This document shows positions 1 through 64,000 of a DNA stretch of 64,000 nucleotides, piece after piece. The stretch is from Dimorphilus gyrociliatus. Its lineage: Eukaryota; Animalia; Annelida. The notes below the pieces were generated by a model. It ran no database searches. It saw nothing but the letters and a program-made list of their open reading frames with translations, and was not told the origin of the DNA. The stretch covers positions 620,001-684,000 of the forward strand of contig CAJFCJ010000012.1 in the NCBI GenBank assembly GCA_904063045.1. Reading direction: 5' to 3'. The position numbers were made by a program, and so were the translations under genes. Position 1 is the first letter of the stretch. Each line of letters begins with the position of its first letter.

Positions 1-3000
1 ATAACGTTATTGACACTTTAGATAGGAGGTCAGTTTTTTTCGAAACACTCTTCAATAAGTCAAGAGAATTAAATGGGAGTTACTTAATTATTCTAAAAAT
101 CTAATTTAACATTCTTAATGACATAGCCTTTTGAAAAAAAACACTATGGAAGTGGTATTAAATTAAATTTAAAAGAGAAGATATTTAAGTATGAGGGAGT
201 GGGTAGGAGAGGAGAGTTCGGAAGACTCTAGCAAAAGAAAATGCAGTTTACGAAAACTTTCGGTAGATGGCGATATTTAACAAGATATTTTTGAGTTTTC
301 TCTCTCTTCCTTTTCAAGTGATAACTAAGATAATACTTCTGTATTCACATTATTCCATTCGAATAGCTATCAATTTACTATAGTATCTATAAACAGGTGT
401 CTTATTAGACTAAAATTTTAATAAATTAGCTGACAATCTCATTAGCTAATATATATTAATAAAGTATGAAAAATATTTCAGCAATCATTTCACCAGGCAC
501 TTTAAATTTTTTCAATTGCCTAGCTTTACAAAAAAAGCAACAACAAAAGAAAGAAACACCTGCCATTCGAAATGAATTATTCAAAATTACCGTTTTATCA
601 TAGTTTATTGTTTTTAATTAGTTCAGTAAGTATTAATTATAAAGATAATAAATAGAAAACAAATATTATATAGTCTATCTTTGATCTTTCTTATGTTAGA
701 TAACATTCACTTGTTAGTTCTTATTCTAATTTATTCGTTTTTTAACGACTGTTCCATTTAGATTATTAATATCTATAGAAGAGAAATTACACATCAAGCA
801 AAATATTGAACAAGTAGTTTTCCAAGGTCCTTAAGTGCGAAACACTTTTTACCTTTCTAAAACATTTCAATTAGCGAAGAATTCTTGGCAAACATTATAT
901 AGAGATAAAGGTCAAAAGCAAGAAGAATCCGGGATCTTTAACCAGGCTTCAGTGATTTTTAATCTAATTGGCGATAATCAATACCCCACTAACTTCAGCT
1001 TAGGCACTATAATAATTCATCATAAATCAAATTTCTTCACTTATTTTCCTCTCTTATTGGATGATGTAATCAGAAAAATAATCTATTGTAGAACTATGTA
1101 ACATCCGTACAACGAACAATAACCAATCAATTGCGTAAGAGTTTATCTTACGCAATCTATAATAATATATTGGAATGGAACAAATCATTTTTTTTCTTAC
1201 TTGTTCCTTGTCTTAAGAAGAACTACAAAATAATTGCAAAAGAATGTATATTATTTCCCATCTAAATAACTATTTACAACATGTCCCATTAATATTCATG
1301 ACTCTTCTTGTCCATTTTCCATGTTCTCCATAAGATGAATTTCCACTTCATAGTGATCGTTATTATTACTATTATTATTCCCACAATCAGATGACTCGTC
1401 ATCTTCTCTATATAATAACAAAAATATAATCGAGTTGATCCTTGTTGACCCCTAAAAATTAATTTCAATAGGAAAAAGTAATAATAACCTTGAACAATCC
1501 ATACACATCTTCAGCATTACAATAGCTAAAAATAATATAAATAATAGGGTCATAACAAATAAAAACGTGTAAAGTCCAAATTGAAAAGCCTGCAAAAATC
1601 TTTTAATTAATAATTATTACAATTAAAAGGATTATTATAGAAAATATCAACTTACCATTATTTCTTTTCTAATTGTAATTTTCTAATATTTTTTCAAAAG
1701 GTTACGTAATAAAAAAATCAGAAGAATTAGCAAGAGAAAAAAATCCTTCTCTAACTTTCTCTCTCACCTAGAAAATCGTCGAAAATAGAGTTTTAACAAA
1801 AAAAATCCAGTATATATGTATACCATGTAACTCTGTCGGACTTCTCTCTTAAATGGACTTGGAGAAGTTATTAGAGAGACTCCACGCAAACTACTAGCTG
1901 AGAAAGAGAAATCATTTTAAGACTCTTTCGCTGGGTAAACTATTTCCTTAACGTCTTTTTTTAGCGGTTACGAATAATTATATTATAGGTATTTTTTTCA
2001 AACTTTAATTAGAAACAAACATCAAATAAAATACCTTTAAGCTAAAAAGAAAATAAGCAATAGAAGGGAAAAGATGATGAAAATCATATCGAACTGTTTA
2101 GCTTTAATCCTTCTAGTCATATAAAAACACTTATGTATGAGAAACGTCTTCACAGAAGCTAAATTTGACCTTTCATCAAGCGTAATGTAAATTATTACAT
2201 AAGAATACTTATTTCAGAAATGATACAATGAAAGAGAAACTTAACGTAAGTAGTCATCAGAGTAGAAGATGATCATCAATATTAGTTAGGGGAAAATAAT
2301 ATTCTTTACAGCTTAACTTGAGAAGTACATCGTTTAAAATAAAATTGAAGATTGTCTTTCTCATTTTCATCTCCTTCTTCATCTTCTTCGTTTTAATTAA
2401 GATCGTCTCATTTATAACGGAGAATGAAAATTCGACGTCTACCTCTTTATTTTTACATGTACTGCAACATTTTTAGTATTAAATATACGTGTATATGAAT
2501 AGTATGTATATAAATATTTATGTGTATATTGTATAGAGGGAACTGACTAAGTCTACTCCAATGGTCTCTATATGTAAATCTCTTTAAGTACCATAAAGAT
2601 AAAGTTTTAACTACAATATAATAATGTTATTGTTAATTATTTGATATGATAATATCGAATTTCCGTTGTTTTATCTATAATTAAAGTAAAAAGAATAACG
2701 AAGGTTTAATTTTTAAACATATTATTGTTAAGTCTATTTGTATCCATTAAAATCTATGTTGTCAATTATTCACGCTTATTGTATACTGATACGGTATCAA
2801 GCTAGTTATCGATTACTTCCTACGCATAATTCATGAAAGATAACTAGCAATAATATTTTAAACATTATCAATAGCATAATTAGGTTACGAATAAGTCATA
2901 TAGAGCATAACTATAGCCATCTAGTGGAAATAGAAAAAGATACTTTGTATGGTCTTGAAGAAATTGTTTATGTGTATTCATCAAGGATCTCTATCTATAC

Positions 3001-3341
3001 AATAAATAACGAATTCTTAGATGATTAAATCTATTGAAGAAGAGACGTTGACGATAATGATAATGTTAGAATTATAATTATGATAGAATGATTAAAAATG
3101 AAAGATAAATAATATAATAAACAAGTAAATATTGTAGGTTTGACAAATATTATTCTATATTTAGTTTGTATCACGTAAGATAAAAGAGAAAAAAATTCGT
3201 TCAAAACGTCACATATTGAACGGACAACATTATGCAAGTGTTGAAATATTGAAAAATATCGTTACTAGTTAAAGAGTACAATTATTGCTGAAATCTTCCT
3301 ACACAAAAAAACTAGCTTTTTTCGTTCTTTTTATACACAAC

Positions 3342-4500
3342 GGAATGTTTTTTTTTTGTTTTTTACATATAACATTATCCCGATTAATGGTTTCTTTTGC
3401 GGAATGAGATTATCGTTTGTTTTGCAAATAAACAAGTCTTAAATACAAATGATTATATAATGAATAGATGAACAGATAATAAGGAACACAAGCTATATGC
3501 ATTTTAATAAAAAATAAAAACCCATTTTAGGATACCAGTCTATTTCATTCATACAGCACCAATCTAATACTTTTTAATACTGAACGCTCGTACGGGTTTG
3601 ATACTAATCAGCACCATCTATCAGGTTAGGGAGCAACTTTCACACTACAAAATAGTTTTAAGCAGTTTTGGCCACTGGAAAGTGAAAAAACATAATAAAA
3701 TAAGGCTTTAAAACGAATTGGATAAACTTTCACTAATTTCCCATGCTTTTCCTTTGTAATGATGTTCATAATTTCAACTTAAAAAGCAGTTTTAAAAAAA
3801 AGAAAGTTAAAGGAAATCAATAGGAAATATAGAAAATTTTCCCAATTGTCTTATGTTAAATAGATAATAATAATAATAATAATACTACATTCACAACACT
3901 TAGTTACATAATTTTTCCTGTACAATTAATACTGAGTTCGGTAAAACGCAATGGGAGGAGAAATTTAAAGCTTGAATATGTCACGTGACTAGATCACTCA
4001 TCCAATCAACTAAGAGTATACTAAATAGCATAGGCAGTGTAACGCTGGTTTTTTGTCTTTACACTATCGGAAGACCTTTGGATTTTGTCCTTAACATAAA
4101 TGCATATGTCTGTACATTAATACATGAAATAAACAAATCAAAGTTTTAAATAGACTGGTATCCGACACCTGAGTTGGCACACAACCAAAAATAATGAAAT
4201 AAAAACAAAAGCAAGATGTTGCATAGATGACTAAATAGAACAAAAGTTAACACTCGACCAGCATTTTTTCATCAATAAAAATGACCACTAAAACAACAAC
4301 GAGCAGTGAGGCTTAAGTACAAGATTGTACGAGGTTGTGCTGTACAAAAATTGAAAGGAAGTACATAGATTATTTAATTGTATGCATATTTTTTTTTCTA
4401 CATATGGTACGCTTCAAAGAGGTAAATCCGAAATAACTATCAGCACGACCTTGCACTCGTCCTTTCATTCCGACTCACTGAATAACCAGAGAAAAGTAGG
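3342..4500 (-). promoter_or_regulatory. ZEB 3'UTR with clustered miRNA target sites
   Basis: The plus strand reproduces miRNA seeds, so the minus-strand mRNA carries the targets: miR-8/200 (3575, 3927), miR-29 (3555, 3610), miR-279 (3986), miR-34 (4033), miR-7 (4069), miR-277 (4097), miR-96 (4174), miR-67/307 (4180), miR-31 (4209), miR-153 (4219), miR-252 (4314), miR-92 offset (4451), miR-1 (3342). The distal UTR boundary is not known. Confidence 0.8.
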
Positions 4501-8075
<3,575 letters not shown>

Positions 8076-9644
8076 TCTCCGTCGTCTGTTCATATGAAAC
8101 AAAGAATAAAATTAATTAACTCTTTCTCAAAATATCTTCATTCTTATCATGAAAGAAAAAAGTTTATTCAATGGGTACTATTAACAGGACACACTTTACA
8201 AAAGTGCATTAAGCCGTTAATTAGTTTAAATTACAAAAATTCTCACTTTTAAATATTAATTAAGCGCAACAGATCAGATAGGAAGATTTTAAATATTCTG
8301 TACACCTTGGAAGATAGGATAGCACAGAAAGGAACCACCCTCTAGATGGCGTATTACATTTGAGGGAAAATATAATAATGTATTCGTAATGCGGATATAA
8401 ATTAGCAAAATCATAGTTGATTTATTAGCGACATAATCTGGAAGATTTTCTCTATAAAATATGGATATTTATCAAATATTATTACTGAAAAGCCATCTGC
8501 AGACGAAAGAGCTATCCTGTATCTAGGTAAATTGTCGCGAATGATTGCAAAAGAAAGTACCATTAAAATCGAATTTCTCTCGGAACCACCCTGCTGATAA
8601 AAAGAAAAACACAAGATACGAAAAGATCAATTTCCGATAGGCTAATTCCTTTCAAAATCCAAACAAACACACGAGAATCGAGAAAGTTAAGATAAGAGAC
8701 TTTCGAAAAAAGTGCCTGATAAAGATAATACAATCGTGTTATTCTACACCAAACAGATGCTTTTTTTCGTAGACAAAGAAGGGTAAAACTATTTCAGTCT
8801 TAAAAAATACTTAATAACAACACGCGCCATAAATCCTCACAGCAAACACAGTACAATACGAGAAAAATGAAAAGATTAACAACTAAAAGGTATATAAACC
8901 TGCTTCAAATTGTACAGGTGAAGTATGTTGAAAAGTAGCGACGACCATTTTCTATTCTACTATTTTTTCTATCTAGGCACCGAAATGCGGAGAAATCAAC
9001 GGGAAAACGCACGCTTCACCTTCTCTTCGAGGAAAATGACGACAAGAGTTCCCCGCTCAGGGGTTTTATAGCAAATGCTATTGGGTTTTTGCGAGAACGA
9101 ACTAACAGTTAAAACACGCCCACATCTATATACGCTTTCTTTAATACTATACCTGAAAGGTTTTGCTAGAGCGAACTAAGGTAGTTTAATTATGATACAG
9201 CTATACCGCTTTTTTCATCTATTTTATGTCACACAAAGGTAGCGGTAGAGAGTAGCGATTGGACAATCGATCAGGTAAAAATATCCAATCATAAAATACC
9301 TGGTTGATTGACATATAGGGCGGATCGAAATTTTTTATATTTTGCCAAGAAAGTGTTACTTATTTTTCGTTAAAGCTCGATATTGTTGTAAATTTATCAA
9401 ATTAAGATATAAGCTAAGTGAAGTATTACGCTTCAAGGAAAGATCGACTTGTATTTATTTATAGAATTTTTTCTTCTCATATATATGGACCGCTTGTGGT
9501 CCGCTTAATTGAGCGTAAAAATGTTTTAACATTCGTGCATCAAATATTTAAACGAGAGTATTTGGGACAATTATATAAAAAATATATAATTATTAAAATT
9601 ATACTTTTTATTAGTTTTGGAGATAAAGTAAATGAAGAGCGAGT

Positions 9645-9666
9645 GAGAGAGAGAGAGAGAGAGAGA
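9645..9666. repeat. (GA)n microsatellite
   Basis: About 11 GA units read directly. Confidence 0.95.
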
Positions 9667-12600
9667 AAAAAGGACCTAATTAAGTTTTTAACTTTAAACT
9701 GATGAATAGCTTAAATTATGCAATTACAGAGGTTTTTATACAAGTATGTTTTTTTTAAATAGACTGTAAATAATAACCTAAATGTTCTGTTATAAAGTGT
9801 TACTTTTGAAAATTTCTATCTATATAGTTAATTTATATGCAAAGCTCTGTATTTAATCAAGAGTCATCAGTCTCCCGTAGCAGTTGGGAATACAGCATGA
9901 ATTTTCAATGAATGAAATTAATACGTCTTTTTTCTTCAAATTACAACTGCGGCTTGTCTATATAACTCAATATTTTATCTTTCTATATATCCTATGATCA
10001 AATTACGAGAGTCTTGTTAATCTCAAGGATATAAAAGCCTATAAAGGAGAAACTATCATTAATATATAAAAGGCGTGATAAACCGTAAATTAATATATGA
10101 AAGCTGCTTTGCAGGGATAGAGCAGAGTACTTTCAGAATGCATTATACTTTACATTAATATTTTGTAAAAAACAACACTTTAAAGAAGATTTTAAAAGGT
10201 ATAAATGAGAGTTGTTTTTAAGAACATATCAAAATAGAAACGTATATAAAAAGACGATATAACCTTTCCGGACACCCCTTAATGCAAACGTTTGTAAATC
10301 GTCCTTTGTCGCGCACGTGCAAGTGGGAGTGGAGAATTTCTTGACAGTTCTCTATAAAACAAGGCAATGCTTTTTGCGACGATTTTTCGTCGTCTTGGTA
10401 ACTTCGATTTTTTCCTCTTTTGGAATCAATTAGCGCTCGCGCAAACAGGTTTTTGTTAAAACATCAAAAAACGCGACAATGATAAGAATCAACGATATAA
10501 CGGTGAAGTACTCTCTAATCGTTGACTTTCGCTCTTCAAAGTTGAATGCAATACAAACTTGGGGTGAGAGAAAATTTAACGAGAACGTGTCAATTGTTTT
10601 CATTTTGGTGCTTTCTTCATCTCTCATAGGACTTTCTAATCGGTGTTCTCTAATTTAATTTTTTTTTTAACTATAAAATATCAGCTTATGATTATCTTAT
10701 AAAAACATTAAAACAATATTGACGCAGGTGCTGCAACTATTAAGAATAAGGATAAATACAATTTTTACATTTGTAGGAATAAATCCATACCCTGAATAAA
10801 TACTGTTGAAACAAAGCCCTTATTTCCGCCATTAGGCCCACATATGACATCCATCAGGAACTGCACATTGTAAACAAAACAAGAATACAAAGCCTGATGG
10901 CGCCGCAATTAGCAGCAAATTTGTAAACCAACAAAACCTGACAAAAAGAGAATTAAAGTACAAAGAAAGGAATAAAGTGGTGAACAATTCGGATATTAAA
11001 TCGTGGCGACAAAAGTTTTCCGCATCATCACCAGCAGCCCTCTTTTTCTGAAAATCACTTTTCACCTTTAATTAAATTCGCGTCATCTACATACATCACT
11101 TTTCCATCAAAGCTATAAAGATCAAACGCGACGATTGTTTAACGAAACAATAGACGCCTTTGAACGTTCTCTGACGGGATTTTTCCTCAACCCACGTGCC
11201 AGATGTCCTAAGCTGCATCAAAGAAAACAAACGCCTGTTTGCATTTGACAAACTTTATATATGCGTCGACTGGCTTTAAGTGTATTGAGAAACGTGAGTA
11301 GAAATAACCATACACCTTCGATCATGAATAACATTGTAAAACGCTGATAAAAGTAGAGTAGAGCACGCTCAAAGAAAGTTTTTAGGGAATGGGGGGAAGG
11401 GAGGTCAACCTTTAATTAAAATTGTCAAAAGTTATCCTGAGGATTTATGCAACGCCAAACACATCTATGAGGCTTGACTAAAGTTAGACTAGCCATTAAA
11501 TGAATTGGAAAAATTGTGCAGCACCAATGATACAATAAATCCAAATCAACTCAAGAAAGCTAAGGCAATTTTACGGTTTCTTGTTCTTACGAGTTTCTTT
11601 GGGTATAATTTATAAGCCGAAATATTAAATGTATCGGAAATATGGTCACTTTGAAATTAGACATTATTCCAATTGCCTTCCTTAAATCTTAAAGCATGAC
11701 CAACTCTCAAAAAACTTTATGGGAAAACTTTCAGATTTAACCCCGAGTTGAAGGGTTTTAAGTAGCTCCAAACTGGTCTTTTGTTCGTGATTTTAGTCTT
11801 CGTACCGTGACGAAATGGAGGTAATATAGGAACCATCGGTCATTCTCTAACACTTGACCTTGAAATAAGGGTTAGACAAGGTCAAGATGACCATTGACGC
11901 CGTCCCATTGTGAACGCACGTGACCAGGTGTCAAAACGTTGATTGACTTACGTCGTTTACAGACCACATGAATATTAATGTTAAAGAGCAATTAAGGTTG
12001 CTTGAACAACGAGTTAGGAGCATACTTGAAAGAGGTAATTACAGGAAGTGCAGATCACGTGGCCGGAAGTATTTTGTAGCTATACAGGCACCAGTATTTG
12101 ACTGGTATAATTGTCGTCTTCCGTCCACAAGTCCATTCCTCTTTTTTACATTGTCGTTAATATAATCGTTCAATAATTTTTGTGATATTTCCATCAAAAA
12201 AATTTCTTTGACATTTTCATTGTTCAGAGTAATACGTCTTCCATTTGAACTTGTAAAAGGGGGCGTTATTTTGTCCGTTGTTTTTACTCTCTTAAACAAA
12301 TACATTTTTATGTGGGAAAAAGAAAAATTGATGAAAAGTGCGATTGGTAAAATTTGAATAAATATTGGCAAATTCGGTAAGAGTATCTATAAAAATGACA
12401 ATTTTAGTAAGAGAATTCTTTTACTTCAAAGCTTTAGTAACTTCAATAAAGAAAACCTCTTTTGTAAGGTTTACCAGAATCGATTTTTATCTGTCCTCTA
12501 ATCCGTAGAATTGATTTAATATTAAGTTAGAAAAATAATAAACCTCTCTAGACAATAATAAAGAAGTTCTCTACCTTTGACCTCATTCTTTTCTAATAAT

Positions 12601-15600
12601 ATATTGGAGGCGGTAGCTTACAGAAAAAGATAAATAAGCAATATCTAGTTAATTTACTACAAAATATAATTGAGTTCATCAACCAAGAACGATTAGAAAT
12701 AGACTACTTCCTCATCTAAAGCAGTTATTCTTTCCTATGTCATTGTAGACTATATTCTTGTTTGTATATAATATAAGAGAGAAAAGATGGATCTACAAAG
12801 AAATTATTAGTTTGTCTTCCTTCGATGATGCCCTCGCCAACAAAGCCGTTGATACTGGATTTTTAATACAAAGTTTATCAATCTTACTCTTTTCCCTAAC
12901 GCATATATTGCAATAGTTTAATATATTTTTCACAGAATTCTAATTAACCTAAATTTTATACTAAGCAACTATATACTTTTTATTAATATAATTGTATACA
13001 CAAAGCTGACTTCCTTTAAAGAAAACTATAATTTCCTCTTGTGATTTTTGACGATAAGTAGAAAAACACCAAGCTCTATATTTTTCTATTCGAAATTCAC
13101 TAACTCGTTAATCTATAAATCAAAACGGCCGAACAAAAAGTGAGCAATAATTTCTGACACGTGCACACATAAAAACGCAAAGTCGACGCCTTTTTCAATA
13201 AATTCAAAGAGGGAAAGAGATCAAAAGATAAAAGGAAAGAGCGTCTCCAACATGGGAATTTCAACAATTTCAGCAAACAATGGTAAAGGAGGGAGAAAAA
13301 TGGGGCTGCAACGTCAACTGCAGAATTTTTTCGAAACGATACGTTGATTAGATTACTCGCTTTGTGTACACGGCGTTTCCAAGATGGCGGATACAGGCAT
13401 TATTATTAAGGTAAACTGCTCATACATATGACAAACCTGACGTCATATTATCTTCTCAGGTACTCGTGCGCATGCGTGTCGGTTTAGGTTAAATTTATCC
13501 AGGTACATAATTATCTAAACAATCCAATATTTTCTTTGAAAAACTAACCGAAGTTGGAAGTTTTTCTCGTCAGACACGCGAACGTCGGAGGGCGAGGAGC
13601 GTCGAAATACGACGCCCGATATGCAAATCAAGTGACGCCCCGAATTTGGCTGCATCGATTATTTAAAGCGCCACCTATTGCAGAAATGTCAGCACTTTAT
13701 TAGGCTTAGACAGAAAGAGAGAAATGCCGAATGAAAGGAAAACGCCTGAAGTTGTTTTTGACAAACATAAGTAAATTTAATAAACTCGATAGTTGACAAA
13801 CAACTTCGAGTTAAACAATTTTCCTTGTACAGTTTCAGTAAAGCGGATGACACACATTTTCAAATGGCGAATATAAAATAGCGATATATATCTAAGTAGA
13901 GCACAGTAGACTCATCTAGTGGAGGAGTATCACGTAAAAACTGTCATTAAATAAACTCGAAACCTTAATATACATATGAGAAGTAACTTTATGACTGGTC
14001 CGTAAATTTGACAAACTAGACTCTAAATTGAACGTCTAACTGAAATAAGAAGTCAACTGAAAAATATATTAGTTTATTAAGTAAATGAGGTCTGATTTTT
14101 GTGATAATATTAGATTAAAGTAACACTAGTCGAAAACGTAAATTGGTCCTCTTAATAAAAATTTATCTTAGTAATATTTGTGTTGCAATTTCTTATTTGC
14201 CAAAGTATTTATTTATTTGATTCTAGTGCTTTAAGCTTTAATTAGTCAGCAATCAAGTTGTTAAAATTTTATTTACTTTACTCTGAATGTTATGAACTAG
14301 TTGTTACTTTTATTTATTTACTCTTTTCAAATTAACTGAGAAAGAAAAATCAAAATTTTACTCAAAGTCGATATTGAAACCTTACTATTTCGCAAACAAT
14401 TTTCATCAGGGCGTCAGATGACTGACTGGATAGTTTACTGGTATCACGTGACCGATCTAAAATTTTATCCGACACCTGCAACAGCTGGCCGCAAACTGAC
14501 CAGCCGACATCATCAAAGGAAAGGTTCAGCCCCTAATCCAGTAATGACACAATGTTGATCAGGTAGAAAGTGCTTTTGATGTGACCCTGAATTTATTCGC
14601 GCACATGGCGTCTATTTGTGCGGGCGTTATTGCGTTATGAACGCCGCGGCGTTCTTTTTTGTCAGTTTGTCACCGATATTAGTTTGTCAGGGTTACCGGT
14701 TGTGAAAATTTGTGTGAGCAGTACATAATGCAAATTTGATCATATTTTCGCTATAGAACCCCTTCCAGCCTATTCTCTACTCCTTCACATCCAAATTACA
14801 CAAGCACCGCTTTTGAATAATTTAGTAAGTGATCTAGTAGGGAAAGTCTTATTGTTGGATAAATAGATGGATAAACAAATTATGCTTTGAAATTCTATCC
14901 AGCTTTAAGAGAAAATACATATAAAAAAAAGAGCGAAAGAGAAAGAAATATCTTAATATATAAATTAAAAGTAAAGAGAACAAGTTAGAATTTACAAGCA
15001 ATGCATCCGAGAACAAATTTCACTAAAAAGATACTTAAATTTACAAGAAAACGTTATAAGAGAAAGCGGGGAATTAGATATTGTAAATAAGTTTTAAACG
15101 ATTACCGTTGTATACTCAATGTGAATCTAATTAATCTTATCTAGACAAATTTTACTTTCAAATGTTTTTTTCTTAAGAATGCAAAATGTTACCTATAAAA
15201 AGCAACGGATAATGCAAGAAGAGATATATGCCTATTCAATACTGTTATAAGGTATGGAAGGTATAATTATATACACTTATTCTACTAATAAGCAACAACA
15301 TCGAATGTTCATATAGTTTTTAATACTATATATTTATTCCAAATATATATTCACGTAGATTAAGACACTCATATGGCGGCTTATTATGGAACCATGAATA
15401 TTTATTAAATGACCTACTAAAAAAATTCTGCAAGGTAAATTAAATATTCTGTTAGTTTCTCCTTGTGCGTACTTATTGACTTAGGTAGCTTGTTGACTAA
15501 TGATGAAACTGCATTAATGTGCGTAGAGGAACCATAGATTTTTAAAGGGAATTGACTAATTAAAAATAAGAAAATGAATCATTATAAGACACCTCCGCCA

Positions 15601-16903
15601 TCTTTTCCCTAAGAGTTTACTAAGTTTTTTGTTTTGACCAAATTGAAACATGTTTACCAAAACATAGACGACGACACCCTATTGAATACAAAAAGGGACC
15701 TTTTGGCAAGTGTACAAGTTTTTTGGTTCTCAAATTGCCATAAGAAACTAAGACTTTTAGATTAAGTGAGACCGTATTCAAATTGTACAAAAAGCGTATC
15801 TTTTAACCTAGACCCCTGTCAACACTAGGAATGATCCAGAAATATCGCTGTAAGTAAACAAACAAACAGGAAGGGAGAATTTTCTCCAATCAATATAGGA
15901 CACCATGTGTGCTCTTCATCGCTACCTTGGTGGCATGTAAACGAAGAAATTCAATTACCGAATGAGTCTCGCCAGACAAACGTTTGTCCCAATAAGAAAA
16001 TTGGAAAAAAAAGCCGTGACAAACTAACCTGCGTGATTATAGTAGCAATGATCAATCTGCACGCAATTCAAATTTTCCTTATCAGCCATCGTCCCTTACA
16101 TTTTATGAAATTTGTTAACAGCCTGCATAAAATCAATTTTTCACGGACAAACCGGACAAACACGGTGGAAGTCCGCCATCTTTTACCTGTTATTTTCTAC
16201 CTGCCTGTCAAAATTTCCGAAAAACTGCATATAATTAAGAGAACCTAAGTGTATTTTATGCTGTTTTGTCAGTTAGGCCGCCATTTTGGTTCGCGTTCTA
16301 TTTATAGAGCTTGGTTTGCCTGTACCGTGTTGTTTTCGGCACCTGTACACAGCTGCTTTCCAATACACTATTTTTAGGTTTTCCATAAAGAAAATATTTA
16401 CTTTTAATAAGTACCAATAATTTTATCGAAATCTTACGAAGGAGTAGATAAATCGGACGGATGTTATCGTAGGTGAAGGTCATCATTTTGGTACTTTAAA
16501 AATGCTTATGCATTCCACCAAAACATAGCACCTAAAGTTTACGCTCTTTATACCATTTTAATCTTATCTACCGTTAATACAGCACCCAATATAAGTTATA
16601 TTATACGTATGTTTACGCATTTCTAGACAAAATTTATACATATTACAGAGAAGGGAGATAAGTATCGCATCGTTGGCACGAACGTTATTCGATAGGGGAC
16701 GAGTTACCCTAAAAAACATTCCACAATGCTCTTAACCTCAAAAAAAAAAATAAACGTAGTGTTTTCTGCGCATGTATAGAACGAACAACGAGAAAAAAAG
16801 ACAAGAAAAATTTTGCCACTTGTAGAAATAATTGCCTCGGAGTCGTCGCAATAGAAAAATTTCGTGAAAAATTACGTGAAACACAGCGGGAACCAGCAGA
16901 GAC

Positions 16904-17384
16904 AATTATTGACATAGACAGCAAGGTGAAGGTCGCAAGTACAATTAAACCCCAGGCGTTTTGCCAATTTATTTCCAGATTTTAATTAAAACGTATATAA
17001 AATTCTCAAAAACAATAGCCTAAAAGGTAAACATAAATGAAGATAGACAATAAGAAATCTGTAAATAAAAACCGTCCGAATCTCCATCTGTTTAAACCTA
17101 TAGTAAATATTCCTTACAGAAAAAAATTCATCTCTCAGATATGGAAGGATTTCAATCGATTAGAATATAGAATGTCATTTAAGAAAAGTTACAGACTTAT
17201 AAATAATAGAATTCCAAAAGAGATATATAAGAATTTGTTCTGGTTCGAAACGTCTAAAAGGCAAAATTACTTGATGCTTAGTGGGTTTGGACGGGGTGTT
17301 CTTGTGCTTTGAAAAATTTACTATCCACATACGAGTTTGCAAGACAATATCGAATTATCGACAAAGATAGCAAGGTGAAGGTCG
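16904..17384 (+). repeat. Dispersed 32-nt direct repeat pair (16904-16935 and 17353-17384)
   Basis: AATTAT(T/C)GACA(T/A)AGA(C/T)AGCAAGGTGAAGGTCG, 3 mismatches, offset 449. Confidence 0.9.
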
Positions 17385-20300
17385 TCAACAATTGCAAGCC
17401 GTATACAACAAAGACGACAAACGGTTCATCACCTGCCTTTGCAGACGTCTTTGTGACGCCTACAAAGAAAACCGCCTGACCAGTAACTAGAACGCTTCGC
17501 TTCACTAATAAAGCTGGAAAAGCGTTCTTTGTCGCGCTAAGGCCATCTTCATTAAGCTGAGTGGCAACAAAAGCGAATTACAAACATATACAATTATTCA
17601 CCACTCGCTACACCAACGCCAAAAAAAATAAAGTATATATGCGCCCTGCAAAGACACCTTTGGGATAATCTCTCATAAAACTATCGATCCTATTTTCCAG
17701 TCTAGAATACTAACTATTAATTACCTGCACTATAATTCTGATTTCTATCCATCATACCAATATCCTCTATTCGACCTGTTGTATAACAGAAAAAATAAAC
17801 AAGTAGAAGAATTTAAGGAGGAAAAGGGAGGAGGAGAAGGAAGGAGGAGTTAAAGATAAATAATAAAATCATATTATAAAATATAAGAGGAGTAAGCGGG
17901 GGGGAGCGACGATGTATAAGAGACAGAATAGAATTGACTATCGATATATAATCTTACCGGAGAAATCGAACGTTTTTCTTCCCTTAAACATTCTGCGACT
18001 GTTACTTTTAAAGCTCTTTATCTGTATACATAAAAAAAAGAACATTTTTTTATATTCGTTTATTTACCTTCGTAAATTTATTAATTAAAAAAATTATGTT
18101 TTTAATATGATTTTTAAATGTATACGAAAGCGTTAGGCCTAATTAAAACGAGACGCACTACGTAACAAACGATCGAACGCGTAAATCAGGTCATGGACGG
18201 TTGCTAAGCAACGTACTTTTCAGGTACACCATGACGACACTATAAATTTTGCTGTAGACAGAACTATGTTACTAACAAAGTAGATTTGGTATATACTCAA
18301 ATAGAAGGTTAAATATACAACAATAGATATTCCAATTGATTGGACGATCGGACAGGTGGGTGGCGCCAATGAACACACCTGACAGAGGTGATTGGTTACT
18401 GAGACGCTGCATAGTCACATACAGAGCTACTCAATTTATCGAGAGCGGCGTTTTTCTTTCTTAGATATTGATCTAGTTGGCGCACGTTTCTTGGCGCTTG
18501 ATTTATGGAAGGGCAGCGTCGGTCGCGTTTTTTTTATATTTTGCAATAGATGAAGGCACGTAAACGGGAAACCGCTGGATTGTTTACAGAGGAGCTCATG
18601 AACTCCTGTAGAATATATTCGAACGAAACTGGAGATCTTTCGCATCTGTTCCGTTCCAGGATTTTCCGGGGATTTATAGGAACGCGATACACTTTTAGGG
18701 AATTTCTTGATTTTCTTCTTTACTGGGTTGGGGATTGACTGATCCTAGGGATTTAGTGGAACGTAATATAGTTTGAAATAAGAGAAAAAAAATTTTTTTC
18801 AATATGGTCGTATCAAGTTCGATATGTTCCTTTTAAAAACATTTTGATGCAGATAATTGATCATTTAGCATTTCATTAAAGAGGTAATATGCTGTTAAAA
18901 ACTGCATGTGAGTGTTGACAGACTGGCAGTTCTATTACGCTTTTCGGTTAATTATCATTATAAATTTTACCGATTAGTAAACATGCTTTATCGGTTTTTA
19001 TTCCTTTCAATGATATCTTTTCTTTATAGTTTAGGATTAAAAATAATCTTTTAAGTAATAACATGATTAAATTAGGAATTTTAAAGAAAAGATAATTATG
19101 CCAAAGACTTTTTATCTATATACAAAAGAAACGTTGTGGAAAGATTGTCAGTGGACTATCATAAATTGACCAAAAATAAATTCCCAAAAGATAAAAAATG
19201 ACTCTTCTATGATTTATAAAAGTAGCTCAGAATTTTTTTAGCTGGTACAGATTGACCGTTCCGCTGATAAATGACGCGTGTACGTGCGCTTGTGAATTGT
19301 ATACACCAATCACGGTGCATTGTAGTTGAAGAGTCATCAAGCCGGGTGATTAATGGCTCTTTGTTCCGTGAAAAAAATTTTTCTTCACGTTACGGAGCGT
19401 CTCCTAGAAGCCCATCTGTCTGTGTCGCACCTATAAGTGCTAGGTGACAGATTTATAGAGGAGGGCCAGGGGCCATTTTTTCATTCGATATTCGTTTAAA
19501 AGCAACGCGCAAACTGAACAGTTGGGCTACTTAATGAACGAATTAGTCACGCTTTCCAGTGTAGGTGATTCAGAGTCAATGACTGTGTAAAATATTACTG
19601 CTACACAACCATAATTTACAATTATTCTTTCAAGTGGACGAGCATAAAACTGTTTATAGACACTTGTATTTATATACGCATTGAATTTTTAAGTCTTTCT
19701 TCGACTTCCGCTTTCCATATAAACACAGTCACACTCACAAATACAAACAGACATACACACACACACTTACTCTCATACACAAACTCTGTGTGTACAGATA
19801 ATTGGGCGACAGTAGAGCAATTTTGTGATCACGTGACAGCAGTTCATCCCGATGTGACGTTACGGATGAATTCTTGCTCGCGAACGTCATTACGAACAGT
19901 AAGATATTGCAGTACAGGGTAGATTTATAACTTTATCCCAGTAAAAGTCACGTTATTTAGTCATCTACTCTACTGTGTATACATTATTATATATCGTATC
20001 TAATATCTATATAGTAGATAATATTTTACATGGTCCACACAGTTTATATATCACCTATTTTTATTTATAAGTACTTTGCTTAATAACTAGGTTTTAGCAA
20101 TCAATCTGGAAAATGGACATGCAATTTGTAGATTCATCATTTTACCTTAAAAAATATATAATTACGTACCAACGAAATTGCATTGGGTCAGCAGTACAGC
20201 ACAATACGACAATTAGGTGTCACGTTACATTTTACAAGCGCGTATTTAGTTATCCCTTTTTATAAAATTATCATTTCTCATTGTAAATTTTTTCTTATTC

Positions 20301-20563
20301 TCTGATTTTCTTTATCGACAGACTACAAAAAAAAATAGATACAGATGACAAAGGAATTACAAATATTTCCGCTATTTTGAATACAGAGAAATCATAATAA
20401 ATCAATGAAATTGATACAATATGGTGTCGGGTGACACATCACGTTTTATCAGGTCAAGATATGCTTATCAAATTATTGGAGATTTTTTCACTGATTTTCA
20501 TCACGCTTTAAAGGTTGTCCTTATGACAAAGTAAAAGTCTTACGAACGTTTTTAATCTTTCCT

Positions 20564-20585
20564 TATATATATATATATATATATA
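20564..20585. repeat. (TA)n microsatellite
   Basis: About 11 TA units read directly. Confidence 0.95.
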
Positions 20586-22090
20586 CTAATATATATATGT
20601 ATCAATCTAAGTGTGTCTGTCATTCTCTCTTTTTTTCCCTCGTTCTCTCTCTCTCTCTCCTCTCTTTCTTTCTTTCCATGTCCACCTCTCTTTTTTATTG
20701 CGTATAAAAACAATAAGAAAATAACCTCAAGAGTCGATTTCATAGTCTAGAACTATTTCGGCCAACATCTTATTATTGCTTAACTTAAATAAATACCTTT
20801 AATGGCCTAAATCAGCGTATATTGTATTGTAAAAAATTTACAACGACTTTTCAATCTATTAAATACAGAGAAAGAGAAAAAACAATATTTAATATAACTG
20901 ATGGAAAGATTGTATATAAATCGAGGGCAAAGAAGTTTAACAATTGAAACGTCAACAAAAGCCTTGTAACCTGATATATCTAACACTGTAGGTGCAATAT
21001 TTACGCAAATAGCTTGCCGACTGACTATTTTAGCTGATCTTTTTACTAGATTTAATCATAATTAAATGTACTAATACATCTGTGATAGACACTAGACATA
21101 TAAATATCTATATATACATTGATATATATATATATTCTATATGTCTATAACTTATATAGAATAATAATGACACTCAGGAAATGAACTGTTAAATCTTAAT
21201 TTATGATGAGAATATACAAGTGGCGTGGAAAAATTGATTAATATTATAATCGAAGGCTAAAATCTTGACTTTTTTATAAACTGTCCTTATAACTCATTCC
21301 TTAATTTGGTATGATGCGATAATTAACGGGTACAGCCTTGCAATTTCCTTTGTAGTAGCATTACGGAAGCAAAAGAGATTCTATAAATGTTCTTATATAA
21401 GAAGTGTACAGTAAAAATTATAATGCAAAGACAAGAATCTTATCAAGGCAATCTGAATCGTGCTTTGCTTGTTTTTTTCTTGCGTTTCTTTTCTCTTTGT
21501 AAAATATATTGGGGCCTGAGCCAGCATAAATTTGGTATTATCTAAATCGGATTGATAAAGCGACGCTTTTATTACTTTAATTGAAAGAAATAAAACTAAC
21601 GATATATATCGCACAGACAGAGGAAAGGGTTGGTTAAATTAAACTGATGACGTCATCAACCTTAGAACAGGTGATAGTACCCTGCAGCTAACATTCATTA
21701 ATAACACCTCACAAAAGAAGTCATTGTCAAACTATGGAGCGGAAACGGTTCAAGAGGAGAAATCTTAATACATAAAAATACATCAGTCTGGCGCCAAACA
21801 ATTGCTCGTTACTTACCGCCTCCACCTCGCGCACGGCCAAACTTCAAAGACAAACCGCCGGTTTTCCGCTTCAATTAGCCGAACGCCGTTTGCCAGTTTC
21901 TATTCGCCGTCTATTTACCGAACAAAAAGCGACGCTAAGCCTTTCCATCTCCGCCGAACGTGTCTTTCGGCTCGGCGAAAAAAGCTCGAACGTTGATTGA
22001 GTGCAAAAGGGCCCGACCTGAGTCATTGTGCACCTGACAAACTCATGCCCTTATCGACGAATCTAATGCGGTTCTAGAGACCTTTTGTGA

Positions 22091-22574
22091 AGGTGACGCA
22101 AGGTATAGCAAAAAATAAAGTCGGACAACATGCGTTACTTTCTCAAACGACATATTTCATAAAAAATCAAAAAGAAAGCAATCATTACGGTTTAAGCCTT
22201 TCTTGTAAGTTCTACTAATCACCAAAGCTACCTTAAAATGTTTTGTTAATGACATTTGGAGGGAAAGTAGAAGGATTGTGTTATTGTTACATTATAAATC
22301 CCGTTCGTACCCTTTCCCCTTATTGTTAAGCATTGCAAATGTTGTACCCAAATTAAGCATAACATGACGAACAAAAAGAAAAAAAATGAAAAAAAATGGG
22401 GGCAAGGTATATTGGCAATAGAAAAAAATACCAAATAAAAAGTGTGACGCGATGAAGAGCCCTTAACTAGACTAACTGTTGACAAGTAAGTACAAACTTA
22501 GTCAGTGGCAAATTCTGCTTAACAATTCTAATACTGTTCTATTGTATAGGTGACGCAAGGTATTGTAAAAAATA
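22091..22574 (+). repeat. Dispersed 27-nt direct repeat pair (22091-22117 and 22548-22574)
   Basis: AGGTGACGCAAGGTA(T)(A/T)G(C/T)AAAAAATA, 2 mismatches, offset 457. Confidence 0.9.
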
Positions 22575-25500
22575 TTTAGCAAAATTATGTTGGCATGATG
22601 TAGAGTCCTTTAAGAAGCGCGCAAGGAAGAAAATATTGAAAATCAATGATATATATGAAATAATATTCCTTAACGGTTAAAAAAGATTAGAATATTTCCA
22701 CGGCTGCACTAAGATATACGAAATGTGGTGAAAAGTTTTAAACCAGATCATCTCATGACAAACAAGTATAAACAAAGTCATAGAAAATCTCTTATCCTTA
22801 TCAACAATTTTCGAACAGTTTTGCAGGTGTTTATACATCTTGTATGAATTAATTCGGAAATATTGTGGGAAACGACGCTAAATTCTTATTGAATTACAAT
22901 ATTATCGTTTTTAGTAAAGTAAACGAAAAATTTTCTCACAAGTGACGCCTTAAAAAAAATCTGTCTAATTGGATAAATAAACGTTTCTCTCACGAAAATC
23001 TTTACAAACCTTTATAGTCGGTATACTCAAACAAAACTGCTAGGTGGTGCAGGATAATTGACTGTGGTTTGTCAGATATCAGACTATCTCTTGGCAAACA
23101 AGTACAAACATAGTCCTATGTCTTATCTGAAACATTTTGCCAGGTGTATGTCTAAATTCGAAAAGCCGATAAAAATAAAAGCACCATTGTAAGTTTAAGG
23201 TTTGGCACTTGTTAGCCATTCTTCTCTAACTACCGACGAACAGTAATGAGTCTATTCTCCTTTAGCAATCACAAGCCTTTCGAATGTGAAAAAATATCAA
23301 ATTTCTAAGAGTCCTAGGTGTGATTTTTACGGGTGTTTTAGTCAAATATTCTATACAAAATATTATACAGTATACATCATATTGTATATTTACAATATAC
23401 AGTATTTGCATATAGGACATTATTTCTGACGTAAACGGATGCAAACGGGAACAATACGCGCAAACTCACACTTCAGGAGTGTCATTCATCTCTTTATGTG
23501 GCCGAAATTAACTGAAAACCAATTATAACAAGCCGGAATTTCCATTCTAAGGCCAATTAGTTGTTTATAATTTATAGGTATAAAAACTAAGATGGAAACT
23601 GTTGCATTGTAACTTCCGAGTTTACAATATACTGAAGAGAATTACCAAAAAAAGAGGGGAAAAATGAAATTTGAGATATTATACTTTTATGGAACATAGG
23701 ATTAATAGAACGAGTAGTGCACGTTTTATATACATGAAAGAATATTAAAGAACAAATACGGTATGAGAAAGAAAACTTCTGGCATACTAAGAAAAACATA
23801 AATATCACGTTTCTACTAACCTCCAACCAGGTACGCACCAAAAAAATGACAAAACTACCACAGTGCTACATAGTGCAAAGTTTAGATGGTTATTGGTAGA
23901 ACAAACTAAGGTGCTGACAAACAAGAGCCAACATAGACCTATCTCAGATTGCGCTCAAGTACACGTGGGAGCCTATCGAATTTCGAACCTATAGGTGTGC
24001 GAAATAGCGATATAGAAAAATTACGGCTCGTTTGGTAAACTCGTACTCGTTACGAGTTATTCACCGACAAACTGCACGACTCCCGCTTTTTTCAATAGGC
24101 TTTAATTTCGAGTGGGACACGTGAGTAGAAGGCCAATTTTAGCTATATTGATTATGAACCGAGGTGTTTGTCGGATGAGCGTGAGATGTTTGTCAATGAC
24201 GACAAAGTAAGGCAAGTGTTAGGTGAAGCGTAACTAACGTTGATAAACAATCCGTCTTCTACGAATTAACAATGCGTTACAATTCCGGAATCCGGTCGGT
24301 TTGTCAAGCCGGTTTGTCAACGGTTCACAATGGAATCGAAAGGTGATAAGGGAATAGAGATATCAGATAACGGTCCATATAGGTCTGAGTGCACTCGACG
24401 CAATTATAAACCACCCCAGCCGACCTCAGTACTATTGTTTTGTTAGAAAGGAACTTGTTACATGGCCGTTGTTTATCGCGAATCGACTCAATATCCGTAA
24501 TTGAAGCAATCTAGAAAAGAGGCCCGTATGCAAATGAGTAAACGTTCTTTTCAATTAAAGAAGTAATCAGTCCTAGTGGATCCTAAAAAGCCATGTCGGA
24601 AGAGAATCGCTTAAAGTACTAAGAAATGTATACAGTCTATATACCTTTATTAATTGATTCGATAGAAAAGGATGAATGTTTATTATCTAAAAAGAAAATA
24701 AAGCTATTTCTATTAAAGTTTTCATTAAACTAAAATTGTCTGTTTATATCATTCAAGATTCATTCAATTTTCTACATTTTATCTAGTAAATTATCCCAAA
24801 TGCGAAGTGAGCTATGTAGACCCTACTAAAAACCCTCATCGCATAATTTAATTATTCGAAATACTATTAATACCATTTATGGAACCTAAGCCATAAAGCT
24901 AGTATGATAATCATGTGACTCGTTTATATATTTTATCATGATTTGTTTCTCCTAATTTGTTATATTAAAAGGAAATAATCTACGCGCTTTGTTTATATTA
25001 CAACTTCTTTATATACAATACTGTAACAACTGTTAAACCTAGAAGGCAAACAAAGGACAAACAATGGGGTAAACTTTCAGGGAGAAATATTATTACAAAC
25101 CGACTCCCAGGTGGGCGCCGTGTACGACGAGATATGGAAATGAGAAAAACTACGTGCCAAGCAGCTTCGTCCGGGGATTCGAATGTCATCTGCATTTTCG
25201 AAACGTGCTGTTTGCCGCCAAATGGCGCAGTATTAACGTATATAGTGCTATATATAATATTTTCTCCTATATAACATAGTTACAAACTACATTTATCTCT
25301 TTATTTACCAGAGATATAAATAAGGTAAATATAATTGAAGAAAAACTAGTTATTTTAGTGAATATTAATAATTTTAGACCTATTTCAGGACCAAACTATA
25401 TATATATATATACTATATATACCAATACAGATTTATATATATATATACAGTGTGACCATTGATAGAATGAAATAAAAAGAAATCTCGCTCACACATACAC

Positions 25501-28500
25501 ATTGACTATCTTTATTCTACTATACAGCTCTCTTCTCTTCTATATAATCCCTTATATTGTATAGACTCTTACGATGACTTTCGTTTATGTAATATTCTAT
25601 TAATAATAATAAAGTTAATGTTTAATAATAACACCCTTCTATTGATAAGGGGGAATAAGAAGTGGCATTGGAAAACTTTCCACGGGGCGTGTCAAGTCGA
25701 CCGAAGCAGATTCTTCGCGGAACGTAATTAGTTCGAATTTTGCCCAACCGATTGTCCACTCGTCGCGCCATGACGTCGATCGGTAGATGACGTCATTCAC
25801 TCTTGAGCGATATTAGCGTAATTTAGGAACTGGACGACACGTGTCCTCTATATAATTCTCCTGTTTTGGCCGGCAATTGTTTCGCTATTAGCTTAATAGT
25901 TCCATTCAGTCACGTGATGAATACTTGTGGGTAAAGCTTGATGATACGTATGAATTGGAGGAAAACATAAATATCTGATGAAGAATGTGTATCCCTTACA
26001 AAGTAATTAAGGCGTATTAGTGATATTACTCAATAACAATTATATAAACAAATAAATTTATTGAGTTGTGGTCTATCACGTGACCCGTTTTTTTGTCAAG
26101 ACGAACCAATAATATATTAATAGGGGACAGTCACGCATTGCAGACATTCACGTTTCTGTCGGTTATAGAAATCTCGTTTGCTGTAATTAATTTTCTTTTT
26201 ATTATATTTCCATTATAGGAATCTATATAGACCAGAATAATACAAGAATTGGGAAACGACGCCCCGATAGTGTCACGTGACAGTATATGTAGCCGTAAAG
26301 AAATACCGTCTCGTAGATACCCCGTAGAGCCGAAATGGTAGAATTAAAGAAAAAGTAATCAAAACCTTACTAAAGTAAAATCACTCGTCTTCCCCCTCCA
26401 ACTAATAATAGATCGTCTGAAGAATAAAAACGAATTTCACACTTTGTTAGGCAGACGATAGCTGTTCTTTCTGTACAGGAGAGAAAAAATTAAATAGGCG
26501 AATATTCATGGAAGCGTGACGTCATCAGATAAGTGTCAAGAAACGCTATAATTCCTAGCAACAATTCGGCCGGATTTCCTTGCCCATCCCTCGGCCAGCT
26601 GGGTGATTATGCAATCGGCTGACCGCCCTAGCCAAATGCTACGACAGGTGTCGTTTATTCTATATATAAATATATGTGTCGTTTATGTGCATATTCCCTA
26701 TATTTAAATATCAATACAGAGAAAGAGAAAAAAGTGTTAGAACTGCGTCTAGGGTATATATTCATTTAAATGCACGCACATCACAAAAGATATATAAAGA
26801 CACCTCATAGTGAGTTATTCTTCGCAATTCGCACTTGAGAAAGATCACGTGACCGCTTTAAACGCTGTATTAGAGAAGTATAAGGAAGTAGTTTTATTTG
26901 TAAACGATCAATTCTAGGCAAGTTTTTGAAGTATTATGGGCTGCGGTCGGTCTTTATCATTTTTGTTCACATGACAAGTTACTCCTAAGGCGATAGCCAA
27001 GGTTCTCAATATTTAAATAGTGTAGAGGTGTAACCGAATTAGGCTGTATTAGCGATAAATATTTGTTGTAAATCATTTAGAGGCTCATTTATATTATGAA
27101 GTTGATAAAAGCATATTTTAAAGAATGGAAGTGGGTCCTGGGACTTTTGAAACCTGTAACTAACATTTGTTAGGTTAATTCCTTTCTGTTTATCGTCAAT
27201 TTAGACAGAATAAATAAGTATCTATCTTTTCCATAGCTATTTTCTAATACAGAACAGAAAACTATACTATCCCATTTAAGACATTGATCGCTTTAAAAAC
27301 CCGTAAAAAATACTCAACAAAAAGACGGCGTCTTCGTCACGCGAAAAAGGCGTTAGGACTCTAATAGGAGTTGATCACCTCTAACCGAGCATCCTCTGCG
27401 CCACGCCTTTGTCATGACGTCATCATTACGTCATCCCGCTGTGAACCGTCGCTGAGGACACGCTCCTCTAGAAATATTACAGAAAAAGAAATGATGCACA
27501 AAGAAGAAACTATTTCACCCATAAAAAATCCCCCAAAACACGCCGACTACAAACATCCCTAAGGGGAACTCGAAAAAAATTCCAGAGTACCTTTGTTTTA
27601 CTGTTAATCTCCTGCATGCGACGATATTACAGAAGCGGTTGCAAACAATAGGTGTCACGTGACGCCACTTTATCTACGAAAAACAGGTTTTGCCGGGCTA
27701 ATAGGAAAAATTTTAGTTGTGGGGGGAGTTTGTCAGGCTTTATTACGTTTACCTGTCAAATGCACTGGCTGCTTTTATTGTTTGATCGAGTCATCTGCTC
27801 TATTTACTCGCCCCGGAGTAATCGACGCCCGAAACCGAAGACGATAAGCTTGTCAAGTTTGTCAACGTGTTTGAGAAGTTTAGACGGGTTCTATACTTGG
27901 CCTATACACATTAATTGCTTATATTAATAGCTCGTGAACCGCTTAATCTGCAAATGATGTAGATATAACAGAGCAGATGGGTAATTTTGGAAGAAGCTGC
28001 TGGACTTTTGGCGGTTTAACGTTGACATCATCTAAGTTGATGGAATAACTAAGAGCAATCAACCTTTGAGAATTTGATTATATCTCAAACAAAACGGAAG
28101 AATATAAAGAAAAGCAGATCTGTAAAACTTTTAGAACAATCTATCATAACAAACTACCAAATAAATTTTCTCTTTAAAATCTTCTTATTTGTCATCTTCA
28201 TTCAACTCTGTCAATGAATATATTCTTTTTGGTACTTTTCTTTTTTTTTGTAGATGTCTACTCTTTAGTCCAGAAAAAGCTTTCGTGTGAATAAACAGTA
28301 AATAGACAGAGAAATTTACCAGTTGCCAAGTTTGTCAAGCGTTTTACCAAACCATACACAACTGTAGTTTTTACCGTAAGTACAGTATGTATATATATAT
28401 TAGTATATATATAATACACTGCACATCTAGAATATAGATAATCATATTTCAATATTTTTAAAATTGTTTAACTAAAGATATACATTTATGCTTTTATCAA

Positions 28501-29108
28501 AAGGGGAACATGTTTAAATTTCACATTCACAAACTTAAAAGACCTTTACAGTTGTTGAAGCGTAATAATACATTGTGAGCTAACTGATGGAACCTACAGA
28601 GAAAATTTTAGTAATTATATCGTTCAAACAAGTCTGTAGAAACGTTTCTTAAGACGGCATTAGTCTGCTTATTTGACTGCGCTGGAGGATCTGGAAAATA
28701 AGCTTATGACATAACATAAACTGTATTAAAGTTATTTCCCATTGATCTCTAACCACTTCTAACATTGCCGATAATTACCAAAGAGTACTTTTTCCTTTAC
28801 GATAATGTACATAAATATCTCTAGAATCACCATACCACCTGTCTAATTTGCATACTAAATTTGATTAGCGATGGAGAACGCGATCAAATTTGCAATTAAG
28901 GTGCTTGCTAATATAAAGACTACGCTACTAAAGAAATAGTTTTTTAACCCTCTTGTATTTTTTACTTGAAAAAAAAAAATAAATCAGAATCAATATGTAA
29001 ATTTTAGATTTAACTTGATCATAGAGCTCTACTCTGCAAACAGTACATACACTATATCTCAGTATGTATCATTATATACTATGTGTACTATGTATAAATA
29101 CTAAATAC

Positions 29109-29111
<3 letters not shown>

Positions 29112-29147
<36 letters not shown>
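29112..29147. repeat. (AT)n microsatellite
   Basis: About 18 AT units read directly. Confidence 0.95.
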
Positions 29148-29151
<4 letters not shown>

Positions 29152-30875
29152 CAATATTTATCTTTGTATGTAACATACACCTCATATTTGTATTTATACT
29201 ATATACATATATACTGCAGTAGTCACATTTGATTTCTGTTTCTTTCCACCGTATATCATTACTATAATTAGCTTTGGCCTCATTTTCTACCTCCTATTAA
29301 CAAATATCATGCGCTCTGTGTCCTTGTCTTTTTATACCCCGATATGTATATTTCTTTCGTTATTATAAGCAGATTGTATGAAAGAAAAGGAGAAAGAAAG
29401 AAAGAAAAATGGGTAAATGTAAGAAAGAAAGGGAAAAATATAATAAATGATCAAAGTATGATAACTTTTGACCAATGATCGTTTGAGATATAGTAATAAT
29501 TATAGTATTTTCATTATAACAATACCGTTATTATGTTAATTTGATACGTCTGAAATGAATAGGAATGTATTCGTACATGCCGGTAATGAAAAGCTATCAA
29601 AATTTGCATATTTATAAAATTGGTTAGCCTTGTGGGCAATAGAAATTACTGTGCTTGTACAAATATAATTTACCTTGGGGATTGTCAATATGTATTATGT
29701 AACATGTATTACGCTGAAAATATTATATACATAGATGTAATATATAGAAACCTCTAGAGTTATACAACGTAGATAGGTGATATATAGAAATATATAGATG
29801 CCTTTTATATACGTATATACAAAATACAGTATATATCTATATATCTATATATATTATATATACGTATATGGCCTCATGCACATGTGCATATATTGTACAC
29901 AGTATACAGTATATACTATATATCTTTTAAATAAGGTACTAAATCTTTTGTTTACTTATTTGAAAACTTTGTTTGGCCATACTTTAAGCATTTATTAGAA
30001 TTAATTATCCTTTCTGGTTATTAATTTTTTCGCTTGATAATTTAATTTCCTTATTTATATTACGTAAAACGTTATTAATAGATATTACTCAAGTTTAATT
30101 CATATTACGAAATCCAATAGGCCTAAATGCAATACGAGGAAAATGGCCACCTGCTTTAAATCCGTAATTTGCATAGGAAAGACAATGCGCGAACCGCTTC
30201 TGTGTAAACCGTCTAATCGCGTTCAAGCCGCCTCGAGTTTCCATGACCTTTGACCCAAACACCGTGTTCTTTGTTGTATGAAATTGCGATTCAAGGAAAA
30301 GGAAAATTTCGGTGCCAGATTCCTTGCTTCTTATAAGGTGTTAATGAGTGAGTTTCAGAGACAAAGACTAAGAATAGCCCCCCTGAGGGCCTTTACCCCT
30401 TCTTTGATGTTATGAAGTAATCAAAAAGAGCCCGTTTAATATGGCCGGATGATCTAATAGACAAACTTTCAATCTGGTTCATAAAAAACTTAGATATTTT
30501 TGGTTCATTTAATTTTTTTCCCATATTATTAAATAAAGAAACTAACCATCGCTACAATCAGAAACGCTATTATCGTTAACTTTTTATGAAAAGTAAATTG
30601 TGAAGTTTATCTTAAGTAGGGAAATAAGAGAAGGGTTGCAACAAGTTTTTAGGTAAGTGCTGCAATTTTTTTTATAGAAGAGTAGCAACAGAAGGTGAAA
30701 AGCGTTCAATTTATTCATTCAATAACCTTTCTTATTAACGAAAAGAACTTAAATTCTATACAAAATTACCGAGGTGTGCTATATTGACGTTATGTACTTA
30801 ACTATAATTAAAAATACAGTTGAACGATCTCTCTATCTCTCTATTTCTCTGTTCTTCTCTTTCTATCTGTTACCA

Positions 30876-30900
30876 TCTCTCTCTCTCTCTCTCTCTCTCT
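30876..30900. repeat. (TC)n microsatellite
   Basis: About 12 TC units read directly. Confidence 0.95.
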
Positions 30901-33900
30901 ATCACTGTTTCGTTTACTTTTTTTTATCTAACTGTACCTCCAGATTCATTTTCTTTTCTGTTTCTTTTACATTTCTTCTAATCTCGCCCCTTTTGTATAC
31001 AACTTTCACCTCGAAAGAAAAAGAATTCCCCCCGTCACAGTTTGACAACAAACCAAGTCTACTTTAAGATAATCATCACTAAAGTAAAAATAAACAAACT
31101 CACTTTTAAAGTAACGATGCTATGAATCCTTTTTCTTCACGATAAGTAAATAATAGTGTACTACTATCAGAGCATTTTATTCACGAATAAACCTAAGCAT
31201 ATTCAACTTGACAAACTAAAGCTCCTCACCTGCAATCCATCGATTGCATGCCACGTGTCATTTTCAGGTGTTTTTCATCCCAAAAAGAAACAAACAAAAG
31301 TACCTTAATTACCAACAGACTTATCAATACAGCTACATGCATAAACACAGAGATCTCTCTGGAGTTTTGCACATATTCATAAAGTTCACTATGTCCCTAT
31401 AAATAAGGTAAGCTTTCGCTTTTTCTCAATACGCGACTAATCATAAATCTTAGAATCTTATAGTAACAGGTGTGCTTATTAAAATCGAACTGCTGTAGCA
31501 CACCTTGTCAGGTAAAAATCGAATGGAACACGTGCTTGAGAGGAACTTTTCGAATTTCGATGAAAATCACCTGTGTGAAATTTTTTGAGAATGATAATAA
31601 AGGAAAATTACTGATAAATTGAACAGGAAATATGAAAAAGCTTTAGGAAATTGTGAATTATTATGGATTCATTGTCTAAAGATAGTAATTATTATTATAT
31701 GTACCCGTTAGGTTGCCCGGTGGTATTAGAATCATTACGAAAATCTAGTACAAAGAACTAAAGTATAAGCATATATATTAATATATATACAGTATATTGC
31801 AATAATAATAACTTTTTATGTTTATTTTCTCCAATTTCTAGGAAATGTTAATAGATTTTTCATAAAAAACTCCTTGTTTCTTATTAATTATCAAATATCG
31901 GTAAATATTTGTTTAAAAGCTAAATGAAAACTGTTCACCAAACTGTTCAAATAATTTTAAAAGGCAACTGCAAACCTTAGAAAATAGAGTTAGCGCCCTC
32001 ATTGACAGAGTCAATAAGGGACAATAGGCTATACCCACTACTCTTGTACCCTTTAACACCCTAGAATTTTGTTTTCGAAACAAAATTCACTACTCTTTTT
32101 TGCCCAAAAGACGCTGGATAATTTAAATATAAAAGTAATATTATTTTGGAAGATATTAATCGTAGATAGCTCATTAATATTCATTATCTCGATACTCACT
32201 TCCTGCGTCTTTTCAAATATTATGTTTACGTAAAGGATCTGTATACAAGAACAATTAATCTAAACAATATTGCGCTTTATTATGTTTGTTCATGGAATTT
32301 TTCATAAAATATATTACAAATTCGTAAGTAAACAGTTGTTCCCTGGGGTTTTCTCTGTAAAATTAATTCTGTGTACCTACGCAAGCTCTGGATACAAAAA
32401 TCATTTGCAAAGCAAAGTGACACTGAAGTCTTAGGTAAACAGTTGTTCTCTTGTATTATACATCTTTTTACTTTTGCTTCTTTTTTATCTTCGTAATCGT
32501 CAATATAGTAATTTTTTATAAGAGAATCTTTCTTTTATTTAATAGATGGATTACGAAAAGAAAAACCTTTACCTTCTATTTAAATGTATTCTCTCTTTTT
32601 TCTTTTTCGAGTGGTCGTTTAAAAATAAATAAAAAAGAGGAAAAACCCAAAAGTTAACATTTTTGAAGGATATACTAGAACGTATTATAAAAATCATCAA
32701 TTGTTCTGTTCTGTATATTATTGTCCTGGGATACCTATACAGGTTTTAAGTATACACACTTGGCCTATTTATCTGACAGGCCTGGTGTGAATAAATGATA
32801 GCATGTATTTTTATATGTTAAACTAAGAATTGAAAGAAAATTTGTCCGTCTACTATTGAGAAATTTACCTTTATTCTTTATTATGATTAGGTAATTAGGT
32901 ATAAAAAGAAATTTAGTTAGCTTTGAAGTTATTGAAATAATTATCTTTACACGAGTTGCTTTTATGGTGCATATGCAATTTTAACAGATTAAATTATCCT
33001 ATAAAAAAAGAAGTGAGTTAAGAATAAGTACTTATAAATTGAAGGAAAAAGAGGTTGCAAATTGATCACGTAACAAAATCATAAAAGGAAAAGGGAGTTC
33101 AGTTATATATCTTGCATCCTAATGAATAGGTTTCAAATGCAAAATACACATCAATGTAATAAAAAGTTGATTGTGTAATAGTGTACATCAAAAAACTAAC
33201 GAGAGAGTTAGGCAAGCAATCCAACAGATATAACAGTTGAATACATTTCAACAATAGACATAGTTACTATAAATAAGTGGACGCCTGTATTATATCTTTT
33301 GTCAGTATCAGTGTAAACATAAACACAAACAAACATAACAACTGTTCAAAGCAAAGCTAGTTGTTTAATGGGAAAATAATTAGAAAAAGTGAAGGCGTAA
33401 CTAAACTCCAAACTTCTCTAAATGTCAAGGTGATAACAAAGGAATTATTCAACAACATCTGTCCACAAACAACTCACCAATTAAAATGGCGTTCTTCAAA
33501 AACATTCTAATGTAATATAATATAATATAACCGTGTAAAGTTTATTTTTTTCACTCATACCGTTTTTAATAAGTATTTTAAAGCTATTAGTCGTAATTAG
33601 TGATAATAAAGGAAACTATTGAATGAAAGAGTGGAGGAGGAAAGTACTTGTGTTATAGGGGCGAGCTTTGCGGGGGTAAAATAAAGAGAAGAGACGAGAA
33701 AAATCATCAAAATACTCTAAAAAGAGAAAGGAGAAGGTGAAGCTGTGCACAAAAAAAGCAAAGACCAAACAGTTAAGTCTCTAAGAAAAAAATGGCGCAG
33801 ATGCGTCCCGTGACACATCGAGGTCTCGTCATTTTTTCACCTGACCGCATAACGCCTTAAGTCGATCGAGCGGAAGGTTTACAAAGGAAGGCACGCGCCC

Positions 33901-36900
33901 GACAAATGGTTGAGAATAAACAAGTACAGAATCTTTAACAATAGACTATACTTTAATACTACATCGTGATTTATGCGCGTCGCTTCGGGGAAGGCACCTT
34001 GATCCTTCACACTTTTCAACTCGTAATAAATCAGTCTTTTAGAGGTAAAAAATAGAGAGAGAATGAAAGGGATGTAAAAAAGGAAATTAGAGATAAAAGA
34101 AAGTTTAACTTTGTATATGGCAATAATGAATTTCCAAGAAAATATGAAATGAGGATCGTGTTTGGGAGAATGTCTGTGTGTGGGAAAAAGATCGCGCGTG
34201 TCTGAAAATCCGCCATCTTGAGCTCACGTGTAAGGCATTTCACGCAAATATGGGTTTGTAAAGGGAGGGCACGTGAGTGAATATTGAAAAAACTGTAATT
34301 AGAATGACAAGAAGTTTGATTGAATAGAAAATTTTTGATGCGCCAACTAGCTCATTTTCCGATTATATTCATGCTCTTTTGAACGGTATATAATTTTCGG
34401 CATTACTGTCAACTAGCTATATCACGCAATCTTATCTTTCTGCAGCAATCTAGATAAGATATTGATAAGAATCTGTGTATAAAAATAAGATTTAGGGATG
34501 CGTGAAATCTCGCATAATTGCTGGAATAATTTGCCATTCTCAAACGCTTCATTTTCTCAATTTGCATTACAATGTCGTTGCTTATCACCTGGAATTATAT
34601 ATGGATATTTAATTATGTTGAACTTTTTCATGGAAAAAGCAGTCATTAAAGTGATGATGGAGGAGTCTGATGAAAGTAACGCCCCTTTTTGTCCCCGTGC
34701 AACATAGTAGGATATTAATACGGCTATTTAGAAAGTTAGTATATCATAAATTGAAATCCGTTGCAAAAAACACTGGAAGAAATGGGCGAAAATCGCTTTA
34801 AGCACTTATAAAGAACCCCTATCCTTTCCTATAAGATATTAATTTCTACTGTCCATAATCGATCCTTTTTTTATACTAACTGATAAATATTCTAAAGAAA
34901 TTTAATATCACTTTTACCTAGAATGACAGATGGTGTAATGGCAAAAAATCTTCTTTACGATCTCTCATTATAGCTAAATGGGCGGACATATTGAAATCTG
35001 CTCATTTTATAAAGAGGTAAGGTGGATATAATAATTTAATTTATCTTCTTTCATTACTTGAATAATCGACGCCGCTTGCGGGAATTCAAAATGGCGTTTA
35101 TTTCTTTTATATAAGAAAGTAATAAATATGAAATGCTCTATCTGTCTAAATCTGTGTTAAAGGTCAGAGTTACACTATCAATATTATTTTCCCCTAAATT
35201 ATATTTTAAAACTTCCCTCGAGCAATTAATGTTTTTTTGTTTAATTAAAAAAAAAAAGTGGGAATAAATTTTTTTTTGTCTTTGTTAACATTATTTCATT
35301 TTTCTTTTATATCTTGATAATACGCTAAAATAAATTATAAGTTAAAATTTCGACTAATTGAGTATAAAATTCCTTTTGTATACCCTTAGGCAATCGTTTA
35401 AATTTACCAATAGCCTTTAAGAAAGAGCAAGTTTTCGTGACGTAATTGTGACGTAATTAAGTTGACGGCATGATTGGCACATCCCGAACTCTACTGTCAT
35501 TAGCACCTGCTAAGTTGTTCCGCAGTAACATTCTCACGAACCCGTAATAGTATATGTATATAACGTTAAATTTAGTAGATAGAATATATATACTGTATAT
35601 ATCTTTTATATAAATTATATATAAAGATTTTAAAGGAGAAAGAAGAGATAAGCTGGTAGAAATTTCTCTACCTCGCTCCTTTCCTGTATCCCTCTTATAA
35701 ACACTTACTCACTCTCACTCCCTCCCTGCTTCCTCCTAAAAAGATTAATGATTCATCTTTTTAGTAGTTTTTCCTTTTTTGCATCCGTCCAAAATCAAAA
35801 AGAGGAATAATTTCGTTTATTAAAATAAATATATATATTAAAAAAAAAGAATGATTTTGTTCGTGCAATCTATAGTTCGTTTTCGTATAATCTAAGTACT
35901 TTTTATTCAGTAATAAGGAACGCTGATCTTCAAGAAGGATCACTTTTAGATACTACACTCTACGTACTTTTAATGAATGATGCCTGTATAGTTTATCTGG
36001 GGGAAAGGCAACGTTTCACCTGAAAAAGTGCGGGCTTTTGACATGAAACATACCACTGGATATACAAAGGTTTTCTTGTCTAACAAACCTTCCCATGAAC
36101 ATAGTTTGTGCAATTTTGTTACTACGCCTATAAGTATAGAATAAACGACAAATTACACCTAATTAACTGTACACAGTTAAGAGTAAACATTTAATTTGCT
36201 ATGAGCGTATTTTATTTTAGAAATAAACCAGGATATCATTTCCAGACCTCTTCCCAGTAAGTCTGTCTCTTTCCATAGCAAAAGTGCCGTTTATTTTGGT
36301 TTCTCACCGTTATGTAAGCTACTTAAGAAATAAACGACTAGAGGAAAATTGACAGTTTCTGTGTAATGAGATCGTCTTTCTTGTACCCCTCTTTCTCTTC
36401 CTGGTTTTTTTTCGTTACACTACAGCCCAGAGATTAGAAATTTTTCAAATCTTCCTATAACATCAATCTTTTTCCCTTAAGTGCGCATGCGTACCGCGAA
36501 TTTGTCTAACCATCCATAAAAAGCCAACAATACTAACCTATTATCTTCTACAGAGGAGCTTATAAATTTTCATTTAGTAGAGTTTTGTTTCGTAAAAGGA
36601 GTCTTTTACAGTCGATTTCCCAAAGCTACTTTTTGTTTGCAGTTGACTGCAAAGATAGCAATCGAAAGTAAATTATAAACGGGCAGAGACATCTACTGTA
36701 CATTGGACATCTAGGGGACAAAAATCAAATTTGTTACCATCGTAGTTAATTGATGAAAAGTAGGTTGAAAAACAATCGATCTGTTTGTTATTTATTATTT
36801 TTTATTGTTTGTACTTTTAACATTTTTTCAAACTCAAGTTTTTTGTAAGTTTGAATCATTTATCATCACTCTCTTTGTTGGTTATTGTATAAGCAAACAT

Positions 36901-37417
36901 TTCAAGTTAACAATAATATCTAGAGTGCAGTTGTGAAGGCTTATAAAAGAAAAAGATGATTGACGGAAAGATAGAAATAAAAGAAGTCAAACGAAAAAAG
37001 ATAAAGAGCAACAAATAAACAATACATTTATGCAACCACAAAATTTGATGGCATAATATCAACAATATGAAATAAAATTATTCCATTTCCAAAGAATTGT
37101 TAAAATTTACATCAAGTTAACAAACATATATATATATATATTTATTATTATTATTGATGATAATAATAAGACTTTATCATAAGATTCCTAATATATAGTT
37201 AAAGATAATCCATTCAAGAACATTTTATAGTGTACATTTTGAAATATAAAACAAAAGATATTATTTATCAATACTTTTTAAAAATGAATATAGAAATTTC
37301 AGTAAAAATAATAAAAATAAACTATGTCAAGTAAATTGTTGTTTGTATTTTTGTTTACTAATTTGGAATATAGTAAACTGAGTTTCCTTTGTAGCATTTC
37401 TATTATGAAATTTGCAT

Positions 37418-37959
37418 CTAACTCATCCACATTTCTCTAAAAATTGCTGGAAATTCAATATCGGGGTAATCAGAAACCATTTGTTTCTCTTCTGACCGAT
37501 ACATGTGGCCAACTGATCTCATTCTCGTCAGCAAACGAATAAGTTTTGCTATAATAATTGGTACTTCAGCCTTCGGATATCGCTTGAGGAGTAAATATTC
37601 CAAACATAGATATATACAGAATTGAGCATCGGAAATTCGGTTTGAAATGTGGATACTATATGAAAAACATCTATCTGATGATAACAAACATGAAGCTTTC
37701 AGCATACATTCTTCTTCTGTAGTCAGATTGAAAGATTTAAACTTCATACTTAACTGAAAGACACTTTCCAAATATTCTGGATTTTGAACCTTTTATGAAT
37801 GGTATATAAGTTTAATTATTCACAGCTTTAAACAAGAGAACTAGTATACCTTCATAACATCATCAATGTGTACAGTATGTCCACACGTTGTAGTATATAA
37901 ATATTTTTCATTATTAAAGCATTTGTAACTTGAAATTAACCAAATATCCCATTTTGAAT
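37418..37959 (-). CDS. Second nuclear-receptor LBD C-terminal half (alternative terminal exons)
   Basis: Exon 37959-37850 (phase-1 start; SKWDIWLISSYKCFNNEKYLYTTTCGHTVHIDDVMK), a 60-nt GT-AG intron, then exon 37789-37418 (VQNPEYLESVFQLSMKFKSFNLTTEEECMLKASCLLSSDR..FPAIFREMWMS*, AF-2-like end). Confidence 0.88.
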
Positions 37960-37987
37960 CTAGAAAGATAAAATAATGATTATAGTA

Positions 37988-37992
<5 letters not shown>

Positions 37993-38035
<43 letters not shown>

Positions 38036-38095
38036 TATGAAGAAATATTTAGTATATAGCAATATTTTTTTGAGAGAGAGAGAGAGAGAGAGAGA
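37993..38095. repeat. Compound (AT)n and (GA)n microsatellite between the two NR LBD modules
   Basis: (AT)~18 at 37993-38029 and (GA)~12 at 38072-38095. Confidence 0.95.
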
Positions 38096-38520
38096 AAACA
38101 GACAGACATAGAAAGAAAAAGAGAAATCCCAACTGATACATAGTTTTGCAGTATTTAATCAGCAACGTAATTTTTTTTTCATTAGTTAATAAAGAAAAAA
38201 AAATTGTATTTATGAATAAATTTGTACTAATAACTGAAAACTTTTTTGTTCGGGTTTAATGACGAAAAGAAAACGTAAACAAATAATAATAATAATAATA
38301 ACAAACAAAAGATAATTGATGCATTTTAGACTTAAAAAAAGTATAGAGATTATTTTCGTATTGTACTATTTGAACACGGAATTTTTGAAATATATATTGA
38401 TTTAAATGTAGTAATAAACTGTCTTACACTGAGTAGAATATACTTGCGACTATTTTAATAATAAATAATCATAGCAAGTTTCCACCACTTTCCCGCCCTC
38501 CCTTCCGTAATATAAGTTTG

Positions 38521-41301
38521 TCACTGATTGAATAGCAGAGGTCCTAAAATTTCACCCCATTTTAACTCTGGAAATAAGTTATCGAGCATATTTAGAGTTT
38601 TTTCACGGCTACAGTAGTAGTGAAGACAGCGAACAGGAGCTAATAATTGTAGGATATGAGCACTTCTCAATGGCTCGTTTGGTCGTTGTAACTTTGACAC
38701 GTACTCCAAACATTCAATGAAATTGCTTCTAATTTCACACACTTGATCCTTCTTTGAGAGTTGTAGATCATCTGTGAACGTTTCTGATTAGTTGTTTTCG
38801 TGTGGGTTTTTTGTTTGTTGTTGTTTTATAAGATTTTCTAATGTGAATTATGAGCAGTGTTAAATATTTTCTTTAATTGTTAATGTTATTGTTATAAGTC
38901 GGGGATTAGGGTTAGCTTATCTTCTTTAGGGAAAGGCGAGAAGATCTTTAATTAGCCAGGCAACGAGCCAAACTGATCTATGAGTAAAAAAAATTAAGAC
39001 GCGTTTGCTTTCAGTGTACAGTTAGCCTTTTTAGCATACTGTCGTGCTCAATTAGAGTAAAACGAGTTGAATATCAATTATGTTGCTTATCAAATTAATA
39101 TTCATTTCGTTTAGCTATGTAGCTATTTAATTGATATAATAAGTTATTACAAGTATGATTATCGATAGATGGCGTTCCCATAGACAGACAAAGCTGCGCC
39201 ATCTGACAACTGTCTTACTAGCGAGTATAAATAATAAAATAGTAGATACTAAGTGGGTTTTTGTGTTTGTGTTTAAAAATGATTAAAAAATCTTTGAAAA
39301 CCTGTGCCTATGACGAGAACTAGGCCAAGTAAAGTGCAGTTTTCTTCCACACTTAAGTCAAGTTTTATCAAATTTTTCAAAAATTTCATTCCCTCTTCCA
39401 TTGCTTCATCATCTTCAATTCTCCTTATTTCATCAATATCATAAGCTTCGTATGTACTAGGATCTAAGAATATAGTCAAATCCGCGTTAACCGAGTGTTT
39501 AGCATCAATCATCCAAGCAGCATACCAAGATGCTAAGGAAGAAGAGAAGGCAAGTTTTTTTTGGTTGTTTTTTTTTTCAGTTTCAAGTAGGGTAGTTTCA
39601 TATTTGTTTAAATCGAGATGGGACAGTACAAAAATAAAAGAAACATAGTTGTTGTACCTTTTTGATAGAATCAATCAGAATAATATAAATGAAGAATTTA
39701 AAATTTTACTTCACATAAAATTAATTTAAATCTTTATCAAATAAATACATTAATTACCTAATTTACACAACAAATATACCAGATTAATTAGTGAAATGAT
39801 TAAATAATATATTTTAATTATAATATTGTAAAATTTTTCACTGATAGCAGATTCGATCTCTCAGATACAAGATTCCGTCCCACCCGAAGTTATTTTAAGA
39901 AATAGAAAAACTTACTTTTAATTAAAGCTATCTGATCTTCTATAGGAAGTTCCTTAAATCCAGGTACGGCTTTAGCGAAATTAATGAATCTTTTTATTGC
40001 TAATTCTAATGATGGTAGCATGTGAGTTATCATTTCCCGTCTACCATCAACATCTATGCCAGTTGAATGATAAATTTGCATATATTCTTCTTTAGATAGA
40101 TTTTTTAAAGGTCCGAACATCTGTTCTTTTATTTGTCTGCGTTCCTGTTTTTACAACAATGGTCATTTCAATATATATGATATGTGGGAAATGATGGTAC
40201 ATTTATGTAAAATTATAATATTTTTATGCGACAGATGGATATTTACTTCATTAAGTTATAAAGGTATCAATAGACAGAGATATCTAAATGCTTTTCTTAT
40301 TATCTCTAATATATAAAAATAAATTTCAATACTAACAAGGTATCTTTCTTCTAATTCAGGTATTTTTTTGTAAAATTCAGCTGTATATGGTGTTTGTTGT
40401 AAATGAACAGCTGTAATTTGATTAACAATATTTTCAATTTGATCTTGTTTCAATTCTACTTGACGTTGAATTCTTTTTATTTCTTCTATATCTTTTGTTT
40501 TCTTTTCATGAGTGTAACGCCCCGTCTTGATAGCTGTTGAATAACAATAACAATATATATAAGACTACTTTGCTTATTTACTTATATCTAATCATTCTAT
40601 TTGAGGTTAATTTCTAGGTAACCTATTAAACCCTTGCAATAAATGCAATAAAGTTCGGTAAAGCCATCAAGTGTAAAGTGTATTTTCTCCTTTAATGAAT
40701 TCATATTTCAGATACGCAATCTAGATAAATCATTGATAAAGGACTATAATCAGAGTTTTTTAAGGTTATCTAAAACCTGAGCTAATACGGTGTCTTCGAT
40801 ATTTTAAACTCGTTGGGTACCTCTAAAATTCACTATTGAGCATAACTATATTAATGTTTATTGAGACAGCCTGTTCTTTCTGAGTAGACCAACTTTATCG
40901 ATTATTCTATAGCCACATTGAAAGTTACAATCAAGAGAGTTTTTTTAACTCTTCAGGAGGAAAAGGCAATGTCTCTTTATATTAATTAAATTTCCTTTAA
41001 TAATTTATTTTGAATTGTTTGAACAGAGAATAATCAAATTAAACAAACCGTCTTTTGACATTCCAACTCCGATGCATTTCTTATATCTACATGATGCACA
41101 TGAATTTCTATTTGTCAGTTCTATAACGCATTTTCCTTCATTCGAACACTTATAATCCTCCTTTCTATGTAGACTTCTTCTAAAAAATCCTTTGCAGGCT
41201 TCGCAAGTGTTTACCCCATAGTGAAATCCACTAGCTCTCTCACCACAGACTCTACAGGGAGGCAACAGAGGCTGAGGCACTGTCGCTACCTGTGACATCA
41301 T
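38521..41301 (-). CDS. Nuclear receptor, NR1-like lophotrochozoan clade (isoform with proximal LBD C-half)
   Basis: Exons 41301-41049 (DBD: CRVCGERASGFHYGVNTCEACKGFFRRS..CRYKKCIGVGMSKD), 40533-40337 (AIKTGRYTHEKK hinge), 40144-39916 (FINFAKAVPGFKELPIEDQIALIK LBD signature), 39532-39302 and 38783-38521, in frame. The 39302 donor is weak. Confidence 0.93.
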
Positions 41302-41387
41302 TCTACTGTTGACAATGCAAAAATGACTAAATTTATCTATGTTTATCTTATTGGTCGACAATATCGTACTGTTTTTTTTGCTCAAAT

Positions 41388-41399
41388 TGCGCATGCGCA
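41388..41399. promoter_or_regulatory. NRF1-type palindrome TGCGCATGCGCA in the nuclear receptor promoter
   Basis: Perfect NRF1/Ewg consensus 87 bp upstream of the NR ATG. Confidence 0.7.
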
Positions 41400-42775
41400 G
41401 ATGTCTATTTCCTGTTATAACGAGGTGACATCTTGCGTTTGAACATTGTACTTTAGATTACAAAACTATTATTGATTATTTTAGAGATAATCTCTGAATA
41501 AAAATAGTAAAATATACTTTCAAATCTAATTTTGTCGGTCCAGACACGATAGGTTTGTTACGTTACTCGGAACTGCTCTTAAAGAGCTTTGAAGTTATGT
41601 TTACAAGTGTCCATTTAGTCATACAAATAGGCCTCTATTAACCCACTTGTACTAAAATTGCATTGATTTTCAATTTGCTTGAAGAAAATAAGAGTATTAA
41701 GACTATTTCTGCGTTAATAAAGATGACACGAACAGCAAACCATTATTACAGTTTATTACAGTACCGAATGATTATATTTAATTACGTAATTCATACATTT
41801 TTAAGCCTATACGAAAAAAAAACTGCTAAAGAAATGTATATAATAATGATATTCTTATCAATTTACTTATTTCTTACTCTTTCTAACATTAAATTTTTCA
41901 CAGAATTATGAATATTCAGAAAGATTGAATTATTCTTCTATATATATTCAATTGCCAAATTTTTCCATTACTCATTCGCTTTTCAGATTTTTTATTGTAG
42001 TTATTGACCATTTTTGATCCAAATATTACACTTTTTAGTTAACAATATACGAACATTTTTATTTTTACTTGAACAATGTTTGAATAAAGCGTTTAGTGAA
42101 CATTGTTAAGTAAAACTTATAAATATTTGGATGTGTTTGAATGGAAGCTGTATAATAATAAGGTTTTCAATATTATAACAAGTATAATAGATGACTTTTT
42201 ACTTTTAAAAGATGTCTCCATTTTCCAATGAACAATGGAGAAATATCACTTAAATAACTATATATACAGTATATACAATATATATCTTTCGTTAAATGAG
42301 TGTAAATATCATATAAGAATTATTAATTTATTATGTAAATTCTATTCAAATATTTAATAGATATTATATTTGTAATATTAATAATTAAATAGGAAGGTAT
42401 GTTGGAAAATAGAGAGGAGGAGAAAGTGTTCAACACTTAATATTTCAAACATCTGCCATTCTTAAACAGATGTTGATGAAATCGGTGACGGTATATGATG
42501 GTATATCATCTTCTAAAAGAGTTTGTGAAAAAGCTTTTAGATCAATTAGCTAAAAGAAATAGAGAATGGTTAAATTACATTCGTCCATAGTAACTAATTC
42601 AATTCATTATACAGTTAACTTTTAGTTATGTTTATTCTCATAAGTAATTTATTGTTAAAACTTGCTTACGACATAATAAGCTCATATTACTTAAAGGATG
42701 TGCAAAAATTAAGTTCTTGAACGCCCACACGGAGTAGTAACATTTAGGTAACGCAATGTTATAAAAGGATTTTAT

Positions 42776-45138
42776 TTAAGCTGTATCAATAACATTAGTG
42801 TTTGATAGTGTTGAATCACCATTAGATGATATAGTTGGAATTGGTTCCGGCCAATCCTCTTCTTGTGCTTTATCTCTCCTAAAATTTATTTTCCATTGGA
42901 TTAAAAGACTCAATACTTTTAAATAGAAACTTTTTACCGTTTAATGATGACGATTATAACAATTGTTACAATAAGTATTACGGCAATAGCTGAGGCTATA
43001 ATGGCAACTGAAAAGTAAAAATATTATTTAACAAAGCAACTGATCAGAGTGGCTGGTTTTCTCCTTACCAACTAATTTAACATTATTTCCTTCGTCATCT
43101 TTGTTGCCACTAAACGGTTCAGGTGATTTGAAAGTTGTTTGAATAGCTGTACTCTAGATTACATAGAAAAAAATATTAAATTCTCTCTTCACATTAATAA
43201 GCCCTTATTTTCTATTTACCACTCTCTCCTCTGTAGTTTGTACAGGTGTTGTCATAATTACTGTAGTATTGACTAGAGTAGCATTTTGGGTAACATTTTC
43301 ACTAGTCACATTTTGGGTTATCGTATAATTAAGTGTATAATTGGTGGACATTGAATAGTTCACTGTAGAACTTTGAGTAAAACTTGTAACAGTTGATGAA
43401 GCGTCTTCTGTAGAAAGTTTAGTAGTTGCTACATCTTCAGTTGTAGTTTGTTGAGTAGTAATTACTTCGACTTTGAAATGACGAAGATATTAATTATTCT
43501 TTATTATACATATTGTATATATAAAGAAATATATAAAATTATTAAAAATTACTAACCAAATTCACAAGCAAATGACTTGTTTACTTCACAATCGTCAGTT
43601 AACCATGCTAAATCGTTATTTTGTTCTTTTTTAGTTAACATACACTTCTTTCTAAAGAACTTTGTTAACCAATTCGTATTTGTTGACCATATATTTTCAA
43701 TCATTGTTTTCTTACTAGTTGACCAAATCCATTTTCTTCTAGTTATTCCAACCCAGGCTTCCGAATGTCTTCCACGATTTAATAAATCAACCAAGTCCTC
43801 ATAATCTGTATCGACTAAAGGTACAAACAATCTACCATTTCTTCCAGAGCATTTATTTGTAGCTTGAAAATACGTTGTTATTCCGCCTATAGTAGAAAAG
43901 GATGAATATTAAATGAATTCTATAGTATTCTATGTTTTTAAACACCATTGTGAGGGCTAAGTAGAAGGCAACGATCATTTCTTATAGTTTTTGAAGAATC
44001 AGCTTCGTTTGTACATTGTTCCTTAGCTACATATTATAAATAGAAGTGTCATTTTCTTTATTAAAATATTATTATACTGTTAATATTTAAATACGAACGT
44101 AAATCGCATATATATCTTTTGTTCTTATTGCATTTTTCATCGGATAATACACCAGAATTATCCTTTTGAAAGAATGCGCACTCTTGATAACCCTGATTGT
44201 CATTCGGCTGACCACTACGCCATCTGACGAAATCACCTGAAAAATGAAATTATCCTATCTTAAGTAACAAAGTTTATGAGAAGATTATGTTTTAAAAAAA
44301 TATAAAACAATTGTCTACCATTAACAATAAATAAATGGAATACATTGGTTCTGCTCGATAGGCATTGGCTCATGGATATGTCTGCTACATAGGGCCTCTC
44401 TGCGAAATTCCGATGGCCGCAATGGCATTCACCATCATTCTATATTAAAATAAGATAATATTATTTTGACTAAATATTGCCATTATTCGTAATTGATGAC
44501 TTGATCGATTATATTTTCTACTTACGTAATAGCCTGCGTAAAAATAACCATTTTGTTTACATTGATTCACGCAATCATCCTTATTTCTAGCACTAGGAGA
44601 GAAATTTGACTTGAAATAGAAACTATGTTCAGATATGTGATGACAAGATTGATCTCTCAAAAAATTTCCGTCTGTAAAATTGAAATGAATGCTAACTTTA
44701 TAATGAAAATATTTCAAAAAATAACAGATTCTTGTATTAATTAATTTGCATATTGTCAATTTTTTCTTGAGAATAGATCCTATGCTAATATTTGAAAAAG
44801 AAATTAATTAATTTTTAATGATTTAGTAAAGAGAAAAGAAGGGTCAAAAGTTTATATGCGTTCATTTTTGCCAACAGAATAATAAGTATAGTTCATATAC
44901 TTACTATATAAATTCATCCAATTGGTAAAGTAACCCGTTGCTCCAATCCAAAATTCATTATCTTCATTCGAAAATAAGTTTTTAAAGTTATCTATCTTTT
45001 CTTGCGTGTCCATCTCGATCAACATTGCACCATTTTGCCTGCAAATTTCATTAGCACTTTGCCAATTAGCTTTTTCAGTATGAAAATTAAAACAAAATGA
45101 ATTTCTTTGGGTAAAACCAGCTGGGCATTCGCAGTTAA
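42776..45138 (-). CDS. Type I transmembrane receptor: two C-type lectin domains, WSC-like insert, Thr-rich stalk (signal exon not located)
   Basis: Exons 45138-44905 (CPAGF..FCF..NWQSANEIC..FWIG), 44671-44526 and 44439-44319 (WSC-like), 44236-44099 (WRSGQPNDN..EC..DEKC..YIC), 44026-43946 and 43886-43557 (second CTL), 43470-43220 and 43153-43069 (T/S-rich stalk), 43007-42938 (TM VAIIASAIAVILIVTIVIIVII-KR), last exon ending TAA at 42776 followed directly by AATAAA. Confidence 0.85.
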
Positions 45139-47233
45139 CTGAAAATTGATAAAAAAAAGTATTTAATGGATCATAATGATTTGATCGATGAAAATCGATA
45201 ATGCGGCAAGTTTTTGTTTGCAAAATATGACATTGTCGGTGAGTCGAAGCAAACATAGAAGCTTTATATTTGATGGAAGCGAATGTTGAATATGTAGATT
45301 ATCCTTTTCTAAAGTTGAATTTTTAGTAATAAATCTATCCACAGTATTTTTTTTATTTATCATTTTTCCTTTTTGTTCTAAGTAGAAATAATTCATATTC
45401 TTGTTAAAAAAAGGTGAACAAGTTGCTTTATATCATCTTTGTTGAAGTGTTTATTATTAAAAATTATGGTTAATTAATTGAAAAATACTATTAACGAGAT
45501 TATGAATGGCTCTATTACTACATTAAAATCAATAGTATAGAATAAATGAAACATCTAAGATAACAAATATACAAATATATATATATATATACTGTGTATA
45601 TGTATAGATAAGTATATGAAAAGGCCGTTCAACCTACCTGAAAACATAAAATTTATTCCTAAAAGAGTCCAAATTAAAGTCTTTTGGTACATAGCTATAG
45701 CAACGATTTAAGTAATGTTCAGAATTTCTATTTCTATCACTTTATATTTTTGATTTAAAATTGTCGAATATCACAAAAGAAATCGGGAAAGTTTGAGAAA
45801 GAACTGCTCCTATGAAAAGTTCCCCTCTACTGAGTCGCCCATATATATATATATATATAAATATAGCTATAAAACGATGTGGGAGTAACGAAATACCTCA
45901 TGAATAATTAATTATTGCGCTATTTCCGATTTTTTTAGTATTCAAATGTAATGGAAAGGTTTAGATATTGAATTGAACATAATTAACTTGTAAAAATAAT
46001 TAATTAATTAATTAATAATTTAGGAAAGAAGAGTGCAAAAATGATAAAATATCTTCTGTTAAAAAATTCAAGCTTTTAATAAAATTAATAAAAGCTTGAT
46101 TATAATTTTGTGTATTAATTTTTATTTCCTTATTATTATATATAGTACTTGCTATACTTTGTATTGAATAACGAATATACATAGTACACATATATACTAA
46201 TATATTTATTCTATTCAATTGTTAGACATACTTTTTCAATTTCTTTTGATTTATAACAATATTTAATGATATTAACTGAGAAGAATGTTGATCAATGTAA
46301 TGATTCAGCTTCACCTATTATAAAGAAGTAGATTACTGATGGATGAATAATTATATATTTGACAGTTTATTAAACACAGATAGAGTATAAGCTAAATTTG
46401 TGTCTATATATTAATCCACTCAAAGTAATAGCAAGCAAAAGCAGTTACAGTTCGACGAGTTTATACAAACACAATAGAAAGGTAGGATGTTTTTTTTTAA
46501 TTTAATGAATATCATCCTATTACGTAGTGAAATAAAAAAAAAGAGAACCTTCTAGTATTTTAAATAGCAACTGTTGAAAATAGAATTTATCTTTTTCTGT
46601 TATTTCTCTATGAAAAAACTGCTCTTCATTCGTCAGAAATTCTTGTTCTGTTTATTGTCAATATATAATAGATATGATAAATATCTTTTTTAATAGAAAA
46701 AACAAGATATTCAATTGAATAAAAGTAGAAATTAAATATATAAATGTAGCTACGAGGTGATACATACATACATACATATATTCATGCTTACAGATATATA
46801 TTAATATATTACTATATCAATATACTTTATAAATTGAAGGTTTTCTTAATCAAATATAATTTTTTTAGCTATATTTTGTGATGCAAAGTAGATTTTTCTG
46901 TTAAAATTTATACCAATTCAATTTGTGAATTAAAAGCAATGGTTGATAAATACTTAATAAGCCATCCAACAATTGACTTGTACTTTAAATTGTTGAATTT
47001 TTTCTCTCCTCCTCTCTCCATAATAAATAATCTATATAGGTGATAGAAATACAGAGGCTTAAAACCCAAAGGTCAAGGATATACGTTCGTAAATTAACGA
47101 GATAAATTGTACTTTTTATTAAAAAAACAATGTTTTTGTTTACAACTAGTGAAGGAAAACCGCTCATGTTGAGTATCTTGAAATCAGATCTGGCAGAGTT
47201 TGACCACGTCACTTTCTGAACGGGATCAGAGAA

Positions 47234-48458
47234 ATGAATAGGTTAATTATCTCCTACGCCGTTATCTGTTTTTCTTCACTATGGGGTAATAAAATATCTT
47301 AGTTTAAGCAAAAGATAAGTTTTTGTTAAATTTATTATAAATCAAAAGTAGTGTGGGCAAAAATATCCATTGACGTGGAAACGCCTAGAAATACACATCT
47401 GACTGGAGATGGACAACCGGAAAGGATAACTGTGAGATTACGAACTGATTCTGACCCAGCGCAATGCTTGTAAGCTATCTCATAATTGAATATCAATTAT
47501 TATTATTGTATTATACATTTGCGTTTGTAGTTTACAACAAACCAAAGATTCTACAGCAAAATTGTTTGATAACTATGTGTTAACTGTGAGAAAAGATGGC
47601 ATAAAGATATTTTACGAACCATTTTTGACTAAATTGAGCGATTCAACTCAAGAATTAACCATTGATGTTTTAGCATTAAGAGATAGCGATATTGAGAAAG
47701 ACGAATATTTTGGTATTAATATATTATGTAGAGAATGGAACGATTCTTCCAAAAAAGTTGGTTATAAATCAATAAGAATAATAAGATTTTTGATATTAGT
47801 TGAAAATAATGTTAATGAACCTTATTTTCGACAAATCGTCAGAGACGATGAGAAAGGCATGCATTATAGATTATGTTACGAATTACATGAAAAATATGGA
47901 AGAATTTTAGAAATTCTTAAGGATGAAAAGTCAAATGTTACTGTAAATGTCCAATTAAAAAAACAATTTATTCAATCAATTTTTATTTCTACATTATTTG
48001 GTAATTTTTATATAAATTCCACTGGTTTCACCATTGCAAATGGCTTTTTTTATTCTTGGGAGAGTAACTTGGCATTCTTTGCTTTAGAACAGAAGGCATT
48101 TATAATAGAATTTACAAAGAATATGCTAGTTATCATAATAAAACATGAAATGCACACTGTTACAGTCTCAATTAAACGGACAGCAAATAAGCTTATTAGC
48201 TCCGAGTATTTTTTTGATATTTCTTTTCCAAGCCTAACCACGTACGAAAGAGTATATGGCCTAATGGGACTTCTTGGAAAGAGGAAATTCACTTTTTATG
48301 ATCCCGTTCAGTCTGGCACAAATGGAGCAAAAGAGACACTAATTGGAATTAACGGCGTATTAAGAAAATCGTATTTCGCCAGAAAACAGGGAAGAGAGTG
48401 CTGGTTTATAGATGTTCAAGACGCATTAGAATCTTTTGCCTTAGATCTAAAATACTAG
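47234..48458 (+). CDS. Secreted protein, beta-sandwich-like N-region plus ITIH C-terminal-like domain (paralog A)
   Basis: Signal exon 47234-47285 (MNRLIISYAVICFSSLWG), exons 47349-47469 and 47531-48458 in frame. EPYF..RLCYEL..ILKD..VTVNVQL..GLMG..CWFID..L..Y follows the ITI heavy-chain C-terminal pattern. Confidence 0.8.
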
Positions 48459-48782
48459 TAGCTTTTCTCAAACTAATTTATTCAGTTATTTATTCAAATA
48501 AATAATTTAATTTATTTCAAACAAATTAAAGAAATATATTGTTTTATGTTGTTTCTTTCTTCTCTTACTTACTTTATTAAGACAATATCCGTATATTAGT
48601 AGTTAGATATCTCTATTTAACATTAAATATTCATCAAAAATACTCTGCTCTTAACTCGTGCAGGTATGAAGCTTGAAAACTACTTGAAAACAGTCATGTA
48701 CATCTACTCATATAAAAGCGTGAATACAAGATATTAAATAAAAGTTCACCATTAGTCCATGGCTAGAGACGCTGTATGAAAA

Positions 48783-50017
48783 ATGAAATTTCTAGCTATT
48801 TTTTCTTTTATCATTTCCTCTATTTCTAACAGTGAGAATGTTTAAAGTCTTAATTATACTTATATTTTATATTTTCCATTATATTTAATAGACGCTAGAG
48901 CTAATTTAACTATTAAAGTCACACCTCCGGCTACCTCTACTTTAAATGAATTCAATAGAGACGCTGAAATAATTGTCCAACAAGGGAGAAATTCTGATCT
49001 TGCCATCTGTCGGTAAGCTTTTGCTTGAACAATTTGATATGGATATAAACATATATATGTTCTGCATCAACTTTTTACAGTCTTCTTTACGAGGGGACGG
49101 CAAAGAGCCAAAAAGATTTTACAGTATATGTAGAGGATCAAGATGGAAATGAAATATACGGCGCATACTCTTTCCCAACAATTCTGATAGATGAGTCGGA
49201 TAGAATGATAATAACTATTAAAATTCTTCTGGACAAACCAAAGACTTCCAAAATGTTAAAAGTGATAGTATCGTGCACAGATGTATTTGATAATACTAGA
49301 AACTACGGTGAAGTATTATTGTATATTCAAGCAGATTCACCAGTGAAAGATGCAATTACTCAAGGTGATCCACATTTTGGTCAGATAATTTTGGACAAAA
49401 ATAGTTCGATTCCTCATAGAATCTGTTACGATGTCAGCGGTAAAAGTGGGCAAAGAATACATATTCTATCAGATGAAAGGATAAATATGTCGGTACATGG
49501 AACATTGATGGATGATTATTATATGCATTCAATTCAAATTTATTCACCTCATTGTAAATTTGATTTAAATACGAAAGAATTAAAATTGGAAAATGGTAAA
49601 TCAATTCAATGGACGTTAAGACAAGATTATATAAAGATAATTGATCGACTGTACAGAATTGAAATAAAAGAATACGAAATCAATTTTGAATATTTTGAAT
49701 TGGCGGGCAATTCTCTAAAATTAATTATATCAAGAAAACAACATTCTATAACTGGCCATTATTTAGATGTTATATTTCCGAATATAGGCTACAATTATGA
49801 AAATATAGGTGGTTTAATAGGCAGAATTGGTAGAAATAATTTTATCTTCTACAAGGCAGTACAATACGGAAATGATTCAAATTATCAAAGGACTGTTATA
49901 GATGTAAATGGTACAAATGTTCAGGCTTTATTAACGGAAAGAAATAAAAACGATTGCTGGTTAGTCGATGTAAAGGATGCTTTAGGATCTATACCACTAT
50001 CAGCATACGTATGTTAG
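48783..50017 (+). CDS. Secreted protein, N-region plus ITIH C-terminal-like domain with GDPH motif (paralog B)
   Basis: Signal exon 48783-48831 (MKFLAIFSFIISSISN), exons 48892-49012 and 49081-50017, same intron phases (1, 2) as paralog A. QGDPHF..ICYDV.G.SG..IHILSD..GGLIG..CWLVD matches ITIH C-terminus DGDPHF..LCFNI..GLLG..CWFV. Confidence 0.85.
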
Positions 50018-50714
50018 TTTGTCTCTTAAGAAGAGAAGATAAACGTGTTTGTTTTCCTAACAAGATATTACAATAGTTAAAGGAATGTATAATGTATTCT
50101 TATTTAAATATACATATCAGTGTATCAATCCTAAACGCTTTTCTCTTACTTATCATAAACTGTTAATTAATCAATTGATAAAAAGTTGAAACAATTAAAT
50201 ATTAATATTTCATTAAGATTATAACGGCTGGAGCTTAAAATAAACATCAATGATACTTAGATAGATTGAAAAAATGTCAAAAACAAATACAGTAATAGAT
50301 TGTGGTTATTCTATCAACTGTTTTTGATACAGATAATAATTTATTCAATTTTAATAGATGTTATAAATATACACATATATTATCTATATAACGTTTAAAA
50401 GGTTATAACTGCAGGGAAACATTATGAAAAGTCATCTTTATACTTCAGTTGAAAAAAATACTTAACGTTGTAAATAGAGTTATTCCTATGAAAAAAACGG
50501 TAATAACAAAAAATAGATCAGATTAAGATTTAAACTAGATTGAAGATTCTTGATAAACAAAAAAAGAGAGACGTTCGTATAAATTCTGTTCACGTGATTC
50601 TTTTATTATTGTTTTTCGCGATATATCACTGAAACATCATATAATATTCTATTAATAGATTTATTACTTATCATATATTAATAATAATTGCGCAATAATT
50701 TGACAAGAGTCATA

Positions 50715-51350
50715 TTAAGTTTTTTTATTTTGATTTGAGTCAGAGAATTCGAGTGAAGAGGTTTTTATTTTGCCCTTTGTTCTCCTCCTCCTTATCATTC
50801 CGCACAGGCAAGCAGTTTCAACTTTTTCCTCCTCTTGATCAGCGTTTGAGGAAAGTGATCTTTGAAATTCTTGAGTCTTGAGAAAAGGGCAATGGGGAAA
50901 GTGTTTTCGATGCTCTGAGAAAGCATCATCAGTTGAGACCCATTTTTGAAGTTGACCAGAACACTTAAAGCATTGTACTCGATCATCAGGTCCTATTTGA
51001 GCGGGAAACAGGTATTAATAAGCTTTTTTTAGCCGAAATAATCATTTCTTATTACTAAATATCAACAACTACTGTTAATAAATATTATTTCAATTGTTCA
51101 ATAATCAGTTAATACTAAGAGATGTAATTTACTTTGTAATCTATAAATAGTTTTATAATTAAAAGTTAAGTTAAATATAACAATGTTGGCAAATATCGTT
51201 ACCTGTGAAGTGAAAACCAGCTTCAGCTAAGATTCGTATTGAAATAAATTTATGAGGCCATTTTGACTTGAAAGTTTTAAGTCTTGCTTCAACATTACCA
51301 TAATTGTTTGCTGAATCTTGACAATCCGTACCTTTATTTCCGTAAACCAT
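50715..51350 (-). CDS. Single-BIR-domain IAP-family protein, 141 aa, no RING (absent from the ORF track)
   Basis: Exons 51350-51203 and 50992-50715 (phase 1) give ARLKTFKSKWPHKFISIRILAEAGFHFTG|PDDRVQCFKCSGQLQKWVSTDDAFSEHRKHFPHCPFL, a complete BIR with C-x2-C-x16-H-x6-C zinc ligands. Confidence 0.93.
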
Positions 51351-52506
51351 GTTGTTATTATTATATGATTATCCTTTAGGAATTATCGATATCCTTCTGA
51401 AAATAGAAAATTCAATTTTCTTCTTTTATATTCGCTTGAATGATGTCAGCTTTTCTTTCTACTGTTTGCGTCAATTTTTATTCAGCTGTCTTATCAGAAT
51501 AGATAAGGAAATTTTAACAGTAAATCGATTTCTTATCTCTTACAGTTTTCAATAAAAATTTTTACGCTGAGATTCGAAAATATATGTTTTAAACATTCTA
51601 TATTGTTGTAACAATAGATTTTTACCATTATAGGCCTACTAATCGTTAATATTATACTAAAAACAAAGGCAAAGTTGTATTATGACCTATATTCAAATAA
51701 ACAAGTTGTGTTTTAACAAAATAGATAAGTTTCTTAATTATAGTACATGATTTTCTAACGAGAATAGTAAAAAGGAAATACTTGTATTATATATAAAAAA
51801 GAAAAATAGTAAATTTTACCTATAATCGCTAAAGGATTATTCGTTGAAATTAAATCGATGTAGTTGTTTTGTTTGTGAAACGAAAAATAAAAGAAAAACT
51901 TACTTGTCCTACTTCAAAGTCATGTTAGAAAAAAACTATAAATAGAAGAAAAAAGAGTAGGCGGATTTGATAGGGTAAACAAAGTAGGCAAGATTCTCAT
52001 AAAGCCGATATTCCATATCGATTTAGCTTCTTGTTCATTGATTAGATAAGAAAATTGGTTATAAATTTGATTTCATAGAGGGAATTTGTTACTTATTGGA
52101 GAAATTGGATTACCATATTTAAAGAGTAAAATATATATACAGTATATATAAAATACTATACATCTTTAAGTATGAAAAACATCATCCCTTCTTTGTTCAT
52201 ATTAATTTACTATATCCATATGACACTGTAATTAAGCCTATAATGTTACGTTTTTAATGTAGCTATTAGATTAATAAAATTAATTTGCTTAGAAATTTGG
52301 TTTATTTCCAGTATTTTTTTAAAATAACGCTTAGGTATATATTGAAAACTTACATCTATTTATTTAAAATGAGCTCATTTTAGTAGGCGATTATACATAA
52401 ATATATACAGTATACTGTATAATATATTTCCACAAGTAATAGGAGCATATATTAAGCCTATTGATTCGCGTAGCGTCATTCTTTAAGGCGTTTCTCTCCG
52501 TCGAAT

Positions 52507-54937
52507 ATGCGACTTCTACTTTTCAGTCTCTTTATATTTATTTGGCTTGCTAAAAAATATCAATCTACAAATTTCAAACTAGAATGGGATTATATAATTA
52601 TTGGAGCTGGACCCGCTGGCTTACAAATGGGATACTTTTTAAAAGAGTCAAAAAGAGATTATATAATAATTGAGAGGAATAACGAAAGTGGAAGTTTTTT
52701 TCAAAGATTCCCTCGCCATGATCGTTTGATTTCTATCAATAAAAGATTTACTGGTAAAATAAATCAAGAATTTAATTTCAGGCACGATTGGAATTCTCTG
52801 CTAACTCGAAATTTATTAAGATTTAGTGATTTTTCAACTGACTTTTTTCCAAGAAGAAAACAGATGAGAGATTATCTAAGTAATTATTCAAAAACTCATG
52901 ATTTGAATATTATTTACGGAGTAAATGTGCTCAATATTAGTAAAAATAGAGAAGAATTTCGAATGGAAGCTAATGATAAAATACTTAAATGTAAAAGTCT
53001 AATAATAGCTAGTGGATTAAGTAAACCTGTCTTACCGACTTTTGAAGGGAGTCAAGATATGATTGGATACGAGGAAATGCCCTTAGATGAAGATTTTTAT
53101 AAAGGCAAAGATGTCCTTATTCTTGGTAAATTTTAAATAATAACATCAAAGGAAATATCTAAAGACGCTCCACTATCGTCAATCTCTTTTAATTTTCTGT
53201 TTTAGGTCACGGAAATTCGGCTTTTGAAACAGCAAATGCGATTTATGAAAAAACAAATAAAGTTCATATTCTGGGTAGAAATAGAGTAAGACTCGCGTGG
53301 GAGACTCACTATGTAGGAGATATAAGGTTTCTAACACTTAATCTCTTTCCACTAAAAGATAAAATAATAATATCTATTGTTTTAATCATCATTAGAAGTG
53401 TATATAGTCATCTAATTGATACCTATCAATTAAAATCTTTGGATGGAATCTTGGAAGGGGAAATAAAAGATTTCAAATTAAAAAAGGTCAAGGATAAATT
53501 CTATTTCCAGACAGATAATCTGCCTGATACTATGGATAATTTTGCCCTAAGAGAAGGTTATGATATAGTAATAAGATGCTTGGGATTCAAATTTGATAAT
53601 AGTATCTTTTCTGAGTAAGTGCATACTCTTTTGTTATTAACCAATTTTCTTTTCTTTGCTTTCTATTTGTTTTTGTCCTGGTTTAAAAATAGACACGATT
53701 GACAGTTTTTCCTATTAACAATTTCTATTCCTCTATTGTTTCAATGATTATAAAAGGAATAAAAGAGAAAGGAGAGCAAGCCGAAAAAAAACACAATTAT
53801 AAAGTGTTATTTGTAAATAGGCTATTCTCTAAATAATAAAATATTATTAATTGTATATGATTATTATCTTCTTTTCTTTTCCCTCTAAAAAGCTTAATGT
53901 CACCAGCATTGACAAAAAGTGAAAAATATCCTGAAATAGATGATAAATTTCAATCAACAAACATTGAAAACCTCTATTTTATTGGAACAACTGCTCATTC
54001 TTTAGATTATAGAAGATCATCAGGAGGGTTTATTCATGGGTTTAGATATATGAGTAAGTATATATATTATATATTAATATAAATTAATATTTATGTATAG
54101 TCAATTATCTTTAACATTTTCTTTTCTTTCCCTTCCCCTTCCCTTGTATACTAGTCGAGAACTTTCATAAGAATCTTGAAAGGAAAAATCATAATACCCT
54201 TTGGCCTATTTCCACTTACAAATTAACAGAATTAATTACTGTCATTCTAAAGAGAATTAATGAAGTTAGTTCACTGTATCAAATGCACGGAGTTCTCGGT
54301 GATATAATAGCTATTGATAGGTAGGTGTTCTAAAGTGAGATGTAATTTATATCTCTAATTTTATTATTATTTCAGAGATAACAAACAATTTCATTACTTT
54401 GAAAATTATTTAATATCTAATTTGCATAATTTTGAAAATGTTACCGGTTATCCCATAAACGATGTATTAATTCTAGTATTAAATTATGGCAAAACGTTTA
54501 CAACACCCGGAAATGACGTTTTAAGAATAGACCGAGCTACTGGGGTCTTGGAGGAAGCTCATCTCAGTAATTTTCTTCATCCTCAGTTTTACTATTATGA
54601 AAAATTACCAACAAGTAAATTCATATATATATTTAATTTTCAATTACATTAGTGCTTACTAGACATTACGTTCATTCATACAGAAGGACGAATGCTGAAT
54701 AAACGTAGAGACGCTATCTTGCCATTGCCCGATAAGATACACTATATCTTAGAAGATTTTCACACAACGTGGACGTCTCCTACGACCCATATTCTCCCTC
54801 TTCGAAGATTTTTAGAAAATTGCACAAAAACAGATTTAAGACATTATAAGTCTAGTGATTGTTTTCTGTCGTCATTTGTTGATGGAACTTTTCCCATTGA
54901 TTGTATAAATTATCACCAAAGTTCATATATTGTATAG
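52507..54937 (+). CDS. FOXRED2: FAD-dependent oxidoreductase domain-containing protein 2
   Basis: Signal peptide, IIIGAGPAGLQ Rossmann motif, FPRHDRLISINKRFTG..RHDWNSLL, G-H-GNSAFETA..RLAWETHYVGDIR, TYQLKSLDG, LDYRRSSGGFIHGFRY and FLHP motifs over about 7 exons with short introns. Confidence 0.93.
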
Positions 54938-55133
54938 TTAATTAATTCTTGTTTGTTAAGGTTTTTATCAATGGAATATGTATAAATAAAGTGAACGTAT
55001 AACATTAATATCTTACAATGTCGAATAACTCATTTTAAGCAAAAAAACTTGTTGAATAATTGATATTTAATTAAGAAGGTAAAGCAGCATAAGGGTATTT
55101 CAACACCATTAAATTACAGCATTCTAGAAGAAA

Positions 55134-55847
55134 ATGTCGGAAAAACTAGCGCTTCCAAATTCCTCAGCCACCGGAGGATCAACATCGCGTCCAACGACAC
55201 CTCGACTAACTCCGAGATCTCCTAGGCATACTGTCGTTCATCAGCCTACCGATGCACTTGTGACAGAGTTTGATACTTTGTGGAGAGAGATAACACCAAC
55301 TGAACGTGAAAAAACATATCAGCCTGAAATTTTACCTAGAACGCCGGTAAAGAAATTAGAAAAGGAAGACTTTTCTCAAGATTCATCAATCCGGAATGAC
55401 GAAAGGAAAGAAAGCGATGATGACACTCGTCGACAATCTTTACAACCAAGTAGGATAGATAACTTTTTGTAAAATTTCTTAAACTAACTAATAGCTAACA
55501 AGTTTTCCTTTCTCTTCTGTAAAGTTTGGCATACAAGTCAATCGACAACAATAGTCTTGAATACAACTAATGAATCAAAAACTAGAGAACGACCTCTAGC
55601 TAGACCAAAAATTAATTCGGCAAATCCGTCGGCATTGAAATGTTATAATTGTGAAAAAGAAATAACAACATACTTTTATCACGTTTCCGGAAGATGTACT
55701 TACTTTACTTGCTTCGGTATTATGCTTATTGGAGGCTTATTGGGGTGTTGCCTTATACCTTTTCTAACGAATTTCTCCAAGGATCGAGTACATAAATGTC
55801 CGAATTGTCATATTGAATTAGGAAAGTATAAGCTACTATCATGGTAG
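55134..55847 (+). CDS. LITAF/SIMPLE-domain protein with long Pro/Thr/charged N-terminus
   Basis: Exons 55134-55449 and 55525-55847 in frame. CYNC..hydrophobic LLGCCLIPF..HKCPNC..LGKY is the LITAF signature. Confidence 0.9.
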
Positions 55848-56096
55848 TCAATGATCTTTATCTTAGTACAAAACGATATTTTTGAAGATGTCGATGAATA
55901 CTAATTATAATCACTTATGTTCGGAAATAAGATAATTAAGTTTCTGAGTTTGTTTTTGTATGTAGTAAGTGCATGTCAAACTAAGGAAATACAACTATAA
56001 GATTCCAATCATTTTGACAACTTCCTCCGATGTATTATAAAGTCATTTGCTAATTTATCAGCAAAAACGAAAATGCTACAATTTAGTAATAATAAG

Positions 56097-56912
56097 CTAT
56101 GAAAAGTTGTCTATATGACCAATAATTTTCATTATCTCAAGTTTACAGCATTGAGAGCTTTGTCTCTTAACCATATCACATCGAATAATTGATTTATAAG
56201 AACTTGTATTAGTTGAGAAATTTAAATCAACCATTTCTTCTAGTTCGTCTTCAGCTTTTCCGAAATGAGCAACATTTTCAATTTTCCACGATAAATTTCG
56301 CAGAAACCCTACAATTCCTTTCCTAGTGTCGTTCTTTGGATTTAATCTAGGGAAACAGATTGACAAAAAGAAGGCTCCTTCCTTATATTCCCTTCTCGTA
56401 ATTCTCACGTCAAGAAAATTTGATTCTGTTTCAAGCTTAATCAATATGCTATTCTTTTCAAACATAGCTGTAACATTTTTTGAGGTCAATTTTCCTAGTC
56501 TAAAGTTTTCCCAGGCAACTAATTCGTTACTTCCAACTTTAAATCCTTTGGTATTAATTAAAAAGTTTTTCGATTTAAAGATGATGTTAACTGAGTCAAT
56601 ATGATGTCCATCAAATGTTGTTGCTGTGATACTGAGTCCCATAGAGTCGTCACTGAAAAGTCGAACTGCACCTCCAGTTTCAATTCCAACATCATAACAT
56701 ATAGGGAAGTAGCCATGATCTCCAACTGCTATCATATGATATATTTGGGGTTGACTATCTAAAGAACCTAGTATGGCTATAATGAAAAATAAGAAACATA
56801 AGGTTTATGGAATTGAATTGTGGCAATAATAAATGTAAGTTTATTAGAAAAAAAGATACTTACTACTGATGAGAGCGAAACCAACGAAGGACGACAAAGA
56901 AAATACCTTCAT
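56097..56912 (-). CDS. Secreted stand-alone ITIH C-terminal-like domain protein (paralog C)
   Basis: Signal exon 56912-56864 (MKVFSLSSFVGFALIS) splices in phase 1 to 56776-56097. SQPQIYHM..FPICYDVG..VRLFSD..FLSICFP..GIVG..C is homologous to paralogs A and B. Confidence 0.78.
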
Positions 56913-57155
56913 CTCGCCTACAGGACGATGTTATCAGCTAAAAGATTAAAACGAATCATCCTACTTATATACCAATGTCCTTCTTGAGTAATGTTCACTT
57001 TTTGATGCAGGACACGTCAGCATTAAAAAACAACTATACTGTTAATTGAGCAATGTATGTATGTCTGGCTGGTCAAGTTTATTTTATATTGACCTAGATA
57101 ATAGTGAGAAAAAGAGAAAATAAAGGATGTCTTTTGCTGAAAAATTAGTGTAATG

Positions 57156-57837
57156 TTAATCGTCTTGATGAAGAGTTAGCTCGGTCTTTAAAACGACTGA
57201 TTTAATTATCTTTGACGATAAATGCATCTTTTTGCAAGCTTTCCATTCTTCTTCGAGTATTTCTTGATATTTCCTTACAAATACCGGTTGATCTTTCCAA
57301 AGAAAACCCCTCATAAAATGCCTTTTCATCATTATATCCGATGCCGTAACTATCCAACGATCATCGTGATCTTTAGAACCTAAAATAACGTTTCGAGGTT
57401 CATAAATGATTTTCATTTTCTTTGGATCGGAATTCGTTCGGTCTAAACGTTCTTTAGCCATTTTGTAAACATCGGCATGAGTAAATTGACCGGCATTACA
57501 TTGAAAGCAAACAGAAAGGGAATAATCAACATCTTTTGGATCAGTAGTTAAATGACGATGAAGTTTTTTGATTCCTCTCTTCTTATCTAAACCATGAGAT
57601 CTACAAATTAAAATAAGGAATATACGAATGACTTATTGTTTCTTAATCTAAAAAAGCATCATTTACCAACGAATAGATTCTAAATATAAGCATAGATAAT
57701 AAAAAAAACATAAAATAAATTTACGTATTTACGCTCTTCTTCCTTGGTCTTTCATCTCTTATTTCTTCATCTTTTGTAACTTCAAAAGCAACCTTTTTCT
57801 TCTTTGTCTTTTTCCTCTCTTTACCATTCGACGCCAT
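57156..57837 (-). CDS. Uncharacterised basic protein, possible RRM-like / LINE-ORF1-like region
   Basis: Exons 57837-57725 (MASNGKERKKTKKKKV.., phase 2) and 57600-57156 join into a stop-free frame. Lys-rich N-terminus. The family guess from WIVT..GFLWK.Q.VFVR is weak. Confidence 0.7.
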
Positions 57838-58891
57838 TTTAGTTAAAGAAATAATTTCAACAAAAAAAAAATTAATTATTCACAAGATTTACAGTCTTAC
57901 GAGAAATTAACTTATTCCTTAATTAATTTAGATATCGAATTCGCGTTTCCTTCCCCCTTCCCTTTTTTTTTGTTATCGATTAACTTATGATCTAATTAAT
58001 AGAAATATGTAAATTAATAAACAATGAAATTTCAACTGTTTTATTATTCCAATATAATCGTTTTATTCTGTTGGTAGAAAGTCATATTGATCATTCTGTG
58101 ATATTTATACATAGTTAATAAGATTTTGTTATACATTGTTCAATTACCAATATTAATTGAATGAGTTTCTAATGTTAGGGGACCGGAAAAGAAAAGAAAG
58201 CTTTAAACATATAATTTTCAAAAATATTGAACTTGACAGTTATACTATATATATTTAAATATATTCTATATCTTCACTATCTTTACTCTCAACTTGCAAG
58301 GACAAAAGGTGGAAAGATATATAAATATTTGTATTTAATCATGTAAATATTTTCTATAAGGAAGGAAATATTCTATATTTTCAATGTTAATCATAACGTT
58401 GGACTTATGATCATTATACTATTGAAAAGTAGAATGTTTTTATCTGTGCAACGCAAAGCAAATCTAGAAAAACAATAGAAGATAAAAGAATTATTTGAAT
58501 CCTTTCATCTAATTTCCGACTTTCAACCTATAAGAAATAGTTTTTAAATGAAAAAGATAGAGATAGATTAATTCTCTTCCTTATAAATTCATTTGCATTA
58601 GTATATATATATAGCACAAAGATATGTATATACTAGTATATATTGGTTATTTTAAACCAACAGTTATAAATATTTTGAATTCTTTGAACATATATTGCCT
58701 CTGAAAATTTAGGTTTAAAATCGAAAATCTTTGATGCCTATACTTTATATGTTATTTTTAATTTCTCATCAATACTTACATATCCGTTCAACTTCTTTAC
58801 GAATTAGATCAATCATTCAATAACATATTTATTGTATATCAGGAGATCCCGTAACTGTTATCATTTCTGCGTAGTGATGTGTTCCAACCGG

Positions 58892-59608
58892 ATGAGCAGT
58901 TTTCTTACCAAAGTCATTTTATTATATATTAGTATAATATGCTTTAAAAGAGGATTTTCTGATCCTTTAAATACGAAATATTATAGAACATTTGACGATG
59001 AAATCTCAAGTAAATTGCTGGAAAATCCGTTTGTTAGCGGACCAGACACTATCAATGGTAAAATGACGTTTTCGGAAACTGCTATACTTGGTAAATCATT
59101 AGATTTCACTAAAAATTCTTTCGTTATTTGGACAAATAGAAGAAATGAATGCTTTCTTTCACCTAATCTTTGTCAGAATGGCTTTTCATTATGCTTCTGG
59201 ATGAAAGCGTTTCGTCATAATCAACCGATGGCTGTCTATATTGCGAATGGCGCCCATTACAAGCAGTCCTACGGATTAGCCATATATGATCTTGGCCCAA
59301 TTCTTTCATTTGCAATATCAAATGGAACAACAAAGTATGGTGTAGCATTAAATAATATTTATGGAGTTTGGCAACACTACTGCATTACTTATAAAACTGA
59401 TTTTAATTTATATTTAAACGGTACCTGGTTGGGGAAAGGAATATCTGGTATAAAAAATATTACCAGTCCAATAGTACTTAACAATTTTTGTTTGGGAAAG
59501 GATCCTTATGCTAGTCAACAGTATTATAGTAAATTCTATTTAGATGAATTACGATTTTGGGAAGAGGAAAAAAATGCAACTTTTATTAAATATGTTCACG
59601 ATACCCAA
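58892..59608 (+). CDS. First coding exon of a secreted or membrane LamG/pentraxin-like protein (downstream exons not located)
   Basis: Signal peptide MSSFLTKVILLYISIICFKRGFS, then CFLSPNLCQNGFSLCFWMK..WQHYCITY..LYLNG..FCLG..YLDELRFW (concanavalin-like/LamG). Ends at a CAAG|GTAAAT donor. Confidence 0.82.
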
Positions 59609-62600
59609 GGTAAATAGTTTACGCATTCCTTGATTAATTGGATCATATGTAACATTTTATATAACATACTCATCTATTAACATGAGGTAAGCTACACGCG
59701 ATTAAGGTATATAGTAAAAATAGTCACATCTATGTTTGTATATACTATTATATAAAAATCATATTGGAAAGAAAAAACAACGACAAAAACTATAGACATC
59801 TCAAAATTTGAGAACATACTCATTTATATTATATGTATATAACATCAAGGGTACCTTAGCCAATTGAGGCCTAAGCTTATCAAATATACCTACACTCTCC
59901 ATCATATCTTCCCCACCAGCGACCAATCTACCCCTTGCTTGATTTAATTACAACATTTTTTTGCATATTCTATGAAAACAAACAGCTTTTTTAACAACTG
60001 AAAATGACTTAAATCTTACGTTACATAGTAATATACAGTATATACAACATATCTATATATATATATATATATACTTTAAGAATAAACTACAAATTTTCTA
60101 GCTTTTTTCTACAAGAGATAAAAGAATGTTTTGATAGCAAGTACTGTTTGAATATCAACTAGAAAATTCTTAAAATAACTGAAATTTTCAGCTATTTTTG
60201 AGGTAAGTAATTCGAAAAAGATAAAGCTTTCAGAATCGATTGTAGTATCTGGAAACTCTCCCTACCTCACACCAAAATTATTATCTAAATCTTCTTACTA
60301 GTAGAGAGGATGAATGTTTTCAATCACCTGCTTTAAACAGAAAGATCATGTCTTAGAAAAATATTTAAAAGTTCATTCTTACTAATTCTTTCTTTGTCTA
60401 TTCAATAAAAACGAAAAAAGTGGAAGAGATTGAGAATAGTTATTGACAAACTATACATTCTGATTCAATGAGGGAATACTATATAAATAATTATTAAAAA
60501 CTTGATATCTCATATCGTCTTTATTTTTGGCTGATCTGATATCTATAACATATATTTGACCTTTTGTTATGGTTTAAGATACGACTATGATTTGCAAAGA
60601 AATATTTTTACTTAATTAATAAATTCATTTTCAAAGGTTAAATTATAAAGTAAAAGAAAGATATAAAGGAAAACGTTTACATTTTTCTAGAAAAGCTCTA
60701 TGCTGCAATATTTACAAATTTATTTATTTGTATATTAAATGTTTATAAAGAATGATAAGAATTTTTCTTAAGAAAGAAAAAGATTTAAAGATAGAACTAT
60801 TACATCAAATATATTTTATATACTACAACTAAACTTTTGGTGCATCTGGCATCATCATCACTCAATCTAACTATTACTTTACTAGTTGCTCTCACTCCTT
60901 TCCAGAACTACTATAAGAGTTCAACTTACTAATCTCTTTCTTTTTCTGGCACCTGAATAAATAGCGATATATTAATGATTTAATATATATTTTTCACAAA
61001 ACATCTTAGGAATGTTTTTCCCAGTTACGAAATACCATTTCATGACGCAATACAGCGATTTTTTCTTTCATTATTTAGCCCCTAGATGACGCACTGAGTA
61101 ATACATTTTTTCCCCTTACTCTTTTGTAGATATCTAATATTTTCATTTTCAAATAAACAAAAGAGAGAGAGGGAGATGTTAATACTATTTAATAAATAAT
61201 TTAAAGAAGAAGATGATGATAATTGAACGACAAAACCATTTAGTCTAAGAAAAATCCAAAATTTACTACAATGTATTAAAAGGGAAGGTATACTTAACGT
61301 TAGGAAAACATATCTTTGAATGCAATTAAAAACAAAAGCAAGAGTAATAAATTAATTAGTAGATCTTTGAAAAAGAGAAGAATAATAGTAAACATTGCAA
61401 ACAGTAAAAAGAATGAGAGTAGTCCCACCTAGTCATAAGCTATTAAACGCAAAAGATAATTGATTACAGGAGTAGTTGGTACAGGAGAAATAGCTTATAC
61501 TAAACAAAATAGTTTTAAACTGGGCAAACAAAATCTAATTGTTATTGTTTAAATTTATTCACTCACTCTCTCTCTCTGTCTCTCTTTCTCTTTCTGCTTT
61601 TTCTGTCTTTATTATATAACCACCGCATAAATACTTTAGTAATAAAATTGTGTCAATTTCTATCAAAATAACAGATTATACAAAATAAAAAAAAGAATAA
61701 TTTTAATTTATTGTCTTCTTAATAAAATGCTTATATCTTAAGCTATTTAAAGAATATGATTAGTTTTACAGTAAATATTAATTAAAATGTCTAAATAAGA
61801 TCGCATTTCATCTTACAGAGTTGAGAAATTCACCGAACTTGCCAAAAGTATTTGGGGAATTTTTTTAAAAGTTTTTTTTTTTTACTTTTTATTTTAACTA
61901 AAAAGTTTTCTTAACTTGTCTAATAAAATTTTAATGTAAACATTATTTATGATAATAAACAGAATACTAAAATTATTAGAAATTTAATTCATGAATATTC
62001 ATTAATTAAGTTTTGAATATGGAACAACTCATTTTATCTTATTAAAATTCTCAAGATATTATTTATATGCATAAGTAGAATTGGAATGTAAATGGTTTTG
62101 TTCATTGTTTCAGTATATCTTGAACAGAATTGAATAAATTTTAAGTTGAATAGAAAAGAGAAGTTTTAAAAAGTAAACTTAAATGTGAGAAAAGTGCAAA
62201 CTGTTGATGAGAATATAAAAAACAAGTTTAAACTGATTGGGTAGGTAAGAGAGGAGAGAGAGAGAGAGAAAGGGAGAAAGAGAGAAAGTGGAGGAAAGTT
62301 AGGGCTGAGAGAAGAAAAAGGGATAGAGTAAAAGTTAGGTTATTTTCATCGAAACTAGTAGCTCATTTAAATAGACAAACTATCATAAGCAATTAATAAA
62401 TACAAGAATTCTTTTGATATAGTTTAAATGGTTAATGGATTCATTATCGGACATTAAAGAACGTTACTAAAATTATTGATAGCAACTGCAATGCATAAAC
62501 TATTATTTGAAATGGTAGGCTATAGTAATTCTTAGAAAGCGTTGTCCTATTTAATTTATGTATTATTCAACGGAATGCTAAATATCATAATAAACATAAT

Positions 62601-63654
62601 TATTACCCTATTATAGTGGGGCATAAATTAATAAAAGTGCTAAAATAATATCTTAAAATAAATAATAAGAGAATATTAAACTACACTACTTACAAGTTTA
62701 AGAAAGAATGCGTTTTTGAGGTAATAAATATGCAAATTAGGCGGGAAAAAGTTTGTACTTGAAAAAGAAAATGAATAATCCTTCAGGAATTTGTTTAGGA
62801 AACTCTTTACATTTCTAGTCGCGGTATGTAGTGCGCGCAAACAGTAAGCCTATACCATAGTTTGGAGAGGGCTCCAGCTTCCCAGCGTGACAAACTTTGC
62901 AAACATGTGATGCGAAGACGAAACCAGGCTAAGTGCAGATTGCGATACATTCTAAAACGTCTGCTTCTACCACTCTATCGAGTACGCCGTTTTTTTCTCT
63001 CTCTTCAATCTTTTTTGAATCAAATTTCCTCCATTTTTTCGAAAGAAAAAAGACTTTCACAAAGAGGTTTGCTTTAATTTTTCTTTATTTCATACCTTAA
63101 CTTAAAAAGCGCATGCTTCAATATTCGGACAGCCAGATATAGGCCTTTTCTCCGTAGTTGTAGAGCTACCCTGCACTGCAAAATGTTTGCTTGCATTCCT
63201 TTTGTTCTAGGCCTTGTTTTTCTCTGCAAGGTTTCCCTATACAATTTAATTAGGCATTTTTATTTTTAGTTCCTGTCTGAGGAGTTTGTGTAAAGGCTAA
63301 GTTGGATGGGTCTATACTGTTAATGTGACCTAGTTTTAATATGGGCTGCCAGCTGCATTTTATCCTATTTTGAAAGTTTTTTGTTTGCATGTTTTTCTTA
63401 AAAGTTTGGAAGATATATATTTCTTTAACAAAATCATTGATTTATTATTATTCCTATTACTTTTATATTTATAAATAATGCAACCATTTTTGTTTCATCT
63501 CCGCCTAATCAATTCAAAATTTTATCATATTTCTTTTATTTTTATTTTTCAATCGTTTCAACGATTTGTTATTATTTCTTCTTCCAAAGTTACCTGGATA
63601 TCTTACGGGGTGGTGTAAGAAAAAAAAGAGAGATAGACAGTCAGGCTGTGTGTG

Positions 63655-63658
<4 letters not shown>

Positions 63659-63712
<54 letters not shown>
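63659..63712. repeat. (AG)n microsatellite
   Basis: About 27 AG units. This explains the spurious RERE ORF at 63566. Confidence 0.97.
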
Positions 63713-63720
<8 letters not shown>

Positions 63721-64000
63721 TCAGAGAGAAGGGGAGGGTACAAGAGGAAAATAAGCAAAATAAAAAGCGAGAAAAAGAGACAAATAAATGAAAAAAGGGA
63801 TATAAGAACAAGAAAGGACTAAAGAAGAGAAAAACGTCTTGTACTGTTTAGTTCTACTCTTATATTTGCTTCCTCAAAAAACGACAAGTTTATGTTTTAG
63901 CTATTGAAAAAAAAATATGAGTGCGTTCCTTTTTTTTAAAAAAAAAAGAATGAAAATATTATGATTTTTTTAACGAATTTATTAAATTCTCCTTATCCAG

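Follow-up and report, generated by a model that had tools for sequence, protein, structure and literature searches.

The 64-kb stretch of DNA from Dimorphilus gyrociliatus analysed here (the window) carries on its minus strand a gene for a ZEB/zfh1-type factor. Pfam places zinc fingers at the N-terminus (7721-8014), a homeodomain in the upstream exons (5477-5920) and C-terminal C2H2 zinc fingers in the last coding exon (4504-4731, followed by the stop codon TGA at 4501-4503). These exons are joined by spliced RNA contigs, and the arrangement is that of ZEB/zfh1. Where the spliced contigs link 4731 with 5233, the intron shows CT..AC ends. The best matches of the protein search bear the ZEB-type C-terminal finger motif, and its relatives carry the name zinc finger homeobox protein 1/2.

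The 3'UTR of the ZEB mRNA is delineated by several RNA runs. A spliced contig from run X16 spans 3348-4731, another from run X3 spans 3131-3730 and 3896-4731, and the pieces from run X4 span 3192-3395, 3922-4370 and 4532-4731. None of the RNA runs gives coverage in 2801-3130. Near the end of the UTR, AATAAA and ATTAAA are both missing and only variant PAS-like hexamers are found, at 3149 and 3156. Since the spliced contigs reach ~3131, every miRNA site claimed for this region in an earlier note is within the mature ZEB mRNA. That note had made its reading depend on the poly(A) site, which was not to be proximal to ~4400, and the transcript indeed passes through all of the sites. Run X1, which holds 29% of the sampled words, yields only 20-nt scraps at the locus. 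The features of the region are collected in Table 1.

Table 1. Features of the ZEB 3'UTR and the adjoining coding exon (positions in the window; dG in kcal/mol)
Feature	Position	Strand	Description
Last coding exon, ZEB/zfh1-type gene	4501..4731	-	Translation; Pfam zf-C2H2 and zf-H2C2_2
3'UTR of ZEB mRNA, ~1.37 kb	3131..4500	-	Spliced RNA contigs; plus strand is the miRNA sense
miR-92 centred site	4451..4462	-	12 contiguous pairs, nt 3-14; no pair at nt 2; dG -22.7
miR-252	4314-4320	-	Seed only; not conserved
miR-31 (bgl-miR-72) near-full site	4209..4230	-	21/23 nt paired; dG -26.7
miR-153 8mer	4219-4226	-	Overlaps miR-31 site; seed only
miR-67 seed	4180-4186	-	Adjoins miR-96; seed only; broken in L001
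miR-96 7mer-m8	4174..4180	-	Seed only; conserved in L001
miR-277 8mer (nt 1-9)	4097..4105	-	Seed only; 9/9 conserved, remainder of site varies
miR-7	4069..4088	-	7mer-m8 4069-4075; 5-nt loop; 8 contiguous pairs, nt 13-20, at 4081-4088
miR-34	4033..4050	-	nt 2-9 at 4033-4040; 3-nt target loop; 7 pairs, nt 15-21, at 4044-4050
miR-279, TDMD-trigger geometry	3986..4004	-	nt 1-10 paired; 3-nt miRNA bulge; nt 14-22 paired to last base
miR-8/200	3927..3945	-	8mer 3927-3934; 3'-supplementary pairing, nt 12-17, at 3940-3945
Non-conserved UTR spacer	3700..3915	-	~50% identity to L001; (AAT)n run; between two conserved modules
Distal conserved module	3555..3625	-	miR-29 7mer-m8 3555-3561; miR-8 8mer 3575-3582; miR-29 3610-3617
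Further distal seeds	3229..3490	-	miR-1993 3229; miR-137 8mer 3283; miR-1 3342; miR-317 3484; beyond L001 contig end

The sites were evaluated with 56 published guide strands from Biomphalaria glabrata (Table II of PMC7328434). Pairing was computed with these Biomphalaria sequences, which are not the host's own, except for miR-7, for which the canonical form, one base off the Biomphalaria entry, was used. Checked in this way, the coordinates proposed in the earlier note are all correct on the plus strand (miRNA sense), as are the spacings of 59, 47, 36 and 28 nt that separate the miR-8, miR-279, miR-34, miR-7 and miR-277 sites. The 3' end of miR-279 and the centre of miR-92 are found as the exact mollusc forms, and these are the only features that speak for a spiralian affinity.

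In the whole UTR (3131-4500), the 56 guides give 18 seed matches (7mer-m8 or 8mer, nine of them 8mers) from 16 families. Dinucleotide shuffles contain 4.45 +/- 2.07 matches and 0/3000 of them get to 18, permuted seeds give 3.3 matches and the antisense strand of the UTR gives 6. When the window is divided into 110 strand-tiles, the UTR tile ranks at the top with 15 matches, where the average is 3.65 and the runner-up has 8. The sites are about four times commoner than chance and are so in the target-sense orientation only. The seeds that are conserved are not unusually open by RNAplfold accessibility (percentiles 0.01-0.57).

These counts bear on the reading in which the string of sites is a product of chance or an artefact of the miRNA sequences used in the earlier note, or in which the plus strand corresponds to miRNA genes or to an antisense RNA. 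The earlier note took its miRNA sequences from conserved orthologues, and the matches to miR-67, miR-252, miR-281-5p and miR-9-3p behave like chance. On the other hand, no shuffle and none of the 109 other strand-tiles equals the observed count, the matches are confirmed with published miRNA sequences, and the orientation of the splice sites assigns the region to a minus-strand mRNA. As there is no Rfam match at E<=1 on either strand of 2800-4800, the sites are not miRNA genes. The transcript strand, the shuffles, the tiles and Rfam refute this reading, the probability of which is negligible.

Around half of the sites are plain seed sites. Pairing past the seed is absent for miR-277, miR-96, miR-67, miR-153, miR-252, miR-29 at 3555 and miR-8 at 3575-3582. 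The 3' pairing is significant for miR-279 (P<2.5e-4), miR-34 (P=0.0025) and canonical miR-7 (P=0.004), and the pairing scores of miR-31 and miR-92 are each above those of all 81 control tiles. Nominal values only are obtained for miR-8 at the 3927 site (3' pairing, P=0.03) and for miR-29 at 3610 (energy, P=0.03), the latter adding 5 pairs at 3621-3625. The earlier proposal that six sites or more have additional 3' matches is borne out for five to seven, five being significant and the miR-8 and miR-29 sites nominal. In the published definition, centred sites lack a full seed and form an unbroken stretch of 11 or more pairs to nt 3/4-14/15. The miR-92 site, with contiguous central pairing and without nt 2, belongs to this class.

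Conservation was assessed in one sister species (contig L001/L002, ~83% UTR identity), complemented with the variant listing of a 97% relative, and the tests are therefore modest (P 0.01-0.05). Deeper UTR orthologues were sought and this sister contig was the sole one found. Ten of the 14 comparable seeds are intact in L001, compared with 45.5% of all 7-mers (P=0.046), and the 97 seed positions show 4 differences versus 16.8 expected (P=0.01, circular-shift test). Among the paired positions 0/143 are changed, versus 2/13 of the loop positions (P=0.006, for sites picked after conservation was seen). The predicted paired arms are preserved in the sister species while the loop bases drift. The miR-279 site is identical at 19/19 positions and the miR-92 site at 12/12, and the miR-34 site is kept. 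At the miR-8 site at 3927-3945 one loop base varies and the arms are constant, and at the miR-7 site the loop base 4077 is changed in both X3 and L001 with both arms constant. The seeds of the distal module are all identical and the surrounding 3550-3649 is identical at 98/100 positions. The seeds broken in L001 are those of miR-67, miR-252, miR-281-5p and miR-9-3p, which equals the number of chance matches expected. The non-conserved miR-67 and miR-252 seeds are probably chance matches.

The UTR is probably a conserved, strand-specific platform with some ten to twelve predicted sites for ancient miRNAs, which would repress ZEB combinatorially. The families are miR-8/200 (two sites), miR-29 (two sites), miR-279, miR-34, miR-7, miR-277, miR-96, miR-31/miR-153 and miR-92. 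The description of this UTR as a multi-miRNA hub is retained: several sites pair well past the seed, and all of them are in the transcribed UTR. Repression by miRNAs is the default reading for most sites. Argonaute-miRNA complexes bound to the UTR would call in the standard machinery for deadenylation and decay, and adjacent sites, 28-59 nt apart, are near enough for cooperation. Consequently, the expression of any of several differentiation-associated miRNAs could contribute to a combinatorial shutdown of ZEB.

The same abundance of sites and families has suggested a stoichiometric sponge (ceRNA), in which the ZEB mRNA titrates many miRNAs and derepresses their other targets. A ceRNA role has been proposed for mammalian ZEB2. 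In addition, the ZEB contig has an assembler depth of 383 in one run versus 9-25 for neighbouring contigs, although assembler contig depths are not usable to rank expression. The UTR offers just one or two sites per family, and quantitative ceRNA work indicates that one mRNA rarely adds enough sites to shift miRNA occupancy. A sponge is thus very improbable.

A minority of the sites would pair the 3' half of the miRNA around a central bulge, clearly for miR-279 and in a borderline manner for miR-7 and miR-34. This geometry was compared with the published criteria for TDMD triggers, which are pairing of seed nt 2-8, a central bulge of >0 and <7 nt, an unbroken stretch in the 3' part of the miRNA of 7 or more pairs within the last 8 nt or of 9 or more pairs, and a duplex energy below -16 kcal/mol (methods of PMC10102002). 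A seed with a central bulge is present at the miR-279, miR-7 and miR-34 sites. It is absent from the miR-31 site, where the centre is paired and the sole bulge is at nt 14, and from the miR-92 site, where nt 2 is unpaired. The required 3' pairing is found for miR-279 (nt 14-22), for canonical miR-7 only if a G:U pair is counted, and not for miR-34, miR-8, miR-29, miR-277, miR-96, miR-153 or miR-252. The energies of miR-279 (-27.2), miR-34 (-27.6), miR-31 (-26.7) and miR-7 (-22.5) are all below the threshold. The miR-279 site satisfies all four criteria and gives the strongest duplex in a scan of both strands of the window. By contrast, miR-34 narrowly fails with 7 pairs that stop short of the 3' end, and the final four bases of miR-7 stay unpaired. 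The TDMD geometry described in the earlier note thus stands clearly for miR-279 and marginally for miR-7 and miR-34, and does not apply to miR-31, which resembles a slicing site, to miR-92, which is a seedless centred site, or to the half of the sites that have only a seed.

The extended sites for miR-279, miR-7, miR-34 and perhaps miR-31 could chiefly drive a ZSWIM8/Dora-dependent destruction of these miRNAs and so guard the ZEB-expressing state. The quality of the miR-279 duplex argues for this role, as does the fact that repression does not require such long 3' pairing. Moreover, miR-279, miR-7, miR-29 and miR-12 are TDMD substrates in other systems, and sites with long 3' pairing for miR-7, miR-12 and miR-29 are found in other ZEB-like loci (see below). 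However, only one site of the window passes the criteria cleanly, the criteria with G:U allowed are matched by chance at ~0.24 per kb, and the 3' end of miR-34, the last four bases of miR-7 and the paired centre of miR-31 depart from them. A UTR devoted chiefly to miRNA destruction is accordingly rather unlikely. For the miR-279 site at least, an additional action as a TDMD trigger is a serious possibility, with a probability a little short of even. Such an action would create a double-negative loop between ZEB and miR-279.

The near-full miR-31 site suggests a different outcome, in which a catalytic Argonaute cuts the ZEB mRNA through near-perfect pairing across nt 9-13, an event compatible with the hub. 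Nearly the whole miRNA is paired, the centre included, and the site is identical at 22/22 positions in L001. Against cleavage, nt 2 forms a G:U wobble, G14 is singly bulged and the RNA contigs are unbroken across the site. The one-base bulge also creates the miR-153 8mer, and the conservation may therefore serve the miR-153 site. Slicing is improbable. The most likely arrangement is a hub for combinatorial repression in which one to three sites may also be TDMD triggers.

The regulation of ZEB by miR-200 is the best-known miRNA switch of cell-state control. In Drosophila, miR-8 represses zfh1 and the length of the 3'UTR decides the sensitivity (PMC3041954, PMC4551350, PMC5919756). The gene and the miRNA families of this axis (ZEB1/2; zfh1-long) are those of the window, which has two conserved miR-8 8mers. 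Here, however, miR-8 is one of about ten conserved families in ~1 kb, several of which pair far past the seed. The human ZEB1 mRNA has been proposed to induce TDMD of miR-200c (PMC10709323). The idea of a ZEB mRNA that degrades its own repressor is the same, but the miR-8 sites of the window reach no more than 6 supplementary pairs (nt 12-17), which places them outside the TDMD criteria.

The zfh1 3'UTR of Drosophila is a validated, Dora/ZSWIM8-dependent TDMD trigger for miR-12 (PMC10102002), a precedent correctly invoked in the earlier note, and is among only a handful of validated triggers. The window shares with it the orthologous mRNA, the location in the 3'UTR and the combination of seed, central bulge and 3'-end pairing, as predicted here from sequence. 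Unlike in zfh1, there is no miR-12 seed in the window and the TDMD-like site is for miR-279. Other TDMD pairs in flies are Kah with miR-279 and h with miR-7 (PMC10102002, PMC12573233), and Kah is described as a 'trigger cluster' for miR-9b together with the family of miR-279 (PMC12573233). Both Kah and the window gene encode EMT-type zinc-finger factors whose 3'UTR addresses, by prediction in the case of the window, more than one miRNA family, including miR-279, with sites a few hundred nucleotides apart. Kah belongs to the Snail family whereas the window gene is a ZEB, and the Kah trigger makes 3-5 pairs in the 3' half of miR-279 versus 9-10, to the last base, in the window. In other systems, Cyrano is reported to direct TDMD of miR-7 and libra that of miR-29b. 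The ancient miRNAs of the vertebrate pairs Cyrano-miR-7 and libra/NREP-miR-29b also have extended sites here, miR-7 in the window and in two of the other ZEB-like loci (L005 and L007) and miR-29 in L005. The vertebrate triggers have one site each, in a transcript that is either dedicated and non-coding or unrelated, whereas the sites of the window lie amid many ordinary ones in a ZEB mRNA, and its miR-29 sites, unlike those of libra/NREP, have little 3' pairing.

The window presents the ZEB gene of a distant invertebrate with a dense conserved cluster of sites, among them a miR-279 site with nearly complete pairing. If these sites only repress, the UTR is an ordinary, though unusually rich, case of combinatorial miRNA control. 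If some of them are triggers acting as a cluster, the mRNA of a progenitor/mesenchymal factor would destroy several differentiation miRNAs while being repressed by others.

Seven other ZEB-like loci were compared with the window. No alignable UTR sequence is shared with them, the common words being at most 12 nt, close to the chance level. Three candidate similarities were discarded: 11-mers shared at the miR-34 site lack the seed, a collinear order of sites between the window and L005 is not demonstrable, and a seed-rich stretch of L003 (3900-4600) is a tandem repeat and not a hub. Because the published criteria are permissive, a stricter Watson-Crick version was used for the count across loci. 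The seven loci contain 13 target-sense sites with a seed and at least 7 nt of extended pairing, versus 0, 2 and 3 in controls of equal size. The extended sites are for miR-7, miR-12, miR-29 and miR-279, nearly all of them are target-sense, and the density of sites is strand-specific as in the window. The miR-7 sites of these loci have 11-12 nt of 3' pairing and those of miR-12 have 8-9 nt. Counting the window together with L005 and L007, the 3' pairing of miR-7 extends over 8-12 nt. Sites for miR-12 with a seed, a central bulge and 3'-end pairing occur in L005 and L009, and L005 has miR-29 sites with 7-8 nt that reach the 3' end.

This comparison suggests that sites combining the seed with the 3' end of miR-7, miR-12, miR-29 and miR-279 recur in ZEB 3'UTRs. 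They offer concrete candidates with which to ask if TDMD by ZEB mRNAs is an ancestral trait and if a single UTR can act on several families. A more speculative and on balance doubtful extension is that ZEB/zfh1 3'UTRs are ancient multi-family clusters of TDMD triggers in which the miRNA partners have been rewired between lineages. The window would then have miR-279, miR-7 and miR-34 as its partners, an arthropod-like locus would have miR-7, miR-12, miR-29 and miR-216, and flies would have miR-12.

On the minus strand, the ZEB/zfh1-type gene lies upstream of the studied stretch, which forms its downstream side. The junctions 4731-5233 and 5396-5476/5477 are present in contigs assembled from three RNA sequencing runs, and the CT..AC intron ends at these joins indicate that the contigs represent spliced minus-strand RNA. 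Past the stop codon, the contigs continue unspliced as far as 3348 in run X16 and 3131 in run X3, the latter from a relative about 97% identical. The interval 2801-3130 is without RNA coverage in any run examined, which together with the unspliced contigs delimits a ZEB 3'UTR of ~1.37 kb (3131-4500) that takes in all the sites of an earlier note; the note's refuting condition, a poly(A) site proximal to ~4400, is not borne out, given the reach of the contigs. A neighbouring minus-strand gene at 666-2386 (introns of 56-137 nt, CT..AC ends), also found in X16 contigs, bounds the ZEB 3' end. Since the mRNA is the reverse complement of the plus strand, the resemblance of the latter to mature miRNAs makes the mRNA complementary to them. 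An Rfam search for miRNA hairpins in 2800-4800 gave no match, so the plus strand encodes none there.

Positions of ZEB gene features in the window and of the extended-site cluster in a ZEB-like locus
Feature	Locus	Position	Strand	Remark
Last coding exon, ZEB gene	Window	4504-4731	Minus	Two to three C2H2 fingers, ZEB-type C-terminal motif
Stop codon TGA, ZEB gene	Window	4501-4503	Minus	tca on the plus strand
Homeodomain, upstream ZEB exons	Window	5477-5920	Minus	
N-terminal fingers, upstream ZEB exons	Window	7721-8014	Minus	
Extended-site cluster	L005	6885-6919, 8585-8613, 8750-8779, 9168-9195		miR-12 site in 5355-9354

The earlier note had described this UTR as a multi-miRNA hub, and all of its site positions proved correct when rescanned with 56 guide strands of Biomphalaria glabrata (PMC7328434, Table II), from which the animal's own forms may differ. 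The scan adds a second miR-8 8mer at 3575, distal-UTR seeds for miR-137, miR-1, miR-317 and miR-1993, and further seeds for miR-281-5p and miR-9-3p. The region 3131-4500 contains 18 seed matches of 16 families (nine 8mers), against 4.45 ± 2.07 in dinucleotide shuffles (18 reached in 0/3000) and 6 on the antisense strand. Permuted seeds on 3348-4500 give 3.3 matches compared with 15 for the true seeds, and this count places the UTR at the top of 110 tiles of 1153 nt covering both strands of the 64-kb window (mean 3.65, runner-up 8). The miRNA-site hub in the ZEB 3'UTR is real and strand-specific. The predicted accessibility of the conserved seeds is unremarkable.

Pairing beyond the seed was scored by the longest uninterrupted run of matches to the 3' part of the miRNA, each site being compared with random genomic 22-mers. 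The miR-279 site is the most outstanding (nt 1-10 and 14-22 paired, 3-nt miRNA bulge; P<2.5e-4, dG -27.2), and forms the strongest duplex in a scan of both strands of the 64-kb window. The miR-34 site pairs nt 15-21 in 7 pairs (P=0.0025, dG -27.6), and in X3 an additional G after window position 4051 would let the last two miR-34 bases re-pair past a one-base bulge. The miR-7 site pairs nt 13-20 in 8 pairs (P=0.004) given the canonical U at position 18, where the Biomphalaria entry is one base off. The six pairs of miR-8 at 3927 (nt 12-17, P=0.03) are 3'-supplementary pairing of the ordinary kind, and the miR-29 site at 3610 reaches nominal significance in energy alone. In a local-alignment scan with no seed requirement, the miR-31 and miR-92 sites each exceed 81/81 control tiles. 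The former pairs 21/23 nt, with a G:U wobble at nt 2, a single bulged G and a paired, slicing-like centre; the latter has nt 3-14 in 12 contiguous pairs and no seed. The miR-153 8mer overlapping the miR-31 match is created by the single-base bulge of that match. The miR-277, miR-96, miR-67, miR-153, miR-252 and remaining miR-8 and miR-29 sites are seed-only. The stretch 3664-3684, identical in the sister-species contig L001, resembles a miR-96/183-family site with an extra target base in the seed (TTGGC, extra C, ACTGGAA) and could be a bulged-seed site outside the canonical count.

The published pairing criteria for triggers of target-directed miRNA decay (TDMD) are a paired seed (nt 2-8), either 7 or more consecutive pairs among the final 8 nt or 9 or more in a row, 1-6 nt of central bulge and a duplex energy below -16 kcal/mol (PMC10102002). 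The earlier note's degradation platform for a whole miRNA set is unsupported in the window. Of the UTR sites, only miR-279 passes cleanly. Canonical miR-7 passes only if a G:U pair is counted, and miR-34 narrowly misses. With G:U allowed, ~0.24 chance hits per kb are obtained, which makes these criteria a weak predictor.

The homeodomain exon is 95% identical on the sister-species Logan genomic contigs L001 and L002 (protein search). The L001 alignment covers 3490-4520 and consists of conserved modules (3550-3699, 143/150 identical; 3950-4349, 364/400; 4400-4499, 94/100) and a spacer (3700-3899) of ~50% identity; the intron is mostly not alignable. Ten of 14 comparable seeds are intact, versus 45.5% of all 7-mers (P=0.046, one sister species), and seed positions carry 4 differences where circular shifts predict 16.8 (P=0.01). 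The broken seeds (miR-67, miR-281-5p, miR-9-3p and miR-252, the last also broken in X3) equal in number the ~3.3 chance hits expected. In bipartite sites, picked after conservation was seen, arms show 0/143 changes and loops 2/13 (P=0.006). Blocks 4236-4313, 3583-3609, 3629-3700 and 4400-4450 lack seeds for the 56 miRNAs, are 90-97% identical to L001 and may be bound by lineage-specific miRNAs or by RNA-binding proteins.

Seven further ZEB-like loci (L003-L009) were retrieved from metagenome assemblies via the conserved C-terminal finger exon. Downstream seed counts are strand-biased in several: target-sense and antisense matches number 29 and 15 in L005, 36 and 15 in L007, and 31 and 11 in L009, over 4 kb compared with 1.37 kb for the window (18 and 6). 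L005:7850-9250, a span picked after the counts were seen, holds 18 seeds versus 5.9 ± 2.5 shuffled. Extended sites, defined by a canonical seed with 7 or more contiguous Watson-Crick pairs to the 3' half of the miRNA, number 13 in target sense, whereas three controls of equal size give 0, 2 and 3; leaving out the window, the figures are 10 against 0, 2 and 2. They include miR-7 (11 and 12 pairs; L005, L007), miR-12 (9 and 8; L005, L009), two miR-29 sites reaching the 3' end in L005 (8 and 7), miR-279 in L003 (7), miR-216b (L005) and miR-750 (L007). Not part of this tally is a miR-8 8mer in L007 with 9 pairs, which came from a different alignment scan. The strand bias suggests that these sites are putatively within UTRs. 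For miR-12, which has sites in L005 and L009, fly zfh1 is a validated trigger.

The large ORF of L005 is closest to arthropod zfh1 clusters. Five or six extended sites lie 3' of its stop (miR-7, miR-12, two miR-29, miR-216b, miR-981), denser than in the window, and its miR-7 site directly adjoins a miR-8 8mer. The miR-12 site at L009:6738-6765 (an 8mer, and nt 13-20 in 8 pairs) is at most 600 nt past the ZEB-like stop. L003:7050-7125 comprises three similar ~25-nt tandem units, two with the full miR-279 seed, and an 11-nt repeat array at L003:4100-4300 mimics miR-92 and miR-281 seeds, inflating local counts.

These sequences are best read as a conserved hub for combinatorial repression of ZEB, which would widen the known miR-8/200-ZEB/zfh1 relationship (PMC3041954, PMC4551350, PMC5919756) to about ten ancient families. 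The miR-279 site has the geometry of a trigger; for miR-7 and miR-34 this is less certain. Repression is possible without long 3' pairing, and sites with such pairing recur in ZEB-like loci; both points lend plausibility to a role in TDMD for some of the sites. The prediction also draws on fly zfh1, a validated TDMD trigger (PMC10102002), and on miR-279, miR-7, miR-29 and miR-12 being TDMD substrates elsewhere. For the miR-279 site itself, the chance of such a role is put somewhat short of even. A stoichiometric sponge role of the ZEB mRNA, also raised earlier, is unlikely.

Elsewhere in the window, three paralogous single-exon ORFs (47562-48458, 49205-50017, 56097-56735) form one family, for which a search for named relatives found none and returned a single Logan protein, 56% identical. 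The ORF at 52507-53136 is pyridine-nucleotide-disulphide oxidoreductase-like, and the Atlas clusters closest to it come from bacteria or haptophytes, not animals.

What the first reader, a model, noticed from the sequence alone, without database searches (positions are those of the whole stretch)
3986..4004. Near-perfect miR-279 site with a 3-nt central bulge (TDMD-trigger architecture)
Seen: plus strand TGACTAGATC-ACTCATCCA. Recalled protostome miR-279 is UGACUAGAUCCACACUCAUCCA. The mRNA (5'-UGGAUGAGUGAUCUAGUCA) therefore pairs nt 1-10 and 14-22 perfectly and leaves 3 central miRNA nt bulged (19/22). The bulge at the slicing site should disfavour cleavage, and full 3' pairing is what promotes ZSWIM8-dependent decay. 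I found no fold-back arm nearby, so this is not a miR-279 gene.
Basis: partly seen in the sequence, partly recalled or inferred. Interest (0 to 1): 0.9.

Follow-up and report, generated by a model that had tools for sequence, protein, structure and literature searches.

The report
Conserved extended miR-279 site in ZEB
The 3' untranslated region of this animal's ZEB/zfh1 gene carries an unusually complete docking site for microRNA miR-279, and similar sites occur in the same gene in two molluscs and several other invertebrates, so it is a real regulatory element and a good candidate for a site that destroys the microRNA rather than only silencing the gene.

Summary
The string TGACTAGATCACTCATCCA sits at 3986-4004 on the plus strand. 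Its minus-strand RNA pairs with 19 of the 22 nt of miR-279 and leaves 3 central miRNA nt bulged.

- **Location:** a spliced public transcript contig runs uninterrupted from the last ZEB/zfh1 exon (stop at 4503-4501) down to 3348. The site therefore lies about 500 nt into the 3'UTR.
- **Not a miRNA gene:** the plus strand does not fold into a hairpin, whereas genuine miR-279-family genes fetched as controls do.
- **miRNA sequence:** the recalled 22-mer is correct for molluscs. This species' own miR-279 could not be reached.
- **New result:** ZEB downstream regions of Lottia, Biomphalaria and three unnamed invertebrates also carry miR-279 seed sites with 7-11 bp of 3' pairing. The central loops differ between species. 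Controls put this far beyond chance.
- **Drosophila parallels:** the miR-279 family is Dora/ZSWIM8-sensitive there, and zfh1 is a degradation (TDMD) trigger for miR-12.

A functional miR-279 site is about 90% likely; TDMD is plausible (about 45%) but untested. The geometry here (no unpaired target nt) is atypical for known triggers.

A withheld follow-up report overlaps this stretch.

The parts
3986..4004 (-). Extended miR-279 binding site in the mRNA (5'-UGGAUGAGUGAUCUAGUCA-3'). It pairs with 19 of 22 miRNA nt and leaves a 3-nt miRNA-side bulge.
   Evidence: Duplex energy -27.7 kcal/mol. Identical in the close relative L001.
3986..3995 (-). Seed block GAUCUAGUCA. It is an 8mer site with A opposite nt 1, and pairing extends to nt 9-10.
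   Evidence: The 8mer TCTAGTCA recurs in ZEB downstream regions of other species.
3996..4004 (-). 3' block UGGAUGAGU, which pairs with miR-279 nt 14-22, up to the last nucleotide.
   Evidence: One search finds a 10-bp contiguous run at offset -3. None of 40000 Markov-simulated contexts reach it. The 3'-part energy is -16.5 kcal/mol.
3348..4500 (-). 3'UTR of the ZEB/zfh1-type mRNA (minimum extent). A relative's transcript contig runs on to 3131.
   Evidence: The X16 contig (3102 nt, 100% identity) covers 3348-4731 without a break and joins the upstream exons.
4501..4733 (-). Last coding exon of the ZEB/zfh1-type gene, holding the C-terminal C2H2 fingers. The stop TGA is at 4503-4501.
   Evidence: sequence. 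(splice joints 4731/5233, 5396/5476 and 5918/6113, all GT..AG on the minus strand). (80-90% identity to ZEB/zfh1 C-terminal fingers).
3986..4008 (-). Predicted local mRNA hairpin. UGAUUGGAU (4008-4000) pairs with AUCUAGUCA (3994-3986) and could mask the seed match.
   Evidence: The unpaired probability of the seed match is 0.10, against a context mean of 0.45. This is a prediction only.
4033..4089 (-). Neighbouring extended sites for miR-34 (4033-4050) and miR-7 (4069-4089). They form a cluster within about 100 nt of the miR-279 site.
   Evidence: -27.6 and -21.7 kcal/mol, with the seed 7-mers also present in L001 (-27.6 and -22.9 kcal/mol there).
3927..3934 (-). miR-8/200 8mer (CAGUAUUA) 52 nt downstream of the miR-279 site. 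A second one lies at 3575-3582.
   Evidence: miR-8/200 seed sites recur in most of the other ZEB downstream regions searched (all except L128).

Best explanation
The element is a conserved, high-affinity miR-279 binding site in the 3'UTR of the ZEB/zfh1 orthologue.

How it binds: AGO-miR-279 docks through an 8mer seed match that extends to nt 9-10. It then zips up a second helix with the last nine miRNA nucleotides (nt 14-22). Three central miRNA nucleotides loop out, so there is no continuous helix across the nt 10-11 cleavage position and the mRNA is not sliced.

What I infer it does: pairing that reaches the miRNA's 3' end is the feature that pulls that end out of the PAZ pocket and marks AGO for ZSWIM8/Dora. 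My preferred reading is therefore that ZEB mRNA acts as a TDMD trigger that lowers miR-279 in cells where ZEB is abundant. In cells where miR-279 is in excess, the same site would repress ZEB.

Shown: the sequence, its place in the mRNA, the absence of a hairpin, and the recurrence of seed plus 3' pairing in the same gene across species.

Inferred: that this species has miR-279 with this sequence, that the site is bound, and that binding leads to miRNA decay.

The stated confidence is for the TDMD reading. I put about 0.9 on the site being a functional miR-279 site of some kind.
For: - **Placement:** a spliced transcript contig at 100% identity spans the site.
- **Pairing strength:** the duplex energy is -27.7 kcal/mol. 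The 3' part alone is -16.5 kcal/mol. That is inside the -9.6 to -17.1 range the review gives for validated triggers.
- **Recurrence in ZEB/zfh1 downstream regions of independent species:**
  - Lottia, +3951 nt after the stop: UGGAUGAGU-U-AUCUAGUCA, -24.1 kcal/mol.
  - Biomphalaria, +4112: 8mer plus 11 bp to nt 12-22 with a 5-nt target loop, -26.7 kcal/mol.
  - L126: 8 bp of 3' pairing. L123: 7 bp. Mite-like L128: 6mer plus 7 bp.
- **Seed enrichment:** 4 copies of the 8mer in 13.4 kb, against a mean of 0.235 for 1680 composition-matched permutations. Only 0.06% of permutations reach 4.
- **3' pairing given a seed:** P is about 0.003-0.004 at each of three sites. At the window site, 0 of 40000 simulations match it.
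- **Pattern of variation:** the loops differ in length and sequence (G, U, CC, ACC, CAUUC, AAACA) while both complementary blocks are kept. This is what selection for pairing to one RNA predicts.
- **Precedent:** the Drosophila miR-279 family is Dora-sensitive, with a trigger in Kah. Drosophila zfh1 3'UTR is a validated trigger for miR-12. Of mammalian sites predicted from such features, 54-64% induced TDMD when tested.
- **Same geometry in an unrelated gene:** a small LRR-protein mRNA family carries the same -3-offset site as a conserved island.
Against: - There are no small-RNA data for this species. Its miR-279 gene lies outside what I could read.
- The geometry is atypical. There are no unpaired target nt, position 9 (and perhaps 10) is paired, and the offset is -3. 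Validated triggers have 3-11 unpaired nt that break pairing at positions 9-10. Measured optima for 3' pairing are offsets 0 to +4.
- The seed match is predicted to sit in a 9-bp local hairpin.
- The annelid Paralvinella and the annelid-like L124 lack the site within 6 kb. Two arthropod-like loci lack it within 3 kb.
- The Lottia and Biomphalaria sites lie about 4 kb past the stop. That they are inside the UTR was not verified.
- Conservation in the only close relative adds little, because local identity there is already about 93%.
- Strong 3' pairing also fits plain high-affinity repression.
Confidence: 0.45

Rival explanations
1. It is a purely repressive target site. The 8mer plus long 3' pairing gives very tight, long-lived AGO binding that silences ZEB wherever miR-279 is expressed, with no effect on miR-279 stability.
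For: - The 8mer seed with A at t1 lies in a verified 3'UTR.
- Plain miR-279 8mers without 3' pairing also occur in the same regions (Lottia +913, Biomphalaria +352, L126 +438). This suggests ordinary targeting of ZEB by miR-279.
- The -3 offset and the lack of a target loop are outside the architecture of validated triggers.
- In Drosophila, the Kah-279 site turned into a repressive site when its 3' pairs were removed. The two outcomes are therefore close neighbours.
Against: - Conserved 7-11 bp pairing that reaches the miRNA 3' end is more than repression normally needs. The review puts typical supplementary pairing at 3-5 bp.
- This is the feature that marks validated triggers.
- The miR-279 family is a known TDMD substrate in flies.
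Confidence: 0.42
2. It is a chance match. In an AT-rich 3'UTR the 19-mer simply happens to resemble the complement of miR-279.
For: The first stage read about 250,000 windows against many remembered miRNAs. A per-window chance of about 2e-3 (my arithmetic) would yield some false hits. Conservation in the one close relative is weak evidence.
Against: Independent ZEB loci from two named molluscs and three unnamed species carry miR-279 seed sites with long 3' pairing on the sense strand. The 8mer permutation test gives 0.06%. The 3' pairing tests give P about 0.004 at each of three sites. For one 6-kb region, the product of these figures is of order 1e-4.
Confidence: 0.03
3. It is a plus-strand miR-279-family gene or a decayed copy of one. 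The mature RNA would have a centre three nt shorter (UGACUAGAUCACUCAUCCAAUC).
For: The plus strand carries both ends of the miRNA in the sense orientation.
Against: - The plus-strand fold is -13.7 kcal/mol with z = +0.45. Only 12 of 22 nt pair with the upstream arm, and the seed is largely unpaired.
- There is no Rfam match.
- About 70 genuine family hairpins from the metagenome scan fold at mostly -30 to -47 kcal/mol, with 16-22 of 22-23 nt paired in all but a few loci. All of them have a 4- or 5-nt centre. None of the loci with a 0-3-nt centre forms a hairpin.
- The same site type recurs on the sense strand of ZEB UTRs in other species.
Confidence: 0.02
4. It is a competing-RNA or decoy site. 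Abundant ZEB mRNA would hold miR-279, along with miR-7 and miR-34 at the neighbouring extended sites, away from other targets without degrading them.
For: Extended sites for miR-7, miR-34 and miR-279 cluster within about 100 nt. The sites are non-sliceable and tight-binding.
Against: Stoichiometric sponging by a single transcription-factor mRNA is rarely effective quantitatively (general knowledge). Nothing here measures abundance. TDMD acts catalytically and explains the same architecture better.
Confidence: 0.06

Closest known systems
Drosophila Kah (Kahuli, per the paper) 3'UTR trigger for the miR-279 family (Hiers et al., Cell Rep 2025, PMC12573233); that Kah is a Snail-family factor is from my own knowledge
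   Same: It involves the same miRNA family. The site lies in the 3'UTR of a transcription-factor mRNA. It sits next to a second trigger (miR-9b), a 'trigger cluster', just as the miR-7 and miR-34 type sites lie next to this one.
   Different: Kah pairs with only 3-5 nt of the miRNA 3' region, whereas this site pairs with 9-10 nt up to the 3' end. Kah is experimentally validated and Dora-dependent; this site is untested. The host gene is different (ZEB rather than Kah).
Drosophila zfh1 3'UTR trigger for miR-12 (Sheng et al., Nat Commun 2023, PMC10102002; Kingston et al. 2022 as cited there)
   Same: The host gene is orthologous (zfh1 = ZEB). Its 3'UTR holds an extended-pairing site that destroys a miRNA.
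   Different: The miRNA is different (miR-12, not miR-279). I could not check whether fly zfh1 also has a miR-279 site.
Cyrano:miR-7 and other canonical TDMD triggers (reviewed in PMC10899785)
   Same: It has an 8mer seed, long 3' pairing to the miRNA end, a non-sliceable centre and deep conservation of the site. The 3' pairing energy falls in the same range.
   Different: Canonical triggers have 3-11 unpaired nt forming a loop that breaks pairing at positions 9-10. Here only the miRNA bulges (3 nt), the target has no loop, and position 9 is paired. The Biomphalaria version of the ZEB site does have the canonical loop.
miR-200/miR-8 targeting of ZEB (established knowledge)
   Same: It is the same 3'UTR, and miR-8/200 8mers lie 52 nt away. 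They recur in most of the other ZEB loci examined.
   Different: Those are mostly seed-only sites for a different miRNA that act by repression.

Membership tests
TDMD trigger site (ZSWIM8/Dora pathway) | Seed match to the miRNA | tested here: met
   The 8mer UCUAGUCA has A at t1, and pairing extends to nt 9-10.
TDMD trigger site (ZSWIM8/Dora pathway) | Extended 3' pairing: at least 6-7 contiguous bp, with energy about -9.6 to -17.1 kcal/mol | tested here: met
   There are 9-10 contiguous Watson-Crick pairs to nt 13/14-22, at -16.5 kcal/mol. The criterion comes from PMC10899785.
TDMD trigger site (ZSWIM8/Dora pathway) | A central unpaired region (3-11 nt) that breaks pairing at positions 9-10 and lets the target bend | tested here: inconclusive
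   Three miRNA nt (10-12 or 11-13) are unpaired, so a slicing helix is not formed. The target has 0 unpaired nt and position 9 is paired, giving an offset of -3. The orthologous Biomphalaria site has a 5-nt target loop.
TDMD trigger site (ZSWIM8/Dora pathway) | Located in an expressed transcript | tested here: met
   Spliced transcript contigs from public runs cover the site.
TDMD trigger site (ZSWIM8/Dora pathway) | The cognate miRNA exists in the organism with the matching 3' end | not testable with these tools
   Only the window is held, and no scan note reports a miR-279 hairpin. The 22-mer is identical in molluscs, mites, insects and a crayfish. It also sits in 21 metagenome loci, 19-20 of which fold as hairpins. 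Presence here is therefore inferred.
TDMD trigger site (ZSWIM8/Dora pathway) | Removing the site, or ZSWIM8, raises the guide strand but not the passenger strand | not testable with these tools
   This needs an experiment.
Canonical conserved miRNA target site | A 7-8mer seed match in the 3'UTR that is preferentially conserved in orthologues | tested here: met
   The permutation control gives 0.06%.
miR-279 family gene (MIR-279) | A roughly 60-80 nt hairpin with the mature sequence in the 3' arm paired to a 5' arm | tested here: not met
   The fold is -13.7 kcal/mol with z +0.45, and 12 of 22 nt are paired. Genuine genes mostly give -30 to -47 kcal/mol with 16-22 of 22-23 nt paired. There is no Rfam match.
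Sliceable (fully complementary) site | Continuous pairing across nt 10-11 | tested here: not met
   A 3-nt deletion relative to the miRNA interrupts the helix at nt 10-13.

The most novel reading that the evidence does not exclude
ZEB/zfh1 mRNA may carry an ancient degradation trigger for miR-279, dating at least to the lophotrochozoan ancestor. Together with Snail-family transcripts (Kah in flies, and possibly the Snail 3'UTR noted elsewhere in this genome), it would form a conserved circuit. In that circuit, transcription factors of the epithelial-mesenchymal transition (EMT) or mesoderm programme clear miR-279 from their own cells. The recurrent geometry with no or almost no target loop (offset -3) appears here, in Lottia, in L126 and in an unrelated LRR-protein mRNA family. 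If functional, it would be a trigger architecture outside the current rules.
Probability: 0.3. Interest if true: 0.8.

Novelty: new member of a known kind. Interest (0 to 1): 0.62.

Why it matters
Only a small set of endogenous TDMD triggers has been validated, in mammals, flies and viruses (the 2024 review counts 13). None comes from Lophotrochozoa.

A trigger-type site conserved in one gene between gastropods and other spiralian lineages would give three things:
- A ready-made test of how old TDMD triggers can be.
- A second natural trigger for the miR-279 family to compare with the minimal Kah site.
- A natural series of loop geometries (offsets -3, -1 and +2) on one miRNA, for probing what AGO and ZSWIM8 accept.

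It would also add miR-279 to the miR-200/miR-8 control of ZEB. No paper in the searched library links the two.

Tried and rejected
1. **Plus-strand miRNA gene.** Rejected on folding, Rfam and positive-control hairpins.
2. **A family paralogue with a centre three nt shorter that would match the site contiguously.** In the metagenome scan, all hairpin-forming loci have a 4- or 5-nt centre, and none with 0-3 nt forms a hairpin.
3. **Metagenome matches with TGGATGAGT-T-ATCTAGTCA.** I first read all of them as coding coincidences. On re-examination, four lie in long ORFs and are coincidences. Eight are 3'UTRs of small LRR-protein mRNAs with the site as a conserved island. None is a ZEB locus.
5. 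**Searching single exons for close relatives.** This gave only one hit, at 95% identity. That relative is too close to be informative.
6. **Finding this genome's miR-279 gene through earlier scan notes.** Nothing was found.
7. **Assigning the window species to a phylum from its ZEB protein.** Scores are equal against nemertean, mollusc and annelid orthologues.
8. **One ZEB locus (P0014)** could not be fetched because the sample's file is too large.
9. **Two paper searches** failed on syntax.

Full report
**1. The observation**

The plus strand at 3986-4004 reads TGACTAGATC ACTCATCCA. The first ten letters occur once in the 64-kb window, against 0.08 expected. Read from the minus strand, the RNA is UGGAUGAGUGAUCUAGUCA.

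- Against UGACUAGAUCCACACUCAUCCA, it pairs with nt 1-10 and 14-22. In an equally good register it pairs with nt 1-9 and 13-22.
- Three central miRNA nucleotides have no partner, and the target has no unpaired nucleotide.
- RNAduplex gives -27.7 kcal/mol.
- The recalled miRNA sequence is correct for molluscs. PMC7328434 lists bgl-miR-279-3p with exactly this 22-mer and zero mismatches to lgi-miR-279. The same string appears in papers on a bivalve, mites, insects and a crayfish.

**2. Where it lies**

The minus strand carries a ZEB/zfh1-type zinc-finger homeobox gene.

- The last exon runs 4733-4501 and ends in TGA at 4503-4501. Its fingers are 80-90% identical to ZEB/zfh1 C-terminal fingers of many animals.
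- In public run X16, a 3102-nt contig at 100% identity joins the exons at 6113/5918, 5476/5396 and 5233/4731. All of these introns are GT..AG on the minus strand.
- The contig then continues without a break to 3348. A second contig from a slightly diverged relative (X4) reaches 3131.
- The site is therefore in the mature mRNA, about 496 nt after the stop codon.

**3. It is not a miRNA gene**

- The plus strand around the site folds at -13.7 kcal/mol, no better than shuffles (z = +0.45). The would-be seed is mostly unpaired.
- A permissive Rfam scan of 1-12000 finds no miRNA family.
- A pattern scan of metagenome contigs for the two ends of miR-279 separated by 0-8 nt served as a positive control. 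It returned about 70 loci with a 4- or 5-nt centre. Most fold at -30 to -47 kcal/mol, with 16-22 of the 22-23 mature nucleotides paired to a 5' arm. Three lone loci in that class did not fold.
- None of the loci with a 0-3-nt centre forms a hairpin. I found no sign of a family member with a shortened centre that would match the site contiguously.

**4. Close relatives**

The only near relative found by protein search is P0076, 95% identical over one exon. It led to genomic contigs L001 and L002.

- The two 3'UTRs are a mosaic. Blocks of 90-100% identity alternate with stretches of 40-65% identity, and there is an insertion of about 130 nt.
- The 40-nt stretch holding the site scores 0.98, a local peak. 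The 29 nt around the site are identical.
- With local identity near 93%, this is only weak evidence on its own.

**5. Distant orthologues: the main result**

I fetched ZEB/zfh1 loci of other animals through their C-terminal exon or full-length proteins. I then searched the sense strand downstream of the stop codon. The first seven loci were searched to 3 kb, after a first 5-kb pass for L123-L125. The three named species were searched to 6 kb.

| Locus | Likely source | Position after stop | Site | Offset | Energy (kcal/mol) |
|---|---|---|---|---|---|
| L130 | Lottia gigantea | +3951 | UGGAUGAGU-U-AUCUAGUCA (nt 1-9 and 14-22) | -3 | -24.1 |
| L130 | Lottia gigantea | +913 | plain 8mer | n/a | -10.9 |
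| L132 | Biomphalaria glabrata | +4112 | UGGGUGAGUGU-CAUUC-UCUAGUCA (8mer, 5-nt target loop, 11 bp incl. one G:U to nt 12-22) | +2 | -26.7 |
| L132 | Biomphalaria glabrata | +352 | plain 8mer | n/a | -15.9 |
| L126 | annelid-like | +1979 | GGGUGAGU-CC-UCUAGUCA | -3 | -22.0 |
| L126 | annelid-like | +438 | plain 8mer | n/a | -10.9 |
| L123 | unplaced spiralian | +1690 | GAUGAGU-ACC-AUCUAGUCA, plus a 7mer 25 nt further on | -1 | -21.2 |
| L125 | unplaced spiralian | +1799 | GAUCUAGUCA with weak 3' pairing | -2 | -17.8 |
| L128 | mite-like | +626 | 6mer plus GAUGAGU | -1 | -16.9 |

No miR-279 seed site was found in Paralvinella palmiformis (L131, 6 kb). L124 (annelid-like) has none within 3 kb, and the 5-kb pass found only a 7mer-A1 at +3230. 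L127 (arthropod-like) and L129 (only 1.4 kb available) have none within the 3 kb searched.

**Controls**

- In the five non-arthropod loci fetched before the named species, the 8mer occurs 4 times in 13.4 kb. The mean over all 1680 permutations of its letters is 0.235, and only 0.06% of permutations reach 4.
- Given a seed site, the length of contiguous 3' pairing has P of about 0.004 (L123), 0.004 (L126, G:U allowed) and 0.003 (L128) under a first-order Markov null. For the window site, none of 40000 simulations reach it.
- The loop between the two paired blocks differs in every lineage (G, U, CC, ACC, CAUUC, AAACA), while both blocks stay complementary to miR-279. That pattern fits selection for pairing to one RNA. 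It does not fit a protein-binding motif or shared descent alone.

**6. The same geometry in an unrelated gene**

Eight metagenome or metatranscriptome contigs encode a small protein made of leucine-rich repeats only. They carry UGGAUGAGU-U-AUCUAGUCA 400-550 nt after the ORF, as an invariant island in otherwise diverged UTRs. The scan selected for the pattern, so the fraction of orthologues that have it is unknown. Even so, the -3-offset site type is evidently kept by selection elsewhere too.

**7. How it probably works**

Shown: an 8mer seed match, a second helix of 9-10 bp reaching the miRNA's last nucleotide, and no continuous helix across nt 10-11.

From established knowledge:
- Such a site is not sliced.
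- It binds AGO-miRNA far more tightly than a seed site.
- Pairing to the 3' end is what releases that end from PAZ and exposes AGO to ZSWIM8 (review PMC10899785).

The 3'-part energies are -16.5 here, -13.4 in Lottia, -17.0 in Biomphalaria, -12.5 in L126, -9.8 in L123 and -9.5 in L128. These span essentially the same range as the -9.6 to -17.1 kcal/mol listed for validated triggers, though a different program was used.

Precedent is close:
- In Drosophila S2 cells the miR-279 family rises on loss of Dora. It is degraded through a site in the Kah 3'UTR that needs its few 3' pairs.
- The zfh1 3'UTR, the fly orthologue of this gene, is a validated trigger for miR-12.

I therefore favour a TDMD trigger, at about 0.45.

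**What argues against TDMD**

- Validated triggers have 3-11 unpaired nucleotides that break pairing at positions 9-10 and let the target bend. Here the target has none.
- The offset of -3 lies outside the 0 to +4 optimum measured for human AGO2.
- The seed match is predicted to be buried in a 9-bp local hairpin.
- The species' own miR-279 is unseen.

A purely repressive high-affinity site is nearly as likely (0.42). Chance (0.03) and a decayed miRNA gene (0.02) are poorly supported.

**8. Context**

The window UTR also holds extended sites of miR-34 type (4033-4050, -27.6 kcal/mol) and miR-7 type (4069-4089, -21.7). There are miR-8/200 8mers at 3927-3934 and 3575-3582. The cluster resembles the Kah 'trigger cluster'.

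**9. Novelty**

The kind of element is known: an extended-pairing, TDMD-type miRNA site. I found no paper that links miR-279 to ZEB/zfh1. The site, its conservation across spiralian lineages and its loop-less geometry are, as far as I can tell, undescribed. I file it as a new member of a known kind, with an open possibility that the -3 geometry is a new variant.

Noticed in passing
window 4033-4050 and 4069-4089 (minus strand): Two more extended sites lie within 100 nt of the miR-279 site. The miR-34 type is ACACUGCC plus AACCAGC, at -27.6 kcal/mol. The miR-7 type is GUCUUCC plus GACAAAAUC with a 5-nt loop, at -21.7 kcal/mol, which is a canonical trigger-like geometry. Their seed 7-mers are also present in relative L001 with similar duplex energies.
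   Followed up: partly
L006, L013, L031, L034, L038, L049, L060, L079 (site about 400-550 nt after a 150-250 aa ORF): mRNAs of a small leucine-rich-repeat-only protein, from marine and other metagenome or metatranscriptome contigs. They carry UGGAUGAGU-U-AUCUAGUCA as an invariant island in diverged 3'UTRs, followed by a second conserved motif (about TTGCTTTCCGACAATGC). This may be another conserved extended miR-279 target or trigger.
   Followed up: partly
L130 (Lottia) +1287 and L132 (Biomphalaria) +2287 after the ZEB stop: miR-8/200 seed sites with very strong predicted duplexes (-31.0 and -26.6 kcal/mol), that is, extended miR-8/200 sites. Lottia has six miR-8/200 8mers within 2.5 kb of the stop.
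   Followed up: no
window 3986-4008 (minus strand): The site can fold on itself: UGAUUGGAU pairs with AUCUAGUCA, with loop GAGUG. Part of this is intrinsic to miR-279, because the complements of its two ends pair with each other. Weaker versions are possible at the Lottia and LRR-gene sites.
   Followed up: partly
L070, L072, L091, L093 (also L025/L110/L116 and L111/L121): These are non-coding loci with TGGATGAGTATCTAGTCA, which has no gap (offset -4), and conserved flanks. In L070 and L072 a miR-8/200 7mer (CAGTATT) follows 31 nt downstream, and a 256-263 aa stop-free stretch begins about 200 nt further on in all four loci of the first group. The host genes were not identified.
   Followed up: no
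window 3300-5400: Near-identical sequence is held by runs labelled with at least nine different organism codes, and by coral and marine metatranscriptomes. The animal is either widespread as a contaminant or associate, or sequenced under several names.
   Followed up: no
window about 4359 versus L001:11580-11710: The relative has an AT-rich insertion of about 130 nt, full of TA repeats, in the 3'UTR. The stretch 3700-3900 is only 40-65% identical, while flanking blocks are 95-100% identical. This mosaic would make a good map of constrained UTR elements.
   Followed up: partly

Follow-up and report, generated by a model that had tools for sequence, protein, structure and literature searches.

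In the window, as we call the whole 64-kb stretch of Dimorphilus gyrociliatus DNA that was analyzed, the minus strand from position 8089 to position 4504 encodes parts of a ZEB/zfh1-type protein, namely an N-terminal C2H2 finger cluster, a middle finger and homeodomain, a PLDLS (CtBP-type) motif and a C-terminal finger cluster. ZEB/zfh1 factors govern epithelial-mesenchymal and neural/muscle fate, and they are classic microRNA targets. The exons were searched singly. The last coding exon (4504 to 4733, minus strand) carries C-terminal zinc fingers 2 and 3 with the sequence hallmark of ZEB, and among its database matches were entries labelled zag-1-like and zinc finger homeobox protein 1; the reading frame ends at a TGA stop codon located at 4503 to 4501 on the same strand. 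The 90% cluster of the linker exon includes DgyrCDS8705 of D. gyrociliatus, which is 98 to 99% identical to the window exons, and we attribute the few differences to alignments running past the exon ends. A PDB sequence search with the last exon returned generic C2H2 matches only, and a search of representative sequences with the 188-aa zinc-finger exon was swamped by poly-zinc-finger proteins, making it useless for finding orthologues.

The extent of the 3' untranslated region (3'UTR) can be judged from a related taxon. Contig L022 (Logan, SRR31837514; 3,379 nt) contains a 663-aa ZEB open reading frame, and its blocks match the window exons with the introns removed, indicating an origin from spliced RNA. 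The 3'UTR of this contig, at least 1,283 nt long, is collinear with the window from 4500 to approximately 3440, which gives 3440 to 4500 on the minus strand as the minimum extent of the ZEB 3'UTR; this tract is 86 to 91% invariant in three taxa except at about 3700 to 3900. Given the position of the TGA codon, the 22-nt stretch at 4209 to 4230 that is the subject of this work lies 271 to 292 nt downstream of the ZEB stop codon, and the exact 22-mer is found 353 nt after the stop codon of L022. Between the stop codon and the site there is a single poly(A)-type hexamer, an ATTAAA at 4373 to 4378, which is not conserved in the relatives. In L022 and in L016, a genomic contig of a second relative, an AT-rich, partly (TA)n insertion of approximately 70 to 120 nt replaces it (window 4350 to 4392), so that it does not represent a conserved poly(A) signal. 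The evidence that the site belongs to the 3'UTR of the ZEB mRNA, on the correct strand, is thus indirect in that it comes from the sequences of relatives, but it is nevertheless good.

The first-pass annotation had described 4209 to 4230 as a miR-31-like stretch with a G:U pair at nt 2, a bulged G, one mismatch and about 20 identical positions, and it had placed nt 1 to 8 of miR-153 at 4219 to 4226. Read directly, the plus strand at 4209 to 4230 is AAGCAAGATGTTGCATAGATGA, and TTGCATAG lies within it at 4219 to 4226. As the plus strand is the sense of both microRNAs, the predicted sites are confined to minus-strand RNA, and the minus strand is here the mRNA strand of the local ZEB gene. On that strand the 22-mer is 5'-UCAUCUAUGCAACAUCUUGCUU-3'. 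Its miR-153 portion, from 4226 to 4219, is CUAUGCAA, a canonical 8-mer with a match to nt 2 to 8 and an A opposite nt 1, located 275 nt past the stop codon. The observation itself is therefore confirmed.

Hybrid prediction with the species' own miR-31, which the annotation had proposed, gave a duplex of -26.7 kcal/mol, the value for the perfect complement being -42.9 kcal/mol. The pair table comprises 20 Watson-Crick pairs, the G:U at nt 2, the bulged G at nt 13/14 and a C.U mismatch at nt 20, in agreement with the earlier description. miR-31 nt 1 to 12 (with the G:U at nt 2), 14 to 19 and 21 to 23 are paired, and nt 9 to 12 all form Watson-Crick pairs, so that pairing spans nt 10 and 11. The stretch had been proposed to be a 3'-compensatory or highly complementary site at which the two microRNAs compete for one footprint. 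This proposal is partly supported, in that the imperfect seed is accompanied by substantial central and 3' pairing and the miR-153 8-mer lies inside the miR-31 site; action of miR-31 and competition are putative. The predicted pairing, contiguous over nt 3 to 12 and resumed at nt 14 to 19 and 21 to 23, even exceeds the 3'-compensatory class and has the geometry at nt 10 and 11 that is needed for slicing; any miR-31-guided cut would fall between residues 4219 and 4218. Seed binding is weakened by a wobble such as the one at nt 2, and slicing is disfavoured when the guide strand bulges at nt 13. Accessibility of the site is close to that of its surroundings, with an unpaired probability of 0.51 compared with 0.46 for the remaining UTR.

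The overlap of the two sites has a simple origin, as both microRNAs contain the hexamer GCAUAG, at nt 14 to 19 of miR-31 and nt 3 to 8 of miR-153. Because of this common hexamer, any miR-153 8-mer pairs with miR-31 nt 11, 12 and 14 to 19. The clade-specific part of the miR-31 match is made up of the ten adjoining bases that pair with nt 1 to 10 and the three that pair with nt 21 to 23. Tracing the overlap to GCAUAG and recognizing the miR-153 site as the deeply conserved component (see below) are the points that go beyond the first-pass annotation.

Both microRNAs are encoded in the species, with the sequences used in the first-pass annotation. The MirGeneDB entry for the species is genome-only, and both microRNAs are known here from their genes. 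The miR-31 21-mer has an exact match on another contig of the genome, within a 96-nt hairpin that folds with an energy of -39.7 kcal/mol (z -6.6 relative to shuffles) and matches the Rfam mir-72/mir-31 clan with an E value of 1.6e-10, below the gathering score. The 5' arm of the hairpin is AGGCAAGAUGUUGGCAUAGCUGA, the same as the miR-31 sequence of the annotation; absence or divergence of miR-31 in this species, which the annotation had named as an outcome that would count against its reading, is thus not what we found. The mir-153 precursor was identified at positions 1454 to 1528 of contig L003 by Rfam RF00650 with 55.7 bits (gathering score, 54), and its 3' arm is identical to the query. 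An Argonaute open frame of the species (L023) aligns to human AGO2 with an E value of 8e-236. Its catalytic tetrad is conserved, with D, E, D and H at the positions aligned to D597, E637, D669 and H807, which we take to be the catalytic residues of human AGO2.

We assessed how much of the miR-31 match could be due to chance. No other miR-31 duplex on either strand of the window is as stable, the next best reaching -22.6 kcal/mol. In the 1.1-kb UTR, 0 of 600 shuffled versions of miR-31 attained the duplex energy of the site, and with a vectorised pairing score 1 of 300 attained its score anywhere in 128 kb. A Gumbel extrapolation of the duplex energies gave a P value of approximately 0.002, which we judge to be a loose upper bound. 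Given the 8-mer, we calculated from base composition a probability of about 1e-6 for the ten-base match to miR-31 nt 1 to 10. The miR-31 match is far beyond chance for this UTR. At the scale of the genome, we estimate by extrapolation from the 128-kb shuffles that chance would produce about ten matches of this quality in 3'UTRs for approximately 100 microRNAs. A repeat or multicopy element was rejected as a source of the site, since the 16-nt core is unique and the surrounding 251 nt are likewise single-copy in the 77.9-Mb genome.

Two other sequences came up in these searches. The second-best miR-31 duplex, at 54481 to 54516 on the minus strand, pairs with the miR-31 seed through UUUUGCCA, nt 7 being in a G:U; it was set aside as a wobbled seed that had no further support. 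GGAAGAGGTTGCATAG, which matches the site core with two mismatches, occurs nine times on small contigs (G000:C64, C65, C68, C71, C74, C89 and C174) and probably represents a repeat family that has nothing to do with the site.

Conservation among close relatives was examined in a three-way comparison of the window, L016 and the spliced mRNA contig L022. A possible fourth related taxon (P0253/P0255) was left out, as its contig stops before the UTR. All 22 positions of the site are invariant across the three taxa, including the miR-153 8-mer. The site is part of a 27-nt invariant block (4209 to 4235, minus strand in mRNA sense) whose 3' edge is the very base that partners miR-31 nt 1. Conservation in the proximal UTR is lowest over the 30 nt beyond it, with 67% of positions invariant. 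Identity between the window and L016 is 25 to 60% in introns. Past the stop codon, it amounts to 91% at 3900 to 4500 (insertions unique to L016 excluded) and to 90 to 100% in 50-nt bins at 3550 to 3700, matching the level of the coding exons. The background against which the site must be judged is high. In the three taxa 86% of the window bases at 3900 to 4500 are invariant, perfect runs of 20 to 58 nt are common, and 10% of random 22-column windows in the UTR are as fully invariant as the site, 8 of whose 22 positions are already accounted for by miR-153. Against this background, the invariance of the site yields by our estimate a modest likelihood ratio of about 3, the miR-153 positions being discounted. 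Conservation in close relatives is thus consistent with a function of the miR-31 pairing, although weakly informative.

The same comparison brought out features elsewhere in the gene. Only 36% of positions are invariant across the three taxa at window 3700 to 3900, compared with approximately 90% in its flanks; the ZEB 3'UTR thus consists of constrained islands with a free spacer between them. On the minus strand, in an intron or upstream of the ZEB exons, noncoding blocks at window 9800 to 12150 are 88 to 100%, and mostly 96 to 100%, identical to L016 in 50-nt bins, with one short divergent patch at approximately 11350 to 11450, whereas the ordinary introns of the gene show the 25 to 60% identity given above. 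These blocks are candidate conserved noncoding, enhancer-like elements.

To look further back, we took a census of the 3' flanks of the ZEB last exon in nine lineages, i.e., the window and eight others represented by invertebrate contigs from metagenome and Logan assemblies, with fingers and homeodomain upstream where the contig reaches. These flanks are mutually unalignable. Within 1.5 kb, TATGCAA, the miR-153 7mer-A1 site, was found in six of the nine lineages (8 occurrences observed, 1.45 expected) and ranked second of 16,384 7-mers by lineage count; in four lineages the site lies 275 to 400 nt past the stop codon. CAGTATT and related words, which correspond to miR-8/200 and miR-279 and served as positive controls, were similarly enriched within 3 kb, and no enrichment was observed for the negative controls, reversed and sense-strand words, in the 1.5- and 3-kb flanks. 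TCTTGCC, the canonical miR-31 seed match, was weakly enriched within 3 kb (4 observed, 1.4 expected). No extended miR-31 match was found near the miR-153 site, or at the corresponding place, in the distant ZEB orthologues compared, and a literature search for a direct link between miR-31 and ZEB found none. The census suggests that control of ZEB by miR-153 is ancient and was retained across most of the invertebrate lineages sampled.

Other words recurred in these flanks. ATGTTGT is the 7-mer shared by the largest number of lineages, with seven of nine having it within 1.5 kb. UGUACAG occurs three times in the 3'UTR of the window on the minus strand, at 4346, 4116 and 3924, and the related TGTACAA and GTACAAT are among the 7-mers that recur in the largest numbers of ZEB flanks (five of nine lineages). 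Two flanks that are unrelated and unalignable harbour tandem pairs of TATGCAAAT spaced 19 to 31 nt apart, at +375/+394 after the stop codon in L011 and at +1260/+1291 in L019, and the second copy is GTATGCAAATG in both. They might form a cooperative pair of miR-153 sites.

We propose that the proximal 3'UTR of ZEB/zfh1, on the minus strand, harbours a composite element for microRNA binding. Its core would be the miR-153 8-mer, which is expected to give ordinary seed-mediated repression, and we consider it very probable, from the census and from the presence of the mir-153 precursor in the genome, that this site is functional and ancient. The flanks of the 8-mer appear to have been extended in D. 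gyrociliatus and its close relatives, so that the same 22 nt can pair with nearly the whole of miR-31. Such an extension would be easy to evolve because GCAUAG is common to nt 14 to 19 of miR-31 and nt 3 to 8 of miR-153. On balance, we lean towards the view that the miR-31 complementarity is a selected, clade-specific extension of the miR-153 site.

The main alternative to a selected extension is that the miR-153 8-mer alone is functional and that the resemblance to miR-31 is fortuitous, the flanks being kept on account of something else, for instance adjacent protein or microRNA sites. We regard this as a serious contender, if a less probable one. The shared hexamer by itself supplies eight of the miR-31 pairs, the miR-31 seed contains a G:U at nt 2, and the deeply conserved part of the element is the miR-153 7-mer, the miR-31 match being absent from distant orthologues. 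In addition, background invariance is 86%, perfect runs of 20 to 58 nt are many, and the look-elsewhere estimate permits chance matches genome-wide. What this alternative does not readily account for is the ten-base match to miR-31 nt 1 to 10, at about 1e-6 given the 8-mer, together with the outcome of the shuffles in the UTR (0 of 600) and the uniqueness of the core in the genome. Nor does it explain why the conserved block stops exactly at the partner of nt 1, where the 30 nt of lowest conservation in the proximal UTR begin. An origin involving no microRNA binding was also considered, in which the plus-strand 22-mer descends from a mir-31 gene, as a remnant or antisense copy, or the block binds an RNA-binding protein. 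The plus strand does have a sense similarity of 20 of 23 positions to mature miR-31, but the similarity is limited to the mature sequence, neither strand forms a hairpin (z -0.55 and +1.09 relative to shuffles), and the block sits in the transcribed, conserved 3'UTR of the opposite strand. In Rfam, no family reached the gathering score anywhere in the window, and around the site there was no relevant match at E values up to 10. We thus rejected a mir-31 precursor at the site, on the basis of the folding of both strands and of Rfam, and find such an origin highly improbable.

A further possibility concerns the consequence of miR-31 binding. The site might be a trigger of target-directed miR-31 degradation, lowering miR-31 where ZEB mRNA is abundant. 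There is a parallel in the orthologous gene family, as the 3'UTR of Drosophila zfh1 contains a validated extended site that triggers degradation of miR-12 (PMC10102002), and both genes thus have an unusually extensive microRNA-complementary site in their 3'UTR. Pairing with the 3' part of miR-31 is extensive, at nt 14 to 19 and 21 to 23, i.e., down to its last three nucleotides, and centrally paired targets sometimes induce degradation (PMC10899785). However, validated triggers have a canonical seed match and leave positions 9 and 10 unpaired (PMC10899785), whereas in the worm nt 2 forms a G:U, only nt 3 to 8 of the seed are Watson-Crick paired, and nt 9 to 12 are paired. The fly site also involves another microRNA, and in it a central loop separates the seed match from the 3' pairing; that of the worm is paired through the center and has a wobbled seed. 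Degradation of miR-31 therefore appears to us distinctly improbable.

Returning to the composite element, miR-31 would bind it through central and 3' pairing with an imperfect seed. Since nt 9 to 12 are paired and the Argonaute tetrad is kept, strong repression would be expected, possibly with cleavage opposite nt 10/11, and destruction of the microRNA is less expected than repression or cleavage. On geometric grounds, miR-31 and miR-153 would exclude each other from one mRNA molecule, since there is no room for two Argonaute complexes on the same 22 nt. That miR-31 occupies the site, what its binding leads to and whether the two microRNAs compete are matters of inference. One might go further and imagine a two-microRNA switch on ZEB, in which miR-31 brings about Argonaute cleavage opposite nt 10/11 (4219|4218), or is itself destroyed, and in which occupancy by miR-153 blocks this outcome and causes mild repression only; such a switch seems unlikely.

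The element can be compared with known systems. In the 3'-compensatory let-7 sites of lin-41, a seed bulge or G:U is offset by 3' pairing. The site described here has in common with them the seed imperfection and the 3' pairing, but it is continuous through the center, from nt 3 to nt 12. miR-196 has in HOXB8 a near-perfect site with a single G:U wobble, which leads to AGO2-mediated cleavage. Both that site and ours lie in the 3'UTR of a developmental transcription factor, are complementary to the microRNA over nearly its full length, contain a G:U within the seed region and are paired at nt 10 and 11. The miR-31 site differs in that its wobble falls at nt 2, a guide nucleotide is bulged at nt 13/14 and nt 20 is mismatched, and cleavage is here a possibility. 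With respect to miR-153, human ZEB2 is a target validated by reporter assays in human cells (PMC6859470), and the same microRNA family and gene family are thus connected by a seed-type 3'UTR site in vertebrates and, by prediction, in this annelid-type worm. The worm 8-mer is found 275 nt past the stop codon and is overlapped by a second, extended site.

Taken as a whole, the composite element would be genuine, though of a fairly common kind among microRNA control elements. Were the miR-153 site the only working part, it would amount to an ordinary conserved seed site. With its one predicted cleavage position and its separable mutations, it offers a precise and cheap experimental target. The miR-31 extension may illustrate how an ancient seed site can give rise to a new, extended one if a hexamer is common to two microRNAs. 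Should slicing or miR-31 degradation prove true, this would be the first natural site of either type described in a spiralian, and it would extend the precedent set by fly zfh1 of ZEB-family 3'UTRs that carry extended microRNA sites.

What the first reader, a model, noticed from the sequence alone, without database searches (positions are those of the whole stretch)
37418..39916. One nuclear receptor gene with two mutually exclusive ligand-binding-domain C-halves
Seen: the exon ending ..QIALIK (donor 39916, phase 1) can splice in frame to either 39532 (TSWYAAWMI..) or 37959 (NSKWDIWLI..). Each path has its own downstream exon, stop and helix-12 region (GEILGPLLFNQ* versus FPAIFREMWMS*). The halves are homologous (EEGMKFLKNLIKLDLSVEENCTLL versus ESVFQLSMKFKSFNLTTEEECML) but very divergent. 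Only ~560 nt, mostly microsatellite, separate them, with no second DBD. Inference: partial tandem duplication gave alternative 3' ends, so one DBD is paired with two different pockets and AF-2 surfaces. NR isoform diversity is more usually N-terminal.
Basis: partly seen in the sequence, partly recalled or inferred. Interest (0 to 1): 0.82.

Follow-up and report, generated by a model that had tools for sequence, protein, structure and literature searches.

The report
One receptor gene, two swappable ligand-binding halves
A hormone-type receptor gene in this small marine worm carries two alternative back halves of its ligand-binding domain behind one DNA-binding front; both are kept by selection and four other annelids share the layout, but no RNA data could be read here to show both versions are made.

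Summary
A minus-strand nuclear receptor gene has three common exons (41301-39916). They are followed by two homologous half-LBD modules of exactly 160 aa each, Ca (39532-38521) and Cb (37959-37418). Both join the phase-1 donor at 39916 in frame, and each has its own stop.

- **Orthologous contig (L001):** a related species keeps all seven exons at identical lengths with GT/AG sites. dN/dS is 0.31 for Ca and 0.17 for Cb, while most introns and the spacer are randomised.
- **Which half is ancestral:** Cb, the distal one. Full-length orthologues in annelids, molluscs, a brachiopod and a nemertean all read ..DQIALIK followed by a Cb-like half.
- **Same array elsewhere:** Capitella has 3 modules. 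Paralvinella, Lamellibrachia and an unnamed GC-poor, annelid-like eukaryote on metagenome contigs each have at least 2. The extra modules in the three named genomes are annotated as orphan LBD fragments or not at all.
- **Single-exon version:** Lingula and oyster swap one exon at the same junction, and both oyster forms exist as transcripts.
- **AF-2:** Ca has lost the AF-2 glutamate; Cb keeps it.

The scan had noted other alternative-cassette receptor genes in this genome, but not this locus.

The parts
41049..41301 (-). Exon e1: start codon and DNA-binding domain (P-box CEACKG); donor in phase 1
   Evidence: Pfam zf-C4 at E 5e-30. 95% aa identity to relative L001 2352-2601, with dN/dS 0.02.
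40337..40533 (-). Exon e2: T/A-box (AIKTGRYTHEKKT), hinge and start of the LBD
   Evidence: Splice sites and the 197-nt length are conserved in L001. dN/dS is 0.035.
39916..40144 (-). Exon e3: LBD helices about H1-H4, ending FAKAVPGFKELPIEDQIALIK. This is the shared phase-1 donor used by both modules.
   Evidence: Pfam PF00104 positions 14-50, 22.3 bits. The same junction is seen in all orthologues.
39302..39532 (-). Exon e4a: first exon of proximal module Ca (about H5-H8); phase 1 in and phase 1 out
   Evidence: The 231-nt length and AG/GT sites are conserved in L001 4395-4625. dN/dS is 0.35. The intron position matches all Capitella modules.
38521..38771 (-). Exon e5a: second exon of Ca (about H9-H12) with its stop codon. 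The AF-2 region reads WGEILGPLLF and lacks the family glutamate.
   Evidence: The 251-nt length is conserved in L001 5137-5387. dN/dS is 0.25.
38454..38459 (-). ATTAAA, 62 nt after stop A: candidate proximal poly(A) signal
   Evidence: Motif scan. The relative has AATAAA 3 nt after its stop A. This is weak evidence, because such hexamers are common in AT-rich DNA.
37960..38520 (-). Inter-module spacer, which is an intron for path B. Not conserved; it holds three short microsatellites.
   Evidence: 53% identity to the relative against 50% for a shuffled control. TRF result. No conserved exon and no conserved in-frame ATG.
37850..37959 (-). Exon e4b: first exon of distal module Cb (H5 to the beta-turn region); phase-1 acceptor
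   Evidence: The 110-nt length and AG/GT sites are conserved in L001 5862-5971. dN/dS is 0.07. It carries the type-1 signature TTCGHTVHIDD, compared with THVCGYTLHIDE in orthologues.
37418..37789 (-). Exon e5b: remainder of Cb (H7-H12) with its stop codon. The AF-2 reads FPAIFREMW, which matches the family consensus.
   Evidence: The 372-nt length is conserved in L001 6074-6445. dN/dS is 0.20. The nearest relatives found by whole-library HMMER are the C-termini of full-length receptors.
39842..39863 (-). Conserved intronic element A, 53 nt downstream of the e3 donor
   Evidence: It is the only conserved block in the part of intron 3 that was analysed, with 20/22 identity to the relative at the same offset. 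It is complementary to element B.
38121..38135 (-). Conserved element B in the spacer, 161 nt upstream of the e4b acceptor. It is a candidate pairing partner of element A.
   Evidence: 15/15 identical in the relative within an otherwise unalignable spacer. The A:B duplex is -12.1 kcal/mol, in the top 0.08% of 2501 background 15-mers; in the relative it is -10.1, top 1%.
38772..39301 (-). Intron inside module Ca; unusually conserved non-coding sequence
   Evidence: 66% identity with few gaps against 44% for a shuffled control, while the other introns sit at control level. No Rfam match.

Best explanation
This is one nuclear receptor gene of a lophotrochozoan NR1 group. Its three 5' exons encode the DBD, the hinge and LBD helices H1-H4. 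These exons are spliced to one of two tandem 3' modules, and each module encodes a complete second half of the LBD (H5-H12) with its own stop codon.

**Path B** runs 39916 to 37959 and skips the whole proximal module together with its poly(A) site. It gives the canonical receptor: Cb is the orthologue of the C-half found in full-length transcripts of other annelids, and it keeps the AF-2 motif with its glutamate.

**Path A** runs 39916 to 39532 and ends at the proximal stop and poly(A) site. It puts the same DBD on a fast-evolving but still constrained half. That half has a different pocket lining, a different H10 dimer surface, and an AF-2 that has lost the PPL..E motif.

- Inferred: isoform A binds the same DNA sites but responds differently. 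Most likely it cannot recruit coactivators through the classical charge clamp.
- Inferred: the choice is a competition between the proximal acceptor and poly(A) site on one hand and splicing to the distal acceptor on the other. It may be helped by pairing of two conserved intronic elements that would loop out module A.
- Shown: the anatomy, the homology, purifying selection on both modules, and conservation of the array in annelids.
- Not shown: the two RNA junctions in this species.
For: 1. **Anatomy.** Both acceptors are in frame with the phase-1 donor, each path has its own stop, and both halves are 160 aa.
2. **Orthologous contig L001 from a related species.** All seven exons have identical lengths and GT/AG sites. 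NG86 dN/dS is 0.04 for the common exons, 0.31 for Ca (Fisher p 1e-7) and 0.17 for Cb (p 2e-13). Identity by codon position follows pos2 > pos1 > pos3. Introns 1, 2 and 4B, the spacer and the 3'UTR are no more alike than shuffled controls.
3. **No independent start.** There is no conserved in-frame ATG or exon upstream of e4b or e4a.
4. **Cb is canonical.** Whole-library HMMER and the word search find full-length receptors reading common part plus a Cb-like half. These include Capitella CAPTEDRAFT_219555, Lamellibrachia, Lingula, Lineus, many molluscs, and uninterrupted ORFs on mRNA-like Logan contigs such as L009.
5. **The array recurs in the same gene.** Capitella L006 has three intact modules with phase-1 acceptors and their own stops. 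Paralvinella L008 has two and Lamellibrachia L011 has two. ENA contigs L013 and L015 hold one complete module plus the first exon of a second.
6. **Swapping at this junction is expressed elsewhere.** Lingula RefSeq isoforms, and oyster XP_011431631 and XP_011431632, differ only in a block of about 76 aa right after the junction. Both oyster forms occur as complete 478-aa and 480-aa ORFs on RNA-type contigs.
7. **AF-2.** The family consensus is [FI]PPLxxE[IM]W. Cb reads FPAIFREMW. Ca reads WGEILGPLLF in the window and WGDLINNLIF in the relative.
8. **Candidate RNA bridge.** Conserved elements A and B are complementary to each other.
Against:
- No protein of the window's own genome came back from any protein search, whether annotated or transcript-derived. 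Expression of this gene is therefore undocumented here.
- No annelid was found with transcripts of two module types from one species.
- The poly(A) hexamers are weak evidence in 31% GC DNA.
- The e4a donor is also phase 1, so an e4a to e4b join would be in frame and cannot be excluded from sequence alone.
- The A:B pairing is only 8+3 bp and has no compensatory change.
- Neither isoform could be folded, because a spliced protein has no reference in these tools.
Confidence: 0.72

Rival explanations
1. Only the canonical distal path is used to make a protein. The proximal module Ca is a regulatory or decoy terminal exon pair, for example premature termination used to tune receptor dosage, and not a functional alternative LBD half.
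For: Ca evolves faster (65% against 80% aa identity, dN/dS 0.31 against 0.17) and has lost the AF-2 motif. Transcripts in other annelids show only the type-1 (Cb-like) half. The intron inside Ca is conserved as non-coding sequence, which fits a regulatory role.
Against: dN/dS is significantly below 1 (p 1e-7), the codon-position pattern is that of coding sequence, and there are no indels over 482 nt at saturated neutral divergence. Helix-by-helix colinearity with family LBDs also argues for a constrained protein. A mere terminator would not need 160 conserved codons.
Confidence: 0.12
2. The distal module is a separate transcription unit with its own promoter, encoding a DBD-less half-LBD protein, as public annotations of other annelids model such modules.
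For: Capitella, Paralvinella and Lamellibrachia annotations list the extra modules as stand-alone 129-179 aa 'NR LBD domain-containing' proteins.
Against: The coding constraint starts exactly at the phase-1 acceptor, where e4b has dN/dS 0.07. No in-frame ATG is conserved upstream, and the relative has none before a stop at -70. The spacer has no conserved exon. H5-H12 alone lacks H1-H4 of the fold. In all full-length orthologues this half follows the e3-type exon.
Confidence: 0.05
3. Only the proximal path is used, and the distal module is a relic of a partial duplication.
For: It lies after a complete ORF with a stop and a plausible poly(A) signal.
Against: Cb is the more constrained module (dN/dS 0.17, 80% aa identity, no indels). 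It is the orthologue of the canonical half and keeps the AF-2 consensus.
Confidence: 0.03
4. A hybrid transcript joins e4a to e4b (both junctions are phase 1), giving a protein with a duplicated H5-H8 segment.
For: The join would be in frame.
Against: There is no precedent among the orthologues retrieved, and the product would break the LBD fold. In Lingula and oyster the equivalent exons are used one at a time in every model and transcript seen.
Confidence: 0.02

Closest known systems
Mutually exclusive LBD exon in the orthologous gene of Crassostrea (Magallana) gigas (XP_011431631 / XP_011431632) and Lingula anatina (XP_013414356-363)
   Same: It is the same gene family and the same phase-1 junction after ..DQxxLIK. 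The alternative pieces are homologous and tandemly duplicated, and they replace pocket-lining helices H5-H8. Both oyster forms are seen as transcripts.
   Different: There only one exon of about 76 aa is swapped, and H9-H12 with the stop codon are shared, which is a classical mutually exclusive exon. Here and in other annelids the whole H5-H12 half is swapped, with its own stop and 3' end. I found no paper describing either case.
TR-alpha1/TR-alpha2 (THRA) and GR-alpha/GR-beta (NR3C1) alternative 3' exons (established knowledge, not tested here)
   Same: One DBD is combined with alternative C-termini chosen by alternative 3' exon and poly(A) use. One variant lacks a working AF-2 or helix 12 and can act as a non-activating competitor.
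   Different: In those genes the alternative tail is short and unrelated to an LBD. Here the alternative is a full, homologous, selectively maintained half-LBD, so it may keep a pocket of its own.
Tandem-exon-duplication mutually exclusive splicing with docking/selector RNA pairing (Dscam1 exon 6, 14-3-3 zeta; established knowledge)
   Same: Homologous duplicated coding units are used one at a time. Conserved complementary intronic elements lie next to the shared donor and upstream of a distal acceptor.
   Different: The units here are two-exon terminal modules with stops. Only one candidate pairing was found, it has 8+3 bp, and it is unproven.
Alternative-cassette receptor genes noted earlier in this genome (s1-080184, s1-080174)
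   Same: They come from the same genome and follow the same theme: one shared 5' exon feeding alternative nuclear-receptor 3' cassettes.
   Different: Those cassettes carry most of the DBD plus a whole LBD. Here the DBD and the first LBD helices are constant and only half of the LBD is exchanged. I did not re-test those findings.

Membership tests
Nuclear receptor superfamily | C4 double zinc-finger DNA-binding domain | tested here: met
   PF00105 at E 5e-30, 104 bits against a cutoff of 21.1, on exon e1.
Nuclear receptor superfamily | Ligand-binding domain (PF00104) colinear from H1 to H12 | tested here: inconclusive
   Exon pieces had to be scanned apart. Exon e3 scores 22.3 bits, just under the cutoff of 23.5, and the four C-half exons give no Pfam hit on their own. 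Full-length orthologues with the same layout pass, at 42-57 bits. Both halves align helix by helix with them. The spliced proteins could not be submitted because they have no reference.
Lophotrochozoan NR1 group containing Capitella CAPTEDRAFT_219555 and oyster XP_011431631 (possibly NR1P of Vogeler 2014) | Orthology of the common part and C-half; P-box CEACKG; AIKTGRYTHEKKT; junction DQIALIK | tested here: met
   The common part is 58-67% identical to annelid members over the last 110 aa. Cb falls inside the annelid clade, supported at 98/97 in the first tree. The name NR1P itself is not verified, because the paper's supplements hold no matching sequence.
Alternative last-exon / alternative 3' module gene | One donor compatible in frame with two or more downstream acceptors, each path with its own stop | tested here: met
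   The same holds in relative L001 and in the three Capitella modules.
Alternative last-exon / alternative 3' module gene | Both alternatives maintained by purifying selection | tested here: met
   dN/dS is 0.31 and 0.17, both significantly below 1, at saturated neutral divergence.
Alternative last-exon / alternative 3' module gene | Both junctions present in RNA of the organism | not testable with these tools
No transcript-derived protein of this species was found in the protein collections.
Classical mutually exclusive exons from tandem exon duplication | Adjacent homologous internal exons of the same length and phase, flanked by shared constitutive exons on both sides | tested here: not met
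   Homology and equal total length are met. However, the units are terminal two-exon modules with different internal intron positions and no shared downstream exon. The Lingula and oyster orthologues do meet this definition.
TR-alpha2 / GR-beta type non-activating C-terminal variant | Variant lacks the AF-2 core (PhiPhi-x-E-PhiPhi) while sharing the DBD | tested here: met
   This is tested at sequence level only. Ca has P (window) or N (relative) at the position of the family's invariant Glu, and it lacks PPL. Function was not tested.

The most novel reading that the evidence does not exclude
An old system, annelid-wide and perhaps lophotrochozoan-wide, in which one nuclear receptor gene keeps a single DBD and exchanges the pocket, dimer-interface and AF-2 half of its LBD among 2-3 tandem, selectively maintained modules by alternative splicing. 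Long-range intronic RNA pairing would help choose the module. If so, one set of DNA targets is wired to several ligands or to opposite transcriptional outputs. Public annotations have missed this and list the modules as orphan LBD fragments.
Probability: 0.5. Interest if true: 0.85.

Novelty: new variant of a known kind. Interest (0 to 1): 0.74.

Why it matters
Nuclear receptors are usually diversified by gene duplication or by N-terminal isoforms. The known C-terminal variants, TR-alpha2 and GR-beta, replace the end of the LBD with unrelated sequence.

Here a complete, homologous half of the LBD is exchanged behind a constant DBD. That half carries the pocket lining, the H10 dimer surface and AF-2. 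The arrangement has been kept across deep annelid divergences, and a single-exon version of it is expressed in oyster.

If both products are made, this is a natural domain-swap experiment. It would show how much of ligand and cofactor specificity lies in H5-H12, and how one response-element set can be switched between activating and non-activating receptors.

It also flags a systematic annotation error. The orphan 'NR LBD domain-containing' fragments next to this gene in the Capitella, Paralvinella and Lamellibrachia annotations are unrecognised alternative modules. Receptor counts based on such fragments are therefore inflated, and isoform counts are too low.

Tried and rejected
   - After that I sent no reference containing those places to any database or search tool.
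   - Local scripts that read the whole window file did include them in sandbox alignments.
   - They were deliberately left out of the intron analyses.
2. **Pfam on single exons.** It does not recognise either C-half.
3. **Proteins of this species.** I searched for an annotated or transcript-derived protein of this species carrying either junction. None came back. The Dimorphilus proteome is in the collection, because the 30% paralogue DgyrCDS1373 was returned, but this gene's product was not.
4. **Two module types in one annelid.** I looked for transcripts of two module types from a single annelid species and found none. Only Lingula and oyster pairs turned up.
5. **Origin of Ca.** The best tree places Ca with type-2 modules (84/89). 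AU tests do not reject a Ca+Cb clade (p 0.31 and 0.20) or other placements. In addition, e4a alone looks type-1-like and e5a looks type-2-like. The origin stays unresolved.
6. **Third module.** I checked for a third module or a second DBD in the window. There is none.
7. **Rfam.** A scan of 37000-39530 gave only chance-level hits.
8. **Literature.** I found no description of alternative half-LBD modules or of the oyster and Lingula isoforms.
9. **Structure prediction.** Folding of the two isoforms was left out. A spliced protein has no reference here, and long sequences may not be typed.
Full report
**Anatomy**

The region holds one nuclear receptor gene on the minus strand.

| Exon | Window coordinates | Content |
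|---|---|---|
| e1 | 41301-41049 | ATG and DBD; Pfam zf-C4 E 5e-30; P-box CEACKG |
| e2 | 40533-40337 | T/A box, hinge |
| e3 | 40144-39916 | first LBD helices, ending FAKAVPGFKELPIEDQIALIK plus one base; donor GTAAGT, phase 1 |
| e4a + e5a (module Ca) | 39532-39302, 38771-38521 | proximal C-half, own stop |
| e4b + e5b (module Cb) | 37959-37850, 37789-37418 | distal C-half, own stop |

- Both modules start with a phase-1 AG acceptor and encode exactly 160 residues. Both products are therefore 386 aa.
- The halves are colinear homologues: 20% identity over 137 aa, pairwise E 4e-8.
- The spacer is 561 nt. Only 17% of it is microsatellite by TRF.
- tblastn with the gene's own parts and with foreign modules finds no other receptor piece in the 64 kb.

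**Selection**

A word search with exon e5b found one Logan ORF at 80% identity. Its contigs are L001, at 7.1 kb, and four shorter ones. They are the orthologous, unspliced locus of a related species.

- All seven exons are present with identical lengths (250 nt for e1 counted from the second ATG, then 197, 229, 231, 251, 110 and 372 nt) and conserved GT/AG sites.
- Nei-Gojobori dN/dS values are below. Fisher tests against neutrality give 1e-7 for Ca and 2e-13 for Cb.

| Segment | dN/dS | aa identity |
|---|---|---|
| Common exons | 0.04 | 92% |
| Ca | 0.31 | 65% |
| Cb | 0.17 | 80% |

- Introns 1, 2 and 4B, the spacer and the distal 3'UTR are no more alike than shuffled controls (0.48-0.56 against 0.48-0.53).
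- Exon identity by codon position follows the coding pattern pos2 > pos1 > pos3.
- At this divergence an unused ORF of 160 codons would not survive, so both modules encode protein.
- Constraint on Cb begins exactly at the acceptor, where e4b has dN/dS 0.07.
- No in-frame ATG is conserved upstream of either module, and the spacer holds no conserved exon.
- Neither half has a DBD or helices H1-H4. The only way to express either as part of a folded LBD is to splice it to e3.

**Which half is canonical**

- A HMMER scan of 1.84 billion representatives with e5b returned the C-termini of full-length receptors.
- A word search with the best of these, P0008, returned orthologues from Capitella, Lamellibrachia, Owenia, Lingula, Lineus and many molluscs.
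- All of them read ..DQxxLIK followed by a Cb-like half that ends [FI]PPLxxE[IM]W.
- Several are uninterrupted ORFs on mRNA-like contigs. One example is L009, with a 339-nt leader, a 442-codon ORF and a 1.4-kb trailer.
- The distal module is therefore the ancestral partner of e3. The 39916>37959 join recreates the canonical protein, and the proximal module is the extra one.

**The array is not private**

| Locus | Species | Modules after the common exons |
|---|---|---|
| L006 | Capitella teleta | 3 intact two-exon modules: M1 7276-7794, M2 12168-12707, M3 14223-14845; each with a phase-1 acceptor, an internal phase-1 intron at the ..T\|DR position, and its own stop |
| L008 | Paralvinella palmiformis | 2 modules |
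| L011 | Lamellibrachia satsuma | 2 modules |
| L013 / L015 | unnamed GC-poor annelid-like eukaryote (ENA contigs) | 1 complete module plus the first exon of a second |

- In Capitella the annotation uses M2, ignores M1, and lists M3 as a separate 129-aa protein.
- In the Paralvinella and Lamellibrachia annotations the extra modules are likewise listed as orphan 'NR LBD' fragments.
- A tree of C-halves separates a type-1 set from a type-2 set.
  - Type 1 holds Capitella M1, Paralvinella module 1, the P0008 group, and Cb at 81/55 support.
  - Type 2 holds Capitella M2 and M3, Lamellibrachia, the P0031 and P0003 groups, and Ca at 84/89 support.
- Ca shares the RP[ND]EPL signature with type 2.
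- AU tests do not reject a local Ca+Cb duplication (p 0.31 and 0.20). The age of Ca is therefore open.
- Elsewhere the type-1 module comes first. Here it is distal.
- Ca keeps the ancestral intron position. Cb has lost that intron and has a different one at VMK|VQ.

**Expression of such swaps elsewhere**

- Lingula RefSeq isoforms of the orthologue are identical except for a block of about 76 aa right after the junction. The two versions of the block are 24% identical to each other.
- In the Lingula locus the two exons lie about 35-45 nt apart (L007).
- Oyster XP_011431631 and XP_011431632 differ in the same way. Both forms occur as complete 480-aa and 478-aa ORFs on several Logan contigs of 1.5-2.6 kb, which is transcript-level evidence.
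- I found no paper describing any of this.

**Mechanism and consequence (inferred)**

- The junction lies between H4 and H5. The modules therefore replace the beta-turn, the H6-H7 pocket wall, the H9-H10 dimer surface, and H12.
- Cb keeps the AF-2 consensus, reading FPAIFREMW.
- Ca has lost PPL and the charge-clamp glutamate in both species. This predicts a receptor that binds the same sites but does not recruit coactivators in the classical way, comparable to TR-alpha2 or GR-beta. It may still have a pocket of its own.
- The choice would be made between two routes. One is use of the proximal acceptor and poly(A) site: ATTAAA lies 62 nt after stop A, and AATAAA lies 3 nt after it in the relative. 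The other is splicing across 1.96 kb to e4b.
- Two conserved islands in otherwise randomised non-coding sequence are complementary to each other.
  - Element A is at 39863-39842, 53 nt after the e3 donor.
  - Element B is at 38135-38121, 161 nt before e4b.
  - The duplex is -12.1 kcal/mol, in the top 0.08% of background. In the relative it is -10.1 for the core and -26 with an extra arm.
  - This fits a looping-out bridge that favours path B. I rate it at about 0.3, because no compensatory change is available.

**Limits**

- I sent no reference containing those places to any search tool afterwards. Sandbox scripts that read the whole window file did include them. The intron analyses left them out.
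- No protein of this species for this gene was returned by any search.
- Spliced isoforms could not be folded or run through Pfam as wholes, because they have no reference.
- The species name (Dimorphilus gyrociliatus) comes from earlier notes of the scan, and I did not verify it.

**Verdict**

- Two corrections apply: the distal half is the canonical one, and the architecture is old and shared among annelids.
- Earlier notes of the scan describe other alternative-cassette receptor genes in this genome (s1-080184, s1-080174) and an RNA-pairing switch in a glutamate receptor (s1-081024). None of them concerns this locus.

Noticed in passing
L006:7276-7794, 12168-12707, 14223-14845 (Capitella teleta KB292570.1): There are three intact alternative half-LBD modules behind one set of common exons. 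The public model CAPTEDRAFT_219555 uses only the second. The first is unannotated inside an 'intron', and the third is a separate 129-aa gene model.
   Followed up: yes
L008:13126-16524 and 18734-20509; L011:14773-18331 and 23494-24998: Paralvinella palmiformis and Lamellibrachia satsuma each carry two tandem C-half modules after the e3-type exon. The downstream ones are annotated as orphan LBD-only proteins of 148-179 aa.
   Followed up: partly
L007:8820-9053, 9088-9330, repeated at 10820-11053, 11088-11330 (Lingula anatina): The two mutually exclusive LBD exons lie only about 35-45 nt apart. That is too close for both to be spliced in, which would be a steric mechanism. The pair is repeated exactly 2000 nt downstream with 1-2% differences, either as a real duplication or as an assembly artefact.
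   Followed up: partly
window 38772-39301 (intron inside module Ca): This intron is 66% identical to the relative with few gaps (shuffled control 44%), while the other introns that could be compared whole are at control level. Several blocks of 14-45 nt are nearly invariant, including the purine-rich 45 nt before the e5a acceptor. It has no Rfam match. It may be a splicing-control region or another embedded element.
   Followed up: partly
window 41302-41601 (5' flank of the ATG): The 300 nt upstream of the start codon are 65% identical to the relative (control 48%), which suggests a conserved promoter or 5'UTR. An in-frame ATG at 41394 would add 31 residues if the transcript starts further upstream.
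   Followed up: no
window 37790-37849 versus L001:5972-6073: Module Cb has lost the ancestral intron at the ..|DR position, which is kept in Ca and in all Capitella modules. It has a different, short intron (60 nt here, 102 nt in the relative) at VMK|VQ.
   Followed up: partly
window 37418-41301 (whole gene): No protein of the window's own genome was returned for this gene by any search. The paralogue DgyrCDS1373 (P0005, 30% identity to e5b) of the presumed species is in the collection. The gene may therefore be missing or fragmented in the public annotation.
   Followed up: partly
window 39546-39585: An A-rich, low-complexity stretch in intron 3 tripped the read tool's filter and blocked the only read-laying run.
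   Followed up: no
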